Of a stretch of 64,000 nt of DNA, positions 1 through 64,000 are shown piece after piece. The stretch comes from Ascidiella aspersa (lineage: Eukaryota). A program made the translations under genes and the position numbers. How positions within the stretch are numbered: the first letter of the stretch is position 1; every line of letters begins with the position of its first letter. The notes under the pieces were generated by a model. It saw nothing but the letters and a program-made list of their open reading frames with translations. It searched no databases and was not told the DNA's origin. The DNA is taken from the NCBI GenBank assembly GCA_963924565.1, contig OZ004609.1, positions 28,830,001 through 28,894,000 on the forward strand, read 5' to 3'.

Positions 1-3000
1 GTACTTTGTTTTCTACCTTTCCAAGGACCCCCAACAGAGTTTTTTTTTTCGCTACCAAAGACACGCGACGATTTGCCTAAAGTTGTATCCTTCAGCAAGT
101 AAACGAAATTTGCTCACACGATTATCTTATAATGGAAAAGACAGCGTCTATTATCTCGTTCAATGAGCTAGCAAAACGGTTCGCTCAAGTAGGCCACTGT
201 GATCCGGGTTTGGTTGCCGTGGCCAATTCAGATCATAGCGACTGACCTTAGAGCGGCCGAAAAAAAATTGTGGGAAAGTGCCCGCTCGCCTTTTCGCTGA
301 CCCCGCGGCCCGCGTAATAGCCAAGCATTATGTCCCCGCGTTGGTCAGGTGTCGCCTTACCGGCCCGCCACTCCCCTGAAAGTTCACCGGCATCGGTTTA
401 AGCATCTCCCGGGCCGTCGTCTTTGATGCGGCCTAAATCTCCAGTCGTTAAATTCAATTTTCCTGAATTTCCTCCCAGCCCGGCTCCCCCACTCGATCTG
501 CTTTTGTTTGTCGCGTTTCGGGCGAGCCAAAAATACCATGAGCCCGCAAATCTCCTGCGAAAAAAAACTGGAACAAAACTCCCGCCCGTCTCGCTTCGCT
601 GCGCGCATCGTCGGGTCATTGACGACATTGAAACACCCGTTTCCTGTACGCCATACACAAGTCGGTTAAATGTGGATCACCGCTTTTATTCGACCCAATC
701 TAAAACTGAAATATGTCGGTATCGTGTATGTATACAGTCTTGGGAAGTCGCACCTGTGCTCAATGCTATTTTTGTGAATGCCTGTTGACACTAAATACGG
801 TATATTCAAAGCAAGAAAAAAATGAATCACATAGCCATGAAAGCCATGAAGTCGGGATGAGTAGGGGTATAAACCTTAAAAGTAGATTGTATCTTTAAAA
901 TTAGAGTGCATAAAAGATGAAACGATTTAGCATCGATTTTCCGCTTTAATATTGCACTTAAAAGCATTTAACATGCTGCGTTTCGAACCTGGCGAATTTT
1001 GAGGTCTCATAATTCGTGCCGTTTACCGACAATACGCTCGTTAATCATACAGTCATCAATTCGCGTATGAATGCGCTGTCCATCTGTAAATCATAGAGGA
1101 GGGGCCAAAAGGGTGCCGCGTCTCCATTGTAGCCCATAATCGTGCTGCGAGCTTTAATCCCAACCCACCGAGCTATCGACAAACGGTCATTCATCCTCTG
1201 CGCACAAAGTATTATTAAGATATACACTGGCTACGATGGCCCTGCTGTCAGCAGTCGCACTTAAGCCTTGAAAGCGAACTTATAGCGCAACTGTACGCCC
1301 GGTGCTGGTGGTCACGGACGATTTGCTTTAATGTGTAATGTCTGCCGATCGAAAACCTAAAGCTTTTTGACTTGGTCGTTCGGGGTGCGGCCACTCGGCT
1401 TTGAACTGACCCGATGGCTTAAGCCGCTCGTTCGTCTGCCTGGCATAGTTTGACGGTGAACCTTTGGTTTTCACGCAATTGAAACCTGTTGCGAGGCTAC
1501 GATCGTGTTATGTCGTCGTTGCATCGCGTCAAGGCGTTTACGAAGGTTTATGTTTTTTTCGTGTTTCCTGCTGTCAAGAAACGAAACGTAAATACTTACG
1601 CGACCCCCTAATTTTGGTGTATACCACAAAACCAGAGTCAATTAGAATCACATTACAATTTGCAAACTGCTGTTAAGGAACGGATAGGAAATTTATTTTA
1701 AAACTTAAATTCCATGTTTCCTGTTGTGCTACGTTTTTGGTCGAAATGCATTAAGGGCCTTCATTTATAATATTGCCTAAATAATTCCATTCACAAAAGG
1801 TGGCTTTAACCGCCATGCAAGCACAGAATATGTATAGTTGCAATAGATTTGCCAATTTGGTTGATTTGGGGATTTTTGTTGAAATACCCATAAACCAGTT
1901 TTCATTTGGAAACCAAGGTTAACCACAGGAACGAAACCCCCAGGTCAACTGCAAATCGAAAAAGAAAAATCAATGGAAACAAAATTGCATAAAACTCGAC
2001 CGAATAAAAATCTAGCCGACCGTGGCCAATCGTCCGGTCGCCCTCACTCCATCATAAGGCGAGCGAGACGACAGGACCGTTCCTCGCTAGACGCTCGCCT
2101 CGACTTTGACTTTCTGTTTTTCCGCCGCGTCTGGTGTCCTTCTGTCCTGGAAGCGCGCGTTCGCTCCCCAGGGGGAGGCTTGCAAGTTCCTGGTGGGACG
2201 TTTTTGATCATCCTGAAAATAAGTGTCGCTCGAGTCGGCCCGTTATTTGATCGGGGCTGAAGTTTGCGATGGGCGCAGACTGATTTGACTTGACTTTTGA
2301 AAGGTCAAGTGGAAACAATTGTTGACCTTTTTAAGTCTAAACATTTCTGTTCGCTGTGTTTTTAAGGTGCACATTAAAAGCTCCGATTTGTTTTTGTTTG
2401 AGCGGTTACGTCAGGTGTTGTGAGTTTAGTGACTTTCATAGCTTTGCTAATGCTGGGCGTCGTCACAATTTTTTTTTTTTTTTTTTTTAATTTCGAAGAG
2501 CATTCCAGCCTATTTTTAAAATCGACTATTTAAAGAAAGCTAGGTCGACATATTGTAAATGTATTGATAGCGTATTTACTGACTTCATTAATTAATCGCG
2601 TCGTTGATAAGAAGGGAATAATAAGAATTGTAAATAATCCATCTTTCCCTATAGTGCGATATTTCGACATGTTTAGTAAATGCTCCATTATATCCGTGTC
2701 ACGCTATAACATTTTTGTGTTGTTATTGTGATTGCGATGCTTCAATCAAACGGTCACCGCTGCCCAGTTTCTCTTTTTACCCTTAAATCCTCGGGATATC
2801 CGCAAACCGTTCCACCTGACCGGCGAACAGCATCACGACGGCCTGGTCATCAACAAGTGAGTAACTGACCGTGGGCGTGGAAAAAATTCGAACGTAAACA
2901 TTCTCCATCCGAATTCAGGCCGGGGCCTGATCTTCTGCGTTTTCGGGGATTAATGTTTCGTTTGAGTCACGCCGCTTCTTCGGATGCCCCCAAACAGCGG

Positions 3001-6000
3001 CAAGCGGGAAAACGGAAACGAGCTCTGTGTTTTTGCGAGTCTCTTGCTCATCGCAGCCCTTCCATTTCCGCACCCGGTTCCCACGTGAATTTACTGGTGA
3101 CGTCATGCACACACAGACGCCCTCCGGGCCGTGATTTATCTCCGATCTTAAAATTTGCGGTCGAGGAAAAATTTTGCGAATCGTTTTATTTCGTCGTCCC
3201 GAAGCGACCTTTTTGCGCGTGACGTAACGTCTGGGCGCCGCGTTTAGATGGAAAAAATCGCCTTTCGACCTTCGCCGTGGTCCATTAATATTTGACGAAT
3301 AGAATCCCGACCAATTTGTCTGCTGGACGCCGTAATGTTTAGCAGATGTCTATCTCTCCTAAAGGACAACATGGGGCGTACTAATTCTTTTTAAGTTTGA
3401 CTGGTGTTAAATTTTAGAACGTAGTTAATCTTACTCAACTTTACAAGCTGTATTGTTTTCTAAATCATAATTTAGCATTAAATTGTCTTTATGTATTACA
3501 TACACATATAGTCCGTAGAATTTTCCCAAACCTAAATTATTGTCTGCTGTTTTTGAATTGTGTAATGAAAACGTTGCTGGTTTAAATTCACTTGATCTTT
3601 GAGATCTAAACCCTCCCACTTCTTATTCATGCTTCGAATTTCGACATCACGTCACATTGGAATGCGAATATTCGATTTGTTACCGCCCTCCGATCCACTG
3701 TGTATTTGTCACAGCGAGAGAGACGCTTTTTATGCTCGCAATTTCGACTTTCTGTCAAGTCTTAAGTCTAAGCGCCATCGCGACTTTCCTCCGAAATATC
3801 CTTGTAGCTTACTCCTGTGCACGTCACAGGCTACAAGTCTTTAATCTTTCCTCGGCTTCTTTGTTAAGCCACCGATCGATGACGTGACTGTTTTATGACA
3901 ATGTATAAACTCGTCATAGCTAATTGGTAGCGACAAATGGATGTTTCCGACCAACGGCCAAACCTCATTCCAACCTCCCACAGGGAGGACATTGCCTTGC
4001 CATTTTTTGAACAAATAATTGCGTTTGCTTAACGTAGGCTCCCCCGTAAATCAAGTCGGGCGCATAAGTCGATATTCGATAATTGGCATCGGAATGCCGA
4101 AGACAAACCGTGTTTCTTTAATTTGTAAGGGCTGTAAATGGTCGGGACGCAGTCTATTTGGCTGCGTTTGCTAATATATTACGTGCCGAAATTCTGTAGC
4201 GAGTTGAACCTCCCTTTTGGATGTTTAGTGACTGAATAATTCAGGGCCTTGTTCACGCGTAATAGTTTAAGATAGCGGGTTTCCAATTTAATGTAATGTG
4301 ATAGACCCCTTGTGTTATCGAACGCGTCGCCTTTCCAAACGACGATCGAACTTTTATATAAAACTTTACACAATTGCTCTCCAAGCTGTTGGCACTAGGG
4401 CAGAGCAATAAACCACCAGCCTGGTTCATGTTATTGCAGCAAGTCCACAGCTTTCGTGCTGCAGTCGACCTGATGATAATTGCGTATAGCCACTACTCAC
4501 GTAACAAGTGGCTTCGAATTTCTGGCCGGATTGACCTGCTGCCCTTTACGGTGGTCATACAAGGAAGCACCGTGTCGCGGGCGCAATTAAACTCGTTCTT
4601 CGGCGTAATCCTATAGCGGGCCTTAACGAGCGTCCATGGTTAAATGTCAATCAAGATCGTCGTGCTCAATTGCTTCTCGTCCACCAACGCCAATCAGATT
4701 CGAGCTCACTGCACTTACCCATCAGTTTATGGCGAAATCCGTTTGGCGCGCCATCAAATCTTCGTTGGCCGGTGCCTTAATTGCCGGTTGCCGTTCGGCT
4801 GAAGCCCCTGTTCGAAATATAGCGTTTGGCCCACCACGTGCGAAGATCGCCCGCATCGAATCTCGGCAACTAATTGCCAAGCGCCGAGGAGCTATTTGCG
4901 ACTAAAAAAGGTAACCTTTTTGGCGAAACGCTTTAATTGTTTCGTAGCACCACCGCGATTGGCCACTCAAGCGGCTCTATACCGGGAAACCGCGAAAGGG
5001 CAGATGTTTGTTTTCGAGCGTCAGCACTTACCTGTCACAAACAAGCCGTCTTCCACGAAAACACATAAAAATAGTGTCTCACTGGGTGTAAGTTCTTTGT
5101 TTGCATTTTTAATGAGTCACTTTGCCTATACTGACAATTTTCTTTAACAAGTCGGTCCAAATAAATTTAACGTACAAGCAGCCCATACAACTTGTAGGAG
5201 AAGGTGAGGGGAAATGTACAAACACACACTCGACATATGTTAAGCGGTATGTACTGTACGCGTTCCATTTGGCATGCGTGATCAAAGCGCATCCTATACG
5301 ATCTTGTACTATCAAACTAAATGTGCCCGTCGCATTTGACGTGCGTACACTTGCGTCCGAAAATTTACGATTTCCTCGACATGGGACCTATGGCCCGTGA
5401 CGTGTTTCATATTTGAGCCGTTTGCGCCACTCTCCGGTTACTCATAAATTCCACAGCGGCCCCGTTACTGTTGCTGCCACTTTACCAGTAAAAACAACGA
5501 TGTCTCATCGTACAGTGTATACATGTTACCAGCAGGTCCAGTTACCCTTGAACAGGATCGCATTGCAGTCATGCTATATTATTCGTTTGGAATTTGCCAT
5601 TGACGTGCGTTTGCTAATCTCCCTGGAATATATTCGCATCTTCCATAATTCAGTTAGTTTAACGAACTAAGCAGCGAACGCGCCTGCATAACACGTATAC
5701 GGTCACATTATCCCCATCTGATACAGGGGTCTCTGAAAGGTGAAGGTGTGTCTGCTTGTGTGAGGGTGCCCACGATATCCTGTTCACGGCCCCAAGGGGA
5801 CTTCACAGCCCGCGTTCGGCGTGAAATGAAATCACCGGCGCGCTTGAAGTCGGCTAAATTGTCTGCGAAGTCGACGACTCACAACTGCCTGACTCGTACC
5901 TGTTGTGGCCAGGAAGGAAGCGCCGGTAATTTTGCATCAGTCGTGGCTTTCTTCTCGAGGGAACCCGGGCCTATCTACCACCACTGTTGCCTAATTGGCA

Positions 6001-9000
6001 TTTTAGCCAGTGACTTGGAGCCGCGATGCTTGATACTGATATTATGGAAGAATATCTCGCTGATAAACTCACCCTTGACAGATAATGTCCTAACATCCCC
6101 CTCGCAGCATTAACACGGTCGATAGTAATTATGCAATAAATTTAAATGATCAATAATGAGGTGTTTTGGAGGGGTCGTTCTATAGTGGAAGCAAAGCAAG
6201 ATAAAAACTCACAAGGAGACAGTTTGTTCTCCTGCTTACCACCGATTTTAATGATGTCGCCGGTTCAAAGACCAGCATCCTGTAACCGCAATCTACCCCT
6301 AAAATGTCTGTTCGCGCGTCTTATCTCTGTCCTCCCAACAGTGTTCGAATACACTTCAGCGGAGTAACCGAGATATCCCGGATCGCCAAACAGCTTTTAG
6401 TGCTCATAGATGATCGGAATTTATTCCCGACGGGCCTGAGCTTTCGACCCCTTTATCTCGTCTTGTCTGCTGACGATAAAGAAGTAATGGAAGAGCGAAG
6501 TTAAACTGTATATTGTCGCGACACCGGACGTTTTCGGCCATTTTACCGTGTAGACTTAATTTGGATGTCGCCAATGACCAGGTTACACCGATCAAGTCGC
6601 GACTGTGGACCATTGTAAACAGCGGTGAACTTTTATTTTAAGTCCATCTTCCAGATGCATCTTTGAGATGTCTCCTAGCCCATCCGGTGACAGCACACGC
6701 GATTGGTAAGTTCACAATTAACGCACAAGTCTCTGGCGCCGCGTCGAAATTGCCCTATCCGGTTTCCAACTTTCTCTCCCCGAAACATGCACTTTAAGGC
6801 GTTCTGCCGTTTCCGGTAACCCCAAGCCGGCGTTTTAGCTCGAAGCTGAAAGGGAGGTCGAGCGTTTGATGTGTTTCCCTTCATGCCGAATGCTGCTCCA
6901 ACGCCCACTTGACCCTGGATTGTGTTTATTTTACTGTTTTCCGGACCGCGCACACGCGCCCTTCTGTAGATTTTGCGACGCTCGCTCGCAGCTGAGACAT
7001 ACAGGCGCAAAAGGCCAGGCGATGGCCCGTACATTTGCTCTTTTTCATTGTCCCACTTATCCTACAAAATGATCTGGCCTCGTGTCAAACCTAACTTAAC
7101 GCAACTACGCCGTGAAGGAACTCTTGTACCAGACGTGTTTTGCCCGGGCGCAATGTTTGCAGGTTAACATGTTTAAATGCTCGAGTGGAAATAAGGGCGT
7201 CGTCCTTGTATTTTTCTTTGGCAAACACAGTCTTGCTTCGTCGGTTGGGCAGGCGCCAGGAAAAAACGCAAGAGTTGATTTTCGGCGTTCGGCCGCATTC
7301 GTCCAGGAAGCTAAGTACGCGGCATCGCTCAAAATGCAGGATACCATTAGCGGTTGATTTGCCCTATTGTTGCGGCTGTATTGCTATGATTCGACTGGCT
7401 ACGGCATTGACTGGCACGCCGGAGCCTACTTACAGCCACCGACAGCGCGGCAAATCGCGCGCCCGAAGGTGCCATTTGCGAGATTACATCTGCTCGCGCG
7501 CTGTTAGGGGGACGCGTTAGGGCGAAAATCAAAGATGACACCCTTTCATTTGCGCGGCCGCGGCGCTGATATCAGGCGCAACGAGACTGCAATTTGCGGC
7601 CGCCCTAATGCAGGCCTGGCCTTTCCGCCCGCCGCGGCATTCTTTCCATTCCTGGGCTTTCTACTCCAGCAAGTCTTGTTTCTGAGCCCCGGCGACTGGT
7701 TGCTGTATGTGGCGATCGTAAACGTCCCCTTAACCATCCAAGTAACCACGTTTCCGCCCGCGCCTGGAGACGCCCTGGGTGGCCGATGAAAGGGGGTATG
7801 GCAAGTTTGAAGAGGTAAATTTTGTTTGCGCACGCTGCTCGCCAGGGGATTATTTTTAATGTCCGCCCAATAACGCAGCGTCCCCCTCTTATCACCAGAT
7901 CTCGCGTTCCCTGCTGACCTGTGCGCCTTTGCCGCATGCTTATTAAGACGTATTAGGACAGGCCTGACCCACATCGCCTGTTTTTGGTGGCCGTCGGTTT
8001 AGCGCGAGGCATGTTATTTGTGCGCATTGTTGAACTAGCCTACTTGGCGTTTCGCTCACACGGGAATCGAGATAAATCCTTGTACAACAACGCGCTGCAA
8101 GATAGGCTACAACCGTCCCGCCATGTGGTCAGTTTTAGCCGAGTTTGCTGCCCTTCCATCAGCGAGAAAATTCCGAATTCCCGTGCCACAGATGCGTCTT
8201 CTCCAAAAAGCGGCTTTGTCGCATTCCAACCTTTTTTAACAGCGCGAACGGCCTGGGGAGGCGAAAGACAACGCAGTCAGTTTAGTTCTGACGAAAGCCA
8301 CTTGGCATTTGGCGGCGATAAGCCCGCGTCCGCGCGCCGGTTTCAATCTTATCGCTCACTCTGCTTGGCAATGAATCTGAAAGCCTTGACACACACCGGT
8401 GGCCTAAGTAGCGCTTGTTTAATTCCCGAACGGGAGTACGGCTCCTCGCCGTTTTATCAGGCGTCCTTCAAAACCGGTTGAACGCCCCAAAAAAGCGGCG
8501 CTCTGCTGTTTTTCCAAACCGCGATGTGTTTTTGGTCTTCCGCTGCTCGCAATACGCATTCAGGCGATCAAATTAAAATCTTGATTGGGCGCGTTCTGGG
8601 CAATGAAGGAAACGCACTTTAAATCCGGAGCACCGCAGATCGTCGTTCGGGGCCCAATTGGTTGCGCTTTTGGCAACCTGTCTTCTGCACTTGGGGAACC
8701 TAGCCAGGGTAAAATCAGTTAAAGCGACTTCAACCGACCACAAAAAGGCTTCGAGCAATTATGGGAGTTTGTCGCGTAGGTTCATAGCAATACTATTGGC
8801 GAACTTATGGACGATGCAGTTGGTGACAATGAACAGTGGGGACTTACAACCCTTGTAAAACCGAATTTAAAAATCATTACTTGTTGCCGCCCTATTTGCA
8901 TCTTGGTTGAACAGACGTCCTTCTTATAATGCATATGAGAATATAAGATTTTTGTTACGTGACTATTGAAGTGATCATTGATATTGAAAGTTGTGAAATA

Positions 9001-10376
9001 CACACAATAAATTCCTGTGAGTATACTGTATGTAATCCTCACCCGACCTTTTTTAGAGATTAAAGTATAGCCTACTTCCTTCGATAACCTATTTCTGTCC
9101 CAATGACGTTGTCCACACGTTTTACGTCAGAAATTGCACTGCCAAGTATGTTCCGTATCAAAATGGAGCGCGACCAAGACGCTGTCACCTTGACGAGATG
9201 GGATGCGGGTTTTTTGCGGTTAGCCGAAAATGGAAGCTTTGTTTTCGCATGCGGTTGCCGTGGGCTTGGCGCAAATCTGAACGCAGACCTTTTACAGCAA
9301 ACCGCAGAGCCCTTAATTGCTGCATGCGTTTTCCGGCCTTCTTTAACCCCGTGTGCCCTGAATCCCGCCCGGGGACAAGGCCGTCGGGCACTCGCGGCCT
9401 GCTGCGGAAATGCAGCGCTAATGTGCCTCGCTGACTGACAATCGGCCGCGCATTCCCGTTACCCCTACACCAGTTTCCGCCCCTCCGGCGCGCGCCCAAC
9501 TTCAAACGTCCCTTGCCTAACCTGGAGGGTGCTGGGTGAGAGACGGGCAGGATTGCATGAAAATCAACAACGCCTCGAACGGCGGGCTCGTGACCCGCGA
9601 CTTACCAGCTATACGGTGAAGGGTGCTGCTTTGATTTTTTTGTATCCGTCGAAAGGTGGTTAGCGTCCACTTAGCCAGCCGATCATGCGCAAGCAAGCGC
9701 GCCATGCCTGCTGGGTTCGACTCTCTCGCCGATTTCCGGCCCTCGGCGTTCAGTGCCTGTTGATTTTCGGTGTCGCAACTGTTCAATCGTGACCGGTACT
9801 GTGTGAAGTCTAAATAAAGCGGTAGTTACACGTCTGTTTGCTATATTTGAATCATCCGTCTGTGTGTACTTATTTGGTCTGTCCTTTTTGTGGGAAAAGT
9901 TTTTGGGATTTCGCCTCGATGCCATAATATTTTTCATACATAAAGCTGTTTGTAACAACGAGCCAACAATAAAATATACCGTGGAAAAATACTCTTTGCA
10001 AGGTGGAATCTATTACCCTTTGAAAATTTGCTCACTGACAACTACCCATTACAAACACCACCGCTTTTATTTTGTTTCTTTGTAAAACGGAATGAACTGA
10101 GCTACAGTGAATCGTTTTCGCGCCGCACACGAGAGGAACCGAGAGCGACAGCGAATATCGATCGTCAGTCCGATATTTCGCCATGGATTTATCGACCGTC
10201 GGCCGGCACAGCGGCACGCCAACTGCCATGTTCCGCCTTGCGATGCCTCTATCAGGCCCTACCACCCCCTCGCCCCAACAGACCCCTCTTCGATCGCTCA
10301 ACTTGCATGTCAGTTCTGACGGCGGCGCGAGATTACATCATATTGCAATTACTTGTTTTTGGTGGCGGCTTGGGGA

Positions 10377-10416
10377 CGCCCGGAGCCGCCCGGAGCCGCC
10401 CGGAGCCGCCCGGTGC
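10377..10416. repeat. Short tandem repeat (CGCCCGGAGC) x ~4
   Basis: cgcccggagc three times plus cgcccggtgc, read directly. Confidence 0.9.
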
Positions 10417-13400
10417 CCTATTGCGGTATCGATCCGGGCGTTATGCGGAGCCCGGCAGCGGCAAGGACATCTTGTAAATTCGACTTTGTCTCTCAATTTG
10501 GCTTTCCACCGATTTCGTGGCCAAGGCGGGCTCCGGCCTGGCGGGCGAGTGTTCGTCCGTCCCCGCTTGACGAAAATGTTGTATTCGTGCACTCAGAGAA
10601 TTGCGGCACAATACAATATGGGCTTTGTGTCTGTCGGTGTGAATGCCACTCGCCGGGTCGACGCGCAACGCATGAATAATTGAACGATGAAAATGAATGA
10701 AGTTTTGTTGATTTGGTCGAAGTGCATTACCTGAAAGTTTCCTGTTATTATGTTTCGTTCTGCTGCAACCCGGAATTACGGGCTGTTTAACGTTGTATCC
10801 GAAAGCGAAGCAAAGCAAAGCAAGCGTGAGTGTCAATGCATATTGTATAATATAAGGTTGAGTCGGCCTTTTTGGCTGCAGAAACGTTTTGCAAGTGCAA
10901 TTTTCAAGTGCCGCTTCTTCTGTTAAGTACTTATATAGCTTATCCCACAAATGTCCTGCTAAACGTTCGCCATTCCAACGGTTTTAATGCGGATTCTTTC
11001 GAACGCACGTAATATGTAAATACGGGTGTGTCCGGTTGTCTCCGTGGCCTTCTATTTTAAGCCGACCGACCCAAATCCAGCCCAAGTCCATAGACGTCAT
11101 CACCGCAGCGTGGCAACCGAATTCGGTCAAGGCGGCGACTTCTATTGCGGTGTTTTGTAGCGTGTCATCAGATCGCGACCAGGTCGAATCGAACTTCCGA
11201 TCTGTCGACCACGGTTTGTTTTTCTTGCCACCATCGCCGACTGATGCTTGGTATTTAACCACGCTTTGAAGTCGCTTCAGGAGATTGCACATAAACCAAA
11301 GCGCTATAGCAGCATTAAAGTGCCGCTTTCAGTGTTTTTGGGGATGGAAAGCACTGGGACACTTTAATGAAAAATGAACATTCCCGCGGTTAAATCTGCC
11401 CTCGCGATAAGCGCCCGTATAAAGCCCCATGTTGTAACAGCAGCAGATCCCGGCCAACGCCGCGCTTTCCATTAACAAGCAAAACGACGTTGTCCCCCTA
11501 AAGGCGCATTCCGAAACTCGGGGCGGTGTATGGCTCTGAGCTATATCAACAGCAGCACCTTGCCTGTCGAGCGTTTGCTGCGGCGCGGGGCGGCTTCTTT
11601 CACCGGCCGTTGCCTCGACTGACGGCGAGGATGATTTATTGGCGTGCGCGCTGCCGAAGTCGTGCTCTAGCCTAAGCCAGGTTTCGTGAGAGCCGGCGTG
11701 AAGCGGCGATTTTCGCCTTCGCGCCAGAGGAAATTTGCTTAAAATGCTGATTCCGGCGCTAAGGTTTATTGATTATGTTTTCTACCCTAGTGAATCCGAT
11801 TTTTAGCGCAGGACGACGTTTCGGACAAACCTAGATCAATTTCTACGCGCCACTTATGCAACCCATGCTTGCAGGGTTAAATGGGGACAGGCGGGGTTGG
11901 ACAAGGGGTGTCATTCGTCATTCGGGACCTGTCAGCTTTGACATGCAAGCCTACGCGAGCCGTCGGGTCCCCTTTCGCCCCTTTCCCGCTTATTTTACAA
12001 TTTAGCTGGCTGCTTCCGTTTGATGTGATCGCCGCTCGCTGCCCCGTTCACAGGGTCGTGTTTTCGCTCGGCTTAATTAGCCCTAACGCGGCGAAATTGC
12101 GCGCTAAGAGCACCAGCTCCGACTGAGTGGCGTTAATTCGTGCGAATTTCGAGCAGCCTTTGAACGAAAGTCAACACCGTGTTTATTGACATTAGGAATA
12201 ATATTTTCTATGTGGTCTTCGATTGCGGCGTCACCTTACAGATCCGGCCGAGCGTAATTGTTCCGCCGAACAAACGGAAAACGCGCTCCCGTTGCCTGTG
12301 ATCTCGCCAAAGCGGAAAACGATCGGAATAATAAACAATAAACACCGAGCGCGCTGTTGTCTTGTCACCGGCGATGACGGATACGAACGGCGTGTAGTAG
12401 CTAAAAATAGAAGCCCCTAAACACACAAGCTGCACGGTTGCCTTGAGTGCTCCGCCCTTGTCCCACTTCCAGAGTTGCACGTGGCCCTGAAAAGGGGCCA
12501 CTGTTATTTTCCCGGCAGTGGTCATTGGCAGTCAGTCGAATCGTTAGCGGCTCCGCGCGCTTGCGTCTGGGGCAGAACGCTAACTTCTCGTGTCTTTCAA
12601 CGCCCTGTTACTCTCCCCTTGTTCTCAAGGAGAGATTTTTCCTGGAAAATTTGGTGCGTCGATTTGTTAGGTTACGTCGGCGATTTAAATCTCGCCAAGC
12701 ATATTGTCAATATCGCGCCGCGGGAGAATTTACTTGTTACTGTTCAAAGCGAGCGCTTGACATAACAGCGCTTTGTCCGGTGTTGCAATGTTTGGAGTGT
12801 CCGTGCTTTTCGGGCGGTCGGCCGGCCAGCCAGCGACGACCCGTGTGCGAAAGAGTGTGATTTTTAAGGCAAATATTTGCGCCGGCGTTTAGCCGAGTCG
12901 GGCGCCCGCGTTTAAGGCCAGCACGCGCGCGCGAGCCAAGATTGTCGGGAAAGAAAAAAACTGTTGCCGGTGCGAGTCTCACTTGTTGACAAAGTCATCG
13001 GTTAAGTCGCCGTAACGCGTGATAGACGAGGTGCGAAAATCGCCGGGCGCGCAAATTGTTTTGAAGTTAGTGCCCGAAGGTCGACCAGAAACACCATTAA
13101 CAAGCCCGCGTTCACCAAAAATTTACACAAACAATTACACGCGTCTTCATTTGAAGTCAACCGGCGGCGTGGTTGCCAAGCTGAGCTCAATCCGGTGCCA
13201 GTTAGGACGCGTCAGTCATCGCCTGCCAACACTGACAGCACCGGCCCAAGGATGTTTAATTGGAAGACTGGGCGCGCTGACAAGCGTCGATGATAAGGTA
13301 CGGCGCACCGGTGGGCCGCGACTTTGACTGATAGATATTGCGCCTCGTCTCTTGTCTTTGCCTACAAACTGCGCCGTCGCGTTATTTGATCGAGAGGGCG

Positions 13401-16400
13401 CGGGAGATTACAGTTCATCACACCCAGCGTATTCAAGACTGCCCAGTGTCACTATTTCGCCGACTCCAAGACCTCATAAAATTCCATTCGAAAGTCCCTT
13501 GGCACTGTAGCGCCGCAGACGCCAGCAGTTTACAACATTGTTGAAAAGCGGTCGATGTCGACGACCGACGTACATTTTGTCTCCGCCAGGCCGAAGCGTG
13601 GCGCGCGGCCAAAACGAAAACTCTGCTCAAGAGTGATTGATTTGTTCGTATTTATTGCTGGGGATTACCTTGCCGGAGTCTGGCTTTGTTTGTGATTGCG
13701 TTTGCAAATCCCCCACGCGAGTGCAACGCGTGGAAGTTTCGTCCTTCTAAAAACCCAGAGCGAAGTAAGTTGTGTTAAGTATGCCTCGTGGTGGTGGTTT
13801 TCTTTGGGTGATTTTAGATTTCCTCAAGTTACCTGGCACGGACGAACTTCCAATGCATAAAAAACAGCAATTCCATGTTGAAAAGCAATAAACATGGTAA
13901 AAATAGCTTTTATAAGAAAGCATTCGTGTTTGCTGAATATATTTTGCAGTATTCGGTTAAGATAATTTTTATTGCCAAAAGCTTCTACAACAAATACAAT
14001 ATTGCTGAAGACTGAATAAAACAGTATGAAAAAATGCAAGTTAATCGAAGACTCTCACCCCGGCTATCAATCACCGATCCGATAACGAGGCCATCTAGGT
14101 TGACGCCCGGCTCCATTAAAACGTCTCCCCCACACTCTGTCGCGCAGGAAACAATTAGGTGAGTAACTCGCCGCCGAGCCCTTTCCCCGGGGAATGACCA
14201 AACGCCTCCAATTGCTCGGCTTGACCATTGACCAGTGCTTATACCGTAAAAAATGACCTCGTTTCGACACGAGAACCGTGCTGCGGTGTTTAGCCAGCCA
14301 AACGTGATGGAGCGGTTGTTTAACGCTTTTCCAATTTACCTCATATAGTAGGCTGTATTACAGCGACGAGTCTCTATCGTAAAACGTCAGAATTTTTTTA
14401 CGTCGCCTTGATGAGTCATTCATAATTTCGAAATCAGACGCGTCATATCTCGCGAGATAAAACATTTAAAATCAAAATCGCGCCTCTTTCTCCCAACCGA
14501 CGCCCGGCCGTCTCGTGACCGGAGCGATAGGATCGCTCGAAAAAAACTGTTCAAACAAACTTTATTCCACTCCCGCCCACTCGTGACGTCACGCAGCCTC
14601 CCGACTCGAACCGTCCCTCCACGGGGAAGCGCACGCTAATCCCGGGATGCGCTGAAAGTGGAACACCGGGCATGGCTTAATGCGAGATAAAGGCGGTCGG
14701 GAAGCAGCGAATTTGGACTTTGGCGCTGGGACGAACCTCGGATGCCCGATCCCGGCGCGCAGATTCAAAGGCATCAGCAAGTTGCCTGTTGACAAAGCGC
14801 TCCAGGTTGCGTGACCGGCACGTGTTTGTCTAGCTGCACCGGCCCACCACAGCCGGGTCCGAGGGCGCCGAAAGCCCTTTCCGGATCTTGTCCTAATGGA
14901 AGGGCCAACAACGGCGCTTGTGTGTCGAGCGTGTGTATTCGCGCCTGTACAGCAGAAAACCGCGTCTTCATTACCCCGGAGCACTATAGGCGCCAATGGC
15001 CGCCCCCGAAAAATGTCCGTGACAATGTTGCGATCGATGGGTGCTGGCACACCGCGCGTCACCCGACCCGCCGAACCCGCCGCTTTTAATTAAATCAGAG
15101 CCAAACTGGATTGCGAAACGCGGCCCGCCATAAACATACCAACTTATTAAGCGAAAAACCGCGCGTCTGCCAACCGACGCCGGGTATTTACTCCGCTTTC
15201 GCCGTTATCTGTATAAAGATGTAATTGACTCAATACACCAGTCGTCATAGAAAAACTGCCTCTGCCGAAGGTACGGGGTTTCAAGGTGTTCTCCATTGTA
15301 GGTGAGTGCCTTACAGATTTTTTTAAGAGGCACGAGTCGTACTGCGTTGGGTTCAGAGCATTGATGTCCCCTCGCGATAACATTGTCCCGGGCGGGCGGC
15401 ACTTTGCATTCCGCGCGGGGCTCGGGTTTTATTATGGACGGGGAGGGACCTAAGATAAGACCAGTGTTTGCGCGCCTTGTGTTTGGTTTTCGTTTCTCAT
15501 TCCGCGTTTTACGTTTTTAGGCGAGGTGACCCTTTCACGTCGCAAACCGGCGAAATTCGGCGGCGAGCCTTTAAGACGTAACAAGAGCGTCGCGTTGATT
15601 CGCGATAAAATCTCTCCACTATTCCCCCATTCTTGGGTCGCGAGCCACCTGGCCGTGACGTCACAAACACGCACCTTGGGCGCCTCGAGTGTGCAACGCG
15701 CTGATGCCATCGTCCGGGTGTCGGCTGTCAACTAATCTGCGAGAAAGCGAAAATCCGTCAGCCCTAATCCATTGCCGGGCGTTTCCAGTTTCCGCGATGG
15801 ACACAGCGCCGCCGCTATTAGCGCCGCTCTTGGCTGTAAAGCGAGCCGTCCGCGCGAGTAGATTAGGTTCTTGAACGCCTGAACGTGATCCCCTGTACGA
15901 GCTGGGCGCTATTTTTAGTGCCCGATTTTTGGCACCGGGAATTGACTTGCGATGCTATAGTGCTGCGTGCTGGACCATGCGGTAATGGTTTATCGCGCCG
16001 CCCGGTGCTGGTATGAAGCCAATATGGCCTCCCTCGAACATTGTTGACACAAAAAAGCCTGAGAGACGAAAAGGGGACTGTTTTTACCGGCCTTACATAT
16101 TGATTAACAATTACAAATGAGGAATTATTATCTGCAGGAACGTTTCTGCAGCAAATCTAGTTCGATACGAGTGAAGCTTTGCTTTGGCCAAGAAACAGAT
16201 ATATCTATGTTCTGTTTGATTGGTAATAAATAAAGTAAGATGTTTGTTTTCAAAGAAATGAACAACAGCCAGAGGAACTGTCAGAAAATAGTTTTCTGGC
16301 ACAATGTTAAGCTCTAATAAGTCATTTACTCCCGTTACACGTAATGAAAACTGTCGCTGGGCCAGCCCCCGTCCCTGATTCCATTAGCGCAGACCTGGTC

Positions 16401-16674
16401 CCGACCCCGGTGGTGTCCCCCAGGGTCTGGCGGTTAATCCGGGCAGATAATCCTCGTCCGGTCTCCCCTCCCGCTATACTCCATAGACCGCTCTATCGCG
16501 CGTCAATTAACAGGCTTGTAATTCGAGCTTAATCGATCGGGGCCGAAGAACGACTCGCTGCTTCGCCAGTGCTGTCAGGTTGTCGCAAGGGGGCCGGTCG
16601 AAGCTTGATTCATGCTCCCCTGGCGGGGTGCTGGCAGACTGGGTAGCGGGCCATACGGTGAATCCGCCCTTTCT

Positions 16675-17101
16675 GTGCCTTGCTACAAAGGGTTTTTGAG
16701 CTAATATGCTACAATGAACAGGCGCAAGCCTGCGTCACGGTTTTAAGGAACCTCAATCGAGCGTTGTGCATTGCGATTTGGATATTTCTTGCCCGCTGCA
16801 TTTGTATGTTGTACAGTCGGCCGATTCCGTGCTTTGCCACCAACGTTTTACTTTCAGTTAATACGCTTAAACGAACAGGCGCATGCTTAAGGAATCCTAA
16901 TCCAGCGTTGTGCGTTGCGATTTTGACCTTTCCTGCCGGCTGCATTTGTATGCTGTACAGTCGGCCGATTCCGTGCCTTGCTACGAAAGTTTTTTCAGTT
17001 AATACGTTAAAACGAACAGGCGCATGCTTAAGGAATCCTAATGGAGCGTTGTTCGGTGCGATTTGCATATTTATTGCCCGCTACACTTGGATGCTGTACA
17101 G
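16675..17101. repeat. Minisatellite, ~141-bp unit, ~3 copies
   Basis: Anchor gaacaggcgca at 16716, 16873 and 17014; shared ttaaggaa...gcgttg...tgtacag blocks. Confidence 0.9.
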
Positions 17102-20100
17102 AGCTAGGTCACAGACACCCAACCGGTGTTGGAGGTGTTCAAGTCGGAAACGATGCCAGCTGTCGGTCCCCTGCGACCTGTCGGCATTCCACTGACTCAC
17201 TGTGGCTGGGAGATACCAAAATATAAGTGTGTGGTTGTTTTGAACTGGTTCGAGATTGATAAGCGAGATTTCCAGACGCATTGCCGCAATGCTTACGCCG
17301 AATTAAAGTAAAAACATGCAGCTTCAAGTTATAATTAAGATCGACTGCTTTCCATATTCTTGCAGGAGAGTCCGGCAACTTTACCTGTCATGCACCGGGA
17401 CTTTGCCATCGCTTGGTTACTGTGTTTTTAATGGGGAAACATCGCCCAATCGACTGCAGTTTATTTATCGTTTACCGTCCAACCGGCATCTGGCCTAAGG
17501 TCCTTTAACGAATGCATTGGCCGCGTTTTTGCCCCCCACGGGACCGCTGTTGTAGTCGCTGCCTTCTCGTTGTTGTTGTTTACGCTACTCACGAGCCGGC
17601 TGTCTTCTTGCTTTGGCAAATTACAGGCGTGCTTTATGACTGTATAGCTGAATTTGTTTAGAAATTATAGCTGACCATGGCAATTCAATTGGACATACAC
17701 TGTGTTTTCATGTCCGCTTTACCTCACTTATTTGCTAAACTTCTTGGTTGCAACGAATTGGTGATGTTTAATTCAAGCCCTATATGGAAATATTTTGGCC
17801 ACGGCTAAGCTAAATTATCCATGGAAACGAGGAATAAATCCACTTCTTATTTAATTAAATTTGGTTTTGGCTTAGTTCTGTAAGGCGTGAACGCAAAAGG
17901 TTCCATGCGCAAAATTGCGGGAACATTACGAATCGCTTTGCAGCAATTATTCCGCAATAACAGCGCCCAACGGCGTTCGATTCTTGAAGTGAAAGCACGA
18001 CGCTCTCGGAAGGATGCAATTATGCGCGACCGCACGTCACCTCGTAGCAATCGCTACAAAGACGAGTCAGCACTTGAAAGGTGTTTACAATGACAAAGCG
18101 AAGGCGTTTGACGGGCGAAGAAAGCGAGTCTGGCGCACTTGAAGGACCCGCGTTAGCGCAAAACCGCATGCTGTGCTGTGAAAGAAAACGCCATACTTAC
18201 GCGATAACAAAACGGTAGAAAGACGCAGCATATAGCCAAAGTTTTTTACAGGCTGTTATTACGCGTCGCACTTTTACCGGGCGCTCGAAATCTCTCTAAA
18301 ACCGTCGTTGATCCGCGTCATCGCCGAGATTAGGCAGTTTCTAGCGATACGCGTCCGTAGCGCAATAATGGCAGACGTCGTGAAGCCTTAATAACACCTC
18401 GGCGCCTGTTTTCGGCGCAAATCTATGACTCCGGCAGATGCTACATCAAACCGCGCCGTTTCTCAATGTAAAGTGAACTTGTCTTCGCGCATATGTCATT
18501 GTTACTATAAACTTAAGGTGACTCTTAAAGCTGGTTAATCTACCAGAAACCATATGTGATCTCCAAATAACTGACCGCCTTTTAAGGTAATTTAGGCAAT
18601 GTAAGCTTTCTCCATTGCAATAATACGACTGAGTAAAACGAGGTGGTTAAAAAGAGGCTATTTACCCGGCTAACGAAGTTCATCACTAATGGGTGTATGC
18701 TTGCCCGGTAAACCGAGTTATTTAAATGGATTAGGGAATAAATCGTGTAAATATGCCAGGGAAAATTCAATTGAATTATATCCCCAACCAAACCCATACC
18801 TAACCCAAAAACGACGCAATGTCTTAAGAATGCGCTAAAACTCAATGTACAACAAAAACTGTGATTATGCGTACTGAAGGCGATACATGGCAAATAGCCT
18901 CTGCCCAAGCTGGCTATTTAACAAGCCTGACACACACAAAAAAAATTTGCAGGCCAATTTGTTGTCTGTTGTTTCGTTCGAGTTTATATCGACGACTATA
19001 CTTTGCCATGTGCAATATTTGCAGCGTTTGGAAATTAATGCATAGCTTGATGACGGCAACCGAGACCAGTGGCATATGGAATGTTGGGTGGTCGATCGAT
19101 CGATGTAGGCACAGGATTGATGAAGCACGCCCCACTGCTTGTCACACTAATTTCGCGCAATTGATGTCGCCCAATTCCATACAAATCGCAATGCTTCGCT
19201 GACGGCTTATATGGGGGGCACCAACTTGAATCGAATGCGCGCTGATTTGTTTCTTGCGAGATAAACACCTGAATGACACAGCGCTTTTTTCCACGTCAAA
19301 GTTTTACTTCTAACTGCCAATGATCAAAATCTGACCTAAAGCCGACATGAAAATTCACTATGCGGATTGGCTGACTTTGAACTAAGGTTAAAGCAGGTCT
19401 CCGGCAGTCTGACTGTGAGCTTTTAAACTCCTGTGTTTCGTCCCAATTATCGCCTTTATCGTACTCGATCGGCGGGCGACTTTGCACAAAATGCCCACTT
19501 AATCGACACTGAACATTGGCGCGTTTGTCAAGGTTGCGCGACTTGCGTTTTTTCGGGAACATTTCGATGAATATCCGCCATCGTGATAGGGCCTTTTTGC
19601 CCGCTTCGGTGTCATTTTTGTGGGTAATGGACGCAGCGCTGATGCGCTTCTAATCTACAACTTTGCGCGATCGAATCGAAGTCAAAGAAACCGTCGTTTG
19701 TCACTCTTCATGTGCCCCCTCGCAGACCCGACCTTGCGTTTGAGTTTGATAAAGGCAAGATAAAGCGTCGCATACGTGCCACCGAAATCAGATGGCGAGG
19801 TTCGGCTCTACCAGGCGGGCCAGGCTAATTCCCGCCTCCTTTGGGGGATCAGCGTAATCAAATACGATCCCGCGCGCGCTTCAATTTCAAACGCTTTGCG
19901 GCTGCGCTCGATATCAAAAGCGAAGGCCAATTGCAAACGCTCCTTTTCAGCTACCTTTGTGCACTTGCAAGTGTTCGCGCCGCCACCTCTTTGATCAACG
20001 TTTTGGCAGCTGGAGGTGACAAGCGGGGTATCAGACTGCGGTGTGTATTGCTCCGACTGGGTGCATTTGGCGCAATAAACAGGGCATCGCTGTTTACGAC

Positions 20101-20585
20101 GGCCGATTTTAACTTCTGAGGCGCTAGCCGCCCCTAAGCATGTTGATTTTCGTATGATAAGTTACTGCATTTGCATAGTACCTAGAAATACAGCTTTCGA
20201 AGTTACTGCTCTAATTACGCGACGTTTAAGAGTATAGGTAACACCCTTGCCTACTATATTTCAAATTTTTCAGTTTTCCGACCAGCATTTGTACAAATAT
20301 TTGGTTAATGGCTGCAACACGTACATTCACGTCAATTGAAAGCAATGTGAAAAAGGAGCCTGAAGCCTCCTTAACGCACAATATTTAAAGAGGTTCTAAA
20401 GTAACATTTTTGGAGTTGCAAACGATATTTACGGCAATAAATATCGCTTTGTATTCCTTGAATTGTGTCTCTATTATGTTCTGTCTGAAATTCACACAAA
20501 CTGTATTGATAGTGTTTGTTTCCCCACTATTTGACAAAAGTCGAGTACTAAGCCATAACAATTAAACAAATCTCATCGCATTCAG

Positions 20586-20740
20586 ACTTGCGGGACGAAT
20601 TCCGAGTGACGCCGGCCGATACGATCGGAATCCGGGGCAGGCAAGTCAACCTCAGATGCCAGGCGCCCAGGGGAGTCCCCGAAGCTACCATCTCTTGGCA
20701 GAAAGGAACCAAGCCAATTAAATCGAGCAATCGCATTCAG
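20586..20740 (+). CDS. ROBO: Robo exon, Ig2 N-half (LRDEFRVTPADTIGIRGRQVNLRCQAPRGVPEATISWQKG)
   Basis: ttcag| acceptor, cag|gttcgt donor; Robo Ig2 signature; not captured by the ORF track. Confidence 0.92.
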
Positions 20741-23700
20741 GTTCGTGCATAGGCTTATTTACATTGAGAGTTCAAACATCATTAAACTGCCATCAAGTGT
20801 ATGTTAACATGCAGCACTTTCGTATGCTTGATAACTTGTGCAAAAGTACATTTCTTAAAAAAAATGTTTCCTTTTTTGCTACGTGTTGTGGTATAATCCT
20901 TTTTGATCACCGATGGACAGAGAATTGTACAGTTTCTTGATCACCTGAAACTCATAACATCGCCTGGCAAAGTTGCGAAACAATGTTTGCTAAACACCCA
21001 CGAACCAATAATCGTGCCATCCTATATTCGAGTATTTTACATCTATTTTTTTTCTTCGTTTGCGCAAAGTACAAACGCTAATCTACTGATAACGTTGTCT
21101 TCAGATAACGAAAGGAAACTTGGTAATCAGACGCGCGCAGAAGAGTGACTCCGGGTCGTACGTGTGTGTGGCAAAGAACATTGCTGGGGTGAAGAGGAGC
21201 ACTTCGGCCATACTCAAGATTAACGGTAAGTTGTTTTTTATTATTGTTTTTTTTTTTTTTTTTTGAATAGGAAATTCAACAATTCGCACTTGACTGTTTT
21301 CGCACTCGACGCTTGCTTTGATGAAATTTTTTATGGACGGAACCCGAATTATAGGAAGCAATAGACTCTCAACATTAGAACCAATATAGATTTTTAAACG
21401 CTATGCAAACATTAGGATTAAGCATTTGTTTATCTTCAATCTGACAAAGAAAGCCTAAAAATAATTTCAAGCCGAATTGAAACCCAATATGTGTAAATAA
21501 ATAAAAAACAATACTGAAGAAGTTTTGTTGTATTTTGTTCCTGATATCAATATTTCGATCTTCCCTGTTTTTCGTTTAGAAGTTGCGCCATGACCGTTAC
21601 ACCAAGATAGGAAATTGCAGCAATTGGGCAATCATGCCCAGGGTAATTCTTTAATACCGAACAAATATGCTCATAACCTCAGGAATGCGATCCATCAAAC
21701 CGCCCTTGCTTCCAACAATAAAGATGGGACCGCCCTAATTTAAATGTAACGATTCGCGGAACGAAAACGAGACGAACATATTTGCCCCGTAACCGATATG
21801 TTTGCAAAGTCAAGCGGTCAGGACGCATCGAAAACAGCTACGATTTTCTCCGAATGTGTCTCTCTCGGCGAACAAGTAATTGCCCCCGAGGTGCGTTTTT
21901 CCTGTATAAATCGCCCGTAAAATCCTGCCCAATTTTAGCGTAATTTCGCGAGGGCCAAATGGAGGAACAGGAGGGGATTTTTAGCGCCATTCTTAGCCTT
22001 TTACAGCACGATTTCCCTGTTTGCGGACCCAACCCTACAAATTCCGCGTCGGTTTTACTGCTCTATGCCCGAGCGCGAGGCTTGTTGGGAGGTTCGTAAG
22101 CATCGGGTTCTTTTGATACGGCTTTGTTTTTCTTTTCTGATTCAATTATGCGGACCACACACGCGTCCCTCGACGTTCAAAATACAGCTGCCCGTCATAG
22201 TGCCAAGTTCGCCGTTTTTACCTATAGAGGCAGATGTTTACGTTTCGGCAACCTTCAAGTAATGCATCGGGCCGTCGCCTTTACGCAATCCTGTTCTCGA
22301 CGCTGGAATGTTAATAGAGATAATTCTGTTTTCGTTCGTTCCGGCCGCACTTTTTCCCGACCTTAAATCGTCACTTTGCGTCGGGAGACGATCGATTGGT
22401 GATTTTAGGCGCGCGCGCTAAAATTTAGCGAATCCGAAACAATTACCGAATTGTGTTGACGCGCCTCGCGCCGCGTCTCTGTTTGTTTGCACTGCGCTGC
22501 CATCCGCGAAATGTCTTCAGTTGACGCGCAAATGTCCGCACTCCTTGTCAGTTGGCTGTGTTTGTCTTGCCGAAACTTGAAACGCGTTTTAGCGCGTCAC
22601 GCTAGTTCGTTAATCTCTTTCGAGCCCAAGCTGACTTAACGTAAATGGACTGTATCTGTTAAAAAGCCTTGTAAATTGAAACGCGTTTTTCAGGTCGTTT
22701 AAAAGCGGACCCGGTGTATTTCGAAGCGCGTTTCCTAAAACATTGTCATTAAAAATCAATCTTGCTCTTTTAGCTAAAGCGACTCGACTTTATGACATCC
22801 CGGGCATATAAAATGATTTTACTTTATTATGTCCGAATTGGCCGTGCGCTTGTCCCATTAAAACCTAGATAAAATCGTGTTCGTCTGTTAACGATTCACG
22901 TTCGAGGTTTCGGATTACCGATTGCAGTGTCCTGGTTTTATATCGCTTTTGAAAAAGCTCTCACAAAACGTCAACAGTTGTCCCGCAGCAGAGTTTCTGC
23001 AGCGATCGAAGGTGCTACTCGCAGCATTTGGCTTGGCGGGCAGCGTTACAGGGTGAAGTGTCGAGATACAAAATACACAGACGGCCGGTCTGCGGCTGCC
23101 TTCGTCGTCCATTGAACGCCGGCAATCGAGTTAGAGCGGCTTGGAGTCCAGTTACGGCGAAAGTCATTCAAGTTGTTTTTCGCGCTGGGTGGCTCTGCTT
23201 TGGGTGGCCTTTGTTAAGCGGCGCAAGCGATCGGGATAAAGTGATAGTCCACGGACGTTAAGCACAAAGCCCCGTCGCCGGCTAACGTTCCGGGTATAAT
23301 GCGATTCGAACGAGGCCCGTTCCGTTCCGCCGCTCGATCTTTTCTGCAGCGTCTCAGGAGAACCAGTGGCGACATCTGCCGCCCCCTATTTACTCGCTTT
23401 AAACTGCTGCAGAGCTCAAGTGCCCCCAACTGGCTCAACCTGGGCGAACATCCGCCATATGCAAAAAGGGATATCACAAAACGACCCACGTGCCGTATTC
23501 CTGGGTATATGCGTTTTTTGGCATGGAAAACTCGGCATTTCCTTTATACAGTTCTGTACAATTGCCGGTGTTATTTTACAGTGCGTTCTTTGACCTGCTG
23601 CATTGTACATTTACATGAACTATACGAGAGTGTTTATTTAAATGAACTATACAAAAGTACCACGCTAACCTAATTATAACCCGATTGATTTGTTAGCACA

Positions 23701-26700
23701 CAATAGAAAATATAATGTGCCGTGATTAATGATTGAAAACCTGAAAACAGCATAAGCAGCACCAAAGTGTGTTGTGTGTTTACAGCACTAAAATACCTGT
23801 TAAAGCCTTCTCAGTTGTTCGTCTCTTGGGCTTGCCGTTAGACTGGCCAACTACCAGCAAAGCCAAAGCTGCACAAAAGAAGGGCAATAGAGGCGGAACG
23901 CCTAAGTCGCGATTTGGGTCAAGTGAGCATTATTACCTATATGCTGACCTCGTCGCTCTCAGCAGCCGCATACCACCGGTCGCCCAAATGCCCTGTCGCC
24001 GCTTGGCTTTATCCGGAAGGACTAAAGTGCGTCGCAAACCTTCGACAAGGCTTTCGCGATTTATATGACGGTCTCGTCGTTTTCGAAAGCGATCACCTGG
24101 ATTTAGGCTTGTCCGCCTTAAAGCGTTGAGTGCTAATACACGATAACAACGCCCTGCCGATACTCGTTTAACGTAATAGCCCAGGACCTCCATGTGACAT
24201 CTGCAGCTGCTGGAAATAACCCACGACCTTGAGTGAGGTTAAGAAAGCCGGTGAAACAAAATTTAACGCAATTTTTATTCAAGTTTAAATTTGTTTAGAT
24301 TGCTTGCCTGTAAGTAGTGGTGTTTGGTTTAATATAACCTTGCTGACGCTGCTCTTTTGACACTAGATGCTCGTTGGCATTACTTAGGAGTTACGATTTC
24401 ATGCCAATTCGAGCAAGCCCAATACCATCTATACAGTTAATAATTCATTGCCCTTTCAAATTCAGCTTGATCCTAGCTGTGCGAAATACATATTGCCCCT
24501 GCATTTCGCCAGTTATCGATCCGTGCGATCCCGGGCATTGGGCTGCACGGCGCCACACCGCTTTAATAATTGCCTTATCGAAACAGTAGATGCTCCATCC
24601 GCCCCCCTCCCCGAACATCATATTAGACGGACAACAGCATCGGCTAATACGAAACCAATCGAGCCACTTATCGATTTTGAATGCAGGCTTTGCTGCCTCA
24701 GCAACAGCAGCCCGACCGCCCGACTTTTGTGGAAAATAAATTGAAGCGAGCGCGCGGGCGTACAACGGCCACGCCCGCTGACAAATAATTCGAATCCAAA
24801 AAATCGAAGTCGCACATTATTTATCGATCGACATTGCAGCGGCGGTTCGCACCGGTTTTAATGGCCTCTATACCAAAGCAGCAATCGACTGACTCTGTAT
24901 TTATACAATCTATTGCTGGAAACTTTTCGTTCTGGTTTAAAATCCTTACGCTTGGCAGCTCAAATAAGAAAATGTTGGGAAACAATTACAAAATCGTATC
25001 TTGCTTATTTTGCCCCCAATAAGTTTATCCTATCATTGTTTACTCGCAGTTTTCGGACGCGTCCCTCATTAATTGGTCGCGTCGTCGCCGTCCGCCGTGC
25101 ATTAGGCTTTGGGGGTGAATCGTCCGAACAGCGCCCATGGGGGAGGGGGGGGGGCGGTCGGTCGGCAGGGTTCGGGGTCCATTAATAATTCAGGCGAAAG
25201 ACGAGGGAGAAGGACTTTGGGCGGCCGTGGTGGGCGTCTAATCAACATGTTGCCTCGTGCATAGTTTCGCCACAGCTGTTTTGAGGGAGTTAAAGATAAA
25301 GAGAGAAAGAGAAAGATTCCTCGCCGTCTCTTTTGGGTTCCGTTGTTTTGCGACCGTATGATGTGTAACGTGTCGATTCGCATCTACAGCAAATAATTTA
25401 TATCCGATGCGATCCTATGGAATGGACCCTTTAACAATGCGAATTAAATTGCACGGCAAACATTATGAGGCTACACTAAAATATAAATCATGTGGTGAAA
25501 ATTCCAGAGTATTTTGCGGCCTTCCGGCAAGTATCATTGAAAACAGTTTCCACGCTGTTTCAATTCAATTTAATCTTTGTGCTGCACTTTGCCCTTTGTT
25601 TTCATTTACCGTCGCTGGTGCTTGTCAGAATCGAAACCGGATTTAGATCGACAATCGTGTTTAGATCAACAATCGTCACACGTACAGTAAGCCTACAGAC
25701 ACATGTGCGCCCGCGAAATTGTTTATTTTCCTCTGTCAAGTCGGCCCGGGTGATTTATGTCGCTGCAGTTTTCCGTTACTTCCGTGCGCTCCCAAACCCA
25801 CTCCGCCCTTTTCCACGGACTCACAGTTATCTTATCGCATGAATACTTCAGTTTGTTTGCAAAGGAACACTAATCCACTTTTCACCCGGAGACTATGCAC
25901 TTATACTACACGCCATTCCCGACTTGAGCTGTTAGTGGAAGCGTGAAGGCTGGCGGCCGTGTCTATTAGCACGCCATGAAAAATTAATACTGGGAAAGGT
26001 CCGCTGAAAGATTGTTGCCGCATACTCGCGGCACAGATTCAAAATATTTTCTAAAACTTGCAGGCATTAGGGTAAGATAGAAAACAACATAGCATTAGTT
26101 TATTTTAATTTGAGGTAAAACCTAAAGAAATTCTGTCAATTTATATGGAGATCAAAATATTTCTCCATAACACTGTGTCACCACTCACCAGTCTCCCAAT
26201 TTCTGCTGTATCTTAACTGTATCTTGAACAGGCAAAATACATATAGCAAGGTTTTTATTCGGATTCCGAATATACTTAATGGTATTTGTGGGCAGGCTTG
26301 GGGCTATAACTATGTCCCTTCTTCGTAGAACTTCCAAAGATTGTGGTTGCCCCCAGCAACCGTGACGTCAACACGGGCATTTCGGTGAAGTTGACGTGCG
26401 AAGCGGAGGGCGACCCTCAGCCAGTCATCACCTGGACAAAAAATGGCGCCGAATTGTTGGATGAAAGGTTTGTCTCTCGCGTTAACCAGAGCAAATTTAA
26501 GCTTAACGTTGGGCATAAATTTCACAATTACAACAACTCGTATAACTAACCCTAAAGTGAGAATTTTTAATTTATGAGCTGGATAATATGGTAAAATTGT
26601 TACATTGGCAATACCATTTTCTGGTTCTATTAATACCAGTTAACAAACAATTAGTGTCATTAATTTAATCAAATTTATTAAGTATACCAAAAAACACCGA

Positions 26701-50930: not shown

Positions 50931-51983
50931 TTACAGCTTTACAATTTGTTTGCCAGTATTGCAGCCATTCATCATATCAATAAAAGCCTGACCACCATTC
51001 TCCAAGCCATGCACAAAATTTTCAGGAGAAACTATTTTCCCTGCTTCATAAATTTCCCTCAAGTATGTCAGTGTCTTTTCAAATTTATTGGGGTAGTTTA
51101 AAACTAGGAATCTGTCTCTAGATATTTTACGGCTTTCTATGATAGATTGGATTTCATTTTTTATAGGTGGTGGATATGGCACATCTTTGTTGTACACAGA
51201 TATTTGGCCGCACAGGATAACCTGAGAATTTGGGTTCATCTGCCTTATAACGGCATTGCTGATTTCTCCTCCAACATTGTCGAAGTATATATCAATACCT
51301 TGGGGACATTTTTCTTTGAGTTTCACTGCTACATCTTGGGTTTTGTAGCAGATGGCTGCATCAAACTGCAGCTTTTCACATAAAAATTCGCATTTCTTTT
51401 CTGACCCAGTAATACCAATCACTTTTTTGCAACCTTGCAGTTTAGCAAGCTGACCCGCTGTTGTGCCACATGCTCCAGCTGCTGCACTAATTACCATTAC
51501 TTGGTTGGCATCTGCAACTATGTTGCACATTTCTGAGATTCCTAAGGCAGCTGTTAGTCCAGTTACACCAAAAATTCCTAAAGCCAGGGAAGCATTTTCA
51601 GGCATGAGGCTATGCAATTTCTGCACACTTTTAGCATTAAGATTATTAAGAGTTTGCCAGGGCCACTCTAACCCAGCTGATGAAACTAAATCACCTTCAT
51701 TAATGCCGGCAGCACAGCTTTTAATCACTATACCAACCCCAGACCCAGAGATTGTGTCGCCAAGTTTCCACGCTGGAGCGTAATCAACACCACTGTCCTC
51801 ATTCATTCTGCATCGCATGTATGGGTCCACACTCAAATACAATGTTTCCAGTAAGACTTCACCTTGTCTTGGATTTGGAGGGGATGAAATGCTCTCACAA
51901 CAAAAGTTAGACACTGTTGGCTGCCCATTTACTCCAGGTCTTGAAGACAGATAAACTCGTTTGTTCATTTTTATATTTTGCAT
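50931..51983 (-). CDS. PTGR2: Prostaglandin reductase 2 (MDR-family NADP-dependent oxidoreductase), 350 aa, uninterrupted CDS
   Basis: TLYLSVDPYMRCRMNED, SAAAGACG, YFDNVGG, LCGQISVYNKDVPYPPP and RFLVLNY match PTGR2; ATG at 51983 just after a splice acceptor (the listed ORF start at 52073 is a TTG). Confidence 0.95.
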   Translation of the reverse strand: MQNIKMNKRVYLSSRPGVNGQPTVSNFCCESISSPPNPRQGEVLLETLYLSVDPYMRCRMNEDSGVDYAPAWKLGDTISGSGVGIVIKSCAAGINEGDLVSSAGLEWPWQTLNNLNAKSVQKLHSLMPENASLALGIFGVTGLTAALGISEMCNIVADANQVMVISAAAGACGTTAGQLAKLQGCKKVIGITGSEKKCEFLCEKLQFDAAICYKTQDVAVKLKEKCPQGIDIYFDNVGGEISNAVIRQMNPNSQVILCGQISVYNKDVPYPPPIKNEIQSIIESRKISRDRFLVLNYPNKFEKTLTYLREIYEAGKIVSPENFVHGLENGGQAFIDMMNGCNTGKQIVKL

Positions 51984-52002
51984 GGTTTTCAAGAGTTTCA
52001 AG

Positions 52003-52050
52003 CTAAAAAAAGGCAATACGAAGGGTAAAACAGAAAAAAACAAGGAACAA
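52003..52050 (-). promoter_or_regulatory. Strong 3' splice acceptor (cis or SL trans-splice) for PTGR2, lying in the FAM162-like 3' UTR
   Basis: Minus strand: ttgttccttgtttttttctgttttacccttcgtattgcctttttttag|cttgaaactcttgaaaaccATG. Confidence 0.7.
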
Positions 52051-52079
52051 TATAAATAATTATTATTACTCAAAAACGT

Positions 52080-52574
52080 TTATTCACTCGGTTTGGTTTC
52101 ATTTTTGCTTTGACGATAAACATAAATTACAATACCAACACCAGTTAAACAAAACAGAGTAAGCGCATAATCAGTGGTCATTGTCATCTTAAATCCTTTG
52201 TCCATGATTTCTGCCTTTACCGCATCTTTTTCTTTTTGACCTATTTGAACGGTTTTATACACAATTTCATTGGGCACGTCTTTAATGCTTTTATACTTGC
52301 CAAGCCTAACCAAAATCCATTTGTCAAACCAATGAAGTTTTCTGTGACGCACTTTGCCTTCTTTCTCCTCTTGCCGTTGTTTATTGATTATTTGACGGAC
52401 AGTTGATGTTGGCTTTGCCACTTTCTCCGTGACAACATGGGGGGTTGCATCACCCAGCGCTGGGCGAAATTTTTTTATTGTATCGGTGGTTACTTTGCCG
52501 CCTGATGCATATTGGCAAACACTGTAGTTTAAAGGTTTCTTCACCCTAATACTATAAAATATATTTTTTAACAT
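52080..52574 (-). CDS. FAM162: FAM162/DUF1075-like small mitochondrial membrane protein, 164 aa
   Basis: FDKWILVRLGKYKSIKDVPNEI resembles FAM162 WQKKILIWSGRFKKEDEIPETV; C-terminal TM YALTLFCLTGVGIVIYVY; basic presequence-like N-terminus. Confidence 0.65.
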   Translation of the reverse strand: MLKNIFYSIRVKKPLNYSVCQYASGGKVTTDTIKKFRPALGDATPHVVTEKVAKPTSTVRQIINKQRQEEKEGKVRHRKLHWFDKWILVRLGKYKSIKDVPNEIVYKTVQIGQKEKDAVKAEIMDKGFKMTMTTDYALTLFCLTGVGIVIYVYRQSKNETKPSE

Positions 52575-53554
52575 GGCTTATACACAGTTTCATCAATCCT
52601 AAAAAATACAGTTGTTTTAAATAATTTTTACGCGATGTTTATTTGTCCCAAAATATACACTTATTTTAGTGTTATAAAAAATATTAAAATCATACTCCAA
52701 TTGAAGATTGTAACTAATATACTCACACAATAATATTTCACTGTTTACCAAACAGAGCATTTACCATTGAGGTTACAAAGAATATAAAGAAAAACAGGCA
52801 GTAATCTTCTTTAACCTATATAGTTTAATAGTTATAGTACTCATTTGTTAATAGAAACAACGATGTTAAAAAATAATTTAAACAGTTTCCTCCAACCTAG
52901 CAGTACTTTGGGCGCTGGTCAAGAATGCCACAAGTTGTTTATAAGTACTGAAAGGTAATTCTATTTCACTAAGTTCATTCTTCTGATAGTGCTAGAATAA
53001 CCCTTGTTTCAAAATTGAAGCATGGGTTCAGCAGTATTTTGCCCATTGCGTCATATGACATGGTTCAAAATCAGGACATAATATTTCACCGTCATTCAAA
53101 GTTCGTGATGTGTCACAAAAAAATCTGTGTTGATTTATAATTAAATGTACATTTTGTTTCAATCATATGCATTTCATGTCATTGTCATTTCGCCGAAACA
53201 ATTGTTTTCTATGTTTTTAATAACTTTTAAATATCAACTGAGGGAAATTACCTGAAACCACTGGTTTAGGAAAATTGATATAATGTTTATATTGCGTTGT
53301 AGCTTTTTTATAAAATATTTTATTAGCTACAAAAACCCACCTGATTTTTAAAAAAGATTATCATTTGCAATTACGCTTACTCAGTAGCAGGCGATTAGTA
53401 ATTGAGTGAGTAAAACTGTAGCATTATTCGAAACAACAATACTAAACATTCATCAGCAGTCAACATCCGATTCTTAATTTGGTTTGTTGCATAGCTTAGT
53501 AGGATCTACTTTTTATAGTAACCAAACGACTTGTCAAAATTGAAATTGCAAAGG

Positions 53555-54005
53555 AGAAATAAATATATTAATAATACTTGATCCACCTGAACCTAAATCC
53601 AAATAGAGTTATCAATATTATAAAGCCCCAGACGGAAAAATATTTTATGCCCACCAGAGTTTTGCCATTTCCCCGTGTTCAAATATTTTAAATCACAATT
53701 TTTCGGTTAGGGTGCGGTTTAACGTTTGGATGTTAGTGTTATATTTATTCTACCAGATCTATAGGTTGCAATTTTAGATTTGAGTTGGTTTTCCAACAAC
53801 AATTAAAAAAGTGGTATAGGATTCTAGACCTGTTGATGTTCAGGGATTTAAATAACTAATACCGTTTGGGTTAGTGTTTAAGTTTGGGCTTGGGTGGGTC
53901 AAGTATTATTATTTATTCTCCCATATTTATTTCTTCCTTGCAATTTCAATTGTAACAACTCGCTTAGTTACTGTCAAAAATTGTACGATTCTAGACCAGC
54001 CAGTC
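53555..54005. repeat. Degenerate fragments of the same palindromic MITE family as 63564-63762
   Basis: Shared motifs ggttagggtgcgg, ggtgggtcaagtatta, taataatacttgatccacc (inverted copy), ggattctagacc; a TIR-like ggcgctggtcaagaat also at 52911. Confidence 0.65.
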
Positions 54006-54583
54006 TGGAAATTTTGGCAGATCTCGACGAGATCTCGCAGTTGCACGACTGGAAAAATCCGGTAAAAAAGGTGAAAAGGGTGTACTTTATGATTTTCCTA
54101 TGCACTCGGTATGGCATCCATTGCACTGTAAATGTATGCCGCACAAGCGTTTTACATATTTGGGGTGTAGCTCAATTTTTTTTCGGGTGCACTTTAAAAC
54201 TCTTGGGTGCATTTGCCATATTTCCACAGTGTTAGACATCACCCAATACTTTACTGTTTGATAAATGGATAAAAAGTATATGACTTGCATTTTAGGGAAT
54301 GGTCCAATCGGTTTTGGTAGATTAACTGATTTTAAGATAATAACTGTGGAAGTTAGTATATTCAACCTCAAACTACTTTAGTATTATAGGAAGTTGTTTG
54401 ACTAACTTTCAGAATTTATGTGGAATTAAAAGCTCCTAAATTGCTTTATCAAAAATGGAGCACTCTAAAGACCCCTAACCTCATTTGTTGTCACTGTAAA
54501 TAGCCTCTTTCAATTATTTTTAATCTCGTAAATAACTTGTTCTTTATTAGCAGGTTAAACAGAAATATTTTTTGTGGTATAAG

Positions 54584-57500
54584 ATGAAACACAGCATTTC
54601 CAATGTAGATGCCCTTCGCTATCTTGCCTTGAAGCGTTGTTGTGGAAAATTAGGACGGTGCTCTGCCAATGAGAAAAATGTTGCTTACATCTGTGAACAG
54701 TACAGACAATCTGCTCGTTTTCGAGCGATGGTAGATAAAACTTTGCAAGAAGAACACAAGTGCAAAAAACAAACTTTGCCTGACAGTACGACAGACAGTA
54801 CAGCAGACAGGAAAAATTCAACAGAACAAGCAAGTAGAAACCATTTTGACAATTTAAAATCAGTAAATCAAGCTAATAACTCTTCACACAGTTCAAAGGG
54901 CAATGAATGTGTTTATTCACCAAACCCTACACTTTCACCAAAGAAACACAAAAGACATTATATTTCTGCTTCAGATATTGCCCGCTATTTAAAACTTGCA
55001 AATAAACCCGTTTCAAAAAGAAAAGGTTATGAGATGGTCAGATTTAAATACTCCTATTATGCTGAGTATAGAGCTTTGGTGGATGCCACCCTCTTAGCAG
55101 ACAAGGAAAAATCTACAAAACAATTAGTTGAGAATGATGTTCCTAAGAGCCCTGTCATTCCTCCTTTTACTAACAGCAACAATCAAGTTTCAAACCAAGA
55201 GAATACATGTTTAAACTCTTTGACAGTCAATGAGGAAATTCGAAACCATTTAAATAATTGTACTACCACAACCAACCCAAAACAATCTGAAAATTTTGAA
55301 GACCTTTCCCCTTCCTCACTTTCAAATAACAGCAAACAAATATCAAAAACAACTACAAAGCCATATATATCAGCATTTGACATTTACCGCTTTACAAGAT
55401 TAAAAATGAAATCATACTCCAAGCACAAGGGCTATACGAAAGTAAGATATAAATACTTGAATGATGCCCTATATCGGGAATTGGTGGATGCCACTTTAGC
55501 AGAATTGGATAAAAACAAAGAGGTAGAACACAAGGAGATGTCTGCAAATCAAGCCAGAAACACACTCCCTGAAGACCCTGTTGCTTCCTCGTTTACATAC
55601 AACAATCAAGAAGAGAACCAAGTTAATGCAACAAATGAAGAAAGCTTAATACCATCATCTAGTTTTGCTATTCAACAAACCCTTTTACAATCACAAGCTT
55701 TTGTAGACCTTAACCATTCTTCACTTTCTAATCCGAAAAAGCAGCGGTCAACAAAGACTAGAAAACATTTTATTTCCAGACCTGACGTTTTTCGGTATTT
55801 AAAACTAAAAAACATTCGTCGTTCAAAGGAAAAAAGTTATTTTAAGATTAGAGACAAATACAATAAGGATGCTGAATTTCGAGCTTCAGTTGATTCTATT
55901 CTCTTTGCAGACAGGGAGAAATCAGCAAAGCAAGTCAGTCAAACATGCCCTGAAGACTCTGTTACTTGCCCTATTTCAAATAACAATGAAGTAGAGAATC
56001 CGGTTAATAATTTGCAGTCTTGTGCAACAGATGAAGAAAGCTTAATACCATCATCTAGTTTTGCTGTTCAACAAACCCTTTTACAATCACAAGCTTTTGT
56101 AGACCTTAACCATTCTTTAATTTCTAATCCAAACAAGCAGCGGTCAACCAAGACTAGAAAACACTTTATTTCCAGACCTGACGTTTTTCGGTATTTAAAA
56201 CTAAAAAACATTCGTCGTTCAAAGGAAAAAAGTTATTTTAAGATCAGAGACAAATATAATAAAGATGCTGAGTTTCGAGCTTCAGTTGATTCTACTCTCT
56301 TTGCAGACAGGGAAAAATCAGCAAAGCAAGCCAGTCAAACAGGCCCTGAAGATTCTGTTACTTGCCGTATTTCCAGTAACAATAAAGTAGAGAATCCTGT
56401 TAACAACTTACAGTGTTTTGCAACAAATGAAGAAAGCTTAATATCATCCCCTAGTTGTGCAGCTCAACCTACCCATGCGCTATCAGACCTTGACCATTCT
56501 TTAATTTCAAATACCAGCGATCAAAGGTCTAGAATTACGAGAAAACACTTTATTTCGAAATCTGACGTTGCTCGGTATTTAAAACTGAGAAATATTAGTT
56601 GTTCAATTAAAAAGGGTTACCAAAAGATCACAGACAAATACAATAAGGATGCTGAGTTTCGGGCTTTAGTTGACGTCACTCTCTTAAAAGGCAATGATAA
56701 AGCATCAAAACAATCCAACATTAGATTCAGTTCATTGAATAAAAATAAAAAAATAATGGAACAAGGAAACGAACATAACTGTGATGTTTACCAGCTTCGC
56801 AACCGTGCTGCACCTAAAACAATTCAACCCATAACGAAAAACTTTTCAAACTTGGAAATTTCTCTTTTTGATATTTGTCAATACCTCATGTTAAAAAGGG
56901 GACCTACTTTCAAAGTTACTATTAGGCACATTGAGGACACCTTAAAGCGTTGCACAGAAGATAGAAATTTATGTGCTTTCGTTTCAAAAACAGTGCAAGA
57001 AAAAAAGTACCAAGCAAGTGATGATCCTTCAGAAAATAATTTTTTAACCAACAATCCAGTTCAAGCAAGCTTGGAGGATCCATCCTTGTTACACCCAGTC
57101 CCACCTGTTTCTGAAACTATTTCAGAAGATGAAACAATACATAAGTTTCGTAGAATCTCCCGTGCTAATGCTCGTCTTTATATTATGTTAAAATGTGGAA
57201 CAGCGGACAGAATATCTAGACAAAACATTGAACGGGTTCGGGCAAAATACCAGTCAGATGAAACGTATCGTAATGCTGTTTTGCATATGTTTCAGGATGT
57301 TGACGGCCAGGGAACAAATTGCTTCAATAGACTTTTGCAAGATGTGTCATTTCATTTGTTAGGTAAAGGCAAAGCCAACTCTGCAGCAAATTTGCAAGAA
57401 GTTGGACAAACTTTTCCTCTTAATGCGACAGTAAGTCCAATCTCAAAACAGCCAGACATTGAACAGCACCAAGTTGCAGCCCAGAGCAATGCTTCATCTT

Positions 57501-59368
57501 TTGCAGAACCAACATACAGTCCACCAAAGAAGAGGAGGAAAATTGTTCTTGAAATATCCAAGCACAACTCACCAACAAAGTTACAACAATCTAGTTTTAC
57601 TGGGACCCCTCAAACCATGGATATACTAAGTCAAGCAGTTGAAGTTTTAAACGTACCCGAGGCTAGCAGTTTTATGACTCTGCAGCCACATGGACAATTA
57701 CAACAACAAATAGAAGACGTTGAAGATTTAAGGCTTCCTGTCATTGATGATGGTCTGTCCAACGAAACCCCAGAGGTATCTGATGGTGAAGTTAGCCTTA
57801 CCCCAGAGGTATCTGATGGTGAAGTTACCCCTTACTATAGCCCCTCCAAAGAAAGCAGTCCTCAAATTGTGGAGATTGGTTTCAATGAAGTAGATGAACA
57901 AGCAAATCTAAACGACCTTGTCGATATGGATGCAAGTTACGCTCTGAACTCCACAAGTGAGTCAGCTGTAAACGAGTTGGATGACTGTCAAGTTAAGAAG
58001 AAAGTCGAAATTGACTATTTGGATGACAGACCAAAAGTATCATTGCTGGATTCTAGAATTAAGCATTGTGGCCTTAATGCAATGCGCAAAGTGCGTCGAA
58101 AAAGGACAATTCAAGGCGACGATAACGACTGCGAAGCGGTAACGCTGGATTGCCCTGCAGGCGGCACTTTTCAATTCCCCAGGGATGTCTGGGAGACGTG
58201 CAAGCGCTCCAGAGTCAGAAGGCAGTTCAAAGACGGCTCCTGGAGATCAGTCATTTTGAAGAACATAAAGTCCTTCAACCCAGTGTGTGCATTCATCTTC
58301 AACCGACACTATGTGTGCGATGCGAGAACGTACCGCAAGAATCGCCTCTCCCCTATGTTTTACTGCATGGGCTACTGCAATTTTTCTGTGTGCAGCAACG
58401 AGTTCCAGGTGAAGCTGAACGCGGACCTGACGGCACACGTGCAGTTTGTGGGCACTGTGCGGCACAAACCGCACGAGGACGTGGCGAACCGCCTCACTAC
58501 ACAGGAAAGAAGAGAGCTTAAGGAGATATTAAAAACGACAAGCGTCGAGGAGTACGAGAAATTCCGCATGGCCTCTCTTACGCCCGAGGAGATCGCGGTC
58601 GGAAACCGGAACGGCTGTCCAAGTCGAGACCTGCTAAATATGATCAGGAACCAGTCTTTGCGCGAGGTGCTGAAAGAAGCGAACAGACAACTGGTGGCCA
58701 CTATGGAAAGCGAAGGCCACGACTGGCCGGCTTTAGAGGGCAAAAAAGAACACCAACGCAAAAAATTTTTCCACAAACCGGATGAGAGCGAAGAAAGCGA
58801 CGACTCGGAACAAAACGAATCGTTTTTCAGGCACCCGACGCCCACCCAGGGGCGCTTCACCTTTTCCCGAGAGGTTTGGGAGCGTTGCAGAAGAACCAAA
58901 GACAAGCGGCGCTTAGTGACCAACGAGTGGGCGGTCGAGGTGCGGTCCAAGTTAAAGGAATTGAACAACATGTGCTCCTTCTGCTTCACCTGTCACTTCG
59001 TTCGAAGAGAAGACAGCCAGCGACCGGCACAGGCACCACTGCTTACCTGCACCGGCTACTGTCGCTTCCCAACCTGCTCGGTGCGCTTCCACGTCGCGGT
59101 CGATCACCAGCTGGAAGCCTTCGTCAGGTTTAAAGGCCGACTCAAGCACCGGAGGAACGAAACGTATATGCACTGCATCCGGGGTGTGGAGAGGGATCGG
59201 CTCCGTCAGATCCTAATGACCACCAGCGTCACCGACTACTACAACGAGCAGCTGAAAAAGCTGACGCAGAAGGAGATCGACAGTGGCTGCCGCGATCGCT
59301 GTCCTTCCAAGGTTGTTTTAAAGCAAATCAGAGCCGAGTCGATTCGATTGATGAAAGAACAGCGGTGA
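54584..59368 (+). CDS. Uncharacterised 1594-aa probable nuclear DNA-binding protein: 8 novel ~50-aa repeats, NLS, 2 transposase-derived Cys/His domains
   Basis: 4.8-kb uninterrupted ORF preceded by acceptor tctttattagcag (54553); first ATG 54584; PPKKRRKIV at 57521-57547; AATAAA about 50 nt after the stop. Confidence 0.85.
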   Translation: MKHSISNVDALRYLALKRCCGKLGRCSANEKNVAYICEQYRQSARFRAMVDKTLQEEHKCKKQTLPDSTTDSTADRKNSTEQASRNHFDNLKSVNQANNSSHSSKGNECVYSPNPTLSPKKHKRHYISASDIARYLKLANKPVSKRKGYEMVRFKYSYYAEYRALVDATLLADKEKSTKQLVENDVPKSPVIPPFTNSNNQVSNQENTCLNSLTVNEEIRNHLNNCTTTTNPKQSENFEDLSPSSLSNNSKQISKTTTKPYISAFDIYRFTRLKMKSYSKHKGYTKVRYKYLNDALYRELVDATLAELDKNKEVEHKEMSANQARNTLPEDPVASSFTYNNQEENQVNATNEESLIPSSSFAIQQTLLQSQAFVDLNHSSLSNPKKQRSTKTRKHFISRPDVFRYLKLKNIRRSKEKSYFKIRDKYNKDAEFRASVDSILFADREKSAKQVSQTCPEDSVTCPISNNNEVENPVNNLQSCATDEESLIPSSSFAVQQTLLQSQAFVDLNHSLISNPNKQRSTKTRKHFISRPDVFRYLKLKNIRRSKEKSYFKIRDKYNKDAEFRASVDSTLFADREKSAKQASQTGPEDSVTCRISSNNKVENPVNNLQCFATNEESLISSPSCAAQPTHALSDLDHSLISNTSDQRSRITRKHFISKSDVARYLKLRNISCSIKKGYQKITDKYNKDAEFRALVDVTLLKGNDKASKQSNIRFSSLNKNKKIMEQGNEHNCDVYQLRNRAAPKTIQPITKNFSNLEISLFDICQYLMLKRGPTFKVTIRHIEDTLKRCTEDRNLCAFVSKTVQEKKYQASDDPSENNFLTNNPVQASLEDPSLLHPVPPVSETISEDETIHKFRRISRANARLYIMLKCGTADRISRQNIERVRAKYQSDETYRNAVLHMFQDVDGQGTNCFNRLLQDVSFHLLGKGKANSAANLQEVGQTFPLNATVSPISKQPDIEQHQVAAQSNASSFAEPTYSPPKKRRKIVLEISKHNSPTKLQQSSFTGTPQTMDILSQAVEVLNVPEASSFMTLQPHGQLQQQIEDVEDLRLPVIDDGLSNETPEVSDGEVSLTPEVSDGEVTPYYSPSKESSPQIVEIGFNEVDEQANLNDLVDMDASYALNSTSESAVNELDDCQVKKKVEIDYLDDRPKVSLLDSRIKHCGLNAMRKVRRKRTIQGDDNDCEAVTLDCPAGGTFQFPRDVWETCKRSRVRRQFKDGSWRSVILKNIKSFNPVCAFIFNRHYVCDARTYRKNRLSPMFYCMGYCNFSVCSNEFQVKLNADLTAHVQFVGTVRHKPHEDVANRLTTQERRELKEILKTTSVEEYEKFRMASLTPEEIAVGNRNGCPSRDLLNMIRNQSLREVLKEANRQLVATMESEGHDWPALEGKKEHQRKKFFHKPDESEESDDSEQNESFFRHPTPTQGRFTFSREVWERCRRTKDKRRLVTNEWAVEVRSKLKELNNMCSFCFTCHFVRREDSQRPAQAPLLTCTGYCRFPTCSVRFHVAVDHQLEAFVRFKGRLKHRRNETYMHCIRGVERDRLRQILMTTSVTDYYNEQLKKLTQKEIDSGCRDRCPSKVVLKQIRAESIRLMKEQR
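55627..56690 (+). repeat. In-frame 396-bp (132-aa) tandem repeat, ~2.7 copies, inside the large ORF
   Basis: tgcaaca(a/g)atgaagaaagcttaata at 55627, 56023 and 56419; copies 1 and 2 nearly identical. Confidence 0.92.
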
Positions 59369-60050
59369 CATTGGGATGTGTACGGCGGCCCGTTTGCCCG
59401 TTTGTTTCTATTACTTTAATAAAACGCACCAATTGTCGCATTGCTTGATATAAGGCTGTCGAAAACAAGACTCCGTTTGTACATCGTGTGTTTCGCACAG
59501 TATTGTGTGAACTGTTTACGTTTTCATTAGTAGTCACGCTATTTCCTTAACCGTACTCCACATCTTGCGCTACCTTATGTGTGAAGTACAGTAATCGTGT
59601 TGCCGTGTCATGTTTTTTTGCCGTGCGATTTTACGTATTAAAAATACGATGTGAAATTGTGTAAGTTTTAGACTGGGTTGCCGAGAGCAGCGTCGGGTCA
59701 AGAGGCTAAGATCTTTATAGGCAAACAACAAAACAGCTCTAAAGTTGAAAATTGGCCATGTTCATAACTCTGCGAGAAACTGCATAGAAGTCACAATTTT
59801 TCAATTTGCCCATATCACGTATGTTCAGCCAACTTGCGGAAGTATGAGATATTGTGTTTATTTCTGTTTCATGGTCTATGACTTTTTGTGAGAAGGCATA
59901 TGTGTATAAATTTTGCTTCACTAAATATAGCCCAATCCTCGAAAAATGATAGGATCATACAATTCATCTAAAATTTGAATAAATCAGACAAAAAACGAGA
60001 CAATCCCTTTAAGTACATCACCCATCAACCAAAAACGACTCGCCTAAAGG

Positions 60051-60272
60051 CAGAGGCGTAGCAAGGGTATTTTGCACCCGGTGGCAAACTATAAAATTTT
60101 CGCCCCCTCCTCCACGTTTAATTACATTTTCCATTAGCCTACATTAACATAACCTTCCTTTATACGATAAAACAATTAACATTTTAATAGAACGTTGATT
60201 TAAAGAAGTAGCAGCCTCTTTTGGCATTTGAAAGCCTCATTTTGGCGCCCCTGTACCCTTGGCGCCCGGGGA
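60051..60272. mobile_element. Truncated hAT-like MITE fragment
   Basis: Starts CAGAGGCGTAGC with gcacccgg, cgcccc and ggcgccc subterminal motifs; no right TIR found. Confidence 0.4.
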
Positions 60273-60573
60273 CATACGAGGTGCGAAAAACTAGATAAGC
60301 ACGCGATAACTGGACAATGCGAAAAAACGAGGCTACAATTTTCTAAAGCCCTTTTTTAGTCGCGGATCAAAAACAAACGCAGAAAGCTGTTAGCGGGCCT
60401 TTTAATTTTAATTGACAATTATGTGTAGTTTTCAGCATTATATTACGAAACAACTTAATTTACCGACTGTTAAACACGGCCGATCTGGGAATTGTTTGCA
60501 TTAAAAAGGGGTCTAACCATACATTTAAGAAAAGGGCAGTATAAAGAGTCCGCGAAATAATTAGCCTCTACAG

Positions 60574-60713
60574 CAGTGTTTCTTAACCTTTTTTAGTTGG
60601 GGGCGCACCTAGAGACGTATGCAAAACGTGGCGGCGCACCTTACGAGTGAAGCGAGCGCAAAATTTGAGGTGTACCGATATTTCTCTTAAATTGCCTGCA
60701 TTTTTTATTACAT
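60574..60713. mobile_element. Left end of a Charlie-type hAT MITE, interrupted
   Basis: ctctacag|CAGTGTTTCTTAACCTTTTT...ggcgcacc motifs; right end not seen. Confidence 0.5.
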
Positions 60714-62890
60714 CCCAGCTAACACACAACGTTTTTTCGACGTTCGGATCTTTTTTTTAAACTAAGTAAACGTTGTGGGAATGTGTCCAAACGAACGTTA
60801 AGAAAATACGTCGAGGCCGTATTATCAAAACGTAATGTAAAACGTTGCACTAACGTCAAAATTAACGTTAAGAAAAACCGCAATGCGACCAAATTTCAAC
60901 GTCATTTGTAACGTATAAACAACGTTGATTACAGACGTCGATCTTAACATGTTTTACATCATTTTGGACGTCACTTCGAACGTTTGTTGAACGTTATTTT
61001 TTAACGTTGCGACGAACCACAATGAAACAAATTTACAACGTCATAGGTGACATGCAAATAACGTTTATTACTGACGTAAAATCTAACATTTTTAGACCGG
61101 TTTAGACGTCTTTTACACGTTTAATTAACGCTGTATATTTAACGTTCCGTAAAACTATAACGAAACAACTTAGAACGTCATACGTGACGTAGAATTCACG
61201 TTCATTTCTGACGTCACAATTAACTTGTTATAGACAAATTTTAACGTAACTTCAAACGTTTGATTAACGTTCTTTCGTAACGTTGAAACAAACCAAATAC
61301 AACTTATTTTAAAACGTCATAAATCACGTACTAAAACGTTGTTTACTGACGTCAAAACTAACGTCTTTTTTTTTTTTTCAATTCAATGGTATTCTTTAAA
61401 AATATTGTGGCGCACCACAATGTAACCTGATTATAACGTCAAAGGTGACGTACGAACAAGGTTAATTACTTACTTCGAGGCTAATAACTTGTTTTAGGCT
61501 ATTTTGTACGTCAGAGCGAACATTTTGCTAACATTATTTTTAAACTTTGTGACCACCATTGATGTAACTAATTTACAACGTGATACGTGACGTACAAACA
61601 ACATTAAATTCTGACATCAAAGCTAATTTCTTGGAGACCAGGACGCCATTTTAAGCGTTATAATAACGTCATTTTACCGTTTTGACTAACTACAATGTTA
61701 TATAATTAAAACGTAAAACGTGACGTAACAACAACGTTACCTTTTGTAACAAGGATAATTTTTTTATGACTATTTTATACATCATTTCTAACGTTTTAAT
61801 AACGTCATTTCTCAACCTTATTGCAAACCTTAATGTAACCAATTTAGAACGTCATAGGTGACGTACATGCAACGTTAATTACTCACGTCAAAGTAAACTT
61901 GATTTCATTTCATACGTTGTCGTGAGAAACCACAATGGACCCAATTTATTAAATCCTACGTGACGTACAATCAACGGTGATTTCTGACGTCAAAGCTAAC
62001 TTATTTAAGACCGTTTTGGATGTAATTTTAAACGTTTTAATAACGTTATTTCTTGACGTTGCGACAAACTAAGATCCAACTAACTGACAACGTCACGCGT
62101 GACGTATAAATGACGTTGAATTCCAAGGTCAAAGCTAACTTCTTTGACAGCATTTTGGACGTGATTTTAAGCGTTTTAACAACGTTATTTTTTGGTTTGT
62201 AACTAACAACAATGCAATCTAATTAGAACTTCACGTGACGTAAAAACTACGGTAAATACTGACATCGAAGCTTACTTGTGTTTAGAATTAGACTATTTTA
62301 TACGTCATTTTTAACGTTAATATGACGTTATTTTTCAACGTTATTACAATCTTCAATATAACCAATTCAAAACATCCTACGTGGCCTATATGCAAAAAGC
62401 AATGATAACTGTCGCTGAAGATAACTTATTTGAAACCATTTTAAATGCTATTTTCAAAAGTTCCAATAACTTTATTTCTTGACATTACGAAAAACTAAAA
62501 CGCGACCAAATTTGCAACATCTTGAATGATCGTAGTCATTTCGAAGGTTACGGCAAACCACAATGCAACCGGATTAAAACGTTAAACGTGACCTATACAA
62601 CAAGGTATATACCTGACATCGAGGTCAACTTGTTTTAGACTATTTTATACATAAATTAAAACATTTCATTAATATTGTTTAGCGTTTTTACAAACGTCAA
62701 AGGAACCCTATTAAAACGTTAAACGTGAGGTAGAAACAACATCAATTAGCCTACTTACGTTGAAGGTAACTGATTTTAGACGAATTTCCGTGTCATACAC
62801 AGTTTTTTCGACTGAGCTGAAGTACAATCGAATCAAAATGTCATACGTGTCGTATAAAAAACGTTGTTTACCGACGTCAAAACTAACTTT
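60714..62890. repeat. ACGT-rich tandem array, ~138-bp unit, ~16 diverged copies, starting with a CCCAGCTAAC terminus (CMC/EnSpm-like subterminal array)
   Basis: Anchor aacgtcat.cgtgacgta near 60901, 61040, 61177, 61316, 61438, 61580, 61713, 61851, ~61953, 62092, ~62230, ~62374, 62581, 62718, 62840. Confidence 0.85.
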
Positions 62891-63563
62891 CCAAGTTTTA
62901 ATTTTCGTTAAATAGAAATGCTCTCTTTTAAGGAATGCGTCGGGATTATGTAGCCTATGTACAAAATATTTGTTTTTTTCTGTAATGTGTTTTGATTAAC
63001 TTTTTTAGAATATGTAAAGAAGTATACTTAGTTATGCTTACATAAAATAGAGATGTGACTTAATTTAAGATAGCATTTTAGTAACATTGTCTTTATATGA
63101 AACAAATCGCATAAAAAAGTACTTAGCGCAGCGACCGCTACAGACGCAGTTTCCTGGATAGACAAGAATGTCGCTCCCTGCTGCTTTTTTTTCGCGGATT
63201 TCGAACGGCGCGTAAACTCGTGATTGGCCAATATGCGGATGACATCACAGTCCAGTTTGAACATTTGCTATCAGTCAGGACATTGGAATTCAAAATAAGT
63301 TTTGGCAGCTCAGCGCTAGAGTGCTTGTTAGATATTTAGGTTGTTTTCCTTAAACCATGAAGATTAGGGTTACATAAAAAGATTAGGCTTTGTTATCAAA
63401 TATATTTTCAGGTTAAATAGTCTAAGCTGTATTTGTAGTTTTATTTATAACTTTTATTTTAAGTAGGAAACAAAATAATTTACTGATTGAATGACTTCAA
63501 AGCCTCCACTAATTTTCATCTAACATAGAAAAACAAGCTCTATTACCTCTGTGGGCAATTGCA

Positions 63564-63762
63564 GGCACTGGTCTAGAATCCTACCACACAGTGCACAATA
63601 TTTGGGTTAGGGTGCGGGTTAGCATTTTGGATTAGGGTGGGTCAAGTATTAAATAATAGATATAATAATACTTCACCCACCCTCACTCAAACGCTAACTC
63701 GCACCCTAACCCAAATATTGTGCGTTGATTTAATCAATGTGGTAGGATTCTAGACCAGCGCC
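63564..63762. mobile_element. Palindromic (foldback-like) MITE with 8-bp TSD, possibly Merlin-type
   Basis: Ends GGCACTGGTCTAGAATCCTACCACA ... TGTGGTAGGATTCTAGACCAGCGCC; inner arms gcacaatatttgggttagggtgcgggttagc / gctaactcgcaccctaacccaaatattgtgc; perfect TSD CAATTGCA (63556-63563, 63763-63770). Confidence 0.88.
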
Positions 63763-64000
63763 CAATTGCAGTCTACGGCGAGTGAACACCCAAACTTTTT
63801 AGACAATTTTAATGCAAATCTTGATCTTTGTATCATGCCAGCGTAAATACCTTGGGTGTGCATAAAACCCCAAATGAACACTTGAAAATTCATTACTGAA
63901 GATCTCGACTAAAGGCTTGATTAAAAGTTCAAGGTGGGATTTGAAGAAGGGTACACGTTAAAGATATTCCTCATGAACTTGGCTGCTCATGAATATTTAC

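Follow-up and report, generated by a model that had tools for sequence, protein, structure and literature searches.

The DNA-binding domains of MULE transposases belong to the WRKY-GCM1 class and recur as stand-alone factors, among them yeast Aft2p/Rcs1p, GCM1 and FLYWCH, in which, in the portion of the survey available to us, the WRKY-like N-terminal domain of a transposase is kept in a single-copy gene without the catalytic domain (PMC1702500). Human FLYWCH1 likewise carries a Mutator-derived fold in a host protein and, in the available excerpts of two reports, is linked to silencing of repeats (PMC11970373; PMC10027918). Spm TnpA, as outlined in the accessible part of a preprint, represents the DNA-binding part of a transposase split from its catalytic core and turned into a regulator, with tandem three-helix motifs and disordered linkers, and the same part describes domesticated MuDR genes as keeping a degenerate DDE domain (bioRxiv 10.64898/2026.08.24.746577). 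Among the mobile elements, Rehavkus is a MULE-related group listed, in the available section of its description, solely from arthropods and annelids (PMC6446971).

The window considered here, a 64,000-nt stretch of the Ascidiella aspersa genome, carries a gene, P0001, that is best read as a domesticated transposase-derived gene without catalytic core or element ends (Table 1). P0001 appears to agree with the stand-alone WRKY-GCM1 proteins in the features named above, but it has two tandem domains predicted to be of this type, with an invariant C-H-C-C-H set, plus eight helical modules, and no helical module of this kind is described in the available portion of Babu et al. 2006 (PMC1702500). 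From FLYWCH1 it differs in having no FLYWCH Pfam match and in that the amplified unit is a helical module and not a zinc finger. Spm TnpA may be regarded as the closest functional analogue among the systems compared, although it is a transposon-encoded plant protein of another superfamily with two HTH motifs; the DDE domain that domesticated MuDR genes retain is wholly absent from P0001. Rehavkus elements, the likely donor type, are mobile, whereas P0001 is not.

Table 1. Parts of P0001 and its immediate flanks, in positions of the window.
Feature	Residues (aa)	Position	Strand	Remarks	Basis
Pyrimidine-rich tract ending in CAG		54541..54553	+	30 nt 5' of ATG	sequence
Intronless ORF P0001		54584..59368	+	8 helical modules, acidic linker, 2 WRKY-GCM1-like domains; DDE core absent	
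Repeat 1	2-55	54587..54748	+	loop longer by 6 aa	repeat HMM
Repeat 2	124-171	54953..55096	+	copy modelled, three helices predicted	repeat HMM, AlphaFold2
Repeat 3	259-306	55358..55501	+		repeat HMM
Repeat 4	394-441	55763..55906	+		repeat HMM
Repeat 5	526-573	56159..56302	+	youngest duplication, 396 nt from repeat 4	
Repeat 6	654-701	56543..56686	+		repeat HMM
Repeat 7	756-807	56849..57004	+	most diverged copy; alone unmatched by transposase-module HMM	
Repeat 8	855-906	57146..57301	+	diverged; best single match to transposase-module HMM	
Acidic Ser/Pro/Gln-rich linker	907-1185	57302..58138	+	net charge -18	
PPKKRRK motif		57521..57541	+		sequence
WRKY-GCM1-like domain 1 + helical tail		58151..58672	+	C, H, C, C, H invariant, common to transposases	
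WRKY-GCM1-like domain 2		58832..59365	+	35% identical to domain 1	
AATAAA		59418..59423	+	50 nt 3' of stop codon	

The gene is one stop-free frame of 1,594 aa. Judging by its sequence, the pyrimidine-rich tract upstream of the start codon is likely a splice or trans-splice acceptor, and comparable acceptor-like sites also lie 5' of neighbouring genes; the downstream AATAAA is, in the same way, the likely poly(A) signal. The acidic linker may possibly act as an effector region, and the PPKKRRK motif resembles a classical nuclear localisation signal. Composition changes sharply inside the ORF at about 58050, with GC3 of 0.29-0.33 before and 0.67 after and CpG o/e of 0.34-0.59 before and 1.07 after. 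The step may mark the border of a methylation domain or the junction of two fused pieces, and RNA depth falls 3' of it. The 3' untranslated part contains an 8-nt tandem duplication (about 59389-59404), which may account for the 8 gap letters found in each of the contigs of runs X2 and X3 in pieces spanning 58742-59548.

The original prediction held that this region encodes eight copies of a basic helical repeat, ranging from near-identical to highly diverged and separated by Ser/Asn/Gln-rich linkers, and this description stands: eight copies of a 48-54-aa unit lie in frame in the one ORF, within about 10 nt of the positions first proposed. Leave-one-out HMMs built from the copies recover every one of them, each held-out copy outscoring all 1,000 of its own shuffles (15.0-96.2 bits against shuffle maxima of 7.9-14.6), with the lowest scores for copies 7 and 8 (15.0 and 18.3 bits). 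Identity ranges from 98% between copies 4 and 5, which have 1 difference in 48 aa, down to 17-28% between copies 7 and 8 and the others. Every copy is basic, with net charges of +2 to +8 (copy 3 counted one residue off), and the linkers, 47-88 aa long, consist of Ser, Asn and Gln to 26-36%. Since the linkers of copies 2-6, which repeat in units of 384-405 nt, are homologous too, the array probably grew via in-frame duplication of module plus linker. Multi-copy architecture is also a feature of human FLYWCH1.

AlphaFold2 modelling of copy 2 from an eight-row alignment places helices at residues 6-15, 24-35 and 37-51 (pLDDT 87 in the best of five models, 57-87 overall), and each repeat is predicted to form a three-helix module, as had been proposed. 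Helices 2 and 3 of the model stand one residue apart, unlike a typical HTH turn, and the predicted three helices found no known family with HTH geometry at significance in the PDB, Pfam, BFVD and VIA comparisons. With the complete protein, and with copies 2 and 4, Pfam gave no family at E<=1, and neither the PDB sequence search nor ESM Atlas (best 0.83) gave a significant match to the repeat. Structural searches with the repeat model ended similarly, with Foldseek best E values of 4.5 in PDB and 2.9 in BFVD, neither significant, and a best VIA Z of 4.3, none reaching 5. These blank searches mean no known family, in agreement with the earlier statement that none could be assigned; they do not mean a new fold. 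Three matches of the repeat profile among 1.84 billion representatives (E 9e-5 to 9e-4) were rejected, each being a sum of short partial stretches in unrelated tandem repeats.

Both C-terminal domains are predicted, from modelling, to adopt a WRKY-GCM1-like zinc-binding fold. Five Cys/His positions (C46, H53, C76, C81 and H105) are invariant in all 10 rows of an alignment that left out one small-clade row (L034). The usual WRKY-GCM1 ligand pattern is C-C-H-x-H/C; domain 1 has C-x4-C-x23-H, and the second His of H-x-H is not conserved. The host domain model reaches pLDDT 87 and retrieves WRKY or Aft2 chains at all of the Foldseek ranks 1-6, with a best E of 8.6e-3 (prob 0.99), short of E 0.001, while in VIA Aft2 scores Z 5.9 (rmsd 3.1, 73 aligned), tied with unrelated folds. 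Its Atlas neighbours include GCM, CaRF, ZSWIM3_N and FAR1 clusters (0.85-0.92). A search of its own genome with domain 1 (45 candidates scored) gives 31 places: domain 1 itself, domain 2, and 29 sites elsewhere that are 24-32% identical.

Fourteen stretches were fetched around such genome matches, and the long ORFs listed from them are transposases of two clades, about 1,230-1,320 aa and 2,300-2,900 aa long. By eye these ORFs show a D-D-CxxH-E pattern, which we take to be the catalytic DDE motif. Among those scanned, none matches Pfam MULE at E<=0.1, all four match Pfam PHD (two above the curated cut-off), and Ulp1-like or UCH domains are also present. Element ends, checked in six copies, are bordered by 9-bp target-site duplications in 4 of 4 small-clade copies and by 8-bp ones in 2 of 2 copies of the large clade, the one with the module discussed below. 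Small-clade inverted ends extend over about 730-1,900 bp and consist of 345-bp units in both copies scanned; large-clade ends are short and imperfect (ACCAT...ATGGT), with 21 copies of a 185-bp minisatellite unit in the copy scanned. Because related copies are 97-99% identical and their target-site duplications intact, the elements appear to have been recently active; their ORFs carry expanded tandem repeats. The protein database search with residues 296-1250 of a large transposase returned no match among 2,887 candidates, and of 7,998 candidates scored with the transposase core, one alone proved to be a relative, a Phallusia mammillata protein at 48% identity, which points to an ascidian as the probable host.

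The donor-type elements are alike to Rehavkus, as far as the available section describes it, in having one ORF, a PHD finger, a 3' minisatellite, terminal inverted repeats and 8-9-bp duplications, and they differ in the 8-bp duplications of the module-bearing clade and in the UCH domain of the L035 subfamily (PMC6446971). They fit the description except for the 8-bp duplication, and we call them Rehavkus-like. L059-L060, L069 (G000:C8) and L039, L061, L062 (G000:C1) are 14-20-kb Mutator-like elements that share 98-99% identity; their ORFs encode 2,300-2,850 aa, the duplications are 8 bp long, and the terminal minisatellite has a 185-bp unit. In the related L035 subfamily, two PHD fingers occur together with a ubiquitin-protease (UCH) domain. 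L031-L034 and L073-L078, 6.6-12 kb in length, are of the Foldback type: 345-bp units build up their long inverted ends, the duplications measure 9 bp, and Ulp1-like and PHD domains are present. These elements have an N-terminal helical module of their own, which L031 and L032 carry in duplicate. At L065:3-2852, two ORF pieces, which by their motifs resemble LTR-retrotransposon pol, adjoin a broken large-clade transposase.

The repeat very probably originates from a module of these transposases, as sequence comparison in both directions suggests. When the HMM of the eight copies was run against 20 long ORFs, a large transposase ranked first (E 2.8e-5), the matched part being one basic module of ~50 aa near the N-terminus, directly before the first PHD finger; among 3,368 ORF pieces of the fetched loci, the best non-self matches were the same module in two subfamilies (13-15 bits). 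Conversely, an HMM built from seven modules of related subfamilies, without host sequence, placed P0001 at the top of the 1,294 pieces from a six-frame translation of the window (E 1e-6, the runner-up at E 0.29), and 6 of 6 stretches matched lie inside the repeats. Scored singly with this HMM, repeats 1, 4, 5, 6 and 8 exceed all 1,000 shuffles and repeat 2 all but 2, and repeats 3 and 7 are not significant alone (33 and 280 of 1,000 shuffles); in the reverse direction every one of the seven transposase modules is reached by at most 1 of 1,000 shuffles, with reversed and shuffled controls negative. Profile-profile comparison of repeats and modules gives 87.6% (E 3.5e-6, 44 columns) with shallow profiles of Neff about 2.7, and two other basic helical modules of the same transposases, used as a control, show no match to the repeats (0.1% and 0.2%).

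The two sets follow a common pattern, with (Y/F)L-x-K in helix 1, an aromatic residue ending helix 2 (Y in the host, W in the transposases) and, in helix 3, D/N followed by (F/Y)R-x-x-V, whose Arg is present in 13 of 14 distinct modules (7 host, copy 5 omitted, and 7 transposase). The seven transposase modules are all basic as well (8-13 K/R vs 1-3 D/E). Pairwise identity between repeats and modules is 9-27%, so that the homology is remote and is supported by context. Both C-terminal domains match the next domain of the large transposases, and the order of repeat and C-terminal domain is the same, N to C, as in the transposase. Two other derivations were set aside. Profile comparisons lend no support to homology with either the small-clade N-terminal module or the module that lies further upstream in the large transposases (best 1.6%), and separate captures from different subfamilies are not supported by a tree of the eight repeats and seven modules, which groups the repeats together (89/90, unstarred). 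The suggestion that the array derives from the helical N-terminus of a transposase is therefore upheld by reciprocal profile matches to a module near that end, whereas the further claim, that this same transposase gave rise to the C-terminal domains, is less certain: the module occurs in the large clade, and the C-terminal domains, placed between the two clades, stand slightly nearer the small one.

Several observations concern the status of P0001 as a host gene. At the DNA level its repeat region occurs once in the genome, four protein queries of the same genome (top candidates scored) found no paralogue outside the gene, and tblastn with four transposases over the window plus 9.9 kb detected the two C-terminal domains alone and no DDE remnant. 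The ends of six elements match nothing flanking the gene, and no flanking inverted repeat pair was found among the 25 longest of 42. In all 9 bins across the ORF, RNA reaches a depth of 0.75-7.8 on the coding strand and 0 on the opposite one, in one run of which 6% was read at low depth; the polarity is the same as that of the + strand RGS7-like gene, and no reads of this low-depth sample join the 5' and 3' halves of the ORF. None of the outcomes that were to refute the original prediction arose: the repeat is predicted to be folded, matches no Pfam family and belongs to a transcribed ORF. Between repeat cores of copies 2-6, dN/dS is 0.05-0.44 in all 10 pairs, by a simple counting that is biased downward and compares internal copies within one species; for copies 4 and 5 the count is 5 synonymous against 1 non-synonymous change (P=0.0026). 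This agrees with the selection on a fold proposed at the outset, although the linkers also stay below 1 (0.34-0.74), so that constraint is not confined to the repeat cores. Between older copies dS exceeds 1. No orthologue emerged when residues 1-920 were compared with 5.8 billion proteins (0 matches among 7,245 candidates of 876-2,790 aa), nor with the repeat profile against the 1.84 billion representatives.

Taken together, a nuclear DNA-binding regulator without nuclease activity, composed of a WRKY-like pair, eight basic modules providing avidity and an acidic linker as effector, is the function we moderately favour. DNA-binding domains usually sit at the N-terminus of transposases, and this location, together with the charge of the repeat, suggests that it too may bind DNA. 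It may equally be asked whether, in a gene domesticated all the same, the repeats serve protein interaction or self-association, leaving DNA binding to the two WRKY-like domains alone, with the array as a cofactor scaffold. We consider this rather unlikely. In its favour, the searches single out no DNA-binding fold, HTH or other, for the repeat, the transposase module directly precedes a PHD finger, and it weakly matches Pfam CID, a helical peptide-binding domain, in 3 of 7 members (best E 0.017); but the CID match is indeed weak and falls outside the top 50 VIA rows for the repeat model, and modules that are basic throughout, with the nearly invariant Arg, speak for the nucleic-acid role.

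More basic doubts concern domestication and homology themselves. The absence of orthologues in protein searches, the recent activity of related elements with expanded tandem repeats in their ORFs, and the high-copy repeats flanking the gene would all suit a transposon remnant, non-autonomous and with an internal deletion, whose transcription is passive and which serves no function for the host. Such a remnant is very unlikely given a single-copy gene without matching ends, dN/dS below 1, strand-specific RNA, and a 4.8-kb open frame kept despite the low identity of its domains to extant elements and the high dS between older copies. Highly improbable, in turn, is a merely chance likeness of short basic amphipathic segments, with a transposase fragment joined to a repeat gene of other origin: low identity, shallow profiles and the GC3/CpG step, which suggests that the two halves may have had different histories, are compatible with it, but the reciprocal matches, the negative reversed, shuffled and control-module comparisons and the shared N-to-C order count against it. 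The step, combined with a module from the large clade and WRKY-like domains between the clades, does make a two-step fusion possible within the preferred reading of a domesticated transposase gene.

According to that reading, an old Mutator-like insertion would have lost its DDE core and ends, after which successive in-frame tandem duplications of module plus linker, in units of about 384-405 nt, would have amplified the module. The WRKY-like pair could then read a sequence motif, avidity on long or repeated DNA would be supplied by the eight basic modules with their flexible linkers, and transcription or chromatin factors might be recruited through the acidic linker. It is tempting to imagine that the host has turned the module with which the transposon reads its ends into a new family of DNA-binding domains, an eight-headed guard that would cover the 185-345-bp tandem arrays at the termini of still-active Mutator-like elements and silence or block these elements. 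The idea has its appeal, given that the element ends are made up of such arrays, and it would, if true, provide an invertebrate-chordate analogue of KRAB zinc-finger defence; both the guarding role and this origin of a domain family are nevertheless quite unlikely in our judgement, because the repeats group together, not with element subfamilies, and are far diverged.

Transposase domestication is already well known, which limits the surprise. Searches of the literature on domesticated transposase-derived genes of ascidians and Ciona, by title and the start of the abstract, found no description of this gene, and the module and architecture are undescribed in the literature searched; the list of domesticated MuDR genes in Data S1 of the bioRxiv preprint may bear on this. 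What the locus offers is a small protein module, unnamed in the libraries searched, that now has a place within the transposases of a little-studied group and has been amplified into an array in a host gene while donor-type transposons remain intact in the same genome. Two questions become testable: which part of the transposase reads the repeat-rich ends, and whether that part is reused by hosts, be it against the element or to control their own genes.

The surroundings of P0001 present several minor features. Positions 1-45000 are CpG-rich (o/e 1.26) and contain 12 ORFs of at least 150 aa without a Pfam match at E<=0.01. An intronless RGS7-like gene (48297-49733, +) has DEP, DHEX, GGL and RGS domains and an RNA depth of 17-20. 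Two intronless genes at 50931-52577 (-), FAM162-like (DUF1075) and PTGR2-like, stand head to tail 96 nt apart, with an AATAAA overlapping the first stop and a pyrimidine tract and AG just 5' of the second ATG; the pair looks like an operon of the Ciona type, as characterised in the available part of PMC2760879. Two related palindromic MITE-like elements lie on either side, at 53510-53979 and 63564-63762, with very high contig-run depth over the upstream one, and 60868-62900 is occupied by a diverged satellite in which ACGTGACGT occurs and whose units measure about 69 and 138 bp. Just past the end of the window, L068:243-420 matches the terminal 180 bp of a small-clade element at 78%, in left-end orientation and facing away from the gene.

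What the first reader, a model, noticed from the sequence alone, without database searches (positions are those of the whole stretch)
58151..59368. Tandem pair of transposase-type Cys/His DNA-binding domains without a catalytic core: candidate domesticated transposon gene
Seen: two ~170-aa homologous domains (from 58151 and 58835) sharing G.F.F.R.VWE.C.R...W....N..C.F.F..H.V......P...C.GYC.F..C...F.V.......V.F.G...H......ER..L..IL.TTSV..Y......LT..EI..G.R..CPS...L..IR..S. The ORF stops right after the second copy, with no DDE domain and no bracketing TIR/TSD. Known (from memory): this pattern resembles the N-terminal region of NOF-FB/Rehavkus-like Mutator-superfamily transposases, whose C-x4-C...H modules belong to the WRKY/GCM1-like zinc-binding group that has repeatedly given rise to host transcription factors. 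Inference: with the PKKRRKI NLS and the 8 N-terminal repeats, this is a lineage-specific, multivalent DNA-binding protein, possibly a regulator of related non-autonomous elements.
Basis: partly seen in the sequence, partly recalled or inferred. Interest (0 to 1): 0.85.

Follow-up and report, generated by a model that had tools for sequence, protein, structure and literature searches.

The report
Transposase DNA-binding domain pair turned gene
A single-copy, transcribed 1,594-codon gene ends in two diverged copies of the zinc-binding DNA-recognition domain that foldback-type Mutator-like transposons in this genome carry in front of their cutting enzyme, but it has lost that enzyme, so it is a good though unproven candidate for a transposon part recruited as a host DNA-binding protein.

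Summary
One open frame (ATG 54584, stop 59368, + strand) ends in two ~177-aa domains (58151-58681 and 58835-59365) that are 36% identical (E 1e-38).

- **Transposon origin.** The domain has no Pfam model. It recurs about 28 times in this 308-Mb genome, always just upstream of a transposase core. The carrier elements have 830-bp perfect inverted ends built of tandem units, a 9-bp target duplication, and Ulp1-protease and PHD tails. This is the foldback/Rehavkus/NOF type.
- **Fold.** An AlphaFold model (pLDDT 94) best matches WRKY and Aft2 DNA-binding domains (Z 6.2-6.8).
- **No enzyme, no ends.** No transposase core lies within the window plus 10 kb on each side. No bracketing inverted repeats were found from 20 kb upstream to 14.6 kb downstream.
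- **Copy number and expression.** The gene is single-copy. It is transcribed on the sense strand without splicing.
- **Domain history.** The two domains are sister copies (support 99/87). Both keep all 11 family-conserved residues. Their nearest kin are foreign transposases, not the resident elements.
- **Not shown.** No orthologue, no clear purifying selection (pN/pS about 0.5) and no DNA target.
- **Oddity.** Third-position GC jumps from about 0.3 to about 0.72 exactly where the domain block begins.
- **Earlier notes.** The scan had already noted the resident foldback element elsewhere in this genome.

Verdict: a new member of a known kind.

The parts
54584..59368 (+). Whole coding sequence, first ATG to stop (1594 codons; the open frame itself starts at 54551, right after a TAG). 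A single exon.
   Evidence: ORF; sequence at the start; stranded RNA reads of run X4 lie only in the orientation expected for a + strand RNA, from the 54600 bin to the 59400-59599 bin, with no joints. Contigs of run X3 span 54422-59584.
54596..57319 (+). Eight copies of a ~45-50-aa basic three-helix module (IS..D..RYL.LK...KY...FR..VD.TL), starting at residues 9, 131, 266, 401, 533, 661, 763 and 862. Low-complexity linkers separate them. Copies 4 and 5 are 97% identical.
   Evidence: 396-bp tandem period. AlphaFold pLDDT 83.5, three helices; found nowhere else in the genome; no Pfam or PDB match.
57524..57544 (+). PKKRRKI, a classical basic nuclear-localisation-type motif (residues 985-991).
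   Evidence: position. The function is inferred from the motif type only.
58151..58681 (+). Domain copy D1 (residues 1194-1370). Domain residues 1-110 form a WRKY-GCM1-like beta-sheet part. Domain residues ~115-177 form a four-helix part.
   Evidence: pLDDT 94.3. WRKY18 Z 6.8, Aft2 Z 6.2-6.3; family-conserved W14, W31, C46, F50, H53, C76, C81, G101, H105, R120 and G151 are all present.
58682..58834 (+). Acidic/basic linker of 51 residues between the two domains.
58835..59365 (+). Domain copy D2 (residues 1422-1598), followed at once by the stop codon. It keeps the same 11 family-conserved residues.
   Evidence: sister of D1 (ultrafast bootstrap 99, SH-aLRT 87).
59369..59584 (+). 3' untranslated region, with AATAAA at 59418-59423. 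An 8-base length polymorphism lies at 59388.
   Evidence: sequence. RNA depth fades after the 59400-59599 bin, the X3 contig ends at 59584, and the indel table lists 59388.
58100..59368 (+). Compositional block. Third-position GC is 0.65-0.80 and CpG observed/expected about 1.0, against 0.25-0.42 and 0.5-0.6 in the first ~1170 codons of the same frame.
   Evidence: Neighbouring genes have GC3 0.34-0.40. Resident transposon ORFs have GC3 0.37-0.40.

Best explanation
This is a single-exon, single-copy, transcribed gene for a large nuclear protein. Its C-terminal 405 residues are two sister copies of the DNA-recognition module of foldback/Rehavkus/NOF-type Mutator-like transposases. That module is a WRKY-GCM1-like zinc-binding beta-sheet followed by a small helical bundle.

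Shown:
- homology to the transposase N-terminal domain;
- a predicted WRKY-like fold;
- loss of the catalytic core and of the terminal repeats;
- an intragenic origin of the duplication;
- retention of every family-conserved residue in both copies;
- sense-strand transcription.

Inferred:
- Each copy binds a specific DNA site, as WRKY, Aft2 and transposase N-terminal domains do.
- The pair reads two adjacent or repeated sites.
- The eight basic helical repeats and the PKKRRKI motif add nuclear targeting and further nucleic-acid or protein contacts.

The protein would therefore act as a sequence-specific chromatin or DNA binder without any cutting activity. It would be either a lineage-specific transcription factor or a repressor that occupies transposase-binding repeats of related elements.
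For: - **Repeat is real.** E 1e-38.
- **Domain family.** An exhaustive profile search found 309 proteins at E<=1e-3. Of the 41 fetched relatives of 600 aa or more, 37 show core similarity, almost always starting within about 30 residues after the domain. None has two copies of the domain.
- **Resident carriers are young transposons.** Copies on different chromosomes are 99.1-99.8% identical. One has 830-nt, 100% complementary inverted ends and a 150-bp minisatellite. Its 9-bp target duplication is AATAAAGAC. The encoded proteins carry Ulp1 and PHD domains.
- **Fold.** Model pLDDT 94.3. WRKY18 gives Foldseek probability 0.99 and VIA Z 6.8 with 77 of 80 residues aligned. WRKY1 gives Z 6.3, Aft2 Z 6.2-6.3. 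WRKY proteins are the only PDB sequences hit by the family profile, at a non-significant E of 0.25.
- **Single copy.** The next best genomic match is 31% identical. DNA contig depth equals that of the unique flanks.
- **No core, no terminal repeats.**
- **Expression.** Stranded RNA reads cover the frame with no splice joints.
- **Frame integrity.** A second haplotype carries about 30 substitutions but no indel inside the frame, while 8-bp and 4-bp indels lie just outside it.
- **Polymorphism.** Listed variants are 24 nonsynonymous to 13 synonymous, against 3.7:1 sites.
- **Duplication inside the gene.** D1 and D2 are sisters (99/87). They sit in a 99/91 clade with a foreign transposase group, apart from the resident elements (100/99).
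- **Precedent.** Stand-alone WRKY-GCM1 proteins derived from MULE transposases are documented, including Aft2/Rcs1 and solo forms in Caenorhabditis (PMC1702500).
Against: - No orthologue was found: none with two domains in 1.84 billion representatives, and none by word-index search. Long-term retention is therefore not shown.
- pN/pS of about 0.5 comes from an incomplete list of 37 variants and is only weakly below neutrality. D1 alone shows 6 nonsynonymous to 2 synonymous variants.
- The sharp GC3 jump at the start of the domain block suggests the block joined the AT-rich N-terminal part recently. The conservation of both copies could then have been earned elsewhere.
- Structural Z scores of 6-7 are middling. 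No Pfam WRKY, FAR1, FLYWCH or GCM model matches.
- The fourth zinc ligand is not identified.
- RNA depth is low (0-10 reads per bin from about 6% of one run), with empty bins at 58400-58799.
- DNA binding and any target are untested.
Confidence: 0.6

Rival explanations
1. A young chimeric gene still evolving near-neutrally. A fragment holding an already duplicated DNA-binding module was recently joined to a fast-evolving AT-rich repeat region. It is transcribed but has no established host function yet.
For: - GC3 switches from about 0.3 to about 0.72 within about 60 nt at the domain block. This is unlike the neighbouring genes (0.34-0.40) and unlike any transposon copy examined (0.37-0.48).
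- N-terminal repeats 4 and 5 are 97% identical, so the array is still expanding.
- No orthologue was found.
- D1 has 6 nonsynonymous to 2 synonymous variants.
- RNA level is low.
Against: - A 1594-codon frame in 36% GC DNA stays open, and a second haplotype has no indels in it.
- All 11 family-conserved residues survive in both copies at 64% divergence.
- No tandem-domain donor exists in this genome or among the 183 related protein sequences retrieved and examined.
- D2 carries at most one variant in the second haplotype.
Confidence: 0.27
2. The coding part of a defective, non-autonomous ('hyper-parasitic') transposon that carries only DNA-binding repeats and depends on transposase supplied in trans. 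This would resemble the Mutyl versions in Yarrowia that have 3-4 WRKY-GCM1 repeats and no transposase.
For: Such elements are described (PMC1702500). Active relatives with the same domain are present in this genome. A MITE-like inverted repeat of very high read depth lies about 600 bp upstream, at 53510-53979.
Against: - The gene is single-copy by protein search and by read depth.
- No bracketing inverted repeats or foldback arrays lie from 20 kb upstream to 14.6 kb downstream.
- The domains are only 24-31% identical to those of resident elements and fall outside their clade. Resident transposases would be unlikely to recognise any ends it had.
Confidence: 0.06
3. The domain pair no longer binds DNA and serves as a protein-interaction or structural module, or the frame is a transcribed pseudogene-like relic.
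For: Fold matches are only middling (Z 6-7). No direct evidence for DNA binding exists. The helical half has only weak matches to HTH/Myb-like domains (Z 4.3-4.9).
Against: The Cys/His set conserved across the whole family, including active transposases, is intact in both copies. The top structural matches are all DNA-binding WRKY-GCM1 domains and cover almost their full length. The protein also carries a nuclear-localisation-type motif and basic repeats.
Confidence: 0.07

Closest known systems
N-terminal DNA-binding region of foldback/Rehavkus/NOF-type Mutator-like transposases (Repbase Rehavkus group; Drosophila FB-NOF 120.7 kDa protein type)
   Same: Significant homology to the domain that sits directly before the transposase core in these elements. 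The resident carriers show the group's hallmarks: a 9-bp target duplication, long composite inverted ends, a minisatellite and a PHD finger (PMC6446971).
   Different: The window gene has no core, no Ulp1/UCH/PHD tail and no terminal repeats. It has two domains in tandem, which none of the 183 related sequences retrieved shows. It adds eight unrelated helical repeats. It is only 24-37% identical to any transposon copy. I could not compare it with the Drosophila NOF sequence itself, so that link rests on an atlas cluster name with score 0.77.
Stand-alone WRKY-GCM1 transcription factors derived from MULE transposases (yeast Aft2/Rcs1, Candida Rbf1, solo forms in Caenorhabditis; Babu et al. 2006, PMC1702500)
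   Same: The same evolutionary route: a transposase DNA-binding domain kept and the catalytic domain lost, in a single-copy gene with no transposase nearby. Aft2 is among the best structural matches (Z 6.2-6.3).
   Different: Those factors come from the insert-containing MULE family with Pfam-recognisable relatives, and each carries one domain. This one comes from the Rehavkus/foldback branch, is duplicated in tandem, and has an extra helical subdomain in each copy. Its conservation across species is not shown.
Multi-domain WRKY-GCM1 proteins (plant group I WRKY factors with two WRKY domains; FLYWCH proteins with up to five repeats; Mutyl elements with 3-4 repeats)
   Same: Tandem repetition of a WRKY-GCM1-type domain within one polypeptide (PMC1702500).
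   Different: There is no sequence-level relationship to WRKY or FLYWCH. The unit here is 177 aa rather than about 60 aa.
FAR1/FHY3 and MUSTANG (plant MULE-derived genes)
   Same: Host genes derived from Mutator-like transposases that use the N-terminal WRKY-GCM1-type domain to bind DNA (abstracts of PMC6000157 and PMC11216215, listed).
   Different: FAR1/FHY3 keep the whole transposase body (core plus SWIM). This gene keeps only the DNA-binding module.

Membership tests
WRKY-GCM1 zinc-finger superfamily | Four-stranded antiparallel beta-sheet core superimposable on WRKY, GCM or Aft2 DNA-binding domains | tested here: met
   AlphaFold model pLDDT 94.3, with strands at 48-55, 70-76, 84-89 and 94-100 plus 4-8. 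Foldseek top hits are WRKY18 (probability 0.99, E 0.012) and Aft2. VIA gives WRKY18 Z 6.8 (77/80 aligned, rmsd 3.0), WRKY1 Z 6.3, Aft2 Z 6.2-6.3 and RRS1-WRKY Z 5.9. The Z values are middling, so the match is moderate rather than compelling.
WRKY-GCM1 zinc-finger superfamily | Zinc ligand set: two Cys at the strand hairpin and two His (or His/Cys) after the last strand | tested here: inconclusive
   C76-x4-C81-x23-H105 is present in both copies and is 98-100% conserved across 73 family members. C46 (100%) and H53 (91%) are also conserved.
WRKY-GCM1 zinc-finger superfamily | Sequence-profile match to a curated family of the superfamily (WRKY, FAR1, DBD_Tnp_Mut, FLYWCH, GCM) | tested here: not met
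   No such Pfam hit at E<=1 for either copy or for 32 family members. The family profile against PDB sequences hits only WRKY18 and WRKY1, at a non-significant E of 0.25-0.83. Atlas feature hits to GCM, FAR1, ZSWIM3_N and ALS2CR8 clusters are leads only.
Foldback/Rehavkus/NOF-type MULE transposase, N-terminal domain | Homology to the domain directly preceding the catalytic core of transposon-encoded proteins | tested here: met
   tblastn and blastp E 1e-11 to 1e-17 against five resident full-length proteins, at their residues ~310-580. HMM hits to 309 proteins. Core similarity follows the domain in 37 of 41 long members and in the nearest metagenomic relatives.
Foldback/Rehavkus/NOF-type MULE transposase, N-terminal domain | Carrier elements have a 9-bp target duplication, long inverted ends with internal tandem repeats, a minisatellite and a PHD finger (Rehavkus definition, PMC6446971) | tested here: met
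   L013 element: arms 1901-2730 and 7642-8471, 830 nt, 100% complementary, containing 345-bp tandem units. It has a 150-bp x 5.2 minisatellite and the target duplication AATAAAGAC. PHD and Peptidase_C48 are in the ORF. A second copy on another chromosome is 99.1% identical.
Foldback/Rehavkus/NOF-type MULE transposase, N-terminal domain | Catalytic core recognisable as MULE (Pfam PF10551 or PF00872) | tested here: not met
   No MULE hit even at E<=10 for three cores, nor at E<=0.01 for ten long relatives. The core alignment has invariant D (DATGS), a near-invariant second D, C..H and an invariant E, compatible with a DDE plus CxxH enzyme but not specific to MULE. Atlas hits to MULE and NOF-FB clusters score below 0.8. 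Superfamily placement therefore rests on the 9-bp duplication, end structure, PHD finger and these leads.
Domesticated (host-recruited) transposase-derived gene | Single copy, immobile: no terminal repeats, no target duplication, no catalytic domain | tested here: met
   Read depth equals that of the unique flanks.
Domesticated (host-recruited) transposase-derived gene | Intact frame that is transcribed | tested here: met
   sense-strand stranded reads across the frame, no joints, and no indels in the frame in other haplotypes.
Domesticated (host-recruited) transposase-derived gene | Syntenic orthologues in other species under purifying selection | not testable with these tools
   No eukaryotic genome collection was searchable. 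The within-species pN/pS of about 0.5 from 37 listed variants is only suggestive.

The most novel reading that the evidence does not exclude
The domain block is a recent arrival from a compositionally foreign source, either a GC-rich locus or another genome carried in by a horizontally moving foldback-type element. It was fused in frame to a home-grown, still-expanding array of helical repeats. The result would be a brand-new multivalent protein that sits on the tandem subterminal repeats of foldback elements and blocks their transposase. That would be a host- or element-encoded repressor built from two transposase DNA-binding domains.
Probability: 0.12. Interest if true: 0.7.

Novelty: new member of a known kind. 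Interest (0 to 1): 0.45.

Why it matters
Recruitment of Mutator-like transposase DNA-binding domains as regulators is well documented in fungi and plants (Aft2/Rcs1, FAR1/FHY3). It is much thinner for animals, and I found no record of it for the foldback/Rehavkus/NOF branch.

This locus gives a clean, testable case. The donor domain family is alive in the same genome as young elements with defined repeat arrays. The derived gene has lost the enzyme, doubled the reader domain and is expressed. One can therefore ask directly whether such a protein binds, and silences or exploits, transposon ends.

The work also defines a ~175-aa domain family of 309 or more members that Pfam does not cover. A confident structural model (pLDDT 94) links it to the WRKY-GCM1 fold.

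The abrupt codon-composition break inside a single frame is an unusual marker. It could date how the gene was assembled.

Tried and rejected
- **Pfam.** Scans of the whole protein, each domain, 32 family members, the N-terminal repeats and the transposon cores gave nothing relevant.
- **Word-index search.** The homologue search with the domain block found nothing among proteins of 880-2800 aa. The exhaustive profile search found 309 relatives.
- **Resident elements as donors.** Rejected: the resident copies form a separate clade (100/99), and the window domains group with a foreign multi-copy transposase set (99/91). The first quick tree, which included two long-branch rows (OWN_L016 and P0101), left this unresolved. 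Those two rows were left out of the careful tree.
- **Spliced downstream DDE exon.** Rejected: there are no RNA joints and no core-like coding sequence in the window or its flanks.
- **Enclosing foldback element.** Rejected for the span from 20 kb upstream to 14.6 kb downstream.
- **N-terminal repeat fold.** A three-helix model with no meaningful PDB match (best E 6.4). Left unresolved.
- **Core profile against PDB sequences.** It matched only the USP-type tail carried by some members, so the superfamily could not be confirmed this way.
- **The look-up of encoding contigs.** Closed. The context of the nearest relatives was obtained through the search for related loci instead.
- **Other.** Complex prediction was not used, because no binding claim between proteins is made.
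Full report
**The observation.** The window holds one very long open frame on the + strand, 54572-59368 (1598 aa; first ATG at 54584). A TAG lies immediately upstream of the frame, at 54548-54550. The last 405 residues consist of two stretches, 58151-58681 and 58835-59365. They align over 175 residues with 36% identity and E 1e-38. The stop codon follows the second copy directly.

**What the domain is.**
- Pfam recognises nothing in the protein or in either copy, nor in 32 relatives.
- A six-frame search of the window's own 308-Mb genome finds the query once at 100% identity. It also finds 28 other places at 23-32% identity, most inside open frames of several hundred to about 2900 codons.
- Five of these frames were cut out. 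[quoted passage not shown] The fifth is a frame of more than 2600 aa with PHD fingers and a ubiquitin hydrolase.
- In each, the homologous domain lies in the N-terminal part: residues ~310-580, or ~1430-1600 in the giant frame. It is followed by about 500 conserved residues.

**The carriers are young transposons.**
- Copies on different chromosomes are 99.1-99.8% identical over 4.4-5.0 kb. They are flanked on both sides by arrays of 322-345-bp units in inverted orientation.
- The element in L013 has arms of 830 nt that are 100% complementary, and a 150-bp minisatellite of 5.2 units.
- Its target duplication is a perfect 9 bp, AATAAAGAC. The element is 6571 bp long.
- These features match the Rehavkus group as tabulated by Dupeyron et al.: 9-bp duplication, inverted ends of 26-400 bp, a PHD finger and a minisatellite (PMC6446971). 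The composite inverted ends and 9-bp duplications also match foldback elements (PMC3169594).
- The atlas leads for the core are MULE clusters and a cluster named '120.7 kDa protein in NOF-FB transposable element', whose members carry Peptidase_C48 and PHD. Scores were 0.77-0.79, so these are leads only.
- Pfam's MULE models do not match the core, even at E 10.
- The core alignment has an invariant Asp in DATGS, a near-invariant second Asp, a C..H motif and an invariant Glu. This suits a DDE enzyme but is not diagnostic of a superfamily.
- I therefore treat 'Mutator-like, Rehavkus/foldback type' as well supported by element anatomy. It is not proven at the level of the catalytic domain.

**The wider family.**
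- An exhaustive profile search with the two copies found 309 proteins at E<=1e-3 and 93 at E<=1e-10.
- Named members are uncharacterised animal proteins from medaka, a sea cucumber and Styela clava.
- Of the 41 fetched relatives of 600 aa or more, 37 show similarity to the transposase core, which almost always begins within about 30 residues after the domain.
- The best-scoring relatives, the P0001/P0002 group, come from metagenomes. There they occur as many diverged copies, and their frames also run on into the core.
- None of the 183 related sequences retrieved has two copies of the domain.
- Across 73 full-length domains the conserved positions are W14, W31, C46, F50, H53, C76, C81, G101, H105, R120 and G151. 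All eleven are present in both window copies.

**Fold.**
- With a 32-sequence alignment, AlphaFold gives a confident model: mean pLDDT 94.3 and pTM 0.82. It has a beta-sheet part with inserted helices (residues 1-110) and a four-helix part (about 115-177).
- Foldseek's best PDB matches are the WRKY18 DNA-binding domain (probability 0.99, E 0.012) and yeast Aft2 bound to DNA.
- The independent all-against-all aligner puts Aft2 first (Z 6.2), with WRKY33 and WRKY1 at Z 5.1.
- The second look gives WRKY18 Z 6.8 with 77 of 80 residues aligned, WRKY1 Z 6.3, Aft2 Z 6.3 and RRS1-WRKY Z 5.9.
- The family's sequence profile hits only WRKY18 and WRKY1 among PDB sequences, though at a non-significant E of 0.25.
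- These Z values are in the range where a common arrangement can mislead. However, every top hit belongs to one superfamily, and that superfamily was already linked to MULE transposases by Babu et al. (PMC1702500). The C-x4-C-x23-H spacing also fits.
- The helical half has only weak matches to HTH/Myb-like DNA-binding modules (Z 4.3-4.9).

**Is the window gene a transposon?**
- The resident full-length proteins match the 64-kb window only at the two domains. They match nothing in the 10 kb beyond each end.
- There are no bracketing inverted repeats within 52500-62500.
- From 20 kb upstream to 14.6 kb downstream the only matches are a 69% dispersed repeat and fragments of an upstream MITE-like repeat.
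- The gene is single-copy by protein search. Its assembled-read depth matches that of the unique flanks.
- The neighbours are ordinary genes: an intronless RGS7-type frame (48297-49733), a PTGR2-type frame (50931-52073) and a FAM162/DUF1075-type frame (52080-52574).

**Expression and integrity.**
- In a stranded RNA-seq run of the same species (X4, about 6% of reads sampled), every read over the frame has its first mate on the - strand. This is the orientation expected for a + strand RNA.
- Coverage runs from the 54600 bin to the 59400-59599 bin. None falls at 54200-54599, and there are no splice joints.
- Depth is low, with empty bins at 55600-55799, 58400-58799 and 59200-59399.
- Contigs of run X3 cover only 54422-59584, which looks like the transcript's extent.
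- A second haplotype (X2) differs by about 30 substitutions over 56215-59548. It has no indel within the frame, although 8-bp and 4-bp indels lie just downstream.
- The 37 listed in-frame variants are 24 nonsynonymous and 13 synonymous, against a site ratio of 3.7. That gives pN/pS of about 0.5.
- This is weak evidence, because the list is truncated and mutation bias was ignored.
- D1 holds 8 variants and D2 at most one.

**History of the two copies.**
- A careful maximum-likelihood tree of 82 domains was built with two long-branch rows left out. It places D1 and D2 as sisters (ultrafast bootstrap 99, SH-aLRT 87).
- They sit inside a 14-row clade (99/91) that consists otherwise almost entirely of the metagenomic P0001/P0002 transposases.
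- The resident elements form a separate clade (100/99).
- So the duplication happened within the lineage leading to this gene. The donor was not one of the foldback families now active in the genome.

**An unexplained feature.**
- The frame is a compositional chimera. GC3 is 0.25-0.42 over the first ~1170 codons. It rises to 0.65-0.80 from about nt 58110 to the stop.
- CpG observed/expected goes from about 0.5-0.6 to about 1.0.
- Neighbouring genes have GC3 0.34-0.40. Resident transposon frames have 0.37-0.40, and the nearest foreign relatives 0.37-0.48.
- The CpG change continues into the downstream intergenic DNA and may mark a methylation boundary. The GC3 excess, however, is confined to the domain block.
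- This argues that the block has not shared the mutational history of the rest of the frame. It is the main reason I keep a substantial probability on a recently assembled gene.

**The N-terminal part.**
- Eight copies of a ~45-50-aa basic module start at residues 9, 131, 266, 401, 533, 661, 763 and 862.
- The module is predicted as three helices (pLDDT 83.5).
- It occurs nowhere else in the genome and has no Pfam or PDB match.
- Copies 4 and 5 are 97% identical, so the array has grown recently.
- PKKRRKI lies at residue 985.

**Mechanism proposed.**
- Shown: a transposase-derived, WRKY-like, Cys/His-conserving module, doubled, without enzyme or ends, in a transcribed single-copy frame.
- Inferred: each module binds a DNA site. 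The pair, joined by a 51-residue linker, reads two sites. The protein is nuclear. It acts either as a lineage-specific transcription factor or as a competitor for transposase-binding repeats.
- Babu et al. describe both outcomes for MULE-derived domains. They also describe defective Mutyl elements carrying only 3-4 WRKY-GCM1 repeats. That precedent lowers the novelty and defines the transposon-relic rival.

**Verdict.** The finding is a new member of a known kind: a transposase DNA-binding domain recruited without its enzyme, from a branch and in an architecture not seen among the relatives retrieved here. Domestication in the strict sense is not yet shown.

**Earlier notes of this scan.**
- Note s1-790954 had already flagged the young foldback-type element with a transposase-Ulp1-PHD fusion on another piece of this genome. 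Its length of 6571 letters equals that of the L013 element I delimited independently.
- Note s1-790931 had flagged the eight N-terminal repeats.

Noticed in passing
L013:1901-8471 (G000:C7:21312900-21319470); second copy in L018 (G000:C8): A very young foldback/Rehavkus-type element, 6571 bp long. It has 830-nt inverted ends that are 100% complementary and contain 345-bp tandem units, a 150-bp x 5.2 minisatellite, and the 9-bp target duplication AATAAAGAC. Its intact 1227-aa frame carries Ulp1-protease and PHD domains. The copy on another chromosome is 99.1% identical, so the element looks recently or currently mobile.
   Followed up: yes
L016:2186-10000 (G000:C6, about 922185-930000) and other places listed (C8:2493794, C9:19554421, C4:11073854): Giant open frames of 1600-2900 codons that combine the same DNA-binding domain and transposase-like core with PHD fingers and a USP/UCH-type ubiquitin hydrolase instead of Ulp1. 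Database relatives P0053, P0062 and P0079 show the same core-plus-UCH layout. This transposase-deubiquitinase fusion was not examined further.
   Followed up: partly
window 58100-59368 versus 54572-58080: A sharp codon-composition break inside one open frame. GC3 goes from about 0.3 to about 0.72, and CpG observed/expected from about 0.55 to about 1.0. The CpG change continues downstream past 61400, while the GC3 excess is limited to the domain block.
   Followed up: partly
window 48297-49733 (+), 50931-52073 (-), 52080-52574 (-): Uninterrupted frames for a complete RGS7-type protein (DEP, DHEX, GGL and RGS domains, 478 aa), a PTGR2-type oxidoreductase (about 380 aa) and a DUF1075/FAM162-type protein. 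In most animals these genes have many introns. Here each is one open frame.
   Followed up: partly
window 53510-53979: A MITE-like inverted repeat (arms of 57 and 29 nt, 83-84% complementary) about 600 bp upstream of the start codon. Summed contig depth there is 20-70 times that of the flanks, and many reads run off into other sequence. It is a high-copy dispersed repeat.
   Followed up: no
window 60862-61284: A 139-bp tandem repeat (3.1 copies, 71% matches) rich in ACGT/CpG (CpG observed/expected about 3), 1.5 kb downstream of the gene. No matching inverted array lies upstream.
   Followed up: no
window 54596-57319: The eight-fold basic three-helix repeat has no detectable relative anywhere else in the genome and no Pfam or PDB match. 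Two units are 97% identical, so the array is still expanding.
   Followed up: partly
window 43236-44018 (+): A 260-aa open frame with GC3 0.75 and CpG observed/expected 1.0 and no Pfam match. It is another GC-rich island in an otherwise AT-rich stretch.
   Followed up: no
L023-L050 (metagenome contigs Ga0210059_*, JGI24021J15306_*, JGI24158J21664_*, JGI24159J19872_*): The closest relatives of the window's domains occur as at least 28 loci, 48-94% identical to one another, in four related metagenome samples. Their frames continue into the transposase core. This is evidently a multi-copy element of an unidentified eukaryote in those samples.
   Followed up: partly
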